Assembly (NCBI GenBank): GCA_045632945.1 | Contig: JAZQXU010000037.1 | Location: 95,369 to 159,368 of the forward strand | DNA from: Faecalimonas sp. | GTDB lineage: Bacteria > Bacillota > Clostridia > Lachnospirales > Lachnospiraceae | Direction of reading: 5' to 3' | Length of the DNA: 64,000 nucleotides | Shown here: positions 1 through 64,000 of the stretch, one piece after another | How positions within the stretch are numbered: the first letter of the stretch is position 1 | Layout: every line of letters begins with the position of its first letter | Translations under genes and position numbers: made by a program | The notes under the pieces: generated by a model | Databases searched by the model: none | What the model was told of the DNA's origin: nothing | The model's input: only the letters and a program-made list of their open reading frames with translations

Positions 1-262
1 TTTTATTCTTTTTATCAAGAGTGTAATGCAAATCTACTTCTATATGTTCACCATTAACGACTGCCTCTACGGAAATTTCATCATCATCCACATCTAAATG
101 ATATCCCTTTTGTTCTTCAATCCATTCGCCTTTCAGCGGATTGGCTTTCATAGAACTGATAATCAGTAACCCAACAACTAACAGAATCACAATGCTGGAA
201 ACTGACATCACAAGAATCCAGGCCTTACTTCTTTTTTCCTCATCTCTTTGTCTCATTTGCAT
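1..262 (-). CDS. Hypothetical membrane-anchored protein (3' end beyond window edge)
   Basis: Read by hand: SD AGAGAGGTGA, ATG at 262, open to base 1; MQMRQRDEEKRSKAWILVMSVSSIVILLVVGLLII... has one N-terminal TM helix. Confidence 0.7.
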   Translation of the reverse strand, partial: MQMRQRDEEKRSKAWILVMSVSSIVILLVVGLLIISSMKANPLKGEWIEEQKGYHLDVDDDEISVEAVVNGEHIEVDLHYTLDKKNK

Positions 263-333
263 ACGTCTCACCTCTCTTTTTTTCTACTTAAATTATAAGA
301 ATTTTCTCAACCAGTGTCAATGTAAAAAGAGTA

Positions 334-1200
334 TTATTCTCCTCCGAGTTTACTTGCTGTAAACCAACCCACAATAAACGTCACAATACTAATAATCCAT
401 GTTAAAATCATTGGCAATGTGTCAGCTGGCATCGTAGTCCAATCTGTTTGCAGAAGAATTGCAATCGGCGAAGCCATGATTAATCCGATGATTGCAAAAT
501 AAGCATGTGTTTCTGCTTTGGAGAAAATAAATTCGATTAATTTTGCAATTAGGAAAATCCCCGCCAGAACTCCGATTCCAAACGGTGCAAGCACACCTAC
601 TGTTCTTAAAATTTCCGCCATATCAAATGCAAGTACTGCATCAATAAAATCGTTGATTGTTGAAAGAATAACATCATAATATCCCATAAGCATAAGCATC
701 ATAGAACCGCTAACACCCGGGACAACCATAGTTGCCGCTGCAACTATGCCAACTCCGAAAAGCTTAACTACATTAATAAACGAAAAACTAACATCTGCAG
801 CTGTTCCTGCCACATCCCCCATAACTGCCATCAGAATAACAACTCCGAAAAACACAAGAAACGGAATGATTTTCCCAATTGTGATTTTCTTTCCTTCTAC
901 CTTTTTGAAGATAAACGGAAGGCTACCTGCAATCAAACCGCAGAATGCAAAGTTTGTCGGAATCGGATGATTTGCAAGCAAATATTCAAATAATCTTGAT
1001 AATGCTACAATAGCAATTCCCACACCTACAAAAATCGGTATGATTAATTTTAAACTGTTTTTTAATTCACTTTTCAAATGAGTAATGCAATGAATCAGTT
1101 TGTCATATATCCCCATTGCAACCATCATAGTGCCACCGCTGACACCCGGTATAATATTGGCAACCCCTACTGCCAAACCTTGTAAAATTAGTTTTAACAT
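334..1200 (-). CDS. DUF368 family membrane protein (putative undecaprenyl-phosphate translocase)
   Basis: Duplicated PGVSG motifs (IIPGVSGGT, VVPGVSGSM) and multiple TM helices. Confidence 0.9.
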   Translation of the reverse strand: MLKLILQGLAVGVANIIPGVSGGTMMVAMGIYDKLIHCITHLKSELKNSLKLIIPIFVGVGIAIVALSRLFEYLLANHPIPTNFAFCGLIAGSLPFIFKKVEGKKITIGKIIPFLVFFGVVILMAVMGDVAGTAADVSFSFINVVKLFGVGIVAAATMVVPGVSGSMMLMLMGYYDVILSTINDFIDAVLAFDMAEILRTVGVLAPFGIGVLAGIFLIAKLIEFIFSKAETHAYFAIIGLIMASPIAILLQTDWTTMPADTLPMILTWIISIVTFIVGWFTASKLGGE

Positions 1201-1211
1201 ATTATTTCTCC

Positions 1212-2273
1212 CTATTCGTGTTGTTTCATATAATCTTTTAAAAATGAAACCAGTTGTTCCATTTCTTCCTGCGTTCCGATCGTGATGCGCAAATAGTTTT
1301 TAATTCGCTCTCCGCTCAGATATCTTACATAAATGCCTGCATCTTTCAATGCCATGAATAAATCATTTGCCGCATATTTTTCATGTGTTGCAAAAATAAA
1401 GTTGGTACAAGAATCCGGGAATCGGAAACCAAGCTTCGTAAGTTCTGCTTTTGTCCACTCTCTTGTATCCTTAATTTGATCCACAGTTTTTTCAAAATAT
1501 GCTTGATCCTTAACAGCCTCCACACCACAGATAATGGATGTCTGATTCATGGTATAGGAGTTGAAAGAATACTTTGCATCATTTAAGTACTGTATCAACG
1601 TTGGATTACTGATAGCATAACCAATTCTCATGCCGGCCATAGAACGCGATTTGGAACAAGTCTGCACAACGATTAGGTTGTCGTACTTATCAACCAGTTC
1701 TATCGCTGACTTTCCGGCAAAATCAATATATGCCTCATCAATAATAACAATAACATCCTGGTTGTGAACCAAAATATCCTCAATAAAATCCAACTCTTCA
1801 TAGATTGCCGTCGGAGCATTTGGGTTCGCCAGAATCACTCCACCATTTTCCTTGTAATAATCTTCCTTCACAATCCGAAATGTTTCATCTAGTGCCGGGC
1901 ACTCATATGGAATGCGGTAAAGCTCAGCCCACACCTTATAAAAAGAGTATGTAATATCCGGAAACAAAATCGGTTTATCAGAATTAAAAAAGGTCAAAAA
2001 ACACATGGCGAGCACATCATCAGATCCAACCCCCACAAACACCTGCGAGTCATCTACTCCGTAGCATTCTGCAAATGCATGAACCAATGCAGATGCTGTC
2101 GGATCCGGATATAATCTCATTTTGTCCACATCCGTATTCATGAGTGCATCTTTCACTCCCGGTGCCGGCGGATATGGATTTTCATTTGTATTTAATTTAA
2201 TCACCTTCTGCTTCGGTTGCTCTCCCGGAACATAAGGTTCTACTTTTCGAATATTGTTCTCATATGCTTTCAT
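1212..2273 (-). CDS. hisC: Histidinol-phosphate aminotransferase
   Basis: PYVPGEQP, KLNTNENPY, IDEAY, SKSRSMAGMRIG motifs; start moved to MKAYEN at 2273. Confidence 0.95.
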   Translation of the reverse strand: MKAYENNIRKVEPYVPGEQPKQKVIKLNTNENPYPPAPGVKDALMNTDVDKMRLYPDPTASALVHAFAECYGVDDSQVFVGVGSDDVLAMCFLTFFNSDKPILFPDITYSFYKVWAELYRIPYECPALDETFRIVKEDYYKENGGVILANPNAPTAIYEELDFIEDILVHNQDVIVIIDEAYIDFAGKSAIELVDKYDNLIVVQTCSKSRSMAGMRIGYAISNPTLIQYLNDAKYSFNSYTMNQTSIICGVEAVKDQAYFEKTVDQIKDTREWTKAELTKLGFRFPDSCTNFIFATHEKYAANDLFMALKDAGIYVRYLSGERIKNYLRITIGTQEEMEQLVSFLKDYMKQHE

Positions 2274-2274
2274 T

Positions 2275-3462
2275 TCAGAAATATTCCTTTGCAAGTTCTT
2301 TAAATTTTGGTAATGAATTTACGATAGTCGCATGCGAAACACAATATGCCATGCGCACAAATCCCGGACATCCGAAGGAACTTCCCGGAACGATTAGTAT
2401 ATTATATTTCTTTGCCGCCTCGCAAAATTCCTTTTCATTCTCAATCGGAGACTTCACAAAAAGATAAAATGCACCCTGTGGTTTAATGCAAGTAAAACCA
2501 AGCTGCGTTAAACCATTATACAGCGTTTCTCTATTCCTATCATAGTATGAAATGTCCGTTTTCTCATCCAAGCATTTCACCACCATTTTTTGTTGAAGCG
2601 TCGGCGCATTGACAAACCCAAGAATGCGCGTTGCTACGCATGCAGCTGAAATAAGCGACTCGCTGTCAGATGCCTCATCCGGAATCACAAGATAACCGAT
2701 ACGTTCTCCCGGAAGTGACAAGGATTTACTAAACGAATATCCCACAATTGTATTAGCATAATACTTTGTTAAATACGGAACCTCTACCCCATCATATGCC
2801 AATTCGCGATACGGCTCATCGGAAATCAGATAAATATCTGTGCCATATTCTCTTTGCTTTCTTTCCAAAATAGCAGTCATTTTTTTAATGGTTTCTTCTG
2901 AATAAACCACTCCTGTAGGATTGTTTGGGGTGTTCACAATCACTGCTTTTGTTTTTGCAGTAATCTTAGCCTCAAACTCATCTAATTTAGGTTGAAATGT
3001 CTCTGTATTCGGTGATATTGCAATAAGCACTCCGTCAAAATTAGCTGTGTAGCTTCTGTATTCGCCAAAATATGGTGCAAATGTAATCACTTCATCTCCT
3101 GGGTTTAGCAGAATCTTAAGCGCCACATTGAGTCCTCCGGCAGCACCGACCGTCATAATAATATTATGGCCTGAAAATGCTGTACCAAATCGTTCATTCA
3201 AGGACTTGGCTACAGCCAGGAGTACTTCCTCATATCCCGCATTGCTGTTGGTGTAACCATGAAGCGTAACCGGGTCTTCTTCGTTTAATAGTTCGATGAT
3301 AGAATCCTTGACTGCTTTTGGCGCCGGAACATTAGGGTTACCAAGACTAAAATCAAAGACATTTTCCGGGCCGTAAATCTTTGCCAAACGGTTTCCTTCT
3401 TCAAACATGGCTCGGATGGCTGAACTGTTATTAACCATTTCTCGCATTTTATCTGCAATCAT
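2275..3462 (-). CDS. PLP-dependent class I/II aminotransferase (aspartate aminotransferase-like)
   Basis: NTPNNPTG, SDEPY, SFSKSLSLPGERIG motifs. Confidence 0.9.
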   Translation of the reverse strand: MIADKMREMVNNSSAIRAMFEEGNRLAKIYGPENVFDFSLGNPNVPAPKAVKDSIIELLNEEDPVTLHGYTNSNAGYEEVLLAVAKSLNERFGTAFSGHNIIMTVGAAGGLNVALKILLNPGDEVITFAPYFGEYRSYTANFDGVLIAISPNTETFQPKLDEFEAKITAKTKAVIVNTPNNPTGVVYSEETIKKMTAILERKQREYGTDIYLISDEPYRELAYDGVEVPYLTKYYANTIVGYSFSKSLSLPGERIGYLVIPDEASDSESLISAACVATRILGFVNAPTLQQKMVVKCLDEKTDISYYDRNRETLYNGLTQLGFTCIKPQGAFYLFVKSPIENEKEFCEAAKKYNILIVPGSSFGCPGFVRMAYCVSHATIVNSLPKFKELAKEYF

Positions 3463-4364
3463 TGTATCTTCTCCTTTACAACGCCTTTTTCCACCAAAAA
3501 GGCCGGGCGATAGGAAAGTTTCGCCTTGCGTAGTCCTTCTGCACCGGTGTCTTCCTCTCTGTTAATATATTTATACTGCATACATTCATGTTCTATGAAC
3601 TGCTGATTGATCATCGGATACGCGCCTTGTATATCTGCAAAAGCTTTCTCTATATGCACTACAAACGTATCTTCACTAATTGGTTCGCCAATTGTAAAAG
3701 CAACTACCTCGCCGTCGATTTTAAGCACACCGCCAGTTAATTCCAATTCTTTAAACAAACGTAATGCGTTCAAGGTTACGCACATCTCTGCATTTTTCTC
3801 GTGATTTTCATCGCATTCGTTATCATTGCGCCATTTCAGTGCCATCTGAAAACATTCTTCCAAATTTTCTTCTGACATTGTCTCATAGCTCCAATTGTCA
3901 TATGTCGCCTTGAACTTATTGATATGATTACGCTTCGCATGAAGCTTCTTTCCTGATAACGTAGCTAGCCTTTCAGATTCATATATATAATCAGCAATGT
4001 CTCTGTCGTACTCTATCTCAAATTGGTTTGGATACCACTCATCAAGTTGTGTAAACTGTTCCTCCGTAATATGATACAGCATAAACGGAAGGTTTCGTTC
4101 CTTCGCATCTGCCATTAAACACTCAAGCGCTTTTTTTACATTTTCCGATTGACCGACCGGATAGGTGTATGCTTCTCCTCCACGGCTCAGCGAACGAAAA
4201 ACCAATGTATGTTCTACCTCTGCAAACGTGACCGGATAATGTCTGGACCACAAAAGTGAATTTGCAAATGTTCTCTCACAGCTCCTGCTCGGAAACTGCC
4301 TAAAATACTTATGCATCATTTCCCGGTCTTCTAATTCCGTTCGCTTGAACTGTATATCTTTCAA
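3459..4364 (-). CDS. DUF2156 / aminoacyl-phosphatidylglycerol synthase-like GNAT-fold protein
   Basis: LSGKKLHAKRNHINKF, HIEKA, INREEDTGAEGLRKAKLSYRP motifs. Confidence 0.9.
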   Translation of the reverse strand: MKDIQFKRTELEDREMMHKYFRQFPSRSCERTFANSLLWSRHYPVTFAEVEHTLVFRSLSRGGEAYTYPVGQSENVKKALECLMADAKERNLPFMLYHITEEQFTQLDEWYPNQFEIEYDRDIADYIYESERLATLSGKKLHAKRNHINKFKATYDNWSYETMSEENLEECFQMALKWRNDNECDENHEKNAEMCVTLNALRLFKELELTGGVLKIDGEVVAFTIGEPISEDTFVVHIEKAFADIQGAYPMINQQFIEHECMQYKYINREEDTGAEGLRKAKLSYRPAFLVEKGVVKEKIQ

Positions 4365-4488
4365 AATTCCATCTCCTTGTTTCTGTCATTATTATCAATC
4401 AAAGTGTTCAGTAGATAGTATAACACGACACACACATGAATACCACACAAAAACTAAACATGTAAATCTAAAATATTCTTTTTATGAC

Positions 4489-4517
4489 TTGAACCAAGAA
4501 CATATGTTTGTTATAAT
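4489..4517 (+). promoter_or_regulatory. SigA-type promoter of the small toxin gene
   Basis: TTGAAC (4489-4494), 17 nt, TATAAT (4512-4517), with extended -10 TG at 4509-4510. Confidence 0.8.
4497..4510. promoter_or_regulatory. LexA (SOS/Cheo) box candidate
   Basis: AGAACATATGTTTG fits the Firmicutes GAAC-N4-GTTY consensus and lies in the -35/-10 spacer. Confidence 0.65.
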
Positions 4518-4638
4518 ATATTCAGGTGCTACCTCACATTGACGTGTGACTGGCGGTTTGCTTCTTGCGGAGAGTTCATAGCTCCGATTACATAGATTTC
4601 ATCCCTTCGGGGAAATCTTGGAAAGGAGAACTAGTCAT

Positions 4639-4740
4639 ATGCTTACCATAAGTGACCTCATAACTGTAATTGCACTTTGTGCTACTTTTTATAGTCTTGG
4701 TTATCTGCATGGGCAGCATGATTCCAAGACGCAAAAATAA
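4639..4740 (+). CDS. 33-aa hydrophobic peptide, putative type I toxin (holin-like)
   Basis: SD GAAAGGAG at 4621-4628; MLTISDLITVIALCATFYSLGYLHGQHDSKTQK is one TM segment with a polar tail; below the ORF track cut-off. Confidence 0.8.
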   Translation: MLTISDLITVIALCATFYSLGYLHGQHDSKTQK

Positions 4741-4774
4741 CCGCCCTGTCCTGACAAACTTGGCGGTTATTTTT
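4733..4774. terminator. Bidirectional intrinsic terminator overlapping the toxin stop codon
   Basis: 13-bp perfect inverted repeat AAAAATAACCGCC / GGCGGTTATTTTT. Confidence 0.8.
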
Positions 4775-4822
4775 AATAACTAAAAACATATCAGGCGAAC
4801 CGTCATCGGTAGCACCTTTCTA
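4733..4822 (-). ncRNA. Putative antisense antitoxin RNA (~90 nt)
   Basis: Convergent promoter at 4828-4856; transcript would end at the shared hairpin 4733-4774 with a U-tract; ends approximate. Confidence 0.65.
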
Positions 4823-4827
4823 CCATT

Positions 4828-4856
4828 ATACTAACACTGTTTTTCTATTCTGTCAA
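4828..4856 (-). promoter_or_regulatory. SigA-type promoter of the antisense RNA
   Basis: Minus strand TTGACA (4856-4851), 17 nt, TAGTAT (4833-4828) with TG extension; overlapping TATAAT at 4830-4825. Confidence 0.75.
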
Positions 4857-4974
4857 ACACATATCCTATTTTCTATTCAAGTCTACATTTGTTGATATAT
4901 ACCGGGTAATTTCCCCATACAGATTGGATGTTGCAATTTTTGCAACACCCAAGAATTTCTCTAATTCACCTGTT

Positions 4975-6348
4975 TTACATTTTTTCTTCTTTTTTCTTCT
5001 GTTTTTCTAACTTTTTCTGTGCTTTGCGTTTTCTCGCCTCATGTCTACTTTTGCGACTTGCCACGAAATAAATCAAGGAAATCGACAATATAATAACTAA
5101 CGCGCCTAATCCCGCAATAGCATACATATAATACTCACTTGGGAAAAGTGTTTTTTCCTCAATGACTTCTTCTACCTCTTCTTCCACATATTCTTTGTAG
5201 AGTTGAAGGCTATTTTCTGTTTTTTCATATTGATAAACCACCTTTTCGCCAAATTCATTCATGACTAAAATATGAATATAGTTGGCGTAATCCGGGTTCT
5301 CATACGTCCAGCCATATAACGTAGTTCCATCAATGGTAACTTCAGAATATACCATGTTCTCTCGAACCTGTTCTTCTGCTGATAAATCATACACTATAAC
5401 ATTTCTACCCAAAAGCGAAACCGGTCGGAATACAGAAGTAATACCTTGAACACTGTCATAGATATAGAAATTCTTATCCCCCGATTCATTTACTAAATAA
5501 AGAAGTGTTTTATCAAATTGATTACTATGATATGCTTGTACTTCTTGACCTTCTATAGTAATAGTAGTCTGCTCAAACGATGCCGGAATTCCGATATTTG
5601 TTTGATTTCTCACAACGCCTAAGTTTTGATTGTTATGTGTTACATATACAAACGGTGTTTCATCTACATAAATATCCACCTTATATGTTTTCTGACTACC
5701 ATTTTCTGCAGTACACACAATGTCAAACGGATTGTGCCCCGGAACCAATGTTTTTTCACCTGTTCCTGACACAGTAGCCTTTGCATGATTTGCCTTTGCG
5801 TCCAACACAATCTTTTCTGTCGTTCCTGCAACATTAACACTATATTCTGTCGTTGCGGCATTAAATTCCGGAGTTAATGTTCCTTCCGAAACGGTTAACG
5901 ATGATAATGTGTTGTCTTTCGATTTAGTAACGGTTGTATGATTATTGTTATTATTGTTATTTGATGTTGAAGTTTTCTTTTTCACAGTAACGCTTGCGCT
6001 GGCAGCTTCTTCGGTCTCTGAATCATAATTAGCACCTACTCCGCTAACAGAAACTACACAAGTATCACCTGTAAGTTTAATTTTTGCACTTGTTGCTTCT
6101 CCTCGGTCAAGGGAGGTGTTACCCAATCCAGACACCACAGTTCCGCCTGTTACGTTTAGTTTGATATCGGCCACAAAATAGTTGCTTGCCGCTTTAACCG
6201 TAACTGTAAAAGTTCCTCCGGAAGAAACCTGTGATGCACTCGCCGATATACTTAGACCACCTGCGGCTTGCGTATCCATTTTAAGACTCACAGTCATTAA
6301 AATGAGTGCAACAAAAATATACAATACTTTTTTCATTTTTTTCTTCAT
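4975..6348 (-). CDS. Surface protein with cohesin-like N-terminus, cadherin-like beta-sandwich domain and C-terminal TM anchor
   Basis: Signal peptide; SASQVSSGGTFTVTV; KDNTLSSLTVSEGTLTPEF...EYSVNV (cadherin-like); C-terminal TM helix and basic tail. Confidence 0.8.
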   Translation of the reverse strand: MKKKMKKVLYIFVALILMTVSLKMDTQAAGGLSISASASQVSSGGTFTVTVKAASNYFVADIKLNVTGGTVVSGLGNTSLDRGEATSAKIKLTGDTCVVSVSGVGANYDSETEEAASASVTVKKKTSTSNNNNNNNHTTVTKSKDNTLSSLTVSEGTLTPEFNAATTEYSVNVAGTTEKIVLDAKANHAKATVSGTGEKTLVPGHNPFDIVCTAENGSQKTYKVDIYVDETPFVYVTHNNQNLGVVRNQTNIGIPASFEQTTITIEGQEVQAYHSNQFDKTLLYLVNESGDKNFYIYDSVQGITSVFRPVSLLGRNVIVYDLSAEEQVRENMVYSEVTIDGTTLYGWTYENPDYANYIHILVMNEFGEKVVYQYEKTENSLQLYKEYVEEEVEEVIEEKTLFPSEYYMYAIAGLGALVIILSISLIYFVASRKSRHEARKRKAQKKLEKQKKKEEKM

Positions 6349-6360
6349 TTTTTCTCCTCA

Positions 6361-8334
6361 CTATTGTACGATTACACTTTTCTTATCCAAATGGTTTCGT
6401 AATTTCACATAATCCAATGCAGATACTTTTCCGTCACAGCTGGTATCTGCTCCGTAAAGATATGCACCCTGTAATGAACTGACTTCGTCAAGGAAATTCC
6501 TTAATTTGACATAATCAATGGCAGACAGTTTTCCATCTCCACTCACATCTCCTCTAATTACAACGGTATAATCGCTCGTAGTCTCATTGGCTGTAATCGT
6601 AATTATCATGCCGGTTGCAACTGCCCCACTGGTAATCTGTGTCCCATCTGCTTTCTTCACAGTAAGTTGAGCACTAGGGTCATACGCGATTACTTTTTGC
6701 ACAATAGTTGCGACATCACTTCCAATGGCAAAGCCCGTCAAATATCCTTCGGTGCTAACAACATTTAATGCTGACAATATTTCTCCGTGTGTTTTTCCCG
6801 TTTCACCTGTATCCGGAAGCGGTATATTAATACTCTTTTCGAATACAATCTTAATATCACTTGCTTTTACATATACATAATCTCGGCTTGCATTATACAA
6901 GGCTGTTACATTTCTTGCGCTACGGTCATCTTTTAAGGACATGTCAGAACGTACTTTGTAAAATTTCTCACCACTACTTCCCGTTACTGTGTCTAAGATA
7001 ACCACCGGAAAATCATACAAATATCCCTTTTGTCCATTGCCTTCTCCGGCTGCTGACGTGTATATCTTAGCACTTGCAATATCCGGTTCCTTGTAGAACT
7101 GGATTCTACCACTTGTAGCAATACCTAAAGTATAGCGTCCATAATCTACTTTTTGTGTATCTATATAATATCCTCTTGCTGCAGCTTTTTCTCCCCAATA
7201 AGGGTCTGAAGCATATTTCACATTCATACCACTGTGTTTGTCGCCAACATGAGGACCTCTATATCTCCAATCGTTTCCATCCAAATAGCCTTTGTGAATA
7301 TATTTAAATGCAAATTCATTAATACATGCTTCCACAGACTCAAACGAATTTGCTAAATCCGGATTGGAGTCCGGCGCATTAATACTAAAGATATTGTTTC
7401 TTTGTGTTGAATACTTATTTGTTCCCCATCCGCTTTCATTGATCGCAATACCAAACATCAAAAGTGCATTAACTGTATATGTGTTTTGTCCGGCCACAAA
7501 ACCGCTTCCTCTATTTAATAAAACGGATGTCGGTTTGTTCTGTGCTGCAACATGTGCATTGTACTGTTCGGCCGTCAAAGACGCTGTTGCGTGAAAGGAT
7601 AAATACTGATAATAGTTGTAGTATGGTGCACCTGCATTGACTGCATGACTATAAGTATTGTTTTGATAGTCAGAAATCATCTGTGCAAAGTCCGCATAAA
7701 AATAATGCCCGTCATAACTATAATAACGTACGCCACTCGTAAGATAACTTGGTTGGTATCCTACTCGAGTATAGATAGATGATAAGGTGCTACCATTATA
7801 ATAAGTATAACGATGAAGTAAATATCCACCATCGATATAATAGTGGCTAACTTCATTGGTTCCACAATTCGAAAAGGCATCTATCTGCTTTACATAACTT
7901 GCACTTACTTTCATGACAACGCCTGCTAATTTACAAATGACACTGCCATCACTTTCTGTTCGTATGTAAGCCGCATCTCCCGCAGAATAGCAGTTGAAAT
8001 ATCCTGATCTTCCGGTGTCAACCTCTGTATAATTTACCACTCCGGAGCTGGCACTTTTAAATCTGACAACACCAATGACATTTGCTCTTGTATCCACTCC
8101 TGTTCTGGCACGTGAAAAAAATCTGGCGGAGCGTTTCCCCTCAAGATTATCAGCATCTTCTTGGGTAATCTCAACAGGTACAGGGTTACCTTGCTCATCT
8201 AAAACATGAAAACGATATACGATTTGGTCTTCTGCTTTAGAATCTATATAAAAAGAAAAACTCGCCAAGAAACATGTTACTACCAGTAACATGCCCAGAC
8301 AAGTTTTGCGCCAATTTCTCCCACGTATATTCAT
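6361..8334 (-). CDS. Secreted GH73 N-acetylglucosaminidase (autolysin) with C-terminal dockerin
   Basis: AINESGWG and YASDPYW GH73 motifs; duplicated dockerin repeats GDVSGDGKLSAIDYVKLRN / ADTSCDGKVSALDYVKLRN. Confidence 0.85.
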   Translation of the reverse strand: MNIRGRNWRKTCLGMLLVVTCFLASFSFYIDSKAEDQIVYRFHVLDEQGNPVPVEITQEDADNLEGKRSARFFSRARTGVDTRANVIGVVRFKSASSGVVNYTEVDTGRSGYFNCYSAGDAAYIRTESDGSVICKLAGVVMKVSASYVKQIDAFSNCGTNEVSHYYIDGGYLLHRYTYYNGSTLSSIYTRVGYQPSYLTSGVRYYSYDGHYFYADFAQMISDYQNNTYSHAVNAGAPYYNYYQYLSFHATASLTAEQYNAHVAAQNKPTSVLLNRGSGFVAGQNTYTVNALLMFGIAINESGWGTNKYSTQRNNIFSINAPDSNPDLANSFESVEACINEFAFKYIHKGYLDGNDWRYRGPHVGDKHSGMNVKYASDPYWGEKAAARGYYIDTQKVDYGRYTLGIATSGRIQFYKEPDIASAKIYTSAAGEGNGQKGYLYDFPVVILDTVTGSSGEKFYKVRSDMSLKDDRSARNVTALYNASRDYVYVKASDIKIVFEKSINIPLPDTGETGKTHGEILSALNVVSTEGYLTGFAIGSDVATIVQKVIAYDPSAQLTVKKADGTQITSGAVATGMIITITANETTSDYTVVIRGDVSGDGKLSAIDYVKLRNFLDEVSSLQGAYLYGADTSCDGKVSALDYVKLRNHLDKKSVIVQ

Positions 8335-8500
8335 TATATTCTCCCCTTAATTTATAAAAACTACCCTTATTTTACATAATTCTAGATTATTATACAAAAA
8401 AGGAACATAGATTGTCAAATGGTTATGGTTGTCAATTTGACATCTCCCCTCAGAATCCCTATAATACTTTTATTAAATGTACTTTGGAGGTCCTTCTAAA

Positions 8501-9454
8501 ATGAAAATTGTATTCTTAGATGCCAAAAGCATTGGCGAAGATATCGATTTGTCTGGGTTTGATAAATTAGGAGAAGTGGTGAAATATGATTTTTCTGCGC
8601 CGGAACAAGTTCCGGAGCGTGTTCGCGATACAGACGTTATCATCGTAAACAAAGCCCCGATTAATGAACAAACTGTAGGATGCGCCACTAATCTAAAGTT
8701 GGTTTGCGTAACTGCAACCGGTACCAACAATTTGGATAAACCTTTTTTAGAAAACCGCGGCATTGCATGGCGCAATGTGGCCGGATATTCAACCGAGTCC
8801 GTTGCTCAGCATACGTTTGCTATGCTCTTTTTCCTACTCGAAAAATTGAGTTATTATGATGAATATGTAAAAGAAGGACGCTATGCGAACGATACATGTT
8901 TTACACATTTTGCAGAACGTTTTTGTGAAATCAACGGTAAGACATGGGGTATTATCGGACTTGGAACGATTGGAAGACGAGTGGCTGACATTGCGAAAAT
9001 GTTTGGCGCAAATGTGATCTACTACTCTACTACCGGGCAAAATAACCAAGAAGGATATCACCGTGTAGACCTTGATACACTGCTTGCTTCTTCTGATATC
9101 GTATCCATCCATGCACCACTTACAAATGAGACTGAAGGATTGATGAACGCACAAGCATTTTCTAAGATGAAACCAAATGCAATCTTTTTAAATGTTGGTC
9201 GTGGGGCGATTGTCGTAGAGCAAGACTTGGCTGACGCACTGAACAATCACAAAATAGCTGCAGCCGGACTCGACGTTCTCTGCGAGGAGCCCATGAATCC
9301 AAACAGCCCATTTCTTCCAATCAAAGACAGCAAAAGGCTTCTAATCACGCCGCATATCGCTTGGGCAAGTGTAGAAGCAAGAACGAAATTGATGAATATT
9401 ATATTAGAACAAATTAAAGATTTCTATCATCTCAAAAATGGCGCCGGTTCGTAA
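8501..9454 (+). CDS. D-2-hydroxyacid dehydrogenase (glycerate dehydrogenase-like)
   Basis: GIIGLGTIG Rossmann motif, LNVGRG, TPHIAWAS; start MKIVFLD at 8501 after GGAGG. Confidence 0.9.
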   Translation: MKIVFLDAKSIGEDIDLSGFDKLGEVVKYDFSAPEQVPERVRDTDVIIVNKAPINEQTVGCATNLKLVCVTATGTNNLDKPFLENRGIAWRNVAGYSTESVAQHTFAMLFFLLEKLSYYDEYVKEGRYANDTCFTHFAERFCEINGKTWGIIGLGTIGRRVADIAKMFGANVIYYSTTGQNNQEGYHRVDLDTLLASSDIVSIHAPLTNETEGLMNAQAFSKMKPNAIFLNVGRGAIVVEQDLADALNNHKIAAAGLDVLCEEPMNPNSPFLPIKDSKRLLITPHIAWASVEARTKLMNIILEQIKDFYHLKNGAGS

Positions 9455-9472
9455 GAACCAACGCCATTTTTT
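9434..9472. terminator. Bidirectional terminator
   Basis: AAAAATGGCG..GGTTC-GTAA-GAACC..CGCCATTTTT between convergent genes. Confidence 0.75.
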
Positions 9473-9953
9473 ATAAGTCTCTTATATACCACACATCACA
9501 CCCAAAATGAACCGTTTCCAAAAATGGTTTTTCTAATCTTTGGAACTCATATTTGGTATAAAATTTGTTAGCCGCAATCATATTACTGAATGTTTCCAGA
9601 TAACATTTCTGATAATACTGTTTCGCGTATTGCAAACACAAATCCATCAACTGATGGGCAACACCTGTACCTCTTGCTTCTTGCAGGCAATACATTTTCT
9701 GCAACTCGCAAATCTCCGGCGTCAGGCCTCCGATACCGGAGCCGCCAACAATCTTTCCGGAAGCATCTAGGGCAACCCAATATTTGTATCCCGGCTTATT
9801 ATAGATTTCTGAAAAACGACCTAAGTCAGGATCACACCATGCGGTTCCTTCCCTATTCCCGCCAAACTCCAGCAAACAGGTTCTAATAAGAGTTTCCACA
9901 CCTTTATTATCTTGTGGCTTAATTTCACGAATCATATAGTCGTGTTGTTTCAT
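9471..9953 (-). CDS. GNAT family N-acetyltransferase
   Basis: ELQKMY...ARGTGVA acetyl-CoA binding motif; YLET...A..FY..YEF. Confidence 0.9.
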   Translation of the reverse strand: MKQHDYMIREIKPQDNKGVETLIRTCLLEFGGNREGTAWCDPDLGRFSEIYNKPGYKYWVALDASGKIVGGSGIGGLTPEICELQKMYCLQEARGTGVAHQLMDLCLQYAKQYYQKCYLETFSNMIAANKFYTKYEFQRLEKPFLETVHFGCDVWYIRDL

Positions 9954-9964
9954 TCTTATATCCT

Positions 9965-11176
9965 CTACACTTCTCCAAGCGCAAACTTGTCATGGATTGC
10001 TCTTGTAGCTCTATCCACATCCTTCTCGTCGATGAGTACCGTGATGCGAATTTCAGAAGTTGAAATCATATTAATATTAATTCCGGCATTAAACAATGCT
10101 TCAAACATCTTTGAAGCAACGCCCGGATTGCTCATCATGCCTGCACCCACAATCGCAACTTTAGCCACTTGTGAATTTGACTTAATTTCCTTAATTGTGA
10201 GAGTCTCTTTGTTTGTTTCTAATATTCCAAGTGCTTCCTGTAAATCATCTTCGGCTACCGTGAAAGAAATATCCTTTGTTCCATCACGTCCTACTGACTG
10301 TAAAATAATATCAATGTTGATGTTGTTCTTTGCTAATTTGTGAAACACTTTAAAAGCAATTCCCGGTTTGTCTTCCAAACCGATGATTGAAATTCTCGCT
10401 GTATTTTTATCCGATGCAACACCGGTAATTAACATTTTTTCCATCCTTGCTACCTCCTTGACGGCAGTTCCCTCTGTTGTATTCATGCTGGAACGCACAA
10501 CTAGTTCCACACCATACTTTTTTGCCATTTCAACGGAACGATTGTGAAGCACCTTTGCTCCCGATGTGGCAAGCTCCAACATTTCATCATATGTAATCTC
10601 ATGAAGTTTTCTTGCGTCAGGCACAATTCTTGGGTCTGCTGTATACACTCCGTCCACGTCTGTATAAATTTCGCATTTATCAGCATGAAGTGCAGCAGCT
10701 AAAGCAACTGCCGTAGTATCAGAGCCTCCTCTTCCCAAGGTTGCATAGTCTCCATATTTGTTAATTCCCTGAAAACCGGTAACAATCACAATCTTCTTTT
10801 CATCTAATTCATTCATGATTCGTTCTGAATCAATATGTTTAAATCTGGCATTGCCATAACGGGAAGTACATTTCATTGCGACCTGGAAGGCATTCAGTGA
10901 GACCGCCGGCACATCCAATGTCTGCATTGCCATGGCCATAAGAGCAACTGAAACTTGCTCTCCCGTAGTCAGAAGCATATCCATTTCTCGTTTTGAAGCA
11001 TTTGGATTAATCTCTTTTGCCAATGCAATGAGCTCATCGGTGGTATCTCCCATCGCCGAAAGGACTACTACAATATCATTTCCTTTTTTATAATCCTCTA
11101 CGCAGCGTCTTGCAACATTGAAAATACGCTCTTTGTTTGCAACTGAGCTGCCTCCAAATTTCTTTACAATTAACAT
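9965..11176 (-). CDS. lysC: Aspartate kinase
   Basis: KKFGGSS, TLGRGGSDTTA, DVDGVYTADPR; two C-terminal ACT domains. Confidence 0.95.
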   Translation of the reverse strand: MLIVKKFGGSSVANKERIFNVARRCVEDYKKGNDIVVVLSAMGDTTDELIALAKEINPNASKREMDMLLTTGEQVSVALMAMAMQTLDVPAVSLNAFQVAMKCTSRYGNARFKHIDSERIMNELDEKKIVIVTGFQGINKYGDYATLGRGGSDTTAVALAAALHADKCEIYTDVDGVYTADPRIVPDARKLHEITYDEMLELATSGAKVLHNRSVEMAKKYGVELVVRSSMNTTEGTAVKEVARMEKMLITGVASDKNTARISIIGLEDKPGIAFKVFHKLAKNNINIDIILQSVGRDGTKDISFTVAEDDLQEALGILETNKETLTIKEIKSNSQVAKVAIVGAGMMSNPGVASKMFEALFNAGININMISTSEIRITVLIDEKDVDRATRAIHDKFALGEV

Positions 11177-11191
11177 TGTTTTCTCCTATTA

Positions 11192-12391
11192 TCACTTTAA
11201 TAAGATATCAATCAATTGATGACCATTTTCTCTTACAATACCACTTTGCTTGGCAACCTTTTCGTTGTAAGCGTCATGGCTTCCCATTTGCTTTGTACTG
11301 TCATATAGCAGATACGGAATTGGCGCATTCGTATGTGTTCTAAGACGAATCGGTGTCGGATGATCCGGAAGAATAAGCATCCGATAATTTTCGCCTGACT
11401 GATTCATTTTCTCTATTAATGGTCTTACAATATGACAATCGATTTTCTCAATCGCTTCTATCTTCTCATTTACCAGACCCTGGTGCCCCATTTCATCCGG
11501 TGCTTCAACATGAATATATGCAAAATCATAGCCGTCATCCAAAAGCGCCTTCGCTGCAGCCTCCATCTTACCTGTATAATTGGTATGCAAGCCTCCGTTA
11601 GCACCTTCCACCTCTATAATATCCATGTCGGTTCCAACAGCAATACCTTTCAGCAAATCAACTGCCGAAATCATCACGCCGCGTTTCCCGGTCTTTTGCG
11701 TAAATGGCTGAAGCGCCGGTTTTGTTCCTGCTCCCCAAAACCATGCAGAATTTGCCGGGTTGAGCCCTTTTTCCTTACGCTCAATATTAATAGGGTGATT
11801 AACTAAAATATCATAGCTCTTTTTCATCATATCACGAAGCACCTGATCCTTTGGTAAATAGTCTCCGATGCGCTTTGTCAAGATGTCATGAGGAGGCGTA
11901 AGTTCTACAACTTCTCCATTTTTCCACACCATCAAATGACGATAACTGGTTCCTACATAGAATTCATATCCTTCTTTTGCAAGACCCACTTTTAATGCTT
12001 CCACTAAAACGGCAGCGTCTTCTGTAGAAATTTCGCCTGAACTATGGTCCAAAATTCTCTTCTCCTCGTAACATGTCTCTTCTTCAGACAATGTCACGAT
12101 ATTACAGCGAAATGACACGTCTTCCTTTGCCATGTTAACGCCAATACTAAGTGCCTCCAAAGGTGAACGTCCGGAATAATATATCCGAGGATTATATCCC
12201 ATAACTGACAAATTCGCCGTATCACTCCCCGGTGCCATGCCTTCCGGCACCATGCATGTAAGGCCTATTTCACTTTGCTTAGCCAGCGTTTCCATTCCCG
12301 GCTTGTTAGCTGCCTCAAGCGGAGTTTTTCCATTCAGTTGTTCTAACGGCTCATCAGCCATTCCGTCTCCTAATAAGATAATATATTTCAC
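11192..12391 (-). CDS. apgM: ApgM-type cofactor-independent phosphoglycerate mutase family protein (proposed homoserine kinase subgroup)
   Basis: GDGMAD, TPLEAA, PGSD, HVEAPDEMGH, PDHPTP metalloenzyme motifs. Confidence 0.85.
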   Translation of the reverse strand: MKYIILLGDGMADEPLEQLNGKTPLEAANKPGMETLAKQSEIGLTCMVPEGMAPGSDTANLSVMGYNPRIYYSGRSPLEALSIGVNMAKEDVSFRCNIVTLSEEETCYEEKRILDHSSGEISTEDAAVLVEALKVGLAKEGYEFYVGTSYRHLMVWKNGEVVELTPPHDILTKRIGDYLPKDQVLRDMMKKSYDILVNHPINIERKEKGLNPANSAWFWGAGTKPALQPFTQKTGKRGVMISAVDLLKGIAVGTDMDIIEVEGANGGLHTNYTGKMEAAAKALLDDGYDFAYIHVEAPDEMGHQGLVNEKIEAIEKIDCHIVRPLIEKMNQSGENYRMLILPDHPTPIRLRTHTNAPIPYLLYDSTKQMGSHDAYNEKVAKQSGIVRENGHQLIDILLK

Positions 12392-12413
12392 GTCGTCACG
12401 TCCTTTACGCCAA

Positions 12414-13628
12414 TTATTTTACACGAATCATCTGACAAATCTGTGGGAAATTGCCGGCAAGTGCTTCATATTGGCCCTCACTCATAGTATCTGTCACAAA
12501 ACCGAATTCTTCCTGCTCGCCTTCTAAAATTAAGGTTTGAACAGGACCAAATACTGCTTCTACTTTTTCTTTTAACTCAGTTATATTTCCTTTGATGCGA
12601 ACAAAAAATCTATAAGTTGTATCCGCTTTATCCTTAAGCTCTAATTTTTCTGCATCCCATGTAGCCATCATGCTGCGATTCGGATTTTTCGCTGCTTCTA
12701 CGATATCTCCTACTACTGCACTGGCAGTTGGAAGTTTGCCGGCTCCGCTTCCATAGAACATAGAATCGCCCAGCATATTTCCTTTTACGAAAATCGCGTT
12801 AAATACATCCTCAATGTTATAAAGCGGATGATCTTTTGACACAAAATGCGGAGCAACAATTGCACATATTTTATCTTCCATACGTTTACATGAAGCAAGC
12901 AACTTGATTTTCATGTCCATTGCCTTTGCATATTCCATGTCAACCGGAGTGATTTTTGTGATTCCTTCTGTATAAATATCTTCAAAGTCAACTGTTTCAC
13001 CTGAAATAATGGAAGAAAGAATCGCAATCTTTCTGCACGCGTCATGTCCCTCCACATCGGCACTTGGATCTCTTTCTGCGTATCCCATTGCCTGTGCTTC
13101 TTTTAAGACTGCATCATAATCTGCATTTTCATGATACATTTTACTAAGCATATAGTTGGTTGTACCATTAAGTATACCTGTGATTTCCTCAATTACATCT
13201 CCTGTAAGCGCCGAAGCAAGAGGACGAATAATCGGAATGCCTCCTCCTACGCTGGCTTCATAAAGGAAATTAATCTCCTTTTCCTTTGCAATCGACAATA
13301 GCTCTGCGCCATGCTTTGCAACCAAAGCTTTATTGGATGTAATGACACTCTTTCCGGCAAGTAAACTCTTTTTCACAAATGTGTATGCCGGTTCGATACC
13401 ACCCATTACTTCAACCACAATGGAAACCTCATCATCATTTTCAATATCATTGAAATCATGGGTTACCAAATGTTCAATCGGTGTTCCCGGGAATTCTCTC
13501 AAATCCAAAATATGTTTGATATCAATTTTGTCGCCAATTCTTTGAGCAATCACATCACCGTTTGTCTGAAGAACTTCAACGACTCCCGAACCAACTGTCC
13601 CGTATCCTAATATTGCAATCTTTATCAT
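12414..13628 (-). CDS. hom: Homoserine dehydrogenase
   Basis: LGYGTVGSG, YEASVGGGIP, GILNGTTNY, GYAERDPSADVEG. Confidence 0.95.
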   Translation of the reverse strand: MIKIAILGYGTVGSGVVEVLQTNGDVIAQRIGDKIDIKHILDLREFPGTPIEHLVTHDFNDIENDDEVSIVVEVMGGIEPAYTFVKKSLLAGKSVITSNKALVAKHGAELLSIAKEKEINFLYEASVGGGIPIIRPLASALTGDVIEEITGILNGTTNYMLSKMYHENADYDAVLKEAQAMGYAERDPSADVEGHDACRKIAILSSIISGETVDFEDIYTEGITKITPVDMEYAKAMDMKIKLLASCKRMEDKICAIVAPHFVSKDHPLYNIEDVFNAIFVKGNMLGDSMFYGSGAGKLPTASAVVGDIVEAAKNPNRSMMATWDAEKLELKDKADTTYRFFVRIKGNITELKEKVEAVFGPVQTLILEGEQEEFGFVTDTMSEGQYEALAGNFPQICQMIRVK

Positions 13629-14741
13629 AATGTCTCCTCCTTACTTCGCTCTTTGAGATATGCATTCATAAATAAATCAATGTTTCCATCTAATACACTC
13701 GAAACATTTCCTGTTTCTGCGTTTGTTCTATGATCCTTTACCATGGTATATGGCTGCATAACATAAGAACGAATCTGATTCCCAAAACCAATGTCTTTGA
13801 TTTCGCCTCTGATGTCAGATACCTTTTCTGCCTGTTCCTGTTCTTTAATCAAATACAGTTTTGCTTTGAGCATCTGCATGGCTTTATCTTTATTCATATG
13901 CTGTGAACGTTCATTTTGACACTGTACCACAATCCCCGTCGGAAGGTGGGTAATACGAACCGCCGAAGATGTTTTATTAATGTGTTGTCCGCCTGCCCCA
14001 CTGGAGCGATAGGTGTCAATTCGCAAATCATCTTCATTAATTTCGATATCGATTTCATCTTCAATGTCCGGAACGACATCACAAGATGCAAACGACGTCT
14101 GCCTCTTTCCCGCTGCATTAAATGGCGAAATTCTCACCAAACGGTGAACACCTTTTTCTGATTTCAAATACCCATAGGCATTTTCTCCGTTCACCTGAAA
14201 TGTAACTGCTTTAATACCTGCTACATCGCCGTCTAAAAAGTCTAAAACATCAACAGAAAATCCTTTCCGCTCAGCCCATCGGCTGTACATGCGATACAGC
14301 ATACCGGCCCAGTCGCAGGATTCTGTTCCGCCGGCTCCGGCATGCAACGTTACAATTGCATTGTCCTTGTCGTATTCTCCCGACAAAAGTGTCTGGATTC
14401 TCATCTCTTCAAACGTAGCTTCAAACTGTTGCAATTCTGCCTCAATATCTGCAACCATGTCTGCATCTTCTTCCTCATATGCCATTTCTATCAGCAAGCC
14501 GATGTCTTCAAATTGCACTTGCAGTGTATCTGCTCTTTCCAATAAATCCTTGAGCCCTTTCAACTCTTTCATAACGTACTGAGACTCCTCAGCATTGTCC
14601 CAAAAGCCTGGCTCTTCTATCTTTCTTTCTAATTCTTCAACCCGCTTTTCCTTTTCTGTCAGGTCAAAGTGAATCCCTCAATTCACAGAGTGGTTTTTCA
14701 TATGAGTTTAACGTACTTTTAAACTGATCTAATTCAACCAC
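13625..14741 (-). CDS. prfB: Peptide chain release factor 2 with programmed +1 frameshift (join 14741-14667, 14665-13625; 371 aa)
   Basis: GGQ and SPF motifs; GTG start at 14741 after SD AGAGGTGA; 25 codons, then AGGGA-TTCA-CTT-TGA-C. Confidence 0.95.
14663..14678 (-). promoter_or_regulatory. RF2 autoregulatory frameshift cassette
   Basis: Internal SD AGGGA followed by CTT TGA C, the canonical prfB shift site. Confidence 0.92.
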
Positions 14742-14758
14742 ATTCTCACCTCTTTACT

Positions 14759-17326
14759 CTATTTTCTACCACAGCATTGTTTATATTTTTTCCCACTTCC
14801 GCATGGACATGGATCATTTGGATAAACCTTCTTGTCCTCACGCTTTTTCGGTGCGCGGGAAAGACTTTCATCCTTATTGGTTCCGGTTACTTTCGCAACC
14901 TCTTCTCTTTCTACTTTTTGTTCAAGACGAACATGGAATAACATGCGTACTGTATCTGCTGCAATTGCCTCTGTCATCTCTCCAAACATGTCATATCCGA
15001 ACATTTTGTATTCAACCAATGGGTTTTTCTGTCCATATGATTGCAAACCAATTCCTTGACGGAGCTGATCCATATCATCAATATGTGCCATCCATTTTCT
15101 GTCAATGACTTTCAATAGAATCACTCGTTCAACTTCACGAATCTGTTCTTCTTCCGGGAACTGGGCTTCTTTTGCCGCATACCCCTTTGCGGCACGTTCT
15201 TTGAGCATTTCTCTTAAATCTTTCTGAGAAATCTTCTTGATTTCTTCAGGTGTAATTTCCGGAAGTTCAAGAGAATTGGTCCATTCTCTGTTCAAGCCTT
15301 CCAAATCCCACTCATCTGTGCTTACTTCGGAAGATGTGAATTTATCTACTGTTGCATCCACGTACTGGTCGACCATGTTATAAATAACATCTCTCATACT
15401 CTCGCCATCTAGTACGCGACGTCTTTCTTCGTAAATAATCTCTCTTTGTTCATTCATAACCTGGTCATATTCTAACAGGTTTTTACGAATTCCAAAGTTG
15501 TTACCTTCAATTTTTTGTTGTGCTTTTTCAATAGCGTTTGATAACATCTTGTGTTCAATCTGCTCGCCATCAGCTACACCAAGTGTATTGAATACGCTCA
15601 TGAGTCTTTCCGAACCGAAAAGTCTCATCAAATCGTCTTCTAACGAAATATAAAATCTAGATTCACCCGGGTCTCCCTGACGTCCGGAACGTCCACGGAG
15701 CTGATTATCAATACGTCTGGATTCGTGACGCTCTGTACCGATAATTTTAAGTCCTCCGGCCGCCTTTGCCTCTTCGTCAAGCTTAATATCCGTACCACGA
15801 CCTGCCATGTTAGTAGCAATGGTAACCGCACCATGAACACCGGCTTGCGCTACAATCTCAGCTTCCATCGCATGGAACTTCGCATTCAAGACGTTGTGCT
15901 GAATGCCACGTTTCTTAAGCAATCTGCTAAGGAGTTCTGATGTTTCGATTGTAATTGTACCGACAAGCACCGGTTGACCTTTCGCATGTGCTCTCTCAAC
16001 TTCGTCTACAACTGCCATGAATTTCTCTTTTTGTGTCTTATATACAGCATCGTCTAAGTCTTGTCTTTGTATCGGAAGGTTGGTAGGAATCTCAACAACG
16101 TCCATGCCGTAAATATCACGGAATTCCTGTTCCTCAGTAAGAGCCGTACCGGTCATACCACATTTCTTTTGGAATTTGTTAAATAAATTCTGGAAGGTAA
16201 TTGTTGCAAGTGTCTTGCTCTCACGCTTCACCTTCACATGCTCTTTTGCTTCAATTGCCTGATGAAGTCCGTCTGAATAACGACGTCCCGGCATAATACG
16301 TCCGGTAAACTCATCAACAATCATAACCTGTCCATCTTCAGAAACCACATAGTTTTGATCGCGGAACATTAAGTTGTGTGCACGAAGTGCAAGAATCACA
16401 TTGTGCTGTATTTCCAAATGTTCTGCATCAGCAAGGTTATCAATATGGAAGAATTGCTCTACCTTTTTCACACCATCTGCAGTCAGGTTTACCTGTTTTT
16501 CTTTCTCGTTAACAATATAGTCGCCTGTTTCCTCAATCTCTTCGCCCATAAGAGCGTTCATCTTAGAAAACTCGCCACTAGCAGTACCACGAATCAATTG
16601 TCTTGCAAGTATATCACATGCCTCATAGAGCTTCGTAGATTTGCCACTTTGTCCTGAAATAATAAGCGGTGTTCTCGCTTCATCGATAAGAACCGAGTCA
16701 ACCTCATCGATAATGGCATACTTGAGACCCCTTTGTACAAGTTGCTCTTTGTAAATAACCATGTTATCTCTCAAATAATCAAAACCAAGTTCGTTATTTG
16801 TAACATAAGTAATATCACAGTTATACGCCTCGCGACGTTCATCCTTATCCATGTCATTTAAAACAACGCCTACTGTAAGACCAAGGAAACGATGAATCTC
16901 TCCCATCCAATCAGCATCACGCTTTGCCAGATAATCGTTGACTGTAACGATATGGACACCTTCTCCTGTAAGTGCATTTAGGTATGCCGGGAGCGTAGAT
17001 ACAAGTGTCTTACCTTCACCGGTCTTCATTTCTGCAATACGTCCTTGGTGAAGAATAATACCACCAATTAATTGCACACGATAATGTTTCATACGAAGAA
17101 CTCTCCATGCAGCTTCTCTCACAACCGCATAAGCCTCTACCAAAATATCATCCAGTGATTCACCATTTGCTAAACGCTCTTTGAATTCTATTGTTTTATG
17201 TTTTAAATCTTCATCCGATAATTGTTGTATATCAGGCTCTAATGCTTCGATACGATCTACAATCGGATAGATTCGTTTTAATTCATTTTGACTATGTGTT
17301 CCGAATATTTTTTCAAATAAACCCAT
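14759..17326 (-). CDS. secA: Preprotein translocase ATPase SecA
   Basis: [23 protein letters not shown]-terminal [14 protein letters not shown]; start MGLFEK at 17326 after AAGGAG. Confidence 0.97.
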
Positions 17327-17398
17327 TTTAAACTCCTTGTTTTCCAAATTTTACTGCAACTTTCATTTTAACATCTTATGGCTTTTTGTTCAAGTTGT

Positions 17399-18166
17399 TT
17401 AGAAACTCTTTACAATTTCATACGGAATCGTTCCGCCAAACAAGTCCAAAGCACTTCCGATTGTAAAATCCAGTTTCCCTTCACTTGCCAATTCAAACTG
17501 TTTCAAATCATCTAAACTGCCAATTCCGCCTGCATATGTAACCGGAAGTTTGTTCCACCTCGCAAGTAATTTGACCAGCTCAAGTTCCACACCGGACAAT
17601 TTTCCTTCCACATCTACACCGTGAATTAAAAACTCATCGCAGTATTCTGTCAGTTCATCCAACAATTGCAATGTCACTTCTACATTCGTAAAGGTCTGCC
17701 ATCTATCCGTTACCACGAAATATTTGCCGTCTTTCTTGCGGCAACTAAGGTCAAGTACAATGCGTTCTTTACCAATGGCCCGAACAAGTTTCTGCAAATT
17801 TTCCCAGTTGATTTTGCCATCCGAAAACACATATGAAGTTACGATGACATGGCTTGCTCCGGCTTTGATGTATTCTGCGGCATTGTCTGCTGTAATGCCT
17901 CCCCCAATCTGCATACCATTTGGGTAGGTCTGCAGTGCGAGCATGGCCTGCTTTTTTGTAGCGTCATAATACTCTGATGTTTTCGCATTGAGTAGAATGA
18001 TATGACCACCCATCAATCCATCTTGCTGATATTTGCGAGCATAAAAATCTGCGCCACGCTCTGCGGTAAAGTTTGTAACTGCCTGGTTTCCTTCATCTTG
18101 CAGAGAACCGCCCACAATCTGTTTTACTGTTCCATTATGTATGTCAATACATGGTCTGAATTTCAT
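17399..18166 (-). CDS. hisA: ProFAR isomerase, eukaryote-type (His6-like)
   Basis: MKFRPCIDIHNG.VKQIVGG, HVIVTSYVF, LDLSCR, DFTIGSALDLFGG. Confidence 0.9.
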   Translation of the reverse strand: MKFRPCIDIHNGTVKQIVGGSLQDEGNQAVTNFTAERGADFYARKYQQDGLMGGHIILLNAKTSEYYDATKKQAMLALQTYPNGMQIGGGITADNAAEYIKAGASHVIVTSYVFSDGKINWENLQKLVRAIGKERIVLDLSCRKKDGKYFVVTDRWQTFTNVEVTLQLLDELTEYCDEFLIHGVDVEGKLSGVELELVKLLARWNKLPVTYAGGIGSLDDLKQFELASEGKLDFTIGSALDLFGGTIPYEIVKSF

Positions 18167-18222
18167 GATTTTCTCCGTTTCACAAAAATATGTACTAGTA
18201 TAGCATTTTTCTTTGCAGAATG

Positions 18223-18254
18223 CAAAAAAATCCAACCTCGGAAAGAGAGGTTGG
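18223..18254 (-). terminator. Intrinsic terminator downstream of the PIN pair
   Basis: Minus strand TCCAACCTC-7nt-GAGGTTGGA-TTTTTTT. Confidence 0.75.
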
Positions 18255-18297
18255 AACCTTTAGGGCTGTTTGACCTATCGATACAATACTGTGGTTT

Positions 18298-18474
18298 TCA
18301 ATCAGATTCATTTCCATGCATTTCTTGTATTCTCCGATGCACTTCCATACCTCGATTGTTATAATAATCTAATTTTTCCTGTTCTGTCATATCCTTAGTA
18401 ATTTCATAATTTTTTTCCCGAATCTTATGAATATCTTCAATTGTAAAATTCGAGCTGATTTCCAATATTTTCAT
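18298..18474 (-). CDS. Small protein coupled to the PIN gene (putative antitoxin)
   Basis: 58 aa, FTIEDIHKIREKNYE; ATG just after the PIN stop with SD GAGG. Confidence 0.7.
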   Translation of the reverse strand: MKILEISSNFTIEDIHKIREKNYEITKDMTEQEKLDYYNNRGMEVHRRIQEMHGNESD

Positions 18475-18476
18475 TT

Positions 18477-18956
18477 TCAATCCTCGCTTTCTAATAATAC
18501 AGATGGATTCAGAATCTCTATTGGCTTATATCCTTTCAAGTTAGTAATGGCACGCACACCTCTAATTGTCTTAATGTTTACAATGTGTTTGAAGTTCCAT
18601 GAAACAATACAATCACACCCAGCCTCAACTGCTGCCGCAATATGTTGGCAATCATCATAGCTTTTAGGTGGCAATATTTTCATATCAATTAGTTGCCTTG
18701 CTATATCTGAAACATTTTTATTAACATCAATAATGGTATACTTAATTTCGCTCATATATTGATATAGTATGCTCTTTTTGGGTTCTGGACAATCATCTAT
18801 CTCTTGCAAAGTCACAGTCGAAAGATATAAGTCGTACTTTTTTTCCTTAAACATCTCCCATAACTTTATTGTACTCGACATCTTTTCTGGCACATCGTGC
18901 TGTGTCAAGTAACTAATAACAGAGGTGTCCAAATATATTTTCAGTTTTTCATTCAC
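18477..18956 (-). CDS. PIN-domain protein (VapC-like putative ribonuclease toxin)
   Basis: IYLDTSVIS, TLQEI, DDCQHIAAA...IVSWNFKHIVN; AT-rich; SD AAAGGAG. Confidence 0.88.
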   Translation of the reverse strand: MNEKLKIYLDTSVISYLTQHDVPEKMSSTIKLWEMFKEKKYDLYLSTVTLQEIDDCPEPKKSILYQYMSEIKYTIIDVNKNVSDIARQLIDMKILPPKSYDDCQHIAAAVEAGCDCIVSWNFKHIVNIKTIRGVRAITNLKGYKPIEILNPSVLLESED

Positions 18957-19064
18957 GTTAGCTTCTCTCCTTTATATTATCATATTTCAAAATCTAATGG
19001 TAGCAAAATTATAAAATAAGAAAAATATACAATCATAAGCATCACACTCCCTTATTCAGTTGTT

Positions 19065-19165
19065 ATCAAAATGAGTTCTGTGGCGGATTCGCCTTGAAAT
19101 ACAGATACGCTTTAAAAGCGCGTTGGACTTTTAATGTCTTGAGATGGACAAGCCCTGATTTTGAT
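19065..19165 (-). ncRNA. Structured leader or small RNA (possibly raiA-hairpin-like)
   Basis: Promoter TTGTGG-17-TATACT (19200-19172); closing stem ATCAAAAT/ATTTTGAT; internal hairpins CGCTT/AAGCG and GGCG-AATC-CGCC; SD AAGGGAG follows. Confidence 0.5.
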
Positions 19166-19303
19166 GTGAAAAGTATAACACAAGATACATATGGCCACAA
19201 GTAAAAAATCGAACGTTTTTTACAACCATTTTTGTGAGATGTAACCGTGAAAAATAATAAAAAGAAACCCATGAATAAATTCCGGGTTTCTTTTCCTTTA
19301 CTT

Positions 19304-19591
19304 CTATCGGTTATTATTATCCCTATTTTCATTACGATTATCGTCATTATTTCCTGTGACATCATCTGTAATGTCATCTACACCATTACCAATATCATCG
19401 ATCACATCGCCTGTTGCATTACCGATGTCATCTACGATATTTCCATCGTCTGTATCTCTACCCTCTGTCACATCATTGTTCGTGTTATTTGTACCATCAT
19501 CCGTGGTATCGTTTTTCATGCCACAGGCAGTTGTTGCTACAATAACTCCCAAGCATAACATTGCCAAAAGAACTTTCTTGAAACTTTTCAT
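19304..19591 (-). CDS. Small acidic, disordered lipoprotein
   Basis: Lipobox-like ATTAC after a hydrophobic signal; D/N/T-rich with repeated DDIGN. Confidence 0.8.
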   Translation of the reverse strand: MKSFKKVLLAMLCLGVIVATTACGMKNDTTDDGTNNTNNDVTEGRDTDDGNIVDDIGNATGDVIDDIGNGVDDITDDVTGNNDDNRNENRDNNNR

Positions 19592-19715
19592 ATCTGTCTC
19601 CCTTTCATGTAAATAATATATACTTAATTTAATAAGAATTGCTTCTTGCTAATAATATTTGCATTTCACATAAATCTATACTATTTAACAATTGGGATTT
19701 TTTTACAAAATATAA

Positions 19716-19744
19716 GGGAGTGCACTTCATCACAATGCACTCCC
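19716..19744 (-). terminator. Terminator after dapB
   Basis: GGGAGTGCA / TGCACTCCC inverted repeat. Confidence 0.65.
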
Positions 19745-19748
19745 ATGT

Positions 19749-20507
19749 TTAAAATCGAATTACATCTTGCATGTTATAAAGTCCGGCTTCTTTTCCTTTT
19801 AGGAATTTAGCTGCCTCTACTGCACCTTTTGCAAACACTGCTTTGGAATGTGCCGTATGTTTGAATTCGATGACTTCATCTTCACCTGCATAAATTACTT
19901 CGTGTTCGCCGACGATTGTTCCACCACGAACAGCTGAAATACCAATCTCTGTCTTTTCACGTTTTTTACGAATCTGGCTTCTATCATACGTGTAGGTATA
20001 TTCGTTATTTAACGCTTCATTAACCGAAGCCGCCATAGCGAGTGCCGTTCCACTTGGTGCATCTACTTTTTGATTATGATGCTTTTCCACAATCTCGATA
20101 TCAAATCCTGCCGGTGCCAAAATCTTCGTTGCATCTTGCAATAATTTCAGAAGCATGTTAACTCCCAAAGACATATTTGCCGACTTCAGCACTGCAACTT
20201 TCTCGCTTGCAGCTTTTACCTTAGCAAGTTGCTCTTCTGATAAACCTGTCGTACAAAGTACAACCGGAACTTGTTTTTCCACACAATAATCTAATAACTC
20301 ATCGATTGCAGAAGCATTTGAAAAGTCGATGATTACATCTGCTTCCACATCACATTTTACAATACTGTCAAATACAGGATAGTCATTTGGAATTCCCATA
20401 TATTTATCAATTCCGGCTACCATCTCTGCGCTTGCATCTTCTTTTACTATTTTCGTAATGACCTGCCCCATTTTTCCGTTGCAGCCATGCATTATTATCT
20501 TAACCAT
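19749..20507 (-). CDS. dapB: 4-hydroxy-tetrahydrodipicolinate reductase
   Basis: GCNGKMG, EKHHNQKVDAPSGTA, RGGTIVGEH. Confidence 0.95.
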   Translation of the reverse strand: MVKIIMHGCNGKMGQVITKIVKEDASAEMVAGIDKYMGIPNDYPVFDSIVKCDVEADVIIDFSNASAIDELLDYCVEKQVPVVLCTTGLSEEQLAKVKAASEKVAVLKSANMSLGVNMLLKLLQDATKILAPAGFDIEIVEKHHNQKVDAPSGTALAMAASVNEALNNEYTYTYDRSQIRKKREKTEIGISAVRGGTIVGEHEVIYAGEDEVIEFKHTAHSKAVFAKGAVEAAKFLKGKEAGLYNMQDVIRF

Positions 20508-20517
20508 CGTTTTATCC

Positions 20518-21402
20518 TTATAAAATTCCATATTCTTTCATTGCTTTCGCAAGTTTTTCAGCATTACCTTCTGTCATCTCTGTGAGTGGCATACGAAGCG
20601 GACCAACTTCCATTCCCATAAGGTTCATAGCCTTTTTAACCGGAATTGGATTTACTTCGCTAAATAAAGCATCAACGAGTGGTAACGCTTTCAATTGTGC
20701 CTCGCAGCTTCCCTTTACATCGCCTGCTAAATATTTCGCGCAAATGTCGTGTGTCTGTTGTGGTGCCACGTTTGCGAGTACAGAAATAACTCCGAGACCG
20801 CCAAGTGACATAATCGGAACAATCTGGTCGTCGTTACCGGAATACAAATCAATGTTACCATCTGTCAAATTCATAATCTTTGCAATCTGAGAAATGTTTC
20901 CCGAAGCTTCCTTGATGCCCACGATGTTATCAACATTCTTTACAAGCGCTGCTGCTGTCTCAGGCGCAATATTCACACCTGTTCTGCTTGCTACGCTGTA
21001 CATAATAATCGGCGCTTTTGCTTCGTTTGCGATTGCAGTGTAATGAGCAACAAGCCCTGCTTGTGTACATTTATTGTAATATGGTGTTACCACAAGGAGA
21101 CCGTCTGCTCCCGCCTCTACAGCTTCCTTTGATAACTCAATTGCTGTCTTGGTGCAGTTAGAACCTGTTCCTGCTACAACAGGAATACGTCCTTTTGTAA
21201 ACTCCACTGCCTTTTTAATGCAATCCACATGTTCCTGCTCTGTCATCGTTGCAGACTCACCTGTTGTACCGCATATAATAATGCTATCTGTTCCATTATT
21301 ACAGTGAAAATCTATTAATTCCTCTAATTTATTATAATTAATGCTACCATCTGCGTGAAATGGTGTAACAATTGCCACGCCGGATCCTGTAAAAATAGCC
21401 AT
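20518..21402 (-). CDS. dapA: 4-hydroxy-tetrahydrodipicolinate synthase
   Basis: GTTGES, TPYYNK, GIKEASG, NPIPVK. Confidence 0.95.
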   Translation of the reverse strand: MAIFTGSGVAIVTPFHADGSINYNKLEELIDFHCNNGTDSIIICGTTGESATMTEQEHVDCIKKAVEFTKGRIPVVAGTGSNCTKTAIELSKEAVEAGADGLLVVTPYYNKCTQAGLVAHYTAIANEAKAPIIMYSVASRTGVNIAPETAAALVKNVDNIVGIKEASGNISQIAKIMNLTDGNIDLYSGNDDQIVPIMSLGGLGVISVLANVAPQQTHDICAKYLAGDVKGSCEAQLKALPLVDALFSEVNPIPVKKAMNLMGMEVGPLRMPLTEMTEGNAEKLAKAMKEYGIL

Positions 21403-21470
21403 AATATTTCCTCCCTATCCGTGTAATTACTCCTTCTCTCACAAGATTTTAGCACCATTTACATCTTCTG

Positions 21471-22100
21471 TCAATCTATGACACACTCAAGTTTGCTCAC
21501 AGAGACTTCGTAAGCTGTTCGCTTTTCTGTTTCCGTGTCTGTTAATTTTTTTACGTATTCACGACTTTGAATTCTACCCAATATCTGCACGTGTTCTCCA
21601 ACTTCGAATCCCGAAGCAAATCTCGCATTTCTTCCCCAGCAAATGCATGGAATATAGTCTGATTTTCCGTATGGTCTGTTAACTGCCAATAACAAATCTG
21701 CAATCTCTCGGCCAAGTGGAGTTTTTCTGTAAATTGGCTTTTTACAAATATAACCATCTAGTAAAATAGTGTTTGTTTTCGCACCATCTACCTCTTCTTC
21801 AACAAATGATACTTCTCTTACAAAAACGGATAATACAAGCCTGTTTTTGTGCTCCTCGTGCTGATTATAAGAACGGAACTGTCCTGTAACCATTATGTAT
21901 TCGCCCGTATAATCCTGCTGCACATCAATGAGTCTTTCTGAAATCATAAGCGGGATTCTGTCATCCGAACTACTGAGACGCTTTACTAAAACATCTACCA
22001 TATAGAACCCCTCTCCAAATACTTCGTGACTAAACACGAATTCTGACGCCACTTCTCCTATAATTGTGACTTGGTTGTTTTCGATAATCTTATCTGACAT
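21471..22100 (-). CDS. ssb: Single-stranded DNA-binding protein, tandem two-OB-fold clostridial type
   Basis: FSHEVFGEGFY, RKTPLGREIADLLLAVNRPYGKSDYIPCICWGRNA; no acidic C-terminal tip. Confidence 0.85.
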   Translation of the reverse strand: MSDKIIENNQVTIIGEVASEFVFSHEVFGEGFYMVDVLVKRLSSSDDRIPLMISERLIDVQQDYTGEYIMVTGQFRSYNQHEEHKNRLVLSVFVREVSFVEEEVDGAKTNTILLDGYICKKPIYRKTPLGREIADLLLAVNRPYGKSDYIPCICWGRNARFASGFEVGEHVQILGRIQSREYVKKLTDTETEKRTAYEVSVSKLECVID

Positions 22101-22203
22101 GAATTTAAAATCTCCCTTCCTCTGTCTTGTACTTTTCATTCATTAAACAGTGTATGAAGGGAGATTCTTGTTTAGAACCAATATAAAATTTTTATTCCAT
22201 GTT

Positions 22204-22860
22204 TCATTCGTCAAAAATTTGCATTTTTCCACCAATTTCGGCAAAATAACATTCTTGTTGCAAATCCAAGATAGCCTGTCCGTTTGTTCCCTCAGTAATT
22301 TCGGTCATCACGATTTTAATTTCTGCTTCCGGTAGCAAGACCTCTAACTGAACATTTTCCGTATATACAGTATCTAAAATAGTAAGGCCTCTCTGTGCCA
22401 AAATATATTGAATCTTACCAAGCCCCGTATAATCCGTGCGAATCATCAATTTCTGTCCGTACTGTTTGGTAATAACCGTACTTGCCATAAGTCCTGCCTT
22501 CGTAGCAGATGAATAGGCTCGTACCAATCCACCCGTTCCCAAGAGCGTTCCGCCAAAATACCTGGTTACTACAACTGCCACATCACAAATTGCTTCTCCC
22601 AAAATAACATCAAGCATTGGTTTGCCTGCCGTACCACTCGGTTCCCCGTCATCACTGCAGCGCTGCACATGTAAGTTCTTTCCTATTACATATGCAAAAC
22701 AGTTGTGGGTTGCATTCCAATATTTTTTCTTCATGGCGTCAATAAATGCAATTGCTTCTTCTTCGGTTTTCACAGGGAGAACGGTAGCAATAAATCTAGA
22801 TTTTTTCTCTACTATTTCAGCTTCCCCACCTTCGTAAACCGTTTTATATTCATTCATCAT
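22204..22860 (-). CDS. yigZ: YigZ/IMPACT family protein
   Basis: EKKSRFIA, ATHNCFAY, SDDGEPSGTAG, VTRYFGGTLLGTGGLVRAY. Confidence 0.92.
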   Translation of the reverse strand: MMNEYKTVYEGGEAEIVEKKSRFIATVLPVKTEEEAIAFIDAMKKKYWNATHNCFAYVIGKNLHVQRCSDDGEPSGTAGKPMLDVILGEAICDVAVVVTRYFGGTLLGTGGLVRAYSSATKAGLMASTVITKQYGQKLMIRTDYTGLGKIQYILAQRGLTILDTVYTENVQLEVLLPEAEIKIVMTEITEGTNGQAILDLQQECYFAEIGGKMQIFDE

Positions 22861-23002
22861 ATCATTCACCTTTTTTGTATTTTCTATTACTATAACAGAT
22901 TTTCTTAAGAAATTCCTATAAAAAGGTGAACTTTTTATTTTTCCCTTTATTTCACACAGTAAATTTGCTATAATATCTCTCGAAATAAAGGAGGCTATAC
23001 TC

Positions 23003-25480
23003 ATGAATTATGGAAAAAAGAATACTTCAAAGCGTCGCGCGAATATTCAGTCGAAGGCTGCTCTGAAGAGAAAACGGACAAGGGTGCGTTTGTTTAAGGC
23101 CTGTCTGATTGGAATTCTCGGTTTGGGAATACTTGGGCTTATTGGCGGCGGACTTCTGTTCAAGAAAATAATTGATGATACCCCACAGATTACTGCAGAT
23201 GACCTTAAGCCTTCTGCATACACTACGACAGCATATGCCAATGATGAGGAAACCATTCTCGGTACTTTCGTAAGTGCAGGCTCAAACCGAGTGTTTACTT
23301 CATTGGATAATATTCCAAAATATTTACAAGATGCTTTCATAGCTGTGGAAGACTCTCGTTTCTATGAACACAATGGAATCGATATAAAAGGTATTGCCAG
23401 AGCTGCTGTTACCGGTCTTGCTTCCGGTGAGTTTTCTCAAGGTGGAAGTACCATTACACAACAGCTGATTAAAAACAGTGTTTTCCCGAATTTTAGCAAC
23501 GAAACAAAATTAGAGAAAATCGAACGTAAAATTCAAGAATGGTATCTGGCTGTACAAGTGGAAAAGCTGGTCGATAAAGACGAAATTCTGGAAAACTATT
23601 TGAATACAATCAACCTTGGACAGAATACACTTGGTGTTCAAGCGGCATCAAAGCGTTATTTTGGAAAAGATGTAAGCGAACTGACCCTGTCAGAATGTGC
23701 AACCATTGCTGCTATTACAAAGAGTCCGAGCGGGTATAATCCAATTACCAACCCTGATGCAAATGAAAAGCGTCGTGAAAAAGTATTAGGTGATATGTTA
23801 AGTCAAGAATGTATTTCCGATGCTGAATACAAAAAAGCGATGTCAGACACGAACAGCGTATACAACCGCATTCAAATTGCTAACTCAAAGTATACGGAAA
23901 GTTTAACTGTGAATTCATACTTTTTGGATGAAGTTGCAAAAGTTGTTATTCAGGACTTGATTGACGAATTAGGTTACACAGAAACACAAGCGTATAATGC
24001 TGTTTACAGCGGCGGTTTGAAAATCGTCACGACACAAGACCTGACGATCCAAGAGATTTGTGATGAAGAGTTAAATGATCCATCTAATTATCCGGCACAA
24101 GTGGATTGGACCGTAACTGGCGCTATCACCATTACTCATCAAGACGGTACACAAAAACATTATGACCATAACACCTTCGGCAATTATGTCAAAAAAGAAT
24201 ATGGTCCGACTTATAAGAAAAAATACAAAAAAAATTTGGAATATCCAACTACATTTTCTTCCAAAGATGAAGCAAATAATTGGTTGGACAAATATATTGA
24301 GTCACTGAAAACAAGCCCGAACGACACTGTCTTAACGAATCTCACACTATCCGCACAGCCACAAGCAACTATCGTTGTTATGGACCAACGTACAGGATAT
24401 GTGAAAGCAATGGTAGGTGGACGTGGCGAGAAAACCGCTAACATGAGTTTGAACCGTGCGACTCAGTCTCCAAGACAGCCTGGTTCAACATTTAAGATTG
24501 TATCTACCTATATACCGGCATTAGACATGAACGGGGATACGCTCTCAACCACCATCAAGGATGCCCCTTATAGTTACAAAGACGGAACTCCTATCAAAAA
24601 CTGGTGGGGTGGATATTGGGGCAATATGACAATTCGTAAGTGTATTGAACAGTCAGCAAATATTTGCTCTGTGAAAAAGTATACAGAGATCACTCCTTCG
24701 GTCGGCATGAAATATTTGACCGAGAACTTTAAATTTACTACGTTGGACCCCGTAAAGGATGCAGGACAAGCTGTAGCTCTTGGCGGTTTGACATATGGCG
24801 TTTATAACATCGAATTAACTGCCGCTTATGCTTCCATTGCAAACTTGGGAACTTATACAGAACCTATCTTATATACTCATATTTATGATAATGATGGCAA
24901 TCTGTTATATGAAAATACACCTAAGACACATACTGCTATGAAAGAGAGCACGGCCGCATTAATCACAAGTGCTATGGAAGACGTTGTGAAGAAAGGTTCC
25001 GGTTCATCTGCACGATTATCAAATATGTCATGTGCAGGGAAAACAGGTACCACCAGTGATACACGAGATTTATGGTTTGCAGGTTATACACCATATCTCA
25101 CTGCTTCTGTTTGGACAGGTTATGATGACAATCAAGAATTAGCAGGTGGAGGTCATCACAAAACAATTTGGCGTAAAGTAATGCAACGCATTCATGAAGA
25201 ATTTGAATATGAAAACGTTGAATTTGAAATACCAAATTCTGTTGAGAAAAAGACAATGTGTAGCAAAACCGGTAAATTAGCAAGCAGCGATGCTTGTAGT
25301 AAATACACCGAGTATTATGCGGAAGGAACCGGCCCAACTCAAAGTTGTCCTGGACACGCCGATGCAGTTCCACCGGCAGACAGCACAACCGGAGGCACAA
25401 CCGGTGATACCACTGGCGATACAGCAGATGACACAACGAATGAAACAACAGATGAGACGACAAACAACACTACACCTTAA
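23003..25480 (+). CDS. ponA: Class A penicillin-binding protein (PBP1A)
   Basis: Transglycosylase EDSRFYEHNG and GGSTITQQL; transpeptidase STFK, SAN, KTGT. Confidence 0.92.
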   Translation: MNYGKKNTSKRRANIQSKAALKRKRTRVRLFKACLIGILGLGILGLIGGGLLFKKIIDDTPQITADDLKPSAYTTTAYANDEETILGTFVSAGSNRVFTSLDNIPKYLQDAFIAVEDSRFYEHNGIDIKGIARAAVTGLASGEFSQGGSTITQQLIKNSVFPNFSNETKLEKIERKIQEWYLAVQVEKLVDKDEILENYLNTINLGQNTLGVQAASKRYFGKDVSELTLSECATIAAITKSPSGYNPITNPDANEKRREKVLGDMLSQECISDAEYKKAMSDTNSVYNRIQIANSKYTESLTVNSYFLDEVAKVVIQDLIDELGYTETQAYNAVYSGGLKIVTTQDLTIQEICDEELNDPSNYPAQVDWTVTGAITITHQDGTQKHYDHNTFGNYVKKEYGPTYKKKYKKNLEYPTTFSSKDEANNWLDKYIESLKTSPNDTVLTNLTLSAQPQATIVVMDQRTGYVKAMVGGRGEKTANMSLNRATQSPRQPGSTFKIVSTYIPALDMNGDTLSTTIKDAPYSYKDGTPIKNWWGGYWGNMTIRKCIEQSANICSVKKYTEITPSVGMKYLTENFKFTTLDPVKDAGQAVALGGLTYGVYNIELTAAYASIANLGTYTEPILYTHIYDNDGNLLYENTPKTHTAMKESTAALITSAMEDVVKKGSGSSARLSNMSCAGKTGTTSDTRDLWFAGYTPYLTASVWTGYDDNQELAGGGHHKTIWRKVMQRIHEEFEYENVEFEIPNSVEKKTMCSKTGKLASSDACSKYTEYYAEGTGPTQSCPGHADAVPPADSTTGGTTGDTTGDTADDTTNETTDETTNNTTP

Positions 25481-25488
25481 CAAAACAA

Positions 25489-25525
25489 AAGACGCTGAGT
25501 TTTGATATGATAAACTCAGCGTCTT
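25489..25525. terminator. Bidirectional terminator
   Basis: 14-bp inverted repeat AAGACGCTGAGTTT / AAACTCAGCGTCTT. Confidence 0.8.
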
Positions 25526-25536
25526 ATTTATTGTCT

Positions 25537-26475
25537 CTATGGTTGCAACACCAACTTGGCAGCACCGTATATACCTGCGTCATTTTGTAATTGAGCTAAT
25601 ACAAATTCTGCATTTTCACAAGTGTTAAATGCCTTCTCTACATAATACTTTTTAATATAATCCAGCAGTATTTCTCCCGCTTTTGAAACACCGCCTCCAA
25701 TCACAAACACCTCCGGATCAAGCACTGCACCTATGTTAGAGAGTGCATATCCCAAATATGCACCGAATTCTTCTGCGATTTCTTTTGCAACTTCATCATC
25801 AGCCTTAACTGCATCAAACACATCCTTTGCTGTGATATTCTCCTCTGATAATATAGTTGGCTTCTGGTTTGTAGCTAATTTTCTTTTTGCCAACCGCGCA
25901 ATTCCTGTTGCGGATGCGTACTGTTCGAGACACCCTGTTTTCCCACAACCACATTTGGCTGTTTCATCAGGCTGTACTACAAGATGTCCAATCTCACCAC
26001 CGCCTCCATTTTTGCCGGAAAGGATACGTCCATTCACAATAATGCCGCCACCAACTCCGGTCCCGAGGGTTACCATAACCAAACTGTTATATCCTTTTCC
26101 GCCTCCTTGCCACATTTCTCCCAATGCAGCTACATTGGCGTCATTCTCCACGCGTACTGACATACCGATTAACTCTTCCAATTCGCGTTTGACTGCTTTA
26201 TATCCCCAGCCGAGATTCGTTGTCTCCATAACCTCTGCGCCATTTACAACAGCTGCAGGAACGCCAAGACCGAGTCCAAGTATATTCTCTTTGCCAAGGC
26301 CATGTTCATTCATTTTTTCTTTTAGTGACGCTGCAATATCGGGCAAAATGCTTTCTCCGGCATTTTCCACTCTCGTTTTAATTTCCCATTTGTCTAATAA
26401 TGTTCCATCTTCTTGAAAGCATCCCATTTTAACAGTTGTACCGCCCAAATCTACTCCAAAGCAATATTTCATCAT
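25537..26475 (-). CDS. glcK: ROK family glucokinase
   Basis: DLGGT, ENDAN, LGTGVGGG, GEIGH, CGCGKTGCLE. Confidence 0.9.
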   Translation of the reverse strand: MMKYCFGVDLGGTTVKMGCFQEDGTLLDKWEIKTRVENAGESILPDIAASLKEKMNEHGLGKENILGLGLGVPAAVVNGAEVMETTNLGWGYKAVKRELEELIGMSVRVENDANVAALGEMWQGGGKGYNSLVMVTLGTGVGGGIIVNGRILSGKNGGGGEIGHLVVQPDETAKCGCGKTGCLEQYASATGIARLAKRKLATNQKPTILSEENITAKDVFDAVKADDEVAKEIAEEFGAYLGYALSNIGAVLDPEVFVIGGGVSKAGEILLDYIKKYYVEKAFNTCENAEFVLAQLQNDAGIYGAAKLVLQP

Positions 26476-26486
26476 GTACTCCTATC

Positions 26487-27413
26487 TTATGATCTGTGTG
26501 TTAAACTTTCTTGTAAACGTCTGTATAATTCTTGTGCTGCATTGTATCCCATTTGTTTTTGTCTGTGGTTAATTGCTGTAGACTCAACAATCACAGCCAG
26601 ATTTCGGCCCGGTCGGATTGGAATCGTATGACACTGAACCTTATTTCCTAAAAATTCAGTATACTCTTCTTCTAATCCCAAACGGTCATATTCTTTTTTC
26701 TTATCCCACTCTTCCATGGTAATAACCAAATCTACATTCTGTGTTTCCTTGATGCTCTGAACACCAAACAGTGATTTGATATCAACGATGCCAATTCCTC
26801 GCACCTCAATCAAATGCTTGGTAATGCTAGGTGCACTTCCAACCAATGTATCATCACTTACTCTGCGGATCTCAACAGCATCGTCAGCCACAAGACGGTG
26901 ACCACGCTTAATCAATTCCAATGCCACTTCACTTTTTCCGATACCGCTCTCTCCCCGAATCAACACGCCAACACCATAAACATCTACAAAAACTCCATGT
27001 ATTGATATACATGGCGCTAATTGTACGTTTAGCCAACGTGTCAATTCTGCCTGAAATGGAGATGTTTTCTGATCAGTTGAAAAGATCGGCGTCTGCGTGC
27101 GAAGTGCCATATTGAGCATTTCCTCATCTGGCAGTATCTCAGTCGTATATACAAGACATGGTATTCCATACGCCAACAATCTTTCATAAACTTCTTTCTT
27201 GCGCTCTTCGCTCAGCGTCTGCAAATATGTGTATTCCACATATCCGATAATCTGTACTCTCACGCTGTCGAAATGGTCAAAATATCCAGTTAACTGCAAC
27301 GCCGGTCGATTAATATCCGGAACAGTAATATATTTTTCTGTTAAATCGATATCCGGTGTGAGATTTTTTAAATTCATTTTTTCAATTAGGTCTGTTAGTT
27401 TAACACCTGACAT
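26487..27413 (-). CDS. hprK: HPr kinase/phosphorylase
   Basis: GESGIGKSE, LVADD, EVRGIG, PGRN. Confidence 0.96.
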   Translation of the reverse strand: MSGVKLTDLIEKMNLKNLTPDIDLTEKYITVPDINRPALQLTGYFDHFDSVRVQIIGYVEYTYLQTLSEERKKEVYERLLAYGIPCLVYTTEILPDEEMLNMALRTQTPIFSTDQKTSPFQAELTRWLNVQLAPCISIHGVFVDVYGVGVLIRGESGIGKSEVALELIKRGHRLVADDAVEIRRVSDDTLVGSAPSITKHLIEVRGIGIVDIKSLFGVQSIKETQNVDLVITMEEWDKKKEYDRLGLEEEYTEFLGNKVQCHTIPIRPGRNLAVIVESTAINHRQKQMGYNAAQELYRRLQESLTHRS

Positions 27414-27450
27414 ATGTTAACCTCTTTTCTTATTTTTTTAAATCATACCA

Positions 27451-29289
27451 TTAATGGAAGAAATTGTACACTTGGTTCGCAGATTTTTCGTTCATTGATG
27501 GTAAATTTTTCAACTCATCTATACTAGCATTCTTAATTGCATCCAGATTTTTAAAATGTCTCATTAACTCTTTACGTCTGGCAGGACCGATGCCTTTTAT
27601 GTCATCAAGAACAGAATGTACCTGCCCACGACTACGCAGTTTTCGATGGTATTCAATAGCAAACCGATGGACTTCATCCTGAATTCTGGTAATGAGTTTA
27701 AATGCTTCGCCATGTGTATCCAACGCAATCTCTTCGTTTTGATAATAAAGTCCTCTTGTTCTATGGTTGTCGTCTTTTACCATTCCGCAAACCGGAATAT
27801 TAAGATTCAGTTTCTGAAGAACTTCCAACGCAACATTGACTTGTCCTTTTCCACCATCCATCAGAATCAAATCCGGAAAAACAGTAAACTTTCCAAATTC
27901 TTTTCCCTTTTCCATTTCCTCTAGGCCATGTTGGAAACGCCTGGTTAGCATTTCGTTCATACTAGCGTAGTCATCAGGACCTTGCACACTTGTAATCTTA
28001 AATTTGCGATAATCGGTTGGCTTCGGTTTTCCTTTTTCATACACCACCATAGAACCCACTGATGAAAATCCGCTTATATTTGAAATGTCAAACGCTTCCA
28101 TTCGCACAAGTTTTTGCAATCCAAGAAGTCGCTCTATCTCCTTGACCGCTCCAATCGTACGACCTTCCTCGCGTTTCAATCGCTCTTTATCCGACTGCAA
28201 AATTAGTTCCGCATTCTTTCTTGCAAGTTCCACAAGTTTTTCTTTTTCCCCTTTTTTCGGAACTCTGATGTGAACTCGATGTTCTCTTCTTCCTGTAAGC
28301 CATTGTTCCAAAAGTTCTTGTTCATCAATTTCATCTTGCAACATGATTTCCGCCGGCACAAAAGGTGTACCTGCATAAAACTGTTTTATGAAACTACATA
28401 AGATCTCACTCTCTGTGGAATCTTCCACATTTTTAAAGAAGAAATGGTCTCTTCCAAGGAGTCTTCCACCACGAATAAAGAATACCTGCACTACTGCATC
28501 TTCGCTGTCCTTTGCAATGGCAACAACATCTCTGTCCTCGCCTCTACTATCGGTAATCTTTTGTCTTTCCGCAATCTGTCTGACGCTACTTATCAATTCA
28601 CGATATTCAATTGCCTTTTCAAAGTCCATGTTCTCCGACGCCAAAGACATTTTTTCATTCAAGTCGCGCAAGACCTCTTCGTAATGACCGCCTAAGAAAC
28701 GCAATACTTTCTCAATGTTTTGGCGATACTCCTCTTCGGAAATATATCCTTGACACGGTGCATGGCATTGATTGATATGGTAATTCAAACACGGACGTTC
28801 TTTTCCGATATCTTTGGGAAGATTTCGACTACAATTACGAATATTGTATAACTTTCTTAAAAACTCAATCGTATCTTTTACGGATGAAACACTTGTATAC
28901 GGTCCGAAATATTTGGCCTTATCTTTTTTAATCGTGCGTGCCAGCATCACACGCGGATACGCTTCTTGAACAGTTACTTTGATGAAAGGATACCCTTTGT
29001 CATCCATTAACATGGTGTTGTATTTAGGTCTATGTTCTTTAATCAGATTACATTCCAATACTAAAGCTTCCAATTCCGAATCAGTCACTGTGTATTCGAA
29101 ACGTCTGATATGCGTTACCATTTGTTCAATTTTAGCCCCTTTATTCCGACTTGCCTGAAAGTACTGACGAACGCGATTTTTGAGATTGATTGCTTTGCCC
29201 ACATATATGATTTGATCGCTCTCATCATGCATCAGATATACTCCCGGTTTTGCCGGTAACTTTTTTAATTCTTCCTGAATATCAAACAT
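27451..29289 (-). CDS. uvrC: Excinuclease ABC subunit C
   Basis: GVY/YVGKA GIY-YIG domain, [19 protein letters not shown], HhH GIGP. Confidence 0.96.
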
Positions 29290-29344
29290 ACGCTTCTCCA
29301 TGTGAATCCATCTTAAAAATGCTAAAAATATTATAACACAAAAT

Positions 29345-29382
29345 AAATGGAGAGGCACTGTAAAATCCATGTCTCTCCATTT
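29345..29382 (-). terminator. Terminator after ftsH
   Basis: AAATGGAGAGGCA / TGTCTCTCCATTT stem with a minus-strand U-rich tail. Confidence 0.65.
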
Positions 29383-29390
29383 TTCTATGA

Positions 29391-31301
29391 TTATTCTTCT
29401 TCAAAATCTAATTCCGGAAGCATTTCTTTGCTACTTGCTTGTACTTTATGAAAGATTTCCATAAATTCTTTTCCTGTAATTGTTTCTTTCTCAATGAGGA
29501 AAGCAGCAATCTTATCCAAAGACTCACGGTTTTCAGACAGCAAACGCTTTGCTTCTTCATATGCAGTTTTGAGCATCTGCATCACTTCCTCATCAATCTG
29601 CGAAGCAGTTGCTTCGCCACAATTCAGAACTGCACGGCCGTCCAGATAGCGGCTTTGAACTGACTCCAGTCCCATAAGACCAAAACGCTCTGACATACCA
29701 TACTGTGTAACCATTGACCTTGCAATTTTGGTCGCACGCTCAATATCATTAGAAGCGCCTGTCGTAACTGTGTCAAACACAATCTCTTCCGCAGCACGTC
29801 CTGCAAGCAAGCCAATCAGCATAGCATCCAATTCGCTTTTTGTGTTGAGGAATTTCTCTTCTTCCGGTGTCTGCATAACATAACCCAATGCGCCCATGGT
29901 TCTCGGCACAATGGTAATCTTCTGCACCGGCTCAGCATCTTTTTGCAATGCACTAACTAACGCATGACCGACCTCATGATAAGAAACAATACGACGTTCC
30001 TCCGAATTCATGATACGGTCTTTCTTTTCTTTACCAACCAATACAGTTTCCACTGCTTCAAATAAATCTGTCTGAGACACAACTTTGCGACCATGTTTAA
30101 CTGCATTAATCGCAGCCTCATTAATCATATTGGCTAAATCAGAACCAACTGCTCCCGATGTGGCGAGTGCAATGGCTTCCAAATCCACTGTTTCATCCAT
30201 CTTAACATCTTTTGAATGAACCTTCAGTGTATCAATGCGTCCCTTCAAATCAGGTTTGTCGACAATAATACGTCGGTCAAAACGTCCCGGTCTTAAAAGT
30301 GCCGGATCAAGAACTTCCGGTCTGTTAGTTGCCGCCAATAAAAGCAAACCTTTATCAGTAGAAAAACCATCCATCTCAGAAAGAATTTGGTTTAATGTCT
30401 GCTCACGCTCATCATTGCTTCCCAGGGTATTGTCACGGCTTTTTCCAATTGCATCAATCTCATCAATAAAAATAATACACGGAGCCATAGACTGTGCCTG
30501 TTTAAACAAGTCACGAACTCTGGATGCACCTACACCAACATACATTTCTACAAATTCAGAACCGGATACAGAAAAGAAAGGCACCTTTGCTTCTCCTGCT
30601 ACAGCCTTTGCAAGCAAGGTTTTACCGGTTCCCGGAGGGCCCACAAGAAGTGCACCTTTCGGAAGCTTTGCTCCGACTTCTGTGTATTTTTTCGGATTAT
30701 GCAAAAAGTCTACTACTTCCTGCAAGGATTCCTTCGCTTCATCCTGTCCTGCCACATCTTTAAAAGTAACACCTGTCTCTTTTTCAACATACATCTTCGC
30801 ATTGCTCTTTCCAATGCCCATGATGCCGCCTCCTTTGGACAGTTTCTTCATCATGTAACTCATGAACACGAAAATCAATAAAAACGGTAGTACAACTGTT
30901 AGCATAATGTTCCAAAATACTGCCGAAGCTGTGTCCGGAATCTTGGAACCAAATTTCACCTTCGCCTCATACAGTCGCTCCGTCAATGTCTCATCCTCAA
31001 CAACTCCTGTATAATAAGTAATCTTAGTGCTTGGGAAGAAAAACTGTTCCCATTCATTCTCGCTTTCTTGTGTCTTCGGTATAATGGTTAACTTGTCACT
31101 GCCAATCTTGACTTCTTCCACCTTTCCCGCATCCACCATAGCGAGAAATTCGCTATAACTAATCTCTTTTTTCGTAGCACTGTTAGCAATGTTATACATA
31201 TTAAATATAAGATATCCCGTAATCAGTGTCACGATTAGAACAAAAATCCACCCCTTTTTATCTGTTTTCGGGTTTTTATTATTATTCTGGTTATTTTCCA
31301 T
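29391..31301 (-). CDS. ftsH: ATP-dependent zinc metalloprotease FtsH
   Basis: Two TM helices, [40 protein letters not shown]. Confidence 0.96.
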
Positions 31302-31487
31302 CTCTTTCCTCCTACATCAATTCTTCTATATTATAAAGATTGATTCTCCATAATTCAACTATAACATTATGAAAATATTTTAAAACTTTTCTAAATTTCC
31401 ATAGGTTAGTACTAGATAAAGTCACTTGATTTGTAGTATACTGTTTTGGTAGTTTATTATTCTACTTGAAATAAGGATGGACATACT

Positions 31488-32966
31488 ATGAAAATCGGAT
31501 TTGATAACGAAAAATATTTAAAAATGCAATCTGAACACATTCGTGAAAGAATCAATCATTTCGATAATAAGTTATACCTGGAGTTTGGCGGCAAGCTGTT
31601 TGATGATTATCATGCTTCCAGAGTGCTTCCTGGATTTGCCCCGGACAGCAAACTGAAATTATTAATGCAGTTATCTGATCAGGCAGAACTTGTTATTGTT
31701 ATCAGCGCCGGCGACATTGAAAAGAACAAAGTTCGCGGTGACTTGGGCATTACGTATGACTCTGATGTGCTGAGACTCATAGACTCCTTTGAAGAAAAAG
31801 GTTTATATGTGGGAAGCGTTGTTATTACACAATACACAGGGCAAAATAGCGCCAACCTTTTTAAAGCACGTTTAGAAAAATTAGGAATCAAAGTATATAT
31901 CCATTATTGTATAGAAGGATATCCATCAAACATTCCACTCATTGTCAGTGATGACGGATATGGAAAAAATGATTATATCGAGACCACAAGACCGCTCGTT
32001 ATTATCACTGCACCTGGACCGGGAAGTGGAAAGATGGCAACCTGTCTTTCTCAGTTATATCACGAACACAAACGCGGCATCCATGCCGGATACGCTAAAT
32101 TTGAAACGTTCCCTATTTGGAATATTCCTTTAAAACATCCCGTAAACCTGGCATACGAAGCGGCAACTGCCGACCTCAACGATGTTAACATGATTGACCC
32201 ATTCCATTTAGATGCGTATGGCGTTACAACAGTTAACTACAATCGTGATGTGGAGATTTTCCCTGTGCTCGACGCAATTTTCGAGCGTATTTACGGTGAA
32301 AATCCTTATAAATCGCCTACAGATATGGGTGTGAATATGGCGGGGAACTGCATTTGTGATGACGCGGTATGTAGAGAAGCTTCCAACCAAGAAATTATAC
32401 GCAGATATTATTCTGCACTAAAAAGATTGGCAAAAGGCACCGCCGAAGAAGATGAAGCATTTAAAATAGAACTTCTAATGAAACAGGCACACATCAGTTT
32501 AGAAGACAGAAAGGTTGTTTCTGCTGCTCTGCAAAAGGCTAAGATGACAAAATCTCCAGCTACAGCATTAGAACTTCCGGACGGCACAATTGTAACCGGA
32601 AAAACCACATCGCTTCTCGGAGCTTCTTCTGCAATGCTTTTAAATGCCCTGAAGGTATTGGCTGGATTAGATGACGAACTTCACCTCATTTCACCAAGTG
32701 TTATCGAACCAATCCAGAAATTAAAAACTGAATGCCTCGGCAGCAAGAATCCAAGATTGCATACAGATGAAGTATTAATTGCGCTTTCTATCTGCGCAGC
32801 TACGGATAAGAATGCACAACTTGCATTAGAACAGATTCCAAAATTACGCGGCTGTCAGGCTCACTCATCGGTTATGCTTTCCTCAGTTGATATCAAACAA
32901 TTCCAACGTTTGAATATCCAATTGACATCGGAAGCAAAATCTGAAACAAAAAAATTGTATCAATAA
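31488..32966 (+). CDS. DUF1846 family protein
   Basis: KLYLEFGGKLFDDYHASRVLPGF, APGPGSGK, YKSPTDMGVN. Confidence 0.9.
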   Translation: MKIGFDNEKYLKMQSEHIRERINHFDNKLYLEFGGKLFDDYHASRVLPGFAPDSKLKLLMQLSDQAELVIVISAGDIEKNKVRGDLGITYDSDVLRLIDSFEEKGLYVGSVVITQYTGQNSANLFKARLEKLGIKVYIHYCIEGYPSNIPLIVSDDGYGKNDYIETTRPLVIITAPGPGSGKMATCLSQLYHEHKRGIHAGYAKFETFPIWNIPLKHPVNLAYEAATADLNDVNMIDPFHLDAYGVTTVNYNRDVEIFPVLDAIFERIYGENPYKSPTDMGVNMAGNCICDDAVCREASNQEIIRRYYSALKRLAKGTAEEDEAFKIELLMKQAHISLEDRKVVSAALQKAKMTKSPATALELPDGTIVTGKTTSLLGASSAMLLNALKVLAGLDDELHLISPSVIEPIQKLKTECLGSKNPRLHTDEVLIALSICAATDKNAQLALEQIPKLRGCQAHSSVMLSSVDIKQFQRLNIQLTSEAKSETKKLYQ

Positions 32967-32970
32967 AAAC

Positions 32971-33000
32971 AAAGGGAACATCATTATGATGCTCCCTTTC
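32971..33000. terminator. Bidirectional terminator
   Basis: AAAGGGAACATCA-TTA-TGATGCTCCCTTT. Confidence 0.7.
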
Positions 33001-33015
33001 TTGCATTATATATTA

Positions 33016-33636
33016 CTATTTTTCTATCACTGCCTCTGCGAAGCACACCGGCAAATGGAAATTCGGTGTCTCACTATTGATTGGAGAATAACTACCAAAA
33101 TGCACAATCTCCTCTGATTCTGCAATCTTATAGAAATTACAATAGAATGTCTGTCCTTCTTTGACCTTGTCAAAATCACAAATTTGTTTCAGATATGCTT
33201 CCGGAAATAGCACTTCCAAATACCACTTATCCTCTTCTATTGTTGATTGCACACCGGTCATAACAAACTGCTCATCTGTAATGGATTGTCTTCCCTTGCG
33301 ACCTTTTCCGTAATTTGCAAGCATGGCGCCATTAGAATTAATCTCAAAATTCGTATACATAACATCATTTGTTAATGTTTCCCCTGCTTCCGGAAATGCC
33401 AAAAATACTTCCATGGTGCTATCCTTATAAACCGGGTCTCTGTGATTCGTATAAACTCTTTTCGGATTGCTCTCCTCGCATACCATTTTCACAGCCAAGC
33501 CTTCGCCTTCGATATATCCCATCCAGCCATATGCTTTTGGCTCTATCTTGCTGTTCCACATATATTGATTAATCGCAAATAGTTCGCACTGCTCAATTTC
33601 TGATTTGTTTTTGATTCTTTTTACATGATATAACAT
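33016..33636 (-). CDS. Carbohydrate-binding family 9-like protein
   Basis: PVYKDSTMEVF, NFEINSNG, CNFYK, PNFHLP. Confidence 0.8.
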   Translation of the reverse strand: MLYHVKRIKNKSEIEQCELFAINQYMWNSKIEPKAYGWMGYIEGEGLAVKMVCEESNPKRVYTNHRDPVYKDSTMEVFLAFPEAGETLTNDVMYTNFEINSNGAMLANYGKGRKGRQSITDEQFVMTGVQSTIEEDKWYLEVLFPEAYLKQICDFDKVKEGQTFYCNFYKIAESEEIVHFGSYSPINSETPNFHLPVCFAEAVIEK

Positions 33637-33709
33637 AGTTTTGTCATCCTTTCTGTAATTCGCGTCTTGTTACATTGTAAACCGAAACATCTCCAAACGC
33701 AACACAAAC

Positions 33710-36304
33710 CTAAAACAGTTCTTCTTTGATTTTGGCTGTCAGCTTCCCATCTGCTACATCAATCACAATGATGCAGCCTCGACCAACATTTCCTTCTAAG
33801 ATAAGTTTTGCAGCCAAGGTCTCGATGTGTTTCTGCATATATCGTTTCAAAGGTCTCGCTCCATACATCGGCTCATAACCGCCCTCTACAACATATTCCT
33901 TGGCAGCGTCTGTAAGTTCAATAGAAACCTCTCGCTCTATAAGACGCTTGTTCACATCTTTGATAAGCAAATCAATAATCTGGCCAACATCCTTCTTAGT
34001 AAGTGGCTTGAACATAATTGTTTCATCCAATCGATTCAAAAACTCTGGTCTGAAATGTGCTCGTAATTCATTTAAAACCATGTTCTCACTTTCCAGTTGA
34101 ATGTCCCCATTTTCATCGATACCCTCTAAAAGATAAGATGAGCCAATATTAGATGTCATAATAAGGATCGTGTTTTTAAAATCAACTGTGCGTCCTTGAG
34201 AATCAGTAATACGACCGTCATCTAAAACTTGCAAAAGTACGTTAAATACATCCGGATGCGCTTTTTCTACTTCATCAAAAAGAACAACGGAATACGGTTT
34301 CCTTCTGACTGCTTCTGTGAGCTGCCCTCCTTCGTCATAACCCACATATCCCGGAGGTGCTCCGATAAGTCGCGACACTGAATATTTCTCCATGTACTCA
34401 CTCATGTCAATGCGCACCATATTGCTTTCGTCATCAAAGAGTCTCTCTGCCAACGCTTTTGCAAGCTCTGTTTTACCGACACCTGTTGGTCCCAAAAATA
34501 AGAATGAGCCAATCGGTTTGCTTGGATCTTTGATGCCGGCTTTGGAACGAATAATCGCCTCAGTCACTTTCGTAACCCCTTCATCCTGTCCAATGACACG
34601 TTTGTGCAACTCCTCGTCCAAATGCAATGTCTTATTTCTTTCACTTTCATTCAGTTTAGAAACAGGAATACCTGTCCATCGTGAGACAATCCTTGCAATT
34701 TCTTCATCCGTCACACTCTCATGAACTAATGATAGTTCACGCTCTTTGACTTTTTGTTCTTCCTCATTTAATTGCTTTGTTAACTGTGGCAGTTGACCGT
34801 ATTGGAGTTCTGCTGCGCGTTCCAAATTATATTCGCGTTTTGCTTTCTGTATCTCCTGGTTGACCTGTTCAATCTCTTCTCGGATTTTCTGCAGGCGTTC
34901 TATCGAAGTTTTTTCATTATCCCACTGTGCTTTCTGGCCCTTGAAGTTCTCGCGAAGTTCTGCCAGTTCCTGTTGCAGATTCTCCAAACGTTCTTTACTA
35001 AGTCGGTCTTCTTCCTTTTTCAGCGCCGCTTCTTCTATCTCCAATTGCATAATTCGCCTTTGAAGTTCATCTAATTCTGTCGGCATGGAATCAAGCTCTG
35101 TCTTGATGAGTGCACACGCTTCATCCACAAGGTCTATTGCCTTATCCGGGAGAAAACGGTCGGAAATATAACGGTTAGACAAGGTGGCCGCCGCAACTAA
35201 CGCACTGTCAGTAATCTTAACACCATGGAACACTTCATATCGCTCTTTCAATCCACGAAGAATCGAGATTGCATCTTCCACAGATGGTTCGTCTACCATA
35301 ACCGGTTGGAAACGTCTTTCAAGGGCAGCATCTTTTTCAATATACTGACGATATTCATCTAACGTCGTCGCACCAATGCAGTGCAACTCGCCTCGAGCAA
35401 GCATCGGTTTTAACATATTACCCGCATCCATGGCACCGTCTGTCTTTCCTGCACCAACTATGGTATGAAGTTCGTCAATAAACAGAATGATCTTGCCATC
35501 ACTGTTTTTCACTTCTTCCAAGACTGCTTTTAAGCGTTCCTCAAATTCGCCGCGATATTTTGCACCTGCTACCAGCGCACCCATATCCAGTGCAAATATA
35601 GTCTTATCTTTCAGTGCCTCCGGCACATCACCACGTACAATACGTTGGGCCAATCCTTCTACCGCTGCCGTCTTTCCGACACCCGGCTCACCAATAAGAA
35701 CCGGATTATTCTTCGTCTTTCTTGATAAAATGCGAATCACATTTCGAATTTCTGCATCACGACCGATTACCGGATCCATTTTCTGCTCTCTGGCACGTTC
35801 CACAAGATCCTGCCCGTATTTATTCAAAGTATCATAGGTGGCCTCCGGATTATCACTGGTCACTCTTTGATTTCCTCGAACTGTTGCTAACACTTTTAAG
35901 AATGCATCACGTGTAATTGACATTTCTTTAAACAGTGCTTTTATTTCCTTGTTGGCATAACGAATGAGTGCAAGAAATAAATGCTCTACAGACACATATT
36001 CGTCTCCCATTTGTTTTGCTTCGTCTTCTGCATGAATAAGCGCTTTGTTAAGGTCTTGACCGATAAAAACCTGACCACCTTGCACTTTGGTTCTCTTACG
36101 AAGTGCTTCTTCGGCGCGGCCCAAAAAGCTTTCTTTGCTAATATTCATTTTTTCCAGTAACTTTAATATTAGGCTGTCCTCCTGCGTTACCAGAGCATAT
36201 AGTAAATGTTCTTGTTCAATTTCTTGATTGCCATATTCATAAGCAATTTTCTCGCAGTTTTGAACTGCCTGTAATGAGTTCTGTGTAAACTTGTTAATGT
36301 TCAT
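33710..36304 (-). CDS. clpB: ATP-dependent chaperone ClpB
   Basis: Two AAA+ modules ([16 protein letters not shown]) and a long coiled-coil middle domain. Confidence 0.97.
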
Positions 36305-36348
36305 ATCATTACCTCCCTACATGTTCTACCATCGGTATAACACACAAA

Positions 36349-36375
36349 TTAGCACTCGTCAAGGTAGAGTGCTAA
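36349..36375. promoter_or_regulatory. CIRCE element (HrcA operator) overlapping the clpB promoter
   Basis: Perfect TTAGCACTC-N9-GAGTGCTAA; overlaps minus-strand TTGACG-17-TATACC. Confidence 0.95.
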
Positions 36376-36467
36376 TAATTTTCTAAAATTTTTATAAACC
36401 ATGCTTTCAATGTTGGTTGATTTGACACTCCATGAATGTTATGATAATGACAGAAAGAAGTGATTTA

Positions 36468-37418
36468 ATGAAAAACTGGGACGACAAACGTTACTATTCC
36501 CTTGACTATTATATTAAAAAAACATTCGGCGAAAAATTATATAAGATTGCATTGGATGGCGGAATGACCTGCCCAAACCGTGACGGCACCCTCGATAACA
36601 GAGGTTGCATATTTTGTAGCGCTGGGGGTTCTGGGGATTTCGCCGGAAATCGTTTGCAATCTGTGACAGAACAATTAGATTGTGGCCGAAAGCTTGTCGA
36701 AAAAAAACATACCGGTTCCTCTTATATTGCCTATTTTCAGGCATATACAAATACCTATGCTCCTATTTCATATTTGGAGAAACTCTTTTTTGAAGCAATT
36801 AACACGCCGGATGTAAAGGTTTTATCAATCGCGACAAGACCGGATTGTCTTTCACCGGGAATTTTAGATCTACTGGCACGTCTCAATGACATAAAGCCTG
36901 TTTGGGTAGAGCTAGGGCTCCAGACAATACACGAAGAAAGCGCTTGCTTTATTCGCCGCGGTTACACTCTTGACGTTTTTGAAAAAGCAGTTTATGATTT
37001 GAATAATATTGGAATCCATGTAGTTGTTCATACCATATTGTATCTTCCGGGTGAAACTCCGGAAATGATGTGTGAGACGATAGACTATCTCAATCAAATG
37101 CCGATTCATGGGATTAAGTTGCAGCTGTTGCATGTATTAAAAGGCACAGATTTAGCGTCCGTTTATGAAAAATCGCCTTTTCACCTTCCGACCTTAGAAG
37201 AATATGCGGATTTACTTGGCAAACTTCTCTCTCGTCTTCGACCGGACATTGTTGTTCACAGGTTGACAGGCGATGGGCCAAAAGCGCTTCTCATTGCACC
37301 GCTTTGGACCGGTAACAAGCGCATGGTTCTTAATCGTATACAAAAATATTTGAAAGATGCTGATATATGGCAAGGAAAGGAGCTTTCATGTCAGAGTCAT
37401 TTACACTCTATAAATTAA
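36468..37418 (+). CDS. TIGR01212 family radical SAM protein (YhcC/YtqA-like)
   Basis: TCPNRDG...GCIFC, YFQAYTNTY, TRPDC, HRLTGD. Confidence 0.9.
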   Translation: MKNWDDKRYYSLDYYIKKTFGEKLYKIALDGGMTCPNRDGTLDNRGCIFCSAGGSGDFAGNRLQSVTEQLDCGRKLVEKKHTGSSYIAYFQAYTNTYAPISYLEKLFFEAINTPDVKVLSIATRPDCLSPGILDLLARLNDIKPVWVELGLQTIHEESACFIRRGYTLDVFEKAVYDLNNIGIHVVVHTILYLPGETPEMMCETIDYLNQMPIHGIKLQLLHVLKGTDLASVYEKSPFHLPTLEEYADLLGKLLSRLRPDIVVHRLTGDGPKALLIAPLWTGNKRMVLNRIQKYLKDADIWQGKELSCQSHLHSIN

Positions 37419-37900
37419 TCGTACTATATATGTTAAACAAAGTAGATTTTCCGCTAACCAACGGACAAATCTCTGAATTTATCCTGGATAAAGGATATAC
37501 AAACTATTTCACATTACAGCAAGCAATCTCAGAAATGGTTGAAGCAGGATTCATTCATGAGGAAACAACGCATAACAGAACCCTCTATCATTTAACCGAA
37601 GAGGGTCTGGACACTATCCGTTACTTCAAGAAAAACATTTCACCTGCTATTCAAGATGATATCAACACGTTTTTGACTGAGAAAAGCTACGATTTAAAAA
37701 ACGAAGTGTCCATTAGAGCTGATTACTATCAAAATAAGAAATCCGATTATTCTGTACGATGCCAGATACTGGAGAATAAAACTCCACTGATTGATTTGAC
37801 TTTGACAGTACCGTCGATTGAAGAAGCAACGACAATCGCAAATAAATGGAACACCAAAAACCAAGAAATATATGCTCTGATTATGGCAAACTTGCTTTAA
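37388..37900 (+). CDS. DUF4364 family protein (winged-helix-like)
   Basis: LYKLIVLYML..VDFPLTN.QIS.FIL...YTNYF.LQQ. Confidence 0.85.
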   Translation: MSESFTLYKLIVLYMLNKVDFPLTNGQISEFILDKGYTNYFTLQQAISEMVEAGFIHEETTHNRTLYHLTEEGLDTIRYFKKNISPAIQDDINTFLTEKSYDLKNEVSIRADYYQNKKSDYSVRCQILENKTPLIDLTLTVPSIEEATTIANKWNTKNQEIYALIMANLL

Positions 37901-37906
37901 TAGAAA

Positions 37907-37964
37907 AAAGAGGCTCTGCAACAAATGTTGGGCTGTGCGCACAAGCGGACATTTGTTGCAGAGC
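37907..37964. repeat. Palindromic extragenic element, copy 1
   Basis: 16-bp perfect inverted repeat GCTCTGCAACAAATGT / ACATTTGTTGCAGAGC; left arm recurs at 43111. Confidence 0.6.
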
Positions 37965-38003
37965 AAAAAAAGAGAACACAACCAAAATTGTGTTCTCTTT
38001 CAG

Positions 38004-39332
38004 TTATTCTTCTTCAATATGTTCAGTTGGTTGCAAATGTATAACTGCGGTTTCAACCTGATGGTCAACAATCTCTGTTACTTTCACTTGCAATCCCGCA
38101 ACCTCAAGTTCTATGTCTGCTCCGTCTTCCGGAATACTTCCAAGCGCATTAAAAATCAAGCCATTAAATGTATCATATTCTTCGGTAGATAACGAAATAT
38201 TTAACTCCTCTTCCAAGTCTTCCAAAAGAGTACTTCCGTGAACCTTCCATGTGCATTCATCAAGTTTCTCTATCTGCAACACATCTTCTTCCTCATCATC
38301 GCCACCCAAATCTCCGACTAACTGTTCTACTAAATCGTTGAGTGTAATGATTCCGGTCATTCCGCCATACTCATCCAATACAACGGCAAGCGCATGCCTA
38401 TCTTTTTTCATATTACGGAATAAAATATCTGCTTTCACAGTATCAGGTACAAAGTATGCTGCACTCACTGCATATTCCATCACAGATTCCCGGCTTTGAT
38501 CTTCTAAGCGGAAATAATCTTTTGCATTTAATATTCCCACAATTTTATCAACTGAGCCATTGCATATCGGATATAAAGTGTGTCTTGTGCTGTAGATAGT
38601 CTCTTTCCACACTTCCATAGAATCTTCAAGGTCAAGCATTGTAACGTCTGTTCTATGAGTTACGAGTTCTTCTGCTGCAAGGTCGTCGAATTCAAAAACA
38701 TTTTGAATAAATTCTCTTTCATCATGGTCGATAGTTCCTTTTTCGCTTCCCACATCAACCAACATTCGAATCTCTTCTTCGCTTACCTCTTCATCTTCTG
38801 CATTTGGATCAATTCCCATTAAGTGTAAAATACCATTTGTGGAAACAGTTAAAAAACTAACAACCGGTGCAAAAAGCGTAGCGATTGCACTAATCAGGCC
38901 AGACATGCCAAGTGCCAACGACTCTGCTTTTCTCATGGCAACTTGCTTCGGAACCAGTTCGCCGAATACAAGTGTAAAATAAGACAATACAACGGTAATG
39001 AAAACAACGGAAATTGAATCAAGAATCTCCGCCGAAATCGGCACTCCGAGGCCAATGAGCCAGTCTACTATTACGCCCGAAAAATTTTCTGCTGCAAACG
39101 CACTGCCCAAAAAACCGGATAAAGTAATTGCCACCTGTATTGTGGCTAAAAATCTTGCAGGTTGGTTGGTCAATTTCGCCAAGCGCAGTGCACGCTTATC
39201 ACCATCTGCCACCATCTTTGCAAGCTTTGTATCTTTCATTGAAATGACTGCAATCTCTGCACAAGCGAAAACAGCATTCAATGCAATTAATAAAATTTGT
39301 AACAAAATCATCAAAAATATCGAACTTTCCAT
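38004..39332 (-). CDS. HlyC/CorC family (CNNM-CBS-CorC) Mg2+ efflux protein
   Basis: NAVFACAEIA, LVFGELVPK, CBS pair, LDEYGG, CorC tail; start MESS at 39332 after GGAGG. Confidence 0.9.
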   Translation of the reverse strand: MESSIFLMILLQILLIALNAVFACAEIAVISMKDTKLAKMVADGDKRALRLAKLTNQPARFLATIQVAITLSGFLGSAFAAENFSGVIVDWLIGLGVPISAEILDSISVVFITVVLSYFTLVFGELVPKQVAMRKAESLALGMSGLISAIATLFAPVVSFLTVSTNGILHLMGIDPNAEDEEVSEEEIRMLVDVGSEKGTIDHDEREFIQNVFEFDDLAAEELVTHRTDVTMLDLEDSMEVWKETIYSTRHTLYPICNGSVDKIVGILNAKDYFRLEDQSRESVMEYAVSAAYFVPDTVKADILFRNMKKDRHALAVVLDEYGGMTGIITLNDLVEQLVGDLGGDDEEEDVLQIEKLDECTWKVHGSTLLEDLEEELNISLSTEEYDTFNGLIFNALGSIPEDGADIELEVAGLQVKVTEIVDHQVETAVIHLQPTEHIEEE

Positions 39333-39379
39333 AATTCCTCCTAAAATATCATGTGTATCAAACTTCCCTAAAAAAACGC

Positions 39380-39420
39380 AAAAAAACAAAGCCTATTTTC
39401 TTACTCTCGCAAGCATAGAC
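39380..39420 (-). terminator. Attenuator-like terminator in the CorC gene leader
   Basis: GTCTAT-G-CTTGC-GAGA-GTAAG-AAA-ATAGGC followed by TTTGTTTTTTT. Confidence 0.6.
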
Positions 39421-39490
39421 CATGCCTAGGCAAATTCAACATATGATATAGCGGACACGTATTTCCGTTCGCACTGTCACCATCGTCCAT
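39401..39490 (-). CDS. Putative 29-aa leader peptide MDDGDSANGNTCPLYHMLNLPRHGLCLRE
   Basis: Promoter TAGACA-17-TATAAT (39557-39529); SD AAAGGAG with a long 14-nt spacer; stop codon inside the terminator stem. Confidence 0.55.
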   Translation of the reverse strand: MDDGDSANGNTCPLYHMLNLPRHGLCLRE

Positions 39491-39558
39491 TGTTATGTTC
39501 TTAACTCCTTTCCCTATCAATTAGTGCCATTATAACAGACATGTTAGTTTTTGTCTAC

Positions 39559-40875
39559 TCATGAATTTCTTAACCTTTGTAGTCTCTCTTTAATCTGTTT
39601 TTCATATCCTATCTCTGTCGGTTCATAAAATTTTGCATCCTTAATTTCATCCGGAAGGTACTGTTGGTCTACAAAATGTTCCGGGTAATCATGGGCATAC
39701 TTATAGCCTATTCCATGCCCCAAATTAGCTGAACCTTTATAATGCGCATCCTGTAAATGCACCGGAACCGTCGTCTTTTGTGACTTCACACTTGCCATAG
39801 CTGCATCAATCGCCATATAAGATGCGTTACTCTTAGGCGCGCATGCAATGTAAGTCGCTGCTTGTGCTAAAATAATCTGCGCCTCCGGCATACCAATTCT
39901 TTCAATCGCCTGACTTGCTGACACGGCAACTGTCAGCGCATTTGGATCGGCATTTCCTACATCTTCCGAAGCACATATCATCATTCTACGAGCAATAAAT
40001 TTAATATCTTCTCCTGCATAGAGCATTTTTGCCAAATAATAAACCGCTGCATCCGGGTCAGAACCGCGCATACTTTTAATAAAAGCTGATATTGTATCGT
40101 AATGATTATCCCCTGTCTTATCATAACGAACCACTCGTTTTTGAATGCACTCTTGCGCTACATCCAATGTGATATGTATTTTCCCGTCTTCGCTACGCTC
40201 CGTGGTAAGAATGCCCAGTTCAATAGCATTAAGCGCATTTCTGGCATCTCCACCGGAAACATCCGCAAGAAACTCCAGCGCATCTTCCGTAATCTCTGCG
40301 CGATAACTTCCCATTCCTTTTTCATTATCATACACAGCACGTTGCAATAAGGTCTTAATATCTGCTTTATCTAATGATTTAAGTTCAAATATACTTGAAC
40401 GCGAAATAAGAGCGCCATTCACCTCAAAATATGGATTCTCTGTTGTGGCGCCAATTAAAATCAAAGTTCCATCTTCTACAAACGGTAACAAATAGTCCTG
40501 TTGTCCTTTATTAAAACGATGAATCTCGTCCACAAAAAGGATTGTCTTTTTTCCATACATACCCATGTTGTTTTTCGCTTGGGCAACTACTTCTTCCATA
40601 TCCTTTTTCCCGGCAATCGTCGCATTAATCTGCTTGAAATCCGCACTCGTAGTATGTGCAATCACCTTCGCCAATGTCGTTTTCCCTGTTCCCGGAGGAC
40701 CGTAAAAAATCAGAGAGCCCAGTTTGTCTGCTTTGATTGCCCGATAAAGCAATTTGTCTTTTCCAATGATATGCTGTTGTCCTACAACCTCTTCAATAGT
40801 GGTCGGACGTAGTCTAGATGCCAACGGCGATTCTTTATCACTTTTCTGTTCTCTCATGTAATCAAACAAATCCAT
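39559..40875 (-). CDS. rarA: Replication-associated recombination protein A (MgsA)
   Basis: [38 protein letters not shown]. Confidence 0.95.
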   Translation of the reverse strand: MDLFDYMREQKSDKESPLASRLRPTTIEEVVGQQHIIGKDKLLYRAIKADKLGSLIFYGPPGTGKTTLAKVIAHTTSADFKQINATIAGKKDMEEVVAQAKNNMGMYGKKTILFVDEIHRFNKGQQDYLLPFVEDGTLILIGATTENPYFEVNGALISRSSIFELKSLDKADIKTLLQRAVYDNEKGMGSYRAEITEDALEFLADVSGGDARNALNAIELGILTTERSEDGKIHITLDVAQECIQKRVVRYDKTGDNHYDTISAFIKSMRGSDPDAAVYYLAKMLYAGEDIKFIARRMMICASEDVGNADPNALTVAVSASQAIERIGMPEAQIILAQAATYIACAPKSNASYMAIDAAMASVKSQKTTVPVHLQDAHYKGSANLGHGIGYKYAHDYPEHFVDQQYLPDEIKDAKFYEPTEIGYEKQIKERLQRLRNS

Positions 40876-40886
40876 AATGTATACTC

Positions 40887-41606
40887 CTATTCTACTCCCG
40901 CAATCTCGCGAATGACATGTCCTGCAATCATAAGTCCTGCTACCGGCGGTACATACGAAATGCTGGCCGGTATGGCGCGTCTCATTCCCGTATCTTCTCC
41001 TGTTGCTCTTCCCGATGTATCAATCGGCTTCTCCTTTGAATACAGTACTTGTAAATGCGAAATACCGCGTTCCTTCAATTCTTTTCTCATTACTTTACAT
41101 AACGGACATACAGATGTTTTGGAAATGTCTGTAATCTCAAACATCTCCGGGTGAAGTTTGTTGCCCGTTCCCATACAACTAATAAGCGGTATGTTGTGCG
41201 CCTTGGCATACTCTACAACTGCCAATTTCGCCGTGACTGTATCAATGGCATCTATAATATAATCCACTTTATGTTCAAAAATTTCATGTAGATTCTCCGG
41301 CAAGACAAATGTCTCATAGGTAAAAACCTTAGTATATGGACTAATATCATCAATGCGGTCCTTCATTAGTTTGGTCTTGTAATCACCGATCGTACTTAAA
41401 TAAGCAATGGATTGACGATTGATGTTTGTCCTGCTTACCCTATCGTTGTCCACAAGAATCAATGTACCTACACCGCTTCTTGCCAGTGCTTCAATACAGT
41501 GAGAGCCCACACCCCCGACACCGAGCACCATAATCGTAGCATTTGCCAGACATGCCAGTCCCTCTTCTCCTATCAATAGTTCTGTTCTGGAAAATTCGTG
41601 TACCAT
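40887..41606 (-). CDS. tcdA: tRNA threonylcarbamoyladenosine dehydratase (ThiF family)
   Basis: GVGGVGS, TNINRQ, DAID, CPLCKVMR. Confidence 0.9.
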   Translation of the reverse strand: MVHEFSRTELLIGEEGLACLANATIMVLGVGGVGSHCIEALARSGVGTLILVDNDRVSRTNINRQSIAYLSTIGDYKTKLMKDRIDDISPYTKVFTYETFVLPENLHEIFEHKVDYIIDAIDTVTAKLAVVEYAKAHNIPLISCMGTGNKLHPEMFEITDISKTSVCPLCKVMRKELKERGISHLQVLYSKEKPIDTSGRATGEDTGMRRAIPASISYVPPVAGLMIAGHVIREIAGVE

Positions 41607-41744
41607 CTATATTCCTCTTCTCATTGTTTTACAATTTCATTCTACACAATCATACCATTTTACTTCATTTTCGTCACTACTTTTTATTGCATATCTTTTT
41701 CGTTGGTGTTAGAATAGTCGGGTATGTAAATAAGAAGGAGAGAT

Positions 41745-43112
41745 ATGATGTCAGATTCTACAAGACGAGAAAATAAAATGGGCATAATGCCTATTCCAAA
41801 ATTATTAATAACAATGTCCTTACCTATGGTAATCTCCATGTTAGTACAGGCTCTATATAATATTGTAGACAGTATGTTTGTTGCGCAATTAAGCGAAGAC
41901 GCCTTGACCGCTGTTTCTCTGGCATTCCCAATTCAAAATCTGATGATTGCGGTTGCAGCTGGCACCGGCGTTGGTATCAATGCACTACTTTCCAAGAGTC
42001 TCGGAGAAAAGAAATTTGACACAGCAAATAAAATTGCAAGAAATGGTATCTTACTTGCTTTGCTAAGCAGTATCGTATTTGCAATCTTAGGTCTTGCCGG
42101 TTCACGCTTGTTTTTTGAAATACAGACAGAGAATGCTCAAATCATTGAATATGGCACACAGTATATGTCTGTTATTACAATTGCATCTATTGGTGTATTT
42201 TTACAAATTACCTATGAACGTCTCATGCAATCGACCGGCAAAACTATTTTCAACATGATTACTCAGGGAACCGGAGCTATTATTAACATTATCCTCGACC
42301 CCATTTTAATCTTCGGTTTGCTCGGTTTTCCGAAAATGGGCGTTACAGGTGCTGCCCTTGCGACGGTTATCGGTCAGATTGTAGCTGCTGGTATGGGTAT
42401 ATTCTTTAACCAAAAATATAACAAAGAAATTCACGTTACTCTTAAAGGGTTCCGCCCTTGTGGAAAGACTATTGGTAACATATACAAAATCGGCGTTCCG
42501 TCAATTATTATGCAGTCAATCGGTTCTCTGACTACTTTTGGTATGAATAACATTTTACTGATGTTCTCTTCCACTGCAGCAACTGTATTCGGAGTGTACT
42601 TCAAGCTACAAAGTTTTGTCTTCATGCCTGTGTTTGGTTTGACAAACGGTATGATTCCTATTGTTGCTTATAACTACGGAGCAAGAAACAAAAAACGTAT
42701 TTATCAGACCATTAAACTCAGTACCGCAATCGCAGTCGGTATTATGCTCCTTGGAATGCTTGTGTTCCAGGCATTTCCAAAAACACTTTTGGGATTGTTT
42801 GATGCTTCGGAACATATGCTTGAAATCGGAGTCCCAGCACTTCGTACAATTAGTTTGTGTTTTGTATTTGCTGGTTTTTGCATTATCTCAAGTTCCGTAT
42901 TCCAAGCCTTAGGAAACGGTGTTTACAGTATGATTATGTCAATTGTAAGACAGCTTGTTGTGATTTTGCCTGTTGCATTTATCTTTGCAAAATTATTCGG
43001 ACTTAAAATGGTATGGTATGCATACCCAATCGCAGAAATAGTTTCCGTTCTGATTTGCGTAATACTATTAAAACGTATTTTAGATAAAAAAGTAAAACCA
43101 TTAGGTGAATAA
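41745..43112 (+). CDS. MATE family efflux transporter
   Basis: LYNIVDSMFV, NIILDPILIFG, two-fold internal repeat, about 12 TM helices. Confidence 0.92.
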   Translation: MMSDSTRRENKMGIMPIPKLLITMSLPMVISMLVQALYNIVDSMFVAQLSEDALTAVSLAFPIQNLMIAVAAGTGVGINALLSKSLGEKKFDTANKIARNGILLALLSSIVFAILGLAGSRLFFEIQTENAQIIEYGTQYMSVITIASIGVFLQITYERLMQSTGKTIFNMITQGTGAIINIILDPILIFGLLGFPKMGVTGAALATVIGQIVAAGMGIFFNQKYNKEIHVTLKGFRPCGKTIGNIYKIGVPSIIMQSIGSLTTFGMNNILLMFSSTAATVFGVYFKLQSFVFMPVFGLTNGMIPIVAYNYGARNKKRIYQTIKLSTAIAVGIMLLGMLVFQAFPKTLLGLFDASEHMLEIGVPALRTISLCFVFAGFCIISSSVFQALGNGVYSMIMSIVRQLVVILPVAFIFAKLFGLKMVWYAYPIAEIVSVLICVILLKRILDKKVKPLGE

Positions 43113-43135
43113 AGAGGCGCTGCAACAAATGTTGG
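43111..43135. repeat. Half copy of the palindromic element at 37907
   Basis: AAAGAGGCGCTGCAACAAATGTTGG matches 37907-37931 at 24 of 25 nt. Confidence 0.55.
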
Positions 43136-43167
43136 AGAACCAATAAAGCGCATCAAAAAAGAACCTC

Positions 43168-43743
43168 TCAAAAGGTTCTTTTTTTCTTTACACTATATCC
43201 AAAAGTACCGATTCTATCGCCAAGGCTGATGTATTCTCCATGAGAATAAGCCATAAGCCCTGCATCGTTCAGACAGAATTTACCTTTGTCATCCATATAT
43301 TCCTCACTGACTTGTACTGAGACAACTTCTGCAAGAAACATATCGTGACTGCCCAACTTCTTTACTTCTGTCACTTTACATTCTATGTTTACCGGACATT
43401 CTTCTATAATTGGCGCATATGACAATTCATTTGCCTTGCCACGTGTCAACCCTGTTTCCTTCCATTTATCCACATCTTTTCCTGAACGCACGCCACAATA
43501 ATCCGTCGCTTTCACAAGCGCCTCTGTTGTCAAATTGACAACAAATTCTCCGGACTCCTGAATCATATGATGTGAATATCGTTCCGGTCTAACAGAAATA
43601 TACAACATAGCCGGACTCGAGCAAATGGTTCCCGTCCATGCCACAGTAATGATATTTGTTTCTCCACTTTGTGTTCCCACACTAACCATGACTGCCGGGA
43701 GCGGATACACCATGTTTCCCGGTTTCCATACTTGTTTTGCCAT
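43168..43743 (-). CDS. Flavin reductase family protein (flavoredoxin-like)
   Basis: YPLPAVMVS, NIITVAWTG, ECPVNIEC, GSHDMF. Confidence 0.88.
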   Translation of the reverse strand: MAKQVWKPGNMVYPLPAVMVSVGTQSGETNIITVAWTGTICSSPAMLYISVRPERYSHHMIQESGEFVVNLTTEALVKATDYCGVRSGKDVDKWKETGLTRGKANELSYAPIIEECPVNIECKVTEVKKLGSHDMFLAEVVSVQVSEEYMDDKGKFCLNDAGLMAYSHGEYISLGDRIGTFGYSVKKKRTF

Positions 43744-43752
43744 GATAACCTC

Positions 43753-45399
43753 CTATTGTTGTAATGAAATTACGAATGCCGGTATCAACTGTTTCTTACG
43801 CGAAACAACACCAGGTAAAATAATATCTTCCGTATCTGACGGCAAATCAAACGCTTCAAGCATCTGTTCTCTCGCGCCCTTACCGTAACATAGGATTTCT
43901 GTTGATTCTTCGACAATATTTGTCAACATAAAGAAAACCATATCCAGTCTTCTGGTATTAGCAACATGCTCCATATGCGGAAGTACACGTCCTTTAATCT
44001 CACTCAGTTCGTCCGGGTTCATGGAATTAACCTGACCAACACCAAATTTGATATCACTTACAGTAAAATCTTTAAAATCTTGGAAACAAATTTCTTCCGC
44101 TGTCTTGCCTTTCATATTACTTCCTGCTTGGAACATATTTTGCGCAAGTTCTTCCATGTCAATCTCAGCAATTTTTGCCAATTGTTCAGCCGCTGCACGG
44201 TCAAGCCATGTACATGTCGGAGAACGGAACAAAAGAGTGTCAGATATAATTGCAGAACACAATAATCCGGCAATTGTTTGATCCGGAACAATCCCATTTT
44301 CCTTATACATGTCGTATATAATTGTAGCGGTACATCCTACCGGTTGATTTCTAAAATACACCGGTGCGCCGGTCTCCAGGCTGCCAAGTCTGTGATGGTC
44401 AATAATCTCTAAAATCTCAGCTTCATCAATTCCATCTACCGCCTGTGTCTTTTCATTATGGTCTACTAAAATCACCTTTCTCTTATCAGAATCCATCAAA
44501 CGACGGCTGGATATAAACCCGTAAAACTCTCCATTCTTATCAATAACAGCAAAGTCACGAGCACGTTTTTTCGTCATCGTGTTCTTAATGTTTTCCACAT
44601 AATCTGTTGTGTTGAAAATAGTTAGGCCATCCTGTTGCATGAAATATTTAACCGGAACACTCTGATTAATTAATCTCGACACGGTAAAAGTGTCATGAGG
44701 TGTTGCAATCACTACTATATCTCGCTCCTCAGCCATCTTTTGGATGGTCTTAGAAACCTGTGCTCCTTGACAAATTACAAGACAACTTGCGTCTAATTCA
44801 ATGGCACACAGTTGCGACTCATATCGATTACCTAAAATAACTAAATCATCTTTTTCTATGTAACTTTCCATCATCTCAGGACTGGATGCAGCCACTGCAA
44901 CTTTCCCCTTGATAAAGTATGCATGTGGATTACCAATAACAACTTCACCATCTAATGTCTTCGCAATATTCTGATATTGAGATCTCGCATTAGACAGAAT
45001 ACGGCTATCATAAACGTCCATATATGACATGGCAATATCACTCGTAGTGATAACACCTTCTAATTTATTTTCTTTTGTCACTGCAACAGTATAAACATTA
45101 CGCTCCTTCATCAGTGCCCATGCTTCTTTAATAGAAGTATGACTGCTGATACCAGGCATACGGTTCACATCCACATCTTGCACACGCAGATGTACATTCC
45201 CTAGGAGCCTTGGTGCTTCTACCCCAAAGCGCGACAAAACATATTGTGTCTCTTCATTAGGAATACCCGCACGCATTGCCACATATTCGTCTTCTGAAAT
45301 CTGCTGTTTTAAATTGGCATATGCAATTGCAGAGCAAATGGAATCTGTATCCGGATTCTTGTGACCTACAACATATATTCTTTTCTTTCTCTTTTCCAT
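43753..45399 (-). CDS. ppaC: Mn-dependent family II pyrophosphatase with CBS-DRTGG regulatory insert
   Basis: GHKNPDTDS, LVDHNE, IIDHH, SDT, SRKKQ, with CBS/DRTGG insert. Confidence 0.92.
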   Translation of the reverse strand: MEKRKKRIYVVGHKNPDTDSICSAIAYANLKQQISEDEYVAMRAGIPNEETQYVLSRFGVEAPRLLGNVHLRVQDVDVNRMPGISSHTSIKEAWALMKERNVYTVAVTKENKLEGVITTSDIAMSYMDVYDSRILSNARSQYQNIAKTLDGEVVIGNPHAYFIKGKVAVAASSPEMMESYIEKDDLVILGNRYESQLCAIELDASCLVICQGAQVSKTIQKMAEERDIVVIATPHDTFTVSRLINQSVPVKYFMQQDGLTIFNTTDYVENIKNTMTKKRARDFAVIDKNGEFYGFISSRRLMDSDKRKVILVDHNEKTQAVDGIDEAEILEIIDHHRLGSLETGAPVYFRNQPVGCTATIIYDMYKENGIVPDQTIAGLLCSAIISDTLLFRSPTCTWLDRAAAEQLAKIAEIDMEELAQNMFQAGSNMKGKTAEEICFQDFKDFTVSDIKFGVGQVNSMNPDELSEIKGRVLPHMEHVANTRRLDMVFFMLTNIVEESTEILCYGKGAREQMLEAFDLPSDTEDIILPGVVSRKKQLIPAFVISLQQ

Positions 45400-45536
45400 C
45401 GCTTTGCTCACCTCTTTCTACTTTATAGGTTGCCATTTTTGACCACATTTGTCAAATATTTTCATATATTTCTATGTCCTATTTCAAAAAATGTGTTATA
45501 CTAGGAACATCTTATGAAATAGGCGAGGTATATATT

Positions 45537-46205
45537 ATGAACGAAGAATTATTACAAACAGAGACAATGGCTGATTTGGAAGAACATTTCGATGATGCGA
45601 ATCCATGGAATATTGTAACTGACTACATGGAAAAGAAAACCATACTTACAGTTAAGGTAGAAGGTGTGGTAAATGGCGGCGTAATCGCCATAGTAGAAGG
45701 TATTCGCGGATTCATTCCGGCTTCCCAATTATCTTTATCTTATGTAGAAAATTTGGAAGACTTTTTATTGCAAGAAATTGAAGTACAAGTAATCGAAGCT
45801 GTTCAGGCTGATAATCGCCTGATTTTATCAGCAAAGAACATATTAAAGCAAAAAGAAAAAGCAGAAAAAGAAGCATTGATCGCAAGCGTACAAATCGGAA
45901 GTGTTATGAACGGAACTGTAGAAAGCCTACAATCTTATGGCGCATTCATCAATTTAGGAAACGGATTGTCAGGACTGGTTCATGTTTCACAGATTTCTGA
46001 TAAGCGTATTAAACAAGCAAGTGATGTGTTGGAAGTAGGTCAAAATGTTGACGTAAAAGTAATTGCTGTAAAAGATGGCAAAATTAGTCTCAGCATGAAA
46101 GCTTTAATCGAACCAAAAGAAGAAGTTGTTCCGAAGGTTGAAATTCCTAAAGCTGAAAACATTGGAACAAATCTTGGTGATTTATTTAAAAATATCAAAT
46201 TGTAA
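45537..46205 (+). CDS. Two-S1-domain RNA-binding protein
   Basis: RGFIPASQLS and GLVHVSQIS S1 repeats. Confidence 0.88.
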   Translation: MNEELLQTETMADLEEHFDDANPWNIVTDYMEKKTILTVKVEGVVNGGVIAIVEGIRGFIPASQLSLSYVENLEDFLLQEIEVQVIEAVQADNRLILSAKNILKQKEKAEKEALIASVQIGSVMNGTVESLQSYGAFINLGNGLSGLVHVSQISDKRIKQASDVLEVGQNVDVKVIAVKDGKISLSMKALIEPKEEVVPKVEIPKAENIGTNLGDLFKNIKL

Positions 46206-46218
46206 TCTACGGATTATG

Positions 46219-46250
46219 AAAAGCGGACTGTGCAAAACACAGTCCGTTTT
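46219..46250. terminator. Bidirectional terminator
   Basis: AAAAGCGGACTGTG-CAAAA-CACAGTCCGTTTT. Confidence 0.75.
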
Positions 46251-46251
46251 A

Positions 46252-46482
46252 TTATTCATCAAATCCAACCACAAGATAAAATCCTCTCTCGGTCTCTCGA
46301 ATCTCGTTTACAATTCCCGTATTAGAATGAATTCTTTGGTTGCTACGATAAATTCCTGACATTGCAACAGACGGCTCCACCAGATAACTATACAGGCTTC
46401 CATTCACTCTTTCTGTAACTCGAACCTCTTGTCCTTCTGTTACCAAACCTTTTCTCTCCATTTTAAACAATTCTTCGCGCAT
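46252..46482 (-). CDS. Small hypothetical protein
   Basis: SD GGAGG; start 3 nt after the DUF975 stop; beta-rich composition; ends at a terminator. Confidence 0.7.
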   Translation of the reverse strand: MREELFKMERKGLVTEGQEVRVTERVNGSLYSYLVEPSVAMSGIYRSNQRIHSNTGIVNEIRETERGFYLVVGFDE

Positions 46483-46485
46483 GGC

Positions 46486-47247
46486 TTATTCCTCCGGTAT
46501 AGCAAATCCCGGAAGCTCATCTTCTGCTAAAACGCCTCGCATTCTCGCATCCGCTTTTAATGCAGAATAGAATTCTGCTCTTGTGGCATATATGTAAGGA
46601 TTTACATAAAAAATAGCAAGAGCGCCTCCTGTAATCATGCCTAATATAATCCAGCCCAAAAATGATAAACCAAGCTCAAAGGCTTCCATTTTATGTCCAC
46701 GCATCATCTGGCGGCTCAGTTTGAAAACACGTTTTCTATCCATCGTTGGATTTTCCGCTAAAATATAAGGTACCATCATATATGAAAATGATTTAATAAT
46801 TCCCGGAACGATAAAAAGCAGCGACCATAGGAAGATGTAAAGTGACTGCAAGAACATAATCCATACAGTATGTCCATATCTACCACTATGAAATGCAAAA
46901 AACACTTGACCAATACTTGTCTTATGCTCTCTGTTTTCCAAGAAATATCTATTACACCCCACAATAGCTACATTTGATACCATGATAGTTACTGCAAACG
47001 CCATGCCGGCACCAATAAAAGCTCCAAATATCATGGCTACCCACACATAATCAGGAATCTGTGAAAGCATTTTCATCAACGCTTCCATGCTATACACTTT
47101 TTCCGTCTCGGCATCTAAATCATAAGTGCCACCAATCGTAATTCCTCCACATAAAAGAGCGGTGATTGCGCTGACAGCAACACATGTCCAATAATTTCTC
47201 TTAAATGCTACTTTCGCATTATCTTTCAGTAATTTTCTAGTCCACAT
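46486..47247 (-). CDS. DUF975 family membrane protein
   Basis: LWSLLFIVPGIIKSFSYMMVPYILAENP...SRQMMRGHK. Confidence 0.9.
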   Translation of the reverse strand: MWTRKLLKDNAKVAFKRNYWTCVAVSAITALLCGGITIGGTYDLDAETEKVYSMEALMKMLSQIPDYVWVAMIFGAFIGAGMAFAVTIMVSNVAIVGCNRYFLENREHKTSIGQVFFAFHSGRYGHTVWIMFLQSLYIFLWSLLFIVPGIIKSFSYMMVPYILAENPTMDRKRVFKLSRQMMRGHKMEAFELGLSFLGWIILGMITGGALAIFYVNPYIYATRAEFYSALKADARMRGVLAEDELPGFAIPEE

Positions 47248-47315
47248 ATCTAATCCTCCTAACCACTTTATTATACAACGTTTCATTAAAAGTGGCAATG
47301 ACGGAATTTGACACG

Positions 47316-48176
47316 TTACAACTTTGCCCGAAACCCTCTTCCAACAACCTGATTGGCTTCCATTGTAATCAAAAAAGCCTCTGCATCTACTTCACGCACT
47401 GCATTTTGGACCATATGCATTTGCTTGTTATTACAAGCACACATGACAATATGTTTTTCGTTTTTTGAATAGCATCCCACGCCTCGAATCAAAGTAGAGC
47501 CTCTCCGTGTAAGTTCATCTATTTTATTTGCCACGTCATAGCCATGTTCTGTAACAACCAAAGTCAATTTCCCCGCATCAAGACCATACATAACCTTATC
47601 AACAACAACTGATAAAATGGAACTTGCAATCAATCCGTAAATAATTTTATCTACATTCCCTCCCATAAAGAATCCACCTGTCAACACAATAATACAATCC
47701 GTTATGACAATGATCTTTCCCAGCGATAAATATGGTTTTTTTAGTCGAATAGACATGGTGATAAGGTCCGTTCCACCGGTTGACGAGCCACGCAAATATA
47801 TTAACGCATAGCCAACCCCGGAAAGTAATCCCGTACATATAGCTGCCAATATCAAATCTCCTTGATATATCGGTAATCCAGGTGCAACAACATCTACAAA
47901 AAATGTTGTGAAAAACATCGTTTTTAAAGTCTTTAATAAAAAGGTTCTTCCAAGTATATGATAACAGACCAAAATAATCGGAAGATTGAGTAAAACAGTC
48001 ATAAAACCAATTGGTATTTCCCAAAAATGATAAAAAATGAGCGATATTCCGGATACACCGGCGATGGGAAAATCTGCTGCGGCCGCAAAGTTATATATTC
48101 CCGTTGCAATCAAAAAACTACCCACTATATCTGCAAACAAATCTTTGGTAACTGTCTGAAATCGTTCTTTCCACAT
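47316..48176 (-). CDS. YitT family membrane protein
   Basis: GVSGI, LNLP, GSSTGGTD, RGST...G.YS, D..AF. Confidence 0.9.
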   Translation of the reverse strand: MWKERFQTVTKDLFADIVGSFLIATGIYNFAAAADFPIAGVSGISLIFYHFWEIPIGFMTVLLNLPIILVCYHILGRTFLLKTLKTMFFTTFFVDVVAPGLPIYQGDLILAAICTGLLSGVGYALIYLRGSSTGGTDLITMSIRLKKPYLSLGKIIVITDCIIVLTGGFFMGGNVDKIIYGLIASSILSVVVDKVMYGLDAGKLTLVVTEHGYDVANKIDELTRRGSTLIRGVGCYSKNEKHIVMCACNNKQMHMVQNAVREVDAEAFLITMEANQVVGRGFRAKL

Positions 48177-48230
48177 ATTGCTTTCCTTTCTTTCGACGCA
48201 AAAAAATCAAATGTTGTATGCAAACAAAAA

Positions 48231-48262
48231 ACCTGCGAATAATAATATTATCATTCGCAGGT
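48231..48262 (-). terminator. Terminator after purF
   Basis: ACCTGCGAAT / ATTCGCAGGT with a minus-strand U tract. Confidence 0.7.
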
Positions 48263-48272
48263 ACTGTAATTT

Positions 48273-49685
48273 TTACTCTTTTCCATCAAAACAATATGTA
48301 CAAACTTTACACGGTTCGATTCCAATAGATGCAATCAAATCATCCAATCGATGATACTTCAATGTAGTGAAATTCTGTTGTTTACGAATCTCTTCTACCA
48401 TGGACATATATCGTTCACTGTTTGGATTGGTGTATTCTTCCAACACATTGTCTGCATTCTTACCTTCTTTGTCTTGAATTACACGACGAGTAATCAAATC
48501 TAATTCTGATTTTGAGCGCGAGAAATTCAAATACTTACATCCAAACACAAGTGGCGGACACGCAGGTCTGACATGTACTTCTCTTGCGCCACTATTATAT
48601 AAAAACTCGGTAGTTTCTCGAAGCTGTGTACCTCGAACAATTGAATCGTCAATTAAGAGCAAACTCTTGTCCTCTATTAAACTTGGAACCGGAATCAGTT
48701 TTCTCTTAGCAACCAAATTTCTCTGTGCTTGATCAGCCGGCATGAAAGAACGCGACCAAGTCGGCGTATACTTAATAAATGGTCTCGCATATGGAACACC
48801 CGATTCGTTCGCATATCCTATTGCATGGGCAATCCCCGAATCCGGTACACCCGCCACCATATCAAGGTTAATCTCACCTTCATCATGTTTCGCGAGCATG
48901 CTACCACATTTATAACGCATCTCTTCTACGTTAACGCCTTCATACGAAGATGTTGGATATCCATAATACACCCACAGAAATGAACATACTTTCATATCTT
49001 TTTTCGGGTCGGAAACAGTCTCCACACCTTCTGGTGTCATAAATACAATTTCTGAAGCTCCCAATTCTTTATATTCTTCATACCCAAGGCTAAAGAAAGC
49101 AAAGTTCTCAAAAGCTACACAATAACCTTCATTCGCCTTTTTACCGATAATAACCGGTGTTCTTCCATATCGGTCACGTGCCGCATAGATTCCTTCTTTT
49201 GTCATAACAAGCATAGACATAGAACCTTCTACAATGCCTTGAACATATCTGATACCTTCAACAATGGAATTCTTTTGACAAATTAATGAAGCGACTAACT
49301 CCGTTGCGTTTATCTGTCCTGTGGTCATCTCTTGGAAGTGTGAGTAACCGTTCGCATAAAGAACTCTTAACAAGGAATTTAGGTTATTAATTCTCCCCAC
49401 TGTTGTAATAGCAAAACTGCCCAAATGAGATTGAATAAGCAATGGCTGCGGTTCGTAATCTGATATACAGCCTATACCCATATTTCCTTTCATTTCTGTT
49501 ACATCTCGCTCAAATTTCGTACGAAATGGTGAATTTTCTATGTTATGAATCGCGCGATTAAAACCGTCTTTCCCATATGTTGCCATTCCTGCACGCCTTG
49601 TTCCCAAGTGTGAATGGTAATCTACGCCGTAAAATAAGTCTAATACACAATCTGTCCTCGAGGTAACTCCAAAAAAACCACCCAT
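48273..49685 (-). CDS. purF: Amidophosphoribosyltransferase (variant without N-terminal Cys)
   Basis: DDSIVRGT PRPP loop, VPDSG, Fe-S cysteines (CSF, CPP, CTYC); N-terminus MGGFFG. Confidence 0.88.
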   Translation of the reverse strand: MGGFFGVTSRTDCVLDLFYGVDYHSHLGTRRAGMATYGKDGFNRAIHNIENSPFRTKFERDVTEMKGNMGIGCISDYEPQPLLIQSHLGSFAITTVGRINNLNSLLRVLYANGYSHFQEMTTGQINATELVASLICQKNSIVEGIRYVQGIVEGSMSMLVMTKEGIYAARDRYGRTPVIIGKKANEGYCVAFENFAFFSLGYEEYKELGASEIVFMTPEGVETVSDPKKDMKVCSFLWVYYGYPTSSYEGVNVEEMRYKCGSMLAKHDEGEINLDMVAGVPDSGIAHAIGYANESGVPYARPFIKYTPTWSRSFMPADQAQRNLVAKRKLIPVPSLIEDKSLLLIDDSIVRGTQLRETTEFLYNSGAREVHVRPACPPLVFGCKYLNFSRSKSELDLITRRVIQDKEGKNADNVLEEYTNPNSERYMSMVEEIRKQQNFTTLKYHRLDDLIASIGIEPCKVCTYCFDGKE

Positions 49686-49884
49686 GTATTTTCTCCTTTT
49701 CTTTTTTGCTAAAAGATATCCATCATTAACAGAGTAAGTTTAGCACAAAACACTGTCAAGTGCAAAATATAGTACGTGAATATTTTTAAACAAAATCTAT
49801 AAGTACCATTAATAACACTTGTGTCATAGCAAAAAATCAAATATAATATTAATATATTAATTGTATCAGAAAGAGGTGTAGTGT

Positions 49885-50913
49885 TTGAAGCTGATTCAAA
49901 ATAATAATTATAAAATCGCATTGGAAGTTACAGGATGTAACGGGATAGAATGGCCTTTTTATGCTTCCAAGATTGTTGAATGTAATAATTTAGAATTGTT
50001 ACATGCTATTTTGACCTGTGGCACACCTTCACAATTCTTATCTTCATGGCGTCACGAAAAACGAACACAGGAATTTATTTCAAAGGTTTCCATGGTAGAA
50101 ACAAACCTCACTTCTAATGATGGTTATCTGATAAAAGCTCCTGAAACAGAATATTTGGATGCAAGCGAAAAAAGTGTAAACGCTTACTATCTTGGTTTGA
50201 TTTTCACAAAATTGTTTAGCATGAAAGAATTTGAAACGGATTATTTTTTACATACATCCCTGTTTGAACAAGTTTATGGCAAAGACTCTTTTATTTGCAA
50301 TGGTCGTAAAAAACCGGCATTTGTAGGATACAATAAGAGCAACGACACTTGGAGTATTTGGGAGTCAACCGGTCGACGTGACCACGCCCCAAAAGCACTT
50401 GACGATGCATACAATCAAGTCCTCGCCATCCAATCAGTAAATGGCACAAAACCGGATTATGCAATTGCATGCATGACATATTTTGATACAAAACACGGTG
50501 AGTTGCAAGGCATTCTGCGCAACGCCACAAACGGTAAAAAAGCAAATATAGAATTTGACAAAGAATTGTTTTTCACCTTATATTATCGCCACATTTGCGA
50601 AATATTTGATGAATCGCTTCGCCGCAAACCTTTTGATAGCGTAATCGATTATATCGATGGATACTTGGAAATTGAATTGGAATTATTTGGACTTAACATA
50701 ATTGACAATGAAAAGGATGAATATTTAAGACGCAGGCGGGTTAAGCTTGGCGTACCAAAAGACATCCTTGGATTTTTCCAGTACAACTCGGGACGTCTTT
50801 CCGGAAACACGACTCTGACATCTATTGTGGAATCGTTGAAAGAAAACGCGCTCGGTATTCAAGATGAAAATCTATTTATGGGAAAAGACGGAATCTATTT
50901 TCGTATTATATGA
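49885..50913 (+). CDS. Hypothetical protein, degenerate PD-(D/E)xK nuclease-like
   Basis: TTG start after AGAGGTG; LDASEK..AYYLG...KPAFVG...WSIWESTGR...YNQ; own terminator. Confidence 0.7.
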   Translation: MKLIQNNNYKIALEVTGCNGIEWPFYASKIVECNNLELLHAILTCGTPSQFLSSWRHEKRTQEFISKVSMVETNLTSNDGYLIKAPETEYLDASEKSVNAYYLGLIFTKLFSMKEFETDYFLHTSLFEQVYGKDSFICNGRKKPAFVGYNKSNDTWSIWESTGRRDHAPKALDDAYNQVLAIQSVNGTKPDYAIACMTYFDTKHGELQGILRNATNGKKANIEFDKELFFTLYYRHICEIFDESLRRKPFDSVIDYIDGYLEIELELFGLNIIDNEKDEYLRRRRVKLGVPKDILGFFQYNSGRLSGNTTLTSIVESLKENALGIQDENLFMGKDGIYFRII

Positions 50914-50947
50914 AAAACGGGGCATATCGATTGATATGTCCCCTTTT
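50913..50947. terminator. Bidirectional terminator
   Basis: GGGGCATATC-GATT-GATATGTCCC flanked by A and T runs. Confidence 0.7.
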
Positions 50948-50962
50948 AATGAATAGCTTATA

Positions 50963-51970
50963 CTATTTTCTTGTAAACAAAATATCATGATTAACCATGG
51001 TATAATATTTTTCTTTAAACTGTGTATATTTCATCTTCGGCAGCCCCATCAGCCACATTAGTTTTGTAATGGTTGCTTCCAATGTCATATCATATGCTTC
51101 AATTAAATTGAAATCTTGCTTCACTTTCTTTCCGACTTCATATACTGTCATGTTGCTTCCTTCGTTAGCAACTTGCGTTGTCATAACAACAATCTTCCCA
51201 CGCTCTATCCATGCTCTCATCTCTGTATAAAAGCGTTCCATCATACTTTCCGGAAGACCGCCAACGCCAAAGCTCTCGATTACAATGGCATCATATGTTT
51301 CAAAGATATACCCTAATATATCAGAACTCATTCCCGGTATTACTTTGAGCAAATATACGCTATTGCGCATCTCGTGGTAGAAGGTAACCTCTCCCGTATG
51401 CGGAAAAGGTGGAATATAACGAATGACCTTTTCATCCTGTATCACAGCCGGATACGGAAAATTAATGCTTGAAAAAGCATTGTAGCTTTTTGCTCGTTCT
51501 TTCTTCGCACGAGTTCCAACAATTACTTTTCCATCAAAAACAATGTTGACATCCTGTGATTCATCATCTGACGCATATATAAAACTGTCAAGAAGATTTG
51601 TTTTCGCATCTGTCACGTCCATGTTAATAGGCTTTTGAGAGCCTGTAATCACAATCGGTTTTGCAGAATTTTGAATCATGTAAGACAATGCCGCTGCGGT
51701 ATAAGCAAGCGTGTCTGTACCATGACAAATCACAAAACCATCGTAGTCATCATAATGTTCTTCAATTGCTTTTGTCAACATGACCCAATGCTTAGGTGTA
51801 ACGTTCGTACTGTCTATATTGCATACCTGCAAGGTGTCTACTTCGCACACTTTTTGCACTTGTGGTATATAGGCCAATATGTCTTGGCTCGTTAACCCCG
51901 GCGCTAACCCATCTTCTGTCCACTTGGATGCAATTGTTCCACCGGTGCCAATCATCAGTATCCTTTTCAT
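50963..51970 (-). CDS. ansA: L-asparaginase (type I, cytoplasmic)
   Basis: TGGTIAS, HGTDT, TGSQ. Confidence 0.92.
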   Translation of the reverse strand: MKRILMIGTGGTIASKWTEDGLAPGLTSQDILAYIPQVQKVCEVDTLQVCNIDSTNVTPKHWVMLTKAIEEHYDDYDGFVICHGTDTLAYTAAALSYMIQNSAKPIVITGSQKPINMDVTDAKTNLLDSFIYASDDESQDVNIVFDGKVIVGTRAKKERAKSYNAFSSINFPYPAVIQDEKVIRYIPPFPHTGEVTFYHEMRNSVYLLKVIPGMSSDILGYIFETYDAIVIESFGVGGLPESMMERFYTEMRAWIERGKIVVMTTQVANEGSNMTVYEVGKKVKQDFNLIEAYDMTLEATITKLMWLMGLPKMKYTQFKEKYYTMVNHDILFTRK

Positions 51971-51993
51971 CCTTTTATCTCCTAAAAAGTATT

Positions 51994-52530
51994 CTATTTA
52001 AAATTTTTCTCTATTAAACCATCATATTCTTGAAAAGCTTCAGTCTTTTGCATTTCGTGGCGTAGCGACTCTCTCACGCCCTTGTAATACCATGCGATGG
52101 TTTCTTTATCATTCATTCGAAAACGTTTCCACAAATCCTCTCCACACTCCGGATAATCACGGTCAATATCTCGCATGTTAGAAAGCTTGTCCGCCAAGCC
52201 AATTATTTGAATCTCTCGTGGAGCCACCTTTAAATGTCGAATCGTATTACTTTTGCGCTCCATCCAAGTCTTTGATTTGTCTTCACTTTCTTGTAAAACC
52301 AGTTCGGCCACACGCTCTGAAAACTCTCTGCTTAGTAACTCTGCCGTCACTCCCACGCAATCCTCAATGGTGTCATGTAAAATCGCTGCACATATTACCT
52401 CGGTGTCTGCCGTCATCGTTGAAACAATATCCCCAACTTCCAAGGGATGTTGAATAAACGGTCGTTTTGTACCTTTTCGAACTTGTCCTTCATGTACCCG
52501 TGTTGCAAATGCAATCGCCTTCTCTATCAC
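51994..52530 (-). CDS. Mesh1-like HD hydrolase (small alarmone hydrolase family)
   Basis: H.GQ.RKG..PFI.HP, AAILHDTIED, LADKLSN. Confidence 0.85.
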   Translation of the reverse strand: MIEKAIAFATRVHEGQVRKGTKRPFIQHPLEVGDIVSTMTADTEVICAAILHDTIEDCVGVTAELLSREFSERVAELVLQESEDKSKTWMERKSNTIRHLKVAPREIQIIGLADKLSNMRDIDRDYPECGEDLWKRFRMNDKETIAWYYKGVRESLRHEMQKTEAFQEYDGLIEKNFK

Positions 52531-52711
52531 TTTTCAAACCGCCCTTTTGTTTTCTGCTATTATTATAAATCAATTCAAACTGCCAGTCTACCAATAAGTT
52601 TATTTTCTCAAAACAAAACAGCAAATCTTTCTTTATTGTGGCAAATTCATGTTCTTTGTGGTAAACTAAAAAAAGCAAGAAACAAACCATCTTAATTAGG
52701 GGGATATAAAA

Positions 52712-53446
52712 ATGAACAAAAAAACTGTACTTGTAACCGGAGCTTCAAGGGGAATCGGCCGTGACATCGCACTTGCATTTGCAAAAGAAGGTTATCATGT
52801 CTTCATCAACTGTCATAACTCTGTAACGGAATTAGACAAAGTATGTGCTGAGATTATGGCAATTCCGAATGCATCTTGCGATATGATAATCGGAGACGTG
52901 GGAAATCCGGAAGTTGTCAGTGATATGTTTAAAAAGATATATAAAAAATGCGACAACCTTGATGTCCTTGTGAACAACGCCGGTATTGCACATATTGGTC
53001 TTTTGAGTGAAATGTCAGACAAAGAATGGTATCGCTTAATTCAGACAAATTTATCTTCTGTATTCTACTGCAGCCGCGCAGTAATACCGAAAATGGTTTG
53101 TAATAAATCCGGGAAAATCATCAATATTTCTTCTATGTGGGGAACCACCGGTGCTTCTTGCGAGGCGGCATATTCAGCTGCTAAATCCGGTGTTCACGGA
53201 TTAACAAAAGCACTTGCCAAAGAATTGGCACCAAGCAACATTCAGGTAAACGCAATTGCCTGCGGAGTAATTGACACCAGCATGAATCAACAATTAAGTG
53301 ATGAGGAAAAAATTGTTCTGAAAAACGAGATTCCTGCAGGACGTTTCGGCACGACACAGGAAGTAGCTGACACAGTAATACAACTTGTTAACTCTCCTTC
53401 TTATCTGACCGGACAAGTAATTGGTCTTGATGGTGGATACATATAA
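52712..53446 (+). CDS. SDR oxidoreductase (FabG/YmfI-like)
   Basis: TGASRGIG, NNAG, SSMWG, YSAAK. Confidence 0.88.
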   Translation: MNKKTVLVTGASRGIGRDIALAFAKEGYHVFINCHNSVTELDKVCAEIMAIPNASCDMIIGDVGNPEVVSDMFKKIYKKCDNLDVLVNNAGIAHIGLLSEMSDKEWYRLIQTNLSSVFYCSRAVIPKMVCNKSGKIINISSMWGTTGASCEAAYSAAKSGVHGLTKALAKELAPSNIQVNAIACGVIDTSMNQQLSDEEKIVLKNEIPAGRFGTTQEVADTVIQLVNSPSYLTGQVIGLDGGYI

Positions 53447-53462
53447 AAAGGAGTTTCATAAT

Positions 53463-54113
53463 ATGAAAACTAAAAAAAATGATACACGTTGGGTAATCAG
53501 TGTTGCACTTATGGCTGCAATTGTGATTATACTTGCAAACACACCACTTGGTATGATTCAACTTCCGATTATCAAGGCAACAACTGTACATATCCCGGTT
53601 ATTATTGGCGCTATTTTGTTAGGTCCGTTAGCAGGTGGTGTTTTAGGGGCTGTTTTTGGGATTTGCTCATTGATTAGCAACACAATTGCACCGACACTTT
53701 TGTCTTTTTCTTTTTCACCATTTGCTTATTATACTTCACCGTTTGTACAAGAACCATCGCTTCTTAGCGCCTTGAGCACAATTTGGATTTCTGTCGGATG
53801 TCGCATTTTGATTGGTGTTGTAACCGGATGGCTTTGGATTTTAATCAAAAAATTAAAATTAAATAAAAACTTCTATCAAATAATCGCATTAGCCGTGACA
53901 GGATTTATAGGTTCTATGATAAACACTGTCACTGTAATGGGAAGCATATATATACTGTTTGCCCAGCAATACGCTCATGCGAAAGGAGTCGCAATTACTG
54001 CAGTTTGGGGACTTGTCATGACTACAGTAACAGCATCAGGAATACCGGAAGCAATCGCTGCGGCAATCTTAGTTGCTACAATTACAAAAGTACTTTTGAG
54101 AGTAAAACTTTAA
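53463..54113 (+). CDS. panT: ECF transporter S component, pantothenate-type
   Basis: TPLGMI...ATTVHIPVIIGAILLG; adjacent to coaBC. Confidence 0.8.
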   Translation: MKTKKNDTRWVISVALMAAIVIILANTPLGMIQLPIIKATTVHIPVIIGAILLGPLAGGVLGAVFGICSLISNTIAPTLLSFSFSPFAYYTSPFVQEPSLLSALSTIWISVGCRILIGVVTGWLWILIKKLKLNKNFYQIIALAVTGFIGSMINTVTVMGSIYILFAQQYAHAKGVAITAVWGLVMTTVTASGIPEAIAAAILVATITKVLLRVKL

Positions 54114-54146
54114 AATAGCGGGTGTCATTTGACATCCGCTATTATT
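54113..54146. terminator. Bidirectional terminator
   Basis: AATAGCGGGTGTCA-TT-TGACATCCGCTATT. Confidence 0.7.
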
Positions 54147-54155
54147 ATCGTAAAT

Positions 54156-55355
54156 CTATTTGTTTTTTCTCTGCCTCAAAATCTCATCCAAGATCTGTTC
54201 CGCAACCTCATCCTTGCTCATAATCTCAAGTGCTATTTCTTTTCCCGGTGTAATCATGGTAATTACATTCGTATCCACTCCAAATCCGGCACCTGCTTGC
54301 TTCAAATTATTTGCAACAATCATATCCAGATTCTTGTGAATAAGTTTTCTTCGGGAATTTTCAAGCATATCTTTTGTTTCCATCGAAAAGCCACATAAAA
54401 ACTGACCCGGACGTTTGTTGAAACCAAGATATTTCAAAATATCCTTGGTGCGCTCTACAGAAATTGACATGTCGTCATCCATTTTTTTAATCTTTTCATC
54501 ACTCACTGCTGTTGGTGTATAATCTGCCACAGCCGCTGCCTTGATAATAATGTCTTGCTTATCCGCGCGGGTCGTCACAGCCTCAAACATTTCTTCTGCA
54601 CTTCTTATGTTTACGACATCAACAAAACGCGGTTTTTCAATCGACGTTTCACCTGTGACCAAAGTAACATTTGCGCCTCGAAGCATAGCATTTCTTGCAA
54701 TCGCATACCCCATCTTTCCTGTAGAATGATTGGTAATATAACGAACCGGATCCAGCGCTTCCTGCGTTGCTCCCGCCGTTACAAGCACATTCATGCCTTT
54801 CATATCTTTCTCAAAAGCAATGGTTTTCAAAATATAATCCAAAAGCACATCCGTATCAGGAAGTTTCCCTTCTCCGATATCTTTGCATGCTAACACACCT
54901 GTGGCAGGTTCAATAATTTCAAAACCATAATGTCTCAAAATCTCAATATTATCTTGCGTAATTGGATTATGAAGCATCTGCGTATTCATTGCCGGTGACA
55001 CAATCTTCGGACAAGTACATGCCAAAACAGTTGTGGTCAACATATCGTCTGCTAATCCGTGCGCCATTTTTGCAATTACATTTGCCGTAGCAGGTGCAAT
55101 AAGCACCACGTCCGCCTGCTTTGAAAGAGCTACATGTTCCACACTATATTGGAAATTTCGGTCAAATGTATCTACAAGACATTTGTTATTCGTCAATGTT
55201 TCGAATGTAATTGGATTTATAAAATTAGTAGCGTTCTTAGTCATAATTACATGTACATTGCAATGAAGTTTTGAAAGCTTACTTGCAAGATCTGCAATTT
55301 TATAAGCCGCAATGCTACCTGTCACTCCAAGAATGACTGTTTTTTCTTTTAACAT
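54156..55355 (-). CDS. coaBC: Phosphopantothenoylcysteine decarboxylase/ligase
   Basis: GSIAAYK, PATAN, PAMN, DPVRYITNHSTGKMG, AAVADY. Confidence 0.96.
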   Translation of the reverse strand: MLKEKTVILGVTGSIAAYKIADLASKLSKLHCNVHVIMTKNATNFINPITFETLTNNKCLVDTFDRNFQYSVEHVALSKQADVVLIAPATANVIAKMAHGLADDMLTTTVLACTCPKIVSPAMNTQMLHNPITQDNIEILRHYGFEIIEPATGVLACKDIGEGKLPDTDVLLDYILKTIAFEKDMKGMNVLVTAGATQEALDPVRYITNHSTGKMGYAIARNAMLRGANVTLVTGETSIEKPRFVDVVNIRSAEEMFEAVTTRADKQDIIIKAAAVADYTPTAVSDEKIKKMDDDMSISVERTKDILKYLGFNKRPGQFLCGFSMETKDMLENSRRKLIHKNLDMIVANNLKQAGAGFGVDTNVITMITPGKEIALEIMSKDEVAEQILDEILRQRKNK

Positions 55356-55370
55356 TAATATCTCTCCCAA

Positions 55371-55901
55371 CTATCTTATCAACTTCTGTATCTTTTTACT
55401 GGTCTCTGTTCCTGCCACCTTCAAAAGTTCGAACAATAAAGACTCATAGGTTGTCACAATGGCACCTTCCTGGCGTGCACGCTCAAGCGCAACCTGCTTG
55501 TCCGCTTCCTTTCGACTGGAAATGCAGTCTGCAACCAACACAGGCAAAAATCCTGCTTCCCTTAAATCGATTACCGTCTGAAGCACGCAGATGTGCGCCT
55601 CAATACCACACACAATAATATATTTCTTGGCGCTGATTTTGTCCTTCACGCAATCAAATGCTGTAAATGACAGTTTGTCCGTGTAAGCCGTATCCTCAGC
55701 CGCATCTGTAATCTCTTTGATACTTGTTCCAAGTCCCTTTGTATACTGTTGTGTAATATACATCGGAATATCTAAAATCTTAAGACCTTTGAGCAAAATC
55801 TGCGAATTGTGAATAAGCTGTTCCTTTTCATGCATTACCGGAACCAGTTTTTCCTGATAATCCACCACAATAGCAGCAGCGTGCTCTCTTTCGATTCTCA
55901 T
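55371..55901 (-). CDS. Isochorismatase-like hydrolase (YcaC-related)
   Basis: VDYQEKL, TQQY.KGLG, GIEAHICVLQT. Confidence 0.88.
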   Translation of the reverse strand: MRIEREHAAAIVVDYQEKLVPVMHEKEQLIHNSQILLKGLKILDIPMYITQQYTKGLGTSIKEITDAAEDTAYTDKLSFTAFDCVKDKISAKKYIIVCGIEAHICVLQTVIDLREAGFLPVLVADCISSRKEADKQVALERARQEGAIVTTYESLLFELLKVAGTETSKKIQKLIR

Positions 55902-55912
55902 GGCAATTCCTC

Positions 55913-56665
55913 CTATTTCAAATCCAATTCCACCGGACAATGGTCTGAACCCATAATATCCGTCAAAATCTTAGCATCTGCCAAACGTTCTTTCAAACAC
56001 TCTGACACGCAGAAATAATCAATTCTCCATCCGGCATTTTTAGCTCTTGCACTAAAACGATAAGACCACCACGAGTATATTCCTTCCGCATCCGGATAAA
56101 AATATCGAAATGTGTCAATAAATCCGGCATCTAGTACCTCGCCAAACTTCCCACGCTCTTCGTCAGTAAATCCGGCATTCTTACGGTTCGTCTTTGGATT
56201 TTTAAGGTCTATTTCCTGATGTGCCACATTGAGGTCACCACAGAAAATCACACCCTTCTTCTCTTCCAATTTCTTTAAATACAAAAGAAAATCCGTTTCC
56301 CATTGCATCCGATAATCTAGTCGTTTCAGCTCATCCTGAGAATTCGGTGTATAAACGGTCACCATGTAGAAATCCTCAAACTCTAACGTGATCACACGCC
56401 CTTCATGGTCATGCTCTTCTATTCCAATACCATATTGTACAGAAATCGGCTCCTGCTTTGTAAAAATAGCAGTTCCCGAATATCCCTTTTTCTCTGCATA
56501 ATTCCAATATTGATAATATCCTTCCAGGTCCAATGCCAACTGCCCTTCCTGCATCTTGCTTTCTTGAATACAGAAAATATCCGCATCTATCTCACGAAAA
56601 AAATCTAAAAATCCTTTTTGCACACAAGCACGTATTCCGTTTACATTCCACGAAATCAATTTCAT
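55913..56665 (-). CDS. xth: Exodeoxyribonuclease III / AP endonuclease
   Basis: SWNVNG, QESK, GDLNVAH, WRIDY, SDHCP. Confidence 0.95.
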
Positions 56666-56679
56666 CGATATTTGTCTCC

Positions 56680-57132
56680 CTATTTTTCTAATATCTTCTT
56701 AATCTCTGACATAAATGTATTGACGTCCTTGAACTCACGATAAATAGATGCAAATCGAACGTACGCAACTTCGTCCAATTCTTTTAGTTTTGCCATAACA
56801 ATTTCACCAATAACGCTGGTCGGAATCTCTTTTTCCTCACGACTAAAAATCTCAGTCTCTATTTTCTCAATAGTTCTTTGGATATCTTCGGCTGAAATCG
56901 GACGTTTATAACAAGCTCTTAAGATACCGCCTTCAATCTTAGAACGATTATACTGCTCTCGATTATTATCTTTCTTAATAACAATTAGCGGAATCGTCTC
57001 CACTTTTTCATATGTTGTAAAACGTTTTCCACACTCATCACAGCAGCGTCTTCTACGTATAGTACTTCCATCCTCCGCCGGTCTTGAGTCTATAACTCTT
57101 GTATCTGTTGCACTACAATATGGACATTTCAT
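56680..57132 (-). CDS. nrdR: Transcriptional repressor NrdR
   Basis: [24 protein letters not shown]-cone, AYVRFASIY. Confidence 0.96.
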
Positions 57133-57188
57133 CTCATTTGCCTCCCGGTAAAATAAATCTACCATATTATTCTAACAGAAACGGTTTA

Positions 57189-57446
57189 CTATTTGCAACC
57201 TTTCATACATTTTTCCTCGCTAATTTCCACCATAATAAAATCTTCACCAATCTTTTTTATACAATCAAACGGTACAACAAACTCACAATCACTTCCAAAA
57301 AGACTACACAGTTTGGCTTTCTCCGGTATGACAAGAGCCTCTATACAACCGGTACACAAATCAAATACCAAATCTTCCACACATCCCAATCGTTTGCATG
57401 TGCATAAATTGATTACCTCTTTTTCACGAAGTTCACAAAGTCTCAT
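57189..57446 (-). CDS. ylmC: YlmC/YmxH family sporulation protein (PRC barrel)
   Basis: LREKEVIN...RLG.V.D...I.KIGED.I.V. Confidence 0.88.
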   Translation of the reverse strand: MRLCELREKEVINLCTCKRLGCVEDLVFDLCTGCIEALVIPEKAKLCSLFGSDCEFVVPFDCIKKIGEDFIMVEISEEKCMKGCK

Positions 57447-57525
57447 AGTATCACCTTTTTACATATCCTATAGTCTAATATATGCAAAACAACGATTTAT
57501 GTCCCCTTTCCATGTGCTTCCAAAT

Positions 57526-57554
57526 TTTCACATTTTTTTCACACATCTTTCACA
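57526..57554 (+). promoter_or_regulatory. Three TTTCACA direct repeats with 11-bp period (OmpR/PhoP-type operator)
   Basis: TTTCACA starts at 57526, 57537 and 57548, upstream of a TATGAT -10 and the VTC operon. Confidence 0.6.
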
Positions 57555-57620
57555 GTTCGTTTATTATTTGGTTTTATGATTGTTATGGTGTGAAAAATAT
57601 TAGCACAAGGAGATATACTC

Positions 57621-58349
57621 ATGTCATATCAGACAATTTTCAAACGGCATGAAATGAAATACATACTGACGAAAGAACAAAAAGATAAGGTTGTAAAAGC
57701 AATGAGCACCTATATGTCACCGGATAAATACGGTCGCACAACCATTCGAAATCTCTATTTCGATACCGATAATTACCGTCTGATTCGACGTTCTATTGAA
57801 AAACCAGTCTACAAAGAAAAACTTCGCATTCGTAGTTATCACCAAGCTGATTCAAATACTCCTGTTTTTGTGGAGTTGAAAAAGAAATACAAAGGCGTGG
57901 TATACAAACGACGTATCCTGCTTTCGGAACAGGATGCTATGGCCTGGTTGTACGAAGGTGAATTTTCTTCCAAGAGAACACAGATTGTAGATGAAATAGA
58001 CTATTTCATGGAGTATTATGGCAATTTACACCCGACTGTTTTTCTGTCCTATGAGCGAGAAGCATATTATGCAAAAGACGGTTCTGAATTACGCGTGACC
58101 TTTGACGAAAACATACGCTGTCGCCAATCGGACTTGTCACTGAAATCAGATACTAATGGTAGACTCATTCTAAATGATGAACTGACATTGATGGAAATCA
58201 AATGTGTCGGTGGGATTCCTTTGTGGATGACTCATCTACTGACTGAGGAGCGCATTTTTAAAACATCATTTTCCAAATATGGAACCGCATATCAAACACT
58301 CATATTTCCAAAACTAAAGGAGGAAACAATTTATGGAAACATTATTTAA
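57621..58349 (+). CDS. VTC-domain (polyphosphate polymerase / CYTH-like) protein
   Basis: FKRHEMKY, LYFDT, KEKLRIRSY, ELKKK, LRVTFD, MEIK, FSKY. Confidence 0.9.
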   Translation: MSYQTIFKRHEMKYILTKEQKDKVVKAMSTYMSPDKYGRTTIRNLYFDTDNYRLIRRSIEKPVYKEKLRIRSYHQADSNTPVFVELKKKYKGVVYKRRILLSEQDAMAWLYEGEFSSKRTQIVDEIDYFMEYYGNLHPTVFLSYEREAYYAKDGSELRVTFDENIRCRQSDLSLKSDTNGRLILNDELTLMEIKCVGGIPLWMTHLLTEERIFKTSFSKYGTAYQTLIFPKLKEETIYGNII

Positions 58350-59025
58350 AGGAATTTTTGATACAGAACTAACATCTGTAATAAGTGTAAAGGATTTTTT
58401 GTTGTGTATCGGGATATCGTTGATCATCGGGCTGATAATTGCGTTCAGCTATATGTATAAAACTCGTTATACCAAAAGTTTTGTGGTAACACTTGCACTT
58501 TTGCCGGCTGTTGTCTGCGTTGTCATTATGATGGTTAACGGAAATGTAGGAACCGGCGTAGCGGTTGCCGGAGCATTTAGTCTCGTTCGTTTTCGTTCTG
58601 TTCCGGGAACAGCCAAAGAAATAGGAACTTTATTTCTGGCCATGGGTGCAGGGCTCATAGCAGGTATGGGTTATCTTGGATATGCTGTTTTATTTGCTAT
58701 CATTTTGTGTGCCATATTCTTACTTTACAGCCAACTTGATTTCGGCGCAAAGAAAAAATCTGCCATATACAAAACACTTGGCATTACCATTCCGGAGGAC
58801 TTGGATTATACCGGTGTATTTGATGAGATTTTTTCCCAATACACCACTTCTTATGAACTTACTAATGTAAAGACTACCAATATGGGAAGTCTGTTTCGAT
58901 TGACATATGATATCGTACTGGAAGATGCCACAAAAGAAAAAGAATTCATTGATAAACTTCGTTGTCGCAATGGCAATCTGGAAATCAATATTTCAAAACA
59001 ATCAACCATGACAACAGAACTTTAA
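58333..59025 (+). CDS. DUF4956 membrane protein
   Basis: AVAGAFSLVRFRSVPG.AKEI; C-terminal ELTNVKTTNMGSLF. Confidence 0.9.
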   Translation: METLFKGIFDTELTSVISVKDFLLCIGISLIIGLIIAFSYMYKTRYTKSFVVTLALLPAVVCVVIMMVNGNVGTGVAVAGAFSLVRFRSVPGTAKEIGTLFLAMGAGLIAGMGYLGYAVLFAIILCAIFLLYSQLDFGAKKKSAIYKTLGITIPEDLDYTGVFDEIFSQYTTSYELTNVKTTNMGSLFRLTYDIVLEDATKEKEFIDKLRCRNGNLEINISKQSTMTTEL

Positions 59026-59046
59026 AATGTTAGGAGGCATGACTTG

Positions 59047-60906
59047 ATGAAGAATACGAATAAACTTCTCGCACTGCTTTTAGTAAGCATACTCTGCCTG
59101 GCAGGCTGCGGGAAAAATACAACTACCGAAGATGCCAACCCCAACGACAGTACAAATGAAAATACTGCTGCTATCATTGAAGATGACATGTTTACAGAGC
59201 GCGATTATAAAGCAGATTACAACGAGAATAGTTCCGTATCAATTACCCTAAACGGTAATTCCGTTCATTGCGAATCGGATGCAGTACAAATCAAAAACAA
59301 CACGATTATTCTTTCAGAAGAAGGTACCTATATTTTCTCCGGCACCTTAAGTGATGGCATGATTATGGTAGACGCAGACGAAAATGCTAAAATTCAAATT
59401 GTTCTAAACGGTGCGTCTATCACAAAAAGCACTTCTGCTGCACTTTACGTTTTGGAGGCTGATAAGGTTTTTGTAACTTTGTCTGATGGCACAACAAACA
59501 AATTAGAAAATGCTGGTTCGTTTGAATCGTTTGACGACAACAATATTGATGGCACTATCTTTTCCAAACAAGATCTGACTTTCAACGGTTCAGGGGCCCT
59601 CAGCGTGGTTTCACCGACTGGACATGGAATTGTTTGCAAGGATGACCTTGTTTTCACGGGCGGAACTTATACCGTCAATTCTGCATCTCACGGACTTGAC
59701 GCAAATGATAGCGTAAGAATCACGCAGGCTTCGATTACCGTTGCTTCTGGAAAAGATGGAATCCATGCGGAAAACTCGGATGACACAACACTTGGTTTTG
59801 TATATGTAAAAGATGGAACCTTAGACATTTCCGCAGAAGGCGATGGCATTAGTTCCGGTAATTCTATGCAGATTAATAACGGAACGTTTTCCATTGTCTC
59901 AGGTGGCGGTAGCGAAAATTCAACCAAACAATCTTCTGACTCATGGGGTAACTTTATGGGTGGTCCCGGCGGCGGCATGGGCGGTCCCGGTGGCAATATG
60001 GGTGGTGGTCGTCCGGGTCGCAGTACAACAAATGATTCCGGCTCAACTGATACCTCAACTTCATCCTCAGAATCAGATGACAGCAGCACAAGTATTAAAG
60101 CAATTAAATCATCCGGAAGTATGCTAATCAAAGGTGGAGTATTTACAATTGACTCCGCAGATGACTCTGTTCACTCAAATGCTTCCATCACTGTAAACGG
60201 TGGCGCTTTTACTATTGCTTCGGGGGATGATGCGTTCCACGCAGATGAAACACTTACAATTACAGCCGGAACGATTGATATCAGCGAAAGTTACGAAGGA
60301 TTAGAAGCTCTCGATATACTTGTTTCCAGTGGCGACATTAAACTGGTAGCCAGTGACGACGGATTGAATGCTGCCGGTGGTACAGATGAAAGCGGATACG
60401 GTGGCGCTCGCGGAAACGAGCAATTCGGTGGTCGCGGTGGCATGGGTGGTCCCGGCGGAATGGGCGGCTCCTCTTCTTCCAATGGAAGTATAAAAATCAC
60501 CGGCGGAAACCTATATATCAATGCATCCGGCGATGGAATTGATGCTAACGGAACGTTGGAAATTACCGGTGGACACACGACTGTATGTGGCCCAACTCGA
60601 GGTGATACTGCAACTCTCGACTATGATTCAAGCGCTAGGATTTCCGGGGGAACTTTTATCGGAACAGGTGCTTCCGGTATGGCACAGACCTTCAGCGATT
60701 CTGAGCAAGGTGTTTTTGCAGTCAGTGTTGGAAATCAAGCTGCCGGTACAAAGATTGAATTAACGGATTCTAAAGGAAATGTGGTAATCTCTTATGCCCC
60801 AGAACTCTCCTTTGCAGTGGTTATTTTAAGTAGCCCTGATGTTAAAAAGGGGGAAACATATACCATTACCGTTGGAACAACATCTGGAGAATTTGAAGCA
60901 AGTTAA
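59047..60906 (+). CDS. DUF4353 (Cthe_2159-like) beta-helix lipoprotein
   Basis: Lipobox LAGC; GTY..SG.L..G, repeated I.GG...I.A.DDG, DGIDANG; Gly/Met/Pro-rich loops. Confidence 0.88.
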   Translation: MKNTNKLLALLLVSILCLAGCGKNTTTEDANPNDSTNENTAAIIEDDMFTERDYKADYNENSSVSITLNGNSVHCESDAVQIKNNTIILSEEGTYIFSGTLSDGMIMVDADENAKIQIVLNGASITKSTSAALYVLEADKVFVTLSDGTTNKLENAGSFESFDDNNIDGTIFSKQDLTFNGSGALSVVSPTGHGIVCKDDLVFTGGTYTVNSASHGLDANDSVRITQASITVASGKDGIHAENSDDTTLGFVYVKDGTLDISAEGDGISSGNSMQINNGTFSIVSGGGSENSTKQSSDSWGNFMGGPGGGMGGPGGNMGGGRPGRSTTNDSGSTDTSTSSSESDDSSTSIKAIKSSGSMLIKGGVFTIDSADDSVHSNASITVNGGAFTIASGDDAFHADETLTITAGTIDISESYEGLEALDILVSSGDIKLVASDDGLNAAGGTDESGYGGARGNEQFGGRGGMGGPGGMGGSSSSNGSIKITGGNLYINASGDGIDANGTLEITGGHTTVCGPTRGDTATLDYDSSARISGGTFIGTGASGMAQTFSDSEQGVFAVSVGNQAAGTKIELTDSKGNVVISYAPELSFAVVILSSPDVKKGETYTITVGTTSGEFEAS

Positions 60907-60923
60907 GGAGATCTAATATACCA

Positions 60924-60970
60924 AAAGACCATATGAACTGAGATTCTATTTCTCCGCCCATATGGTCTTT
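60924..60970. terminator. Terminator between the VTC operon and cdd
   Basis: AAAGACCATATG ... CATATGGTCTTT, 12-bp inverted repeat. Confidence 0.7.
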
Positions 60971-60991
60971 ATAGTTCATTACCATATTTTC

Positions 60992-61396
60992 CTACTGTAT
61001 ATTTTCCGGTCTGAAACTTACCGGCAGTAGCTGTGCTAACGTATAAGTTTCTATTCCTTCTGGTGTTAACAAATGGATATCAAAATTATCTTCGCAAAAT
61101 TCACGCATGACCTGTCTGCACGCACCACATGGCGGGAATACCCCCTCTATTACGCCATCCTTTCCACCACAGATTGCAATTGCTGCAAATTCTTTTTTAC
61201 CTTCGCTTACAGCCTTAAAAATTGCCGTGCGCTCTGCACAATTTGTCACAGAAAAACTTGCATTTTCCACATTGCAACCGGTATATACACTACCATCTTT
61301 GCAAAGAAGTGCCGCTCCTACTTTGTATCCTGAATATGGGCTATATGCCTTCTGCATAGCCTCTTTTGCCATTGTAGTTAATTGTTCTTTCGTCAT
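60992..61396 (-). CDS. cdd: Cytidine deaminase (homotetrameric type)
   Basis: AYSPYS..VGAA, NVENAS, CAER, PCGACRQ. Confidence 0.95.
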   Translation of the reverse strand: MTKEQLTTMAKEAMQKAYSPYSGYKVGAALLCKDGSVYTGCNVENASFSVTNCAERTAIFKAVSEGKKEFAAIAICGGKDGVIEGVFPPCGACRQVMREFCEDNFDIHLLTPEGIETYTLAQLLPVSFRPENIQ

Positions 61397-61469
61397 GGTA
61401 AATCACCTCACTGTTGATGTTTATATATCATAGCAAAAGCAAGGTGATTTGTAAAGTTTCATTGAGAGT

Positions 61470-63188
61470 TTACGGCAAACTCTCCTCCACACACAGCGCC
61501 CCATATCCTACCTGTGGATTTGGATATTCTGCAATACCTAAAAAAGGCCTCGCTCCTCTCTGAAAATACGCCTTTACCTTTTCGCCATAAAGATATGGAT
61601 CATTTCCTCTCACGATGCCCCACTCCATCATTAGGGCCGCGCTTCCTGTTGCAAATGGCGTTGCAAATGATGTTCCGCTTAGGTTTTCAAATGCTCCTCC
61701 CGGAACGGGTGCCAGAATATCCACTCCCGGCGCTACAATATCAGGTTTGGCACGCCTACCAGGTCCTGCAGGACCACGCCCGGAAAAATCTGCGTACGAA
61801 AATGTTGCAGCATCATATGCCCCCACACCAATAGTTCCATAAGAAGTAGAAGGAATCGTAAGTGTTCGTTCCTCTGTAGGAAACAAAAATCCGGTACCTT
61901 GGTTTAACACCGCTTGACTTGGAAGCCATAGAGCATATTCACCATTTACAATCTCTCGTGGCGTCAGTACAATTCTCCACGCACCGCTGTCAATATAAGT
62001 ATCTCTTGGCAGAAAATCAATGAAAATCTCTTGGTCAATGCTAAACGGACTCGGTTCTCCATAATACAACAGTATCTGTGTATTTCCTACTGTAAACCGC
62101 TCGGAACCAAGTTGTTCCTGAATCGGTCCAATTCTCACTCCGGAAGGGGAAATCAAAGAAACATCGACCAAATCAAAATATGCTTTCCAGATTTGTACAT
62201 TCACGGTTGGTTCGTTTTCCTGTATGGCAAGTTCAATTATCCTTTCCTCATCGTCCACTAATACCCCGGACGTATGCCCTGCACTGCTCCCCTCATTTCC
62301 GGTTCCAATACAGATGACGCTTTTCCATGTGTTTGCAATCTCTTCAATAAACCGTTCCAAAAGTCCGCTGCCATCATGCGGACCATACGTATTGCCAAAA
62401 CTTAAATTAATGGCTATTGGCATCTGAAACTCCAAAGCCTTTCTCACTACATAATCTAACGCCTGAATCAGTTCTGTCGTTCTTGGGAAACCACCCTCTC
62501 TTGGTGTTCCAAGCTTAACGATAAGTAGCTCGCTTTGAAAAGCCACACCTTGATAATCCGCAGAATTTCCTGCCGCAATTCCGGCAACCGACGTGCCGTG
62601 TCCGGAAAAATCCTGACTTGGAACTATCTGAAGTTGTTCTCGCCTTGTCGCCTTTAATAGAGCCTCGTTAATCTGTTCCTGCGTATATTCCGTTCCTATT
62701 ACATATCCTTGAGGCGGGTTACCCTGTATCGTTTGATCCCATAAACTACGAACTCTCGTAGTTCCGTCTGCATTTCGAAATACTTCATTTGCATAATCTA
62801 TACCCGAATCTATAATCGCCACAAGAACACCCTGTCCTGTCAAAGACAGAGGTGGAACTTGTACTGGCGGAATGCACGAAGCCCGTTTCCCATTTTCAAC
62901 CTGAAAAAAAAGTCGCTTGGGTTTCTCTACATAATCTACTGCAGAACATTGCGACATGACATCAATCAAGTTTTCTCTAATCGTGACAATCGCAAATTCA
63001 TTCTGCATTTCGACCACCCGTGCACCCAAAGCACGCACACAGTCAAGGGGACCTGAATACTTTATAATCAGGTCCCACTCCCTGTCTATTGGATTGTATC
63101 CCACGTTCAGTTCTGATGATTTATCTCGTTCCTCTTCTGTCGCATCTAGCGCAAGATTTAATAAGTTTTCTAATTTTTGGTTCTGCAT
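61470..63188 (-). CDS. S8 subtilisin-like protease, CspA-like germination protease family
   Basis: Intact triad IIDSGID / GHGT / GTSFATP; jelly-roll insert; WGIV.GNDPYLYG tail; no signal peptide. Confidence 0.88.
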   Translation of the reverse strand: MQNQKLENLLNLALDATEEERDKSSELNVGYNPIDREWDLIIKYSGPLDCVRALGARVVEMQNEFAIVTIRENLIDVMSQCSAVDYVEKPKRLFFQVENGKRASCIPPVQVPPLSLTGQGVLVAIIDSGIDYANEVFRNADGTTRVRSLWDQTIQGNPPQGYVIGTEYTQEQINEALLKATRREQLQIVPSQDFSGHGTSVAGIAAGNSADYQGVAFQSELLIVKLGTPREGGFPRTTELIQALDYVVRKALEFQMPIAINLSFGNTYGPHDGSGLLERFIEEIANTWKSVICIGTGNEGSSAGHTSGVLVDDEERIIELAIQENEPTVNVQIWKAYFDLVDVSLISPSGVRIGPIQEQLGSERFTVGNTQILLYYGEPSPFSIDQEIFIDFLPRDTYIDSGAWRIVLTPREIVNGEYALWLPSQAVLNQGTGFLFPTEERTLTIPSTSYGTIGVGAYDAATFSYADFSGRGPAGPGRRAKPDIVAPGVDILAPVPGGAFENLSGTSFATPFATGSAALMMEWGIVRGNDPYLYGEKVKAYFQRGARPFLGIAEYPNPQVGYGALCVEESLP

Positions 63189-63320
63189 AGACTCTCCCTG
63201 TAACTTGGCTTGTTATATTCTATTCGCAAATTTTCAAAATAAACTTCTCATGTGCGAAGTTGTAAATCCACATTTTCTATGATAAAATAACGTGGTAATT
63301 ACGATTAAGTGAGGTTCATT

Positions 63321-64000
63321 ATGAATAAAAAAGAAGTACTAGAAATCCGCAAACAATACACCCCTGAAAATTGTGCTGTTACGCGTATTTGCGGTTGTTA
63401 TGTAAATGGAAATAAAGAAATTGTGGCCACATCAAAAGATGCCTTTTTGTCTCTTCCGGAAGAAGAAATTTTTAAATATTTTACAATTTTCAAGCAAACT
63501 CTTTCCGGCACGATAGGGAAAAATTTAATAAACATGGAATTTCCTCTAGAGCAAGAAATGCCAGGTGGAGCGCAAGAATTTTTATTGCAACTACGTAACA
63601 GCAAATTGCAAAGTGACATGCTCATTGAACAGTTCTATGAAAAAATTATTGAAAATTATAATTATGGAGAGAATTATTACATAATCTTAATTCATGTAGC
63701 TTACGATATCCCGGGAAAATCCACAGATGGAAGCGAAATGTTTGATGCTTCTGATGAAGTTTACGAATATTTGCTCTGCAGTATCTGTCCGGTGCATCTT
63801 TCTGCAGAAGGATTATGCTATAATCCGGAAACCAATCATATTGAAAACCGCGTCCGCGATTGGCTAATTGAACCACCTGCAAAAGGATTCCTGTTCCCTG
63901 CTTTTAATGACCGCAGCACAGATATTCACAGTGTATTATATTTTTCTAAACAAGCGGAAGAACTTCAACCGGAGTTTATTGAAAATGCCCTTGGCTGCAC
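63321..64000 (+). CDS. DUF4317 family protein (runs off window edge)
   Basis: Read by hand: SD GAGG, MNKKEVLEIRKQYTPENCAVTRICGCYV..., YDIPGK, GFLFPAFNDR; open to the end. Confidence 0.85.
   Translation, partial: MNKKEVLEIRKQYTPENCAVTRICGCYVNGNKEIVATSKDAFLSLPEEEIFKYFTIFKQTLSGTIGKNLINMEFPLEQEMPGGAQEFLLQLRNSKLQSDMLIEQFYEKIIENYNYGENYYIILIHVAYDIPGKSTDGSEMFDASDEVYEYLLCSICPVHLSAEGLCYNPETNHIENRVRDWLIEPPAKGFLFPAFNDRSTDIHSVLYFSKQAEELQPEFIENALGC

Follow-up and report, generated by a model that had tools for sequence, protein, structure and literature searches.

Organization of the locus

The locus occupies the intergenic gap at positions 4365-4974 of the 64,000-nt stretch of DNA analyzed here (the window) and is flanked by two minus-strand genes, one for a DUF2156/LPG_synthase_C protein and one that is cadherin-like. 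A preliminary description had placed in a 600-bp gap two convergent promoters, a Shine-Dalgarno (SD) sequence, a 33-aa ORF and a 13-bp hairpin over its stop codon, and all of these are found in the sequence (Table 1); the LexA-type operator in the toxin promoter is an addition to that first reading. The locus had also been called unannotated, which holds only in part, since the exact peptide is already called as a gene in public collections (26 contigs), although named members of its cluster are few and labeled 'hypothetical'.

Table 1. Positions of the features of the locus, numbered from the first letter of the window.
Feature	Position	Strand	Details
Toxin mRNA promoter, sigma70/SigA-type, TTGAAC-17-TATAAT	4489..4517	+	-35 at 4489-4494, -10 at 4512-4517
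LexA-type operator (GAAC-N4-GTTY)	4497..4510	.	fills the -35/-10 spacer, ends 1 nt before the -10
Extended -10 TG of the toxin promoter	4509-4510	+	
5' arm of the long-range mRNA helix	4524..4563 (4524-4533 and 4551-4563)	+	could pair instead with the ribosome-binding region (prediction)
Leader hairpin	4567..4586	+	helix 5; 3' arm CTCC (4582-4585) can also pair with the SD, from SD partner probabilities
SD core AGGAG	4624..4628	+	conserved in the locus alignment
33-aa putative toxin ORF	4639..4740	+	ATG 4639, stop 4738-4740
Terminator hairpin across the stop codon	4733..4774	-	arms 4733-4745 and 4762-4774, 13/13 complementary
3' arm of the long-range mRNA helix	4793..4817 (4793-4805 and 4808-4817)	+	short U tract follows; predicted mRNA 3' end ~4820
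Predicted ~90-nt antisense RNA, putative antitoxin	4733..4822	-	5' stem-loop, AU-rich linker, terminator
Antisense promoter TTGACA-17-TAGTAT	4828..4856	-	-35 at 4856-4851, -10 at 4833-4828; without LexA-type site

Taken by themselves, the promoter matches do not outnumber those expected by chance in so AT-rich a stretch (3 versus 7.2 in shuffles), and the hairpin at 4733-4774 was not listed by the terminator scan of the same promoter-scanning tool. Because the promoter matches alone do not exceed chance, the case presented here rests on conservation and comparison.

Elsewhere in the window, a release factor 2-like ORF (13625-14572) appears to start without its N-terminus, which we take to be the expected result of the programmed frameshift of prfB.

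The peptide is a conserved small gene

The encoded peptide comprises one hydrophobic helix with a conserved G21-x3-G25 and a Lys-rich polar tail, and is predicted to sit in the membrane. AlphaFold models it as a single helix spanning residues 4-30 (mean pLDDT 81); a homodimer prediction scored 0.11 and gave no usable answer. Among 48 sequences G21 is invariant and Y22, G25 and K33 are nearly so, and the small residues and Cys of the peptide are strongly conserved. Its hydrophobicity is modest, with a best 19-residue mean of 1.75. Using the natural 40-aa frame as query, 21/21 candidates were obtained at E <= 0.1, most of them 33 aa long and 79-97% identical, and the 90% cluster of the peptide includes hypothetical proteins of Dorea formicigenerans and Butyrivibrio hungatei. 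Differences among 13 close homologues fall on the three codon positions as 56/28/130, and 106 synonymous versus 69 non-synonymous codons were counted in the peptide gene of 13 close loci. Judged by these substitution patterns, the peptide gene is under purifying selection and is a real, conserved gene. Furthermore, the ORF is conserved in relatives together with its SD and hairpin, a conservation on which the first description had staked its reading. Short length (within 20-60 aa), hydrophobicity, one predicted transmembrane helix, a charged C-terminus and coding selection are the traits expected of a type I toxin, and all are found here; the peptide is likely toxic and likely held in check by the RNA predicted on the opposite strand.

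Distribution and decay of the module

A profile search identified homologues in 90/401 Lachnospiraceae genomes and in 5/47 genomes of the genus; with a wider profile, 21/301 genomes of the order were positive, 15 of these within Lachnospiraceae. Up to four copies are present per genome, and tandem copies occur. Neighboring genes are unrelated between loci (93 of 117 neighbor ORFs scanned), and a transposase adjoins 2 loci among these 93 neighbors. The assembly that holds the locus, which is 84% complete, contains no second copy of the module and no Hol_Tox gene, and BLASTN over 41 related genomes returned three weak matches besides the locus itself. At 14 loci of the genus with either flanking gene, the DNA fetched did not contain the peptide and both genes had other neighbors. 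Phage and plasmid collections gave only 1 and 2 partial matches, respectively, to the 3' half, so no regular prophage or plasmid link is shown; on viral contigs, the first version of the DNA pattern found 1 real locus in 56. In one sequencing run, in which no contig spans the whole stretch, a relative was found with flanks ~88-91% identical and a module core with 1 difference in 177 nt, at similar depth.

The 90 loci fetched gave 93 peptide hits, 64 of which had a leader, tail and flanks scorable by patterns, and the 29 dropped rows were read by eye. Eight of these are complete or nearly so, 2 lie at contig edges and 3 are damaged in mixed ways. Thirteen keep the antisense half and have lost the toxin promoter, leader or start, and in all 3 rows without the antisense half the toxin gene is damaged. 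Such one-sided decay is the pattern expected of an addiction module, although assembly breaks at repeats could have made some of these rows.

At seven loci (L163, L171, L170, L210, L220, L245 and L266) the module, or its antisense half, is present twice, 300-900 nt apart, which suggests spread by local duplication. At another locus (L164) a copy of the module lies between genes for type II topoisomerase subunits, one gyrB-like and one gyrA-like. Records titled Escherichia coli, Bacteroides thetaiotaomicron and Segatella copri (L202, L218 and L220) contain the clostridial RNA frame, and mis-binned or mislabeled contigs are a more likely explanation of these than transfer.

The stop-codon hairpin belongs mainly to a predicted antisense RNA

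The antisense promoter matches at 9/12 or better at a fixed place in 57/64 scorable loci, compared with 99/1500 random windows, and the toxin promoter does so in 51/64 homologous loci; most loci missing the antisense promoter have an extra hairpin that shifts the region. This fixed placement argues for the earlier proposal that a convergent promoter would produce a ~90-nt RNA ending at the hairpin. The predicted antisense length is 79-98 nt where the promoter reaches 9/12, and the fold of the antisense RNA has a z of -4.6.

The hairpin had been described as carrying U-tracts on both strands, a layout in which it would serve both RNAs. It does have T tracts on both strands (5.5 and 5.8 of 9), so some mRNA may stop there, but its non-Watson-Crick cells favor the antisense strand, 53 being G-U on that strand versus 4 on the sense strand; because of this bias, the hairpin appears to be selected mainly as RNA of the antisense strand. 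A cis-antisense gene with its own promoter and terminator, as expected of a type I system, is thereby recognizable at the level of sequence.

Two unstranded contigs were rejected as evidence of transcription. One, of 250 nt and identical to 4568-4817, comes from an RNA-labeled run that also contains contigs of up to 53 kb and in which the flanking genes have similar depth; the other, a 207-nt contig of a relative, occurs in a pair of small runs that appear to be a single data set.

A predicted long-range helix in the toxin mRNA

Folding of 4523-4822 pairs 4524-4533 with 4808-4817 and 4551-4563 with 4793-4805 (z -7.2), whereas the sense RNA cut at 4776, at the hairpin, reaches a z of only -3.2. 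The 3' partner of the leader is thus sequence 20-45 nt beyond the hairpin, and the helix covaries. With 52 of the 56 listed loci aligned by MAFFT, 91.8% of cells are paired and 24/47 pairs have changed on both sides. None of 500 shuffles equaled this structure support, and slid controls paired at 35-51%, a control that favors the structure, drawn as it was from two of the aligned sequences. The leader hairpin is paired in 98.8% of cells. The long-range helix contains 169 sense G-U cells versus 16 A-C cells (81 versus 16 without two near-fixed columns), and because of this sense-strand bias it is assigned to the mRNA. Since the 5' leader pairs, with strong covariation, with the tail beyond the hairpin, the toxin mRNA most likely reads through the hairpin to ~4820 and covers the whole antisense RNA. 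No strong separate terminator was found after 4817, where the tail hairpin amounts to about -8 kcal/mol. Covariation thus points to a 5'-3' long-range helix in the toxin mRNA, as in bsrG/SR4-type regulation.

Pairing of the leader with the SD region is calculated at -16.4 kcal/mol, versus -10.8 for an ORF window and -11.1 for a shuffled SD, and cognate pairing is only slightly stronger than non-cognate (-16.4 versus -15.5; 36/60 loci, these being related and so not independent). Leader-tail pairing, at -29.9, is far better than leader-SD pairing. With the antisense-covered part blocked, the folding model predicts a ribosome-binding site that is harder to open in 55/60 loci, by a mean of 2.3 kcal/mol. 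Under this model, a switch between leader-tail and leader-SD pairing that parallels bsrG/SR4 is likely.

In one sub-lineage (L162, L169, L172, L174, L313 and L318) an extra GC-rich hairpin stands just 3' of the 3' arm of the long helix, and might terminate the mRNA in the way that SL4 does for bsrG. At several other loci (L161, L166 and L366) the leader hairpin has a palindromic insertion of ~50 nt in its loop, and L314 has a similar one upstream; the insertion resembles a short repetitive extragenic element of this family.

Family relations of the peptide and its RNA frame

The preliminary description could assign the peptide to no characterized family. In keeping with this, no hit reached the curated cut-offs of Hol_Tox (PF16935), PepG1 (NF041589) or ComI (NF052249), and Pfam, NCBIfam and PHROGs returned only sub-threshold hydrophobic matches; the JGI label 'MnhD subunit' on P0014 was set aside as a likely match of that kind. 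Rfam gave nothing at gathering score in the window, only chance matches by E-value, with no RatA, SprF or other antitoxin model, and, on 20 related loci, a tRNA only. In the ESM Atlas unnamed clusters came first and a Hol_Tox cluster appeared only at 0.82, a lead only.

In Clostridia and in contigs of gut phages, on the other hand, numerous further short hydrophobic peptides are encoded within the same RNA frame. Among 108 frame-sharing peptides, 13 have a match to Hol_Tox, 11 to ComI and 4 to PepG1 at E <= 0.01, and two peptides in the same frame (L234 and L290) pass the Hol_Tox cut-off. Profile-profile comparison (hhalign) with TxpA/Hol_Tox-type peptides gave a probability of 74% (E 2.7e-5, 26 columns), a value that might be due to hydrophobicity alone. 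Common descent with Hol_Tox-type peptides is supported by the RNA frame in which both occur. The peptide is thus probably a divergent branch of the TxpA/SprG/Hol_Tox superfamily, outside every curated family, rather than the unrelated family that the lack of an assignment might have implied, and it differs from those peptides by a motif of its own (LGY-x2-G) and a longer polar tail. A Dorea peptide of the Hol_Tox type stands in the TxpA alignment of Fozo 2010 (PMC2887945), and peptides like it are likewise encoded in the RNA frame described here. The motifs of the peptide were not found in any of 7 supplementary files searched, nor did a 15-letter or word search match in 6 of the 8 supplementary files of PMC8040213.

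A LexA-type operator in the toxin promoter

Between its -35 and -10 the toxin promoter contains AGAACATATGTTTG (4497-4510). Scored with a matrix trained on the lexA promoters of relatives only, this site comes third in the assembly (1.88 Mb) and ahead of the recA site. Several of the top 12 matrix matches in the genome stand before no obvious SOS gene. In 5/5 near-complete genus relatives lexA is preceded by two to three palindromes of this type, and a site of this type also precedes recA in this genome; two further ones precede what we take to be uvrB and a umuC-like polymerase gene. The operator is equal at 14/16 positions to the C. difficile recA operator in the SPR target table of PMC4234289, where the clostridial LexA operator is given as GAAC-N4-GTTT/C and C. 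difficile LexA bound 16/20 fragments by SPR.

When the 64 loci were scored with a matrix to which three sites from this genome (recA, uvrB and umuC-like) had been added, 19 toxin promoters reached at least 9 bits (17 at least 12 bits), and 18 of the sites end 1 nt before the -10. No antisense promoter reached 12 bits (0/64), five having a weak 9-11 bit match at the -35. The background is 2/1088 promoter-like sites in this genome, one of them this locus, and 11/1500 random windows. The operator is present in 8/14 of the closest loci, and its offset is fixed and both half-sites are kept across many genera; its right half-site shares bases with the extended -10 TG, and the match can be inflated by this. 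Cultured carriers of the operator include Butyrivibrio hungatei XBD2006 (L229). A second set was collected from GTDB genomes by the terminator-plus-tail pattern alone (at least 120 stretches, 83 scorable); among the matches listed, the site is found in 14/31 loci with this peptide type versus 3/52 with other peptides. On a tree built without the promoter, 21/64 rows carry the operator (in a wider window) and at least 7 changes are needed, and the five loci nearest on the tree lack it; because of these absences and changes, the operator appears dispensable for the module. Judged from sequence and its conservation, then, an operator of the host's LexA type overlaps the toxin promoter at a conserved position, as expected of a LexA regulon member.

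Full-length lexA is absent from this 84% complete assembly, and 5/5 genus relatives have it. The sole LexA-like sequence is a ~75-aa ORF with only the LexA DNA-binding domain (G000:C26:11048-11260; L296), and the neighbors from the lexA loci of 4 relatives had no close match in the assembly and one distant match. Absence of lexA together with its neighbors is consistent with an assembly gap at 84% completeness; loss is also possible.

The neighbors of the ORF with the LexA domain are a DinB-like polymerase gene on one side and a small ORF on the other. Another promoter of this genome (G000:C40:9724) also has a LexA-type site at that place in its spacer and is upstream of what are presumably excisionase-like and integrase-like ORFs, which suggests an SOS-linked integrated element. 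At a further locus (L311, ~1215-1370), a promoter with a strong LexA-type site directly precedes the peptide ORF with almost no leader; there the C-terminus of the peptide is altered and the antisense half is kept.

Proposed mechanism and alternative explanations

Taken together, the comparative evidence supports the initial reading of the locus as a type I toxin-antitoxin module, which we consider highly probable. That it is also SOS-inducible and bsrG-like is the combined reading that we favor as probable. On this model, a ~300-nt mRNA would encode a probably toxic single-helix membrane peptide, and the predicted ~90-nt antisense RNA would silence it. During normal growth LexA would hold toxin transcription low, and constitutive antisense RNA would pair with the last ~90 nt of any mRNA made, which would yield a duplex for RNase III to cut and release the 5' leader, allowing it to fold onto the ribosome-binding site, as in B. 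subtilis bsrG/SR4. Upon DNA damage, LexA would be cleaved and the mRNA would out-titrate the antisense RNA; the peptide would then insert in the membrane and arrest or kill the cell, like E. coli TisB.

An ordinary bsrG/txpA-like module, with a vestigial or unused palindrome and expression independent of the SOS response, is the alternative that survives best, although we consider it unlikely. It would account for an assembly without full lexA, for the lack of an operator in about two thirds of loci, including the five nearest, and, through the overlap of the right half-site with the extended -10, for the match itself. It does not readily explain why matching sites stand in the same genome before recA and, as we take them to be, uvrB and a umuC-like polymerase gene, why 5/5 near-complete genus relatives carry lexA with the same boxes, or why offset and both half-sites have been kept across many genera.

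Accepting SOS induction, the peptide might instead be a small membrane regulator that slows growth via a protein target and does not depolarize the membrane, with the antisense RNA sharpening its shut-off. SidA, SosA and YneA are SOS-induced division inhibitors of this kind. The conserved small residues and Cys could mark a protein-contact face, and modest hydrophobicity and the LexA-type operator would suit such a role. We nevertheless judge it rather improbable, given the patchy, multicopy and tandem occurrence at unrelated sites, the Hol_Tox peptides in the same RNA frame, the many loci (most of them) without operator and the one-sided decay.

Termination of both RNAs at one bidirectional hairpin, with only ~40 nt of overlap and no 5'-3' pairing in vivo, would be in line with the T tracts on both sides and with the want of a strong separate terminator after 4817; the sense G-U bias and compensatory changes in the long helix, and the antisense-strand bias of the hairpin, make this very improbable. 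Least credible of all is a miniature mobile element with a harmless passenger ORF, in which the inverted repeats at the ends would be recognized as DNA, since, for all the likeness of its two ends (promoter, then the same 10-mer), the unrelated insertion sites and the tandem copies, DNA repeats should lack the strand bias observed (169 G-U versus 16 A-C), the ORF appears to be under purifying selection, and a transposase adjoins only 2 loci (93 neighbors scanned).

Comparison with known systems

The SOS-inducible, bsrG-like module proposed here shares with bsrG/SR4 of B. subtilis the 5'-3' mRNA helix, the convergent antisense RNA and the single-helix peptide. As described in PMC3834814, the bsrG mRNA is ~296 nt long and its 5' 35 nt pair with a 3' segment to form helix P1, which SR4, a convergent antisense RNA, opens, freeing the 5' end and lengthening the SD stem. 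In contrast to the present locus, bsrG carries a terminator of its own downstream of P1, and SR4 has about twice the length and overlaps the mRNA only in part, whereas the ~90-nt antisense RNA here lies wholly inside the predicted mRNA, and no LexA control is described in the portions of PMC3834814 available to us. The likeness described here is one of design. TxpA/RatA and SprG/SprF have the same tail-to-tail layout, and the RNA frame found here also carries Hol_Tox peptides.

In tisB/IstR-1 and dinQ/AgrB of E. coli, too, LexA has a site at the toxin promoter and none at the antisense promoter, and the mRNA joins a long structured leader to the coding sequence of a short membrane peptide (PMC8309996, PMC11951105, in the parts consulted). 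They differ in operator type and phylum, and their antitoxins are encoded 5' of the mRNA and do not overlap it. We found no sequence likeness to either system, and the SOS link would be convergent with theirs.

Among clostridial modules, CD2517.1/RCd8 of C. difficile also consists of convergent overlapping RNAs with a long 5' UTR and a small, hydrophobic peptide with a charged C-terminus (PMC6563280). The C. difficile modules are CRISPR- or prophage-linked and SigB-linked, and the review, in the text available, mentions neither LexA nor Lachnospiraceae; the likeness described here is one of layout and peptide type.

Fst/RNAII (par) was rejected as a model. In par, direct repeats DRa/DRb give the 5' complementarity and the antisense RNA has no overlap with the ORF; here the long repeats are inverted, leader and tail share just one direct repeat, of 8 nt, and the antisense RNA extends over the stop codon.

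Implications for gut Lachnospiraceae

In full-text searches of mainly non-subscription papers, we came across neither this peptide branch nor a Gram-positive type I toxin under LexA control. The portions of four reviews that we consulted (PMC6563280, PMC11951105, PMC8309996 and PMC8167048) name only E. coli systems as SOS-induced type I toxins, namely tisB, dinQ, symE and hokE; one of these reviews (PMC8167048) once places TisB/IstR in B. subtilis, apparently in error, and elsewhere under Escherichia. In E. coli, TisB drives fluoroquinolone persistence.

On balance, we lean towards the view that a widespread type I lineage of gut Lachnospiraceae has wired its toxin promoter to LexA, with the operator gained and lost several times. 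It would be a Gram-positive counterpart of TisB/DinQ that evolved independently on a bsrG-like RNA switch and that, following prophage induction or exposure to DNA-damaging antibiotics, may render these commensals dormant or kill them. Because neither Rfam nor Pfam covers this branch, its conserved RNA frame would allow many unnamed small ORFs in Clostridia to be recognized. The occurrence of the module with and without operator would constitute a natural experiment on the recruitment of selfish addiction modules into stress regulons and, if the proposal is true, a LexA-gated module in abundant gut and rumen Lachnospiraceae would provide a handle on their survival or collapse under DNA-damaging antibiotics.

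What the first reader, a model, noticed from the sequence alone, without database searches (positions are those of the whole stretch)
4497..4510. LexA box inside the toxin promoter: candidate SOS-induced TisB/DinQ analogue in a Clostridia bacterium
Seen: AGAACATATGTTTG lies between the -35 and -10 and covers the extended -10 TG. Established: Firmicutes LexA binds GAAC-N4-GTTY, and the E. coli type I toxins TisB and DinQ are LexA-controlled membrane peptides, TisB promoting persistence. Inference: DNA damage derepresses this toxin while the antitoxin promoter, with no good box, stays constitutive. That would be an SOS-coupled dormancy switch, which I do not know to be described in Lachnospiraceae.
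Basis: partly seen in the sequence, partly recalled or inferred. Interest (0 to 1): 0.85.

Follow-up and report, generated by a model that had tools for sequence, protein, structure and literature searches.

The report
SOS-boxed toxin-antitoxin family in Lachnospiraceae
A DNA-damage (LexA) repressor motif sits inside the promoter of an unannotated 33-residue hydrophobic peptide gene facing a predicted antisense RNA, at the same spot in over half of its relatives, so DNA damage likely switches on a probable growth-arresting toxin, a circuit we found described only in E. coli.

Summary
Observation confirmed. AGAACATATGTTTG (4497-4510) lies in the 17-bp spacer of a sigma-A promoter upstream of a 33-aa hydrophobic ORF with a convergent antisense promoter. 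A matrix from relatives' recA/lexA operators ranks it 3rd of 1,882,624 genome positions, above the uvrB and dinB-like sites. The peptide belongs to an unnamed, chromosomal Lachnospiraceae family (51 of 400 genomes). 54 of 95 homologous promoters carry a box in the same register, against 0 of 91 antitoxin promoters in that register. The boxes vary with compensating changes: 47 of 53 are exactly one mismatch from the palindrome. A blind search for this promoter geometry gave 21 sites: 6 from this family, most others at repair/SOS-type genes. The mRNA has a covarying 5'-3' helix. LexA control is therefore likely (about 0.88). Toxicity (about 0.75) and dormancy (about 0.3) are untested. lexA is missing from this 84%-complete assembly, probably a gap. 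Ten literature searches found no LexA-controlled type I system in Firmicutes.

The parts
4489..4494 (+). -35 hexamer TTGAAC of the peptide (toxin) promoter
   Evidence: TTG kept in most homologous promoters
4497..4510 (.). LexA-type operator AGAAC-ATAT-GTTTG in the 17-bp spacer, ending on the extended -10 TG
   Evidence: 17.1 bits, rank 3 of 1,882,624; same register in 54 of 95 homologues; compensating changes
4512..4517 (+). -10 hexamer TATAAT
4524..4820 (+). predicted toxin mRNA, about 295 nt (start and end inferred)
   Evidence: fold z -6.2; identical RNA-library contig over 4568-4817; a relative's 275-nt RNA-library contig spans 4531-4812; ends not measured
4525..4564 (+). 5' arm of the long-range 5'-3' helix (GGTGCTACC ... 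GGCGGTTTGC)
   Evidence: pairs with 4793-4817; 16 of 21 pairs show changes on both sides across 59 homologues
4568..4586 (+). CGGAG (4568-4572) / CTCCG (4582-4586) hairpin; CTCC is a candidate anti-Shine-Dalgarno
   Evidence: one pair switches GC/AU in 14 of 59; predicted partner swap between nascent and full-length mRNA
4622..4628 (+). Shine-Dalgarno AAAGGAG
   Evidence: sequence
4639..4740 (+). 33-aa hydrophobic peptide ORF (putative type I toxin); invariant G21 and G25, basic KTQK tail
   Evidence: 122 homologous ORFs; codon-position variability 0.14/0.12/0.37 and 19-residue hydropathy peak 1.75; alignment
4733..4774 (.). hairpin AAAAATAACCGCC / GGCGGTTATTTTT over the stop codon; predicted terminator of the antisense RNA
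4733..4822 (-). predicted antisense (antitoxin) RNA, about 90 nt, complementary to the mRNA 3' region; begins with the same GGTGCTACC as the mRNA
   Evidence: convergent promoter found in 91 of 95 homologues; fold; not shown transcribed
4793..4817 (+). 3' arm of the 5'-3' helix (also the template of the antitoxin 5' end)
4828..4856 (-). antisense promoter TTGACA-17-TAGTAT with TG
4854..4867 (-). degenerate operator-like site over the antitoxin -35 (AGGATATGTGTTTG, 5.3 bits); 9-14.5 bits at this position in 17 of 51 boxed homologues

Best explanation
The 14-mer is likely a functional LexA operator that represses the promoter of a probable type I toxin, so DNA damage would raise this mRNA above a predicted antisense RNA and would let a 33-aa membrane peptide slow or stop growth. 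Shown: the operator motif, its position between -35 and -10, its rank, its conservation in register, the coding signature of the ORF, the convergent promoter and the covarying 5'-3' helix. Inferred steps: (1) LexA bound in the spacer blocks RNA polymerase; (2) RecA-triggered LexA cleavage frees the promoter; (3) the nascent mRNA is silent because CUCC pairs with the Shine-Dalgarno, and it becomes translatable only when the 3' end pairs with the 5' end and redirects CUCC to CGGAG; (4) the antisense RNA, whose 5' end copies the mRNA 5' end, takes the 3' end away, re-closes the ribosome site and invites RNase III, as SR4 does for bsrG; (5) the peptide inserts as one helix (GxxxG) and arrests growth.
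For: Rank 3 of 1,882,624, above the uvrB (15.8 bits) and dinB-like (16.0) sites and below recA (18.4). GAAC-N4-GTTC is the top dyad upstream of 29 of 29 parsed recA genes, and GAAC-N4-GTTT is the top dyad in the peptide promoters (36 of 95). lexA promoters of the genus carry near-identical GAACAAATGTTTG boxes. 54 of 95 homologues have a box in the same register, with bimodal scores, against 0 of 91 antitoxin promoters. Among 35 non-redundant boxed loci (median transcript identity 0.68), half-sites are 0.87 identical against 0.33-0.36 for flanks; 30 of 35 have exactly one mismatch (two or more mismatches: 4 vs 8.3 shuffled; perfect: 1 vs 6.2). 15 of 53 boxed promoters give up the extended -10 TG but keep the operator. 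Blind geometry search in 201 genomes: 21 sites, control 0; 6 precede this family and 9 precede uvrB, dinB-like (2), addB, a LexA-like S24 gene, LysM genes (2), a radical-SAM/HhH gene or DUF5131. Neighbouring genes differ at every locus examined, so the box travels with the cassette. Other small-toxin families mostly lack it: Hol_Tox 1 of 30 at 11 bits or more; MSTYEE-type 3 of 30 at 9 bits or more. RNA structure: 21 of 36 pairs with both-side changes, 0 of 500 shuffles as high. GAAC-N4-GTTT is the C. difficile lexA/recA operator (PMC4234289, passages).
Against: No binding, induction or toxicity data. A full-length lexA is not in this assembly; its whole neighbourhood is missing too and 29 of 36 genus genomes have it, so a gap is likely but not proven. 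41 of 95 homologues lack the box, although 9 of 10 box-less genomes tested have lexA, so SOS control is dispensable for the family. The matrix was trained on sites picked by similarity to GAAC-N4-GTTC, so it is partly circular. Homologues are related, so shuffle P-values overstate. The predicted opening of the Shine-Dalgarno is modest (median unpaired 0.04 to 0.13; higher in 40 of 57). Family transcripts appear in gut RNA libraries with no recorded treatment, which would need basal expression or box-less relatives. A looser pattern also hits genes with no SOS look.
Confidence: 0.65

Rival explanations
1. LexA control is real, but the peptide is a target-specific SOS effector (for example a SidA/YneA-like brake on division, or a BsrG-like envelope disturber), not a TisB-like depolarising dormancy toxin.
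For: The peptide has an invariant G21-x3-G25 motif and no conserved charged residue in the middle of the helix. BsrG neither dissipates membrane potential nor lowers ATP (PMC10730256, passages). No family match to TisB or DinQ.
Against: A dedicated antisense RNA and a multi-layer translation lock imply a product that is harmful at low dose. These genomes already have a separate YneA-like LysM gene next to lexA or behind similar boxes (the YneA label is recalled).
Confidence: 0.17
2. The cassette is a self-maintaining addiction or suicide module; the LexA box makes it kill heavily damaged or phage-infected cells rather than put them to sleep.
For: Patchy distribution (51 of 400 genomes). Unrelated insertion sites, including between gyrB and gyrA and between hsdM and hsdS. 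Tandem copies occur. The box label changes at least 8-10 times on the tree.
Against: No match in 50,697 phage or 72,556 plasmid records. Only 1 intact ORF among 5 viral-contig pattern hits, and it has no box. No mobile-element genes were named among 38 flanking ORFs.
Confidence: 0.1
3. The locus is a LexA-controlled small RNA/peptide unit whose peptide is not toxic; the 'antitoxin' is only a regulator.
For: No toxicity data. No Pfam, NCBIfam or PHROG toxin match; the only Atlas link to a toxin family is a 0.82 hit to a cluster with 15% Hol_Tox members.
Against: Size, hydropathy, charged C-terminus, convergent 3'-overlap layout and 5'-3' helix all match Gram-positive type I systems (PMC6563280, PMC8594479, passages). 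The terminator region resembles that of loci hit by the Rfam BsrG model.
Confidence: 0.05
4. The match is a by-product of an AT-rich promoter with an extended -10, inherited by descent and not bound by LexA.
For: GAAC-N4-GTTY occurs 79 times in the assembly. The final TG is also a promoter element. No full lexA in the assembly.
Against: Half-site conservation 0.87 against 0.33-0.36 in flanks, compensating substitutions, and loss of TG in favour of GTTC. 1 of 993 promoter-like sites. The same geometry precedes uvrB and dinB-like genes.
Confidence: 0.03

Closest known systems
E. coli tisB/IstR-1 and dinQ/AgrB (also symE/SymR, hokE/SokE)
   Same: Small hydrophobic peptide behind a LexA operator, with an antisense antitoxin and a translation-locked mRNA (PMC11951105 section 25; PMC5848175, PMC8309996 passages).
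   Different: Unrelated peptide, Firmicutes-type operator (GAAC-N4-GTTY), and an antitoxin that overlaps the 3' end convergently instead of lying 5' and non-overlapping (PMC8594479 passages). In the E. coli systems only the toxin is SOS-regulated (PMC11951105); here 17 of 51 boxed loci also have a weaker box on the antitoxin promoter. The LexA-controlled IstR-2 RNA does not repress tisB (PMC11264685 passage).
B. subtilis bsrG/SR4 and txpA/RatA (Gram-positive 3'-overlap type I systems)
   Same: Convergent genes overlapping at their 3' ends; an antitoxin that binds far from the start and could re-close the ribosome site (PMC4147584 passages); similar AAAAATAACCGCC hairpin in loci hit by Rfam BsrG.
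   Different: No Rfam BsrG hit on this locus or on 15 homologous loci. No Hol_Tox match. Not in prophages. Reported regulators are temperature, ResD and sigma-B, not LexA (PMC6563280 passages).
C. difficile type I systems (CD2517.1-RCd8 and others) and the C. difficile LexA regulon
   Same: Clostridial convergent small-toxin loci; the same GAAC-N4-GTTT operator at lexA and recA (PMC4234289 passages).
   Different: Those systems are sigma-B or c-di-GMP linked and mostly prophage or CRISPR associated; the review has 0 occurrences of 'LexA'.

Membership tests
Firmicutes LexA regulon | GAAC-N4-GTTY operator scoring like known SOS operators of the lineage | tested here: met
   17.1 bits, rank 3 of 1,882,624; training median 16.6
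Firmicutes LexA regulon | Operator overlaps promoter elements and is conserved in homologues | tested here: met
   54 of 95 in the same register; same geometry at uvrB and dinB-like genes
Firmicutes LexA regulon | Intact lexA and recA in the genome | tested here: inconclusive
   recA present; full lexA not in the 83.8%-complete assembly and its neighbours are missing too; present in 12 of 13 other boxed genomes
Firmicutes LexA regulon | LexA binding and induction by DNA damage | not testable with these tools
   needs EMSA and RT-qPCR
Type I toxin-antitoxin system | Small hydrophobic ORF under coding constraint | tested here: met
   108 distinct peptides of 27-34 aa, median 19-residue hydropathy peak 1.98; third codon positions vary most
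Type I toxin-antitoxin system | Antisense RNA gene complementary to the mRNA | tested here: inconclusive
   convergent promoter and terminator conserved; contigs cannot show strand
Type I toxin-antitoxin system | Structured mRNA that locks translation | tested here: met
   covarying 5'-3' helix; Shine-Dalgarno predicted paired in nascent RNA
Type I toxin-antitoxin system | Toxicity of the peptide and rescue by the RNA | not testable with these tools
   needs expression tests
TisB / DinQ families | Sequence homology and 5' non-overlapping antitoxin | tested here: not met
   no such family among Pfam/NCBIfam/PHROG hits of 36 members; 3'-overlap layout
TxpA/BsrG or Hol_Tox (PF16935) | Profile match (Pfam Hol_Tox, Rfam BsrG) | tested here: not met
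   0 of 36 members hit Hol_Tox at E 0.05; no Rfam BsrG hit on the window or on 15 family loci

The most novel reading that the evidence does not exclude
Lachnospiraceae invented an SOS-coupled type I toxin independently of E. coli, and tuned it: the toxin operator is held one mismatch from perfect, and in a third of boxed loci a second, always weaker operator sits on the antitoxin promoter. Mild damage would then raise the antitoxin first and only heavy damage would release the toxin, a damage-threshold switch that decides growth arrest and recovery of major gut commensals under DNA-damaging drugs.
Probability: 0.3. Interest if true: 0.85.

Novelty: new variant of a known kind. Interest (0 to 1): 0.7.

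Why it matters
The papers I could read list SOS-controlled type I toxins only for E. coli, where TisB links DNA damage to persistence. An unrelated family with the same logic in Lachnospiraceae would show convergent evolution of damage-triggered growth arrest in Gram-positive bacteria. It gives a concrete, testable candidate for how major gut and rumen commensals respond to DNA-damaging drugs. Natural boxed, box-less and double-boxed variants, some in cultured species (boxed: Butyrivibrio hungatei, Waltera intestinalis; box-less: Coprococcus comes), supply built-in controls.

Tried and rejected
Rfam: nothing on window 4300-5000. Among 20 loci, only BsrG hits on three loci of other toxin families, a tRNA and two sub-threshold hits. 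Pfam, NCBIfam and PHROGs: only weak generic hydrophobic matches below cut-off. Atlas: unnamed clusters only, best named lead 0.82. Phage and plasmid collections: no match. The idea that the box serves the divergent upstream gene (PF09924, 133 bp away) was rejected because flanking genes differ at every homologous locus while the box keeps its register. The idea that box loss follows lexA loss was rejected: 9 of 10 box-less genomes have lexA. The idea that LexA boxes are general in Lachnospiraceae type I toxins was rejected (1 of 30 Hol_Tox, 3 of 30 MSTYEE-type). Co-occurrence of toxin and antitoxin boxes (17 of 51 vs 0 of 37) is not significant once relatedness is handled: only 7-8 independent pairs, median p 0.5-1. 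Transcript ends from RNA contigs were not used: contigs in run X19 (library not on record, probably DNA) break at the same places (4570, 4746, 4817), and lack of cover over the promoter proves nothing. Single-sequence folding of truncated window mRNAs gave no clear on/off switch. Earlier scan findings by place and sequence held nothing on this family.

Full report
Observation. The window reads TTGAAC (4489-4494), CA, AGAACATATGTTTG (4497-4510), T, TATAAT (4512-4517). The 14-mer therefore fills most of a 17-bp sigma-A spacer and ends on the extended -10 TG. Downstream lie a Shine-Dalgarno (4622-4628), a 33-codon ORF (4639-4740), a hairpin over its stop codon (4733-4774) and a convergent promoter on the minus strand (TTGACA 4856-4851, TAGTAT 4833-4828). 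The unit sits between a PF09924 gene and a cadherin-like surface-protein gene, both on the minus strand. It is single-copy in the assembly.

Is it more than chance? The bare consensus GAAC-N4-GTTY occurs 79 times in the 1.88-Mb assembly, so the match alone proves little. I collected upstream regions of recA (30 genus loci, 29 parsed) and lexA (30 loci from genus and order). All 29 recA regions contain GAAC-N4-GTTC, which is also their top dyad in an unguided count. A matrix from the 65 distinct sites within one mismatch of that consensus scores the window site 17.1 bits (training median 16.6). That is rank 3 of 1,882,624 positions, after the recA box (18.4) and one unidentified intergenic site, and ahead of the sites before a dinB-like gene (16.0) and uvrB (15.8); those gene names come from inspecting the translations. 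The matrix is partly circular because its training sites were picked by consensus. Of 993 TTG-N20-TAnnnT promoter-like sites in the assembly, only this one has a box of 9 bits or more in this register.

Is LexA there? The assembly (83.8% complete) has recA but no full-length lexA, only a 77-aa HTH-only ORF beside a dinB-like gene. The genes that flank lexA in ten genus relatives are also absent, apart from weak paralog hits, and 29 of 36 genus genomes have full lexA. An assembly gap is the likely reason. lexA is present in 12 of 13 other genomes with a boxed copy and in 9 of 10 with a box-less copy.

The family. The peptide has relatives in 51 of 400 genomes of the family. From 153 loci I recovered 122 ORFs. 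116 were distinct and had enough upstream DNA, and 95 gave a confident promoter call. 21 were dropped, three of which show box-like sites at other distances. The ORF behaves as coding (non-consensus fraction by codon position 0.14/0.12/0.37 in 36 equal-length CDSs) and hydrophobic, with invariant G21 and G25. It has no credible Pfam, NCBIfam, PHROG or Rfam family; the one named cluster member is 'uncharacterised'. It was not found in phage or plasmid records. The longest flanking ORFs of 19 loci (38 ORFs) are mostly ordinary chromosomal genes, different at each locus.

Conservation of the box. 54 of 95 promoters have a site of 9 bits or more ending one base before the -10. Scores are bimodal: 39 below -6, two at 5.5 and 8.6, and 54 from 11.4 to 22.3. 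0 of 91 antitoxin promoters have one in that register. In 35 non-redundant boxed loci (median transcript identity 0.68) the half-sites are 0.87 identical, the central four bases 0.66, and the flanks 0.27-0.36. There are 27 different 14-mers, and 30 of 35 (47 of all 53) are exactly one mismatch from the palindrome: when the left half or the G of the right half changes, the last base usually reverts to C. Column shuffles expect 8.3 sites with two or more mismatches (4 seen) and 6.2 perfect sites (1 seen). Relatedness and the 9-bit cut-off inflate these contrasts, but the pattern is what selection on operator strength predicts. 15 of 53 boxed promoters lose the extended -10 TG while keeping the operator, so the promoter element does not explain the match. 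On a tree of 90 transcribed regions (promoters excluded; 5 loci without a clear 3' arm left out) the box label changes 10 times; gain and loss cannot be told apart.

Unbiased control. Searching 201 family genomes for the geometry TTG-N6-GAAC-N4-RTTYG-N-TATAAT gave 21 sites in 19 genomes and 0 for the reversed control. Six precede this peptide family (the window included). The others precede uvrB, two dinB-like genes (one by Pfam, one by inspection), addB, a peptidase-S24 gene, two LysM genes, a radical-SAM/HhH gene, DUF5131, two IS1595 transposases and four unassigned ORFs. A looser pattern in 47 genus genomes gave 15 sites, including several genes with no SOS look. Two other small-toxin-like families mostly lack a box: Hol_Tox, 1 of the 30 best loci at 11 bits or more (of 97 genomes with hits), and the MSTYEE type, 3 of 30 at 9 bits or more anywhere in 200 nt.

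The antitoxin promoter. At this locus the best site is 5.3 bits, overlapping the -35. In the family, 17 of 51 boxed loci against 0 of 37 box-less loci have a site of 9 bits or more there, mostly GAAT-N4-GTTT, and it is weaker than the toxin box in 17 of 17 (medians 12.4 vs 17.1). The independent-pairs test has too few pairs to confirm the association. It qualifies 'constitutive antitoxin' and suggests a two-threshold design, which remains a hypothesis.

RNA anatomy. The predicted mRNA folds with z -6.2. Across 59 non-redundant homologues the 5'-3' helix, the CGGAG/CUCCG hairpin and the stop-codon hairpin are 94.6% paired, and 21 of 36 pairs change on both sides (0 of 500 shuffles; slid controls 4-8). 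Folding each homologue predicts that CUCC pairs with the Shine-Dalgarno in nascent RNA (median 0.61) and moves to the upstream GGAG in full-length RNA (median 0.66); Shine-Dalgarno access rises in 40 of 57, but only from a median 0.04 to 0.13. RNA-library contigs identical to the window cover 4568-4817 and 4569-4746 (two runs, one study), and a relative's 275-nt contig spans 4531-4812 in another study. Contigs show neither strand, level nor ends, and DNA carry-over is not excluded.

Mechanism. Most likely LexA sits in the spacer and blocks the promoter. Damage removes it, mRNA exceeds the roughly 90-nt antisense RNA, full-length folded mRNA is translated, and the peptide arrests growth (overall 0.65; LexA control alone about 0.88; toxicity about 0.75; a dormancy or persistence role about 0.3). 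The rivals are a target-specific SOS effector, a suicide or addiction module, a non-toxic peptide, and chance.

What is known. LexA-controlled type I toxins are described for E. coli: tisB, dinQ, symE and hokE, with only the toxin SOS-regulated (PMC11951105, passages and section 25; PMC5848175, PMC8309996, PMC4147584, PMC11264685, passages). For Gram-positives, the review of clostridial type I systems and the review of Gram-positive small proteins have 0 occurrences of 'LexA' (PMC6563280, PMC10730256, passages). The operator GAAC-N4-GTTT/C is documented in C. difficile (PMC4234289, passages). T1TAdb describes the 3'-overlap layout as the Gram-positive type (PMC8594479, passages). Family motifs were not found in 8 supplementary files of PMC2887945; one file could not be searched. 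Ten full-text searches (listings read) showed no LexA-controlled type I system in Firmicutes and no description of this family. The library lacks most subscription papers and bioRxiv supplements, so an earlier mention is possible. The labels YneA, SidA and SulA are recalled, not tested.

Verdict. It works like tisB/dinQ in regulation, is built like bsrG/txpA, and belongs to neither. New variant of a known kind; interest 0.7.

Noticed in passing
L001:1489-1722 (G000:C26:11048-11260): 77-aa LexA-like ORF with only the DNA-binding domain, between a dinB-like gene and an 83-aa ORF; similar short matches occur in G007, G013 and G036.
   Followed up: partly
L014:143-340 (G011:C231): A locus of a different small-toxin-like family (MSTYEE type) has a LexA-type box in the same register; 30 relatives mostly lack one, so it may be an independent single gain.
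   Followed up: yes
L279:419-1462 and L284:1566-2618: IS1595-family transposase genes start behind the same LexA-boxed promoter geometry, with a second box-like site just downstream.
   Followed up: partly
L071 and L057: Copies of the cassette sit inside operons, between gyrB and gyrA and between hsdM and hsdS; how it moves is unexplained.
   Followed up: no
G000:C14:98306, C5:89885, C40:9724, C10:62212: Other high-scoring intergenic operator-like sites (14.9-18.2 bits) whose target genes were not identified.
   Followed up: partly
L024-L048 (lexA upstream regions of the genus): lexA promoters carry three to four operator-like sites, with a YneA-like ORF next to lexA in several loci (label recalled).
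   Followed up: no
L009, L010, L012: Other Clostridia loci share the AAAAATAACCGCC hairpin and match Rfam BsrG (L012 above the gathering score), pointing to a shared terminator module across toxin families.
   Followed up: partly
L065, L075, L086, L133, L136, L156-L158: Tandem or clustered copies of the cassette in single genomes.
   Followed up: no
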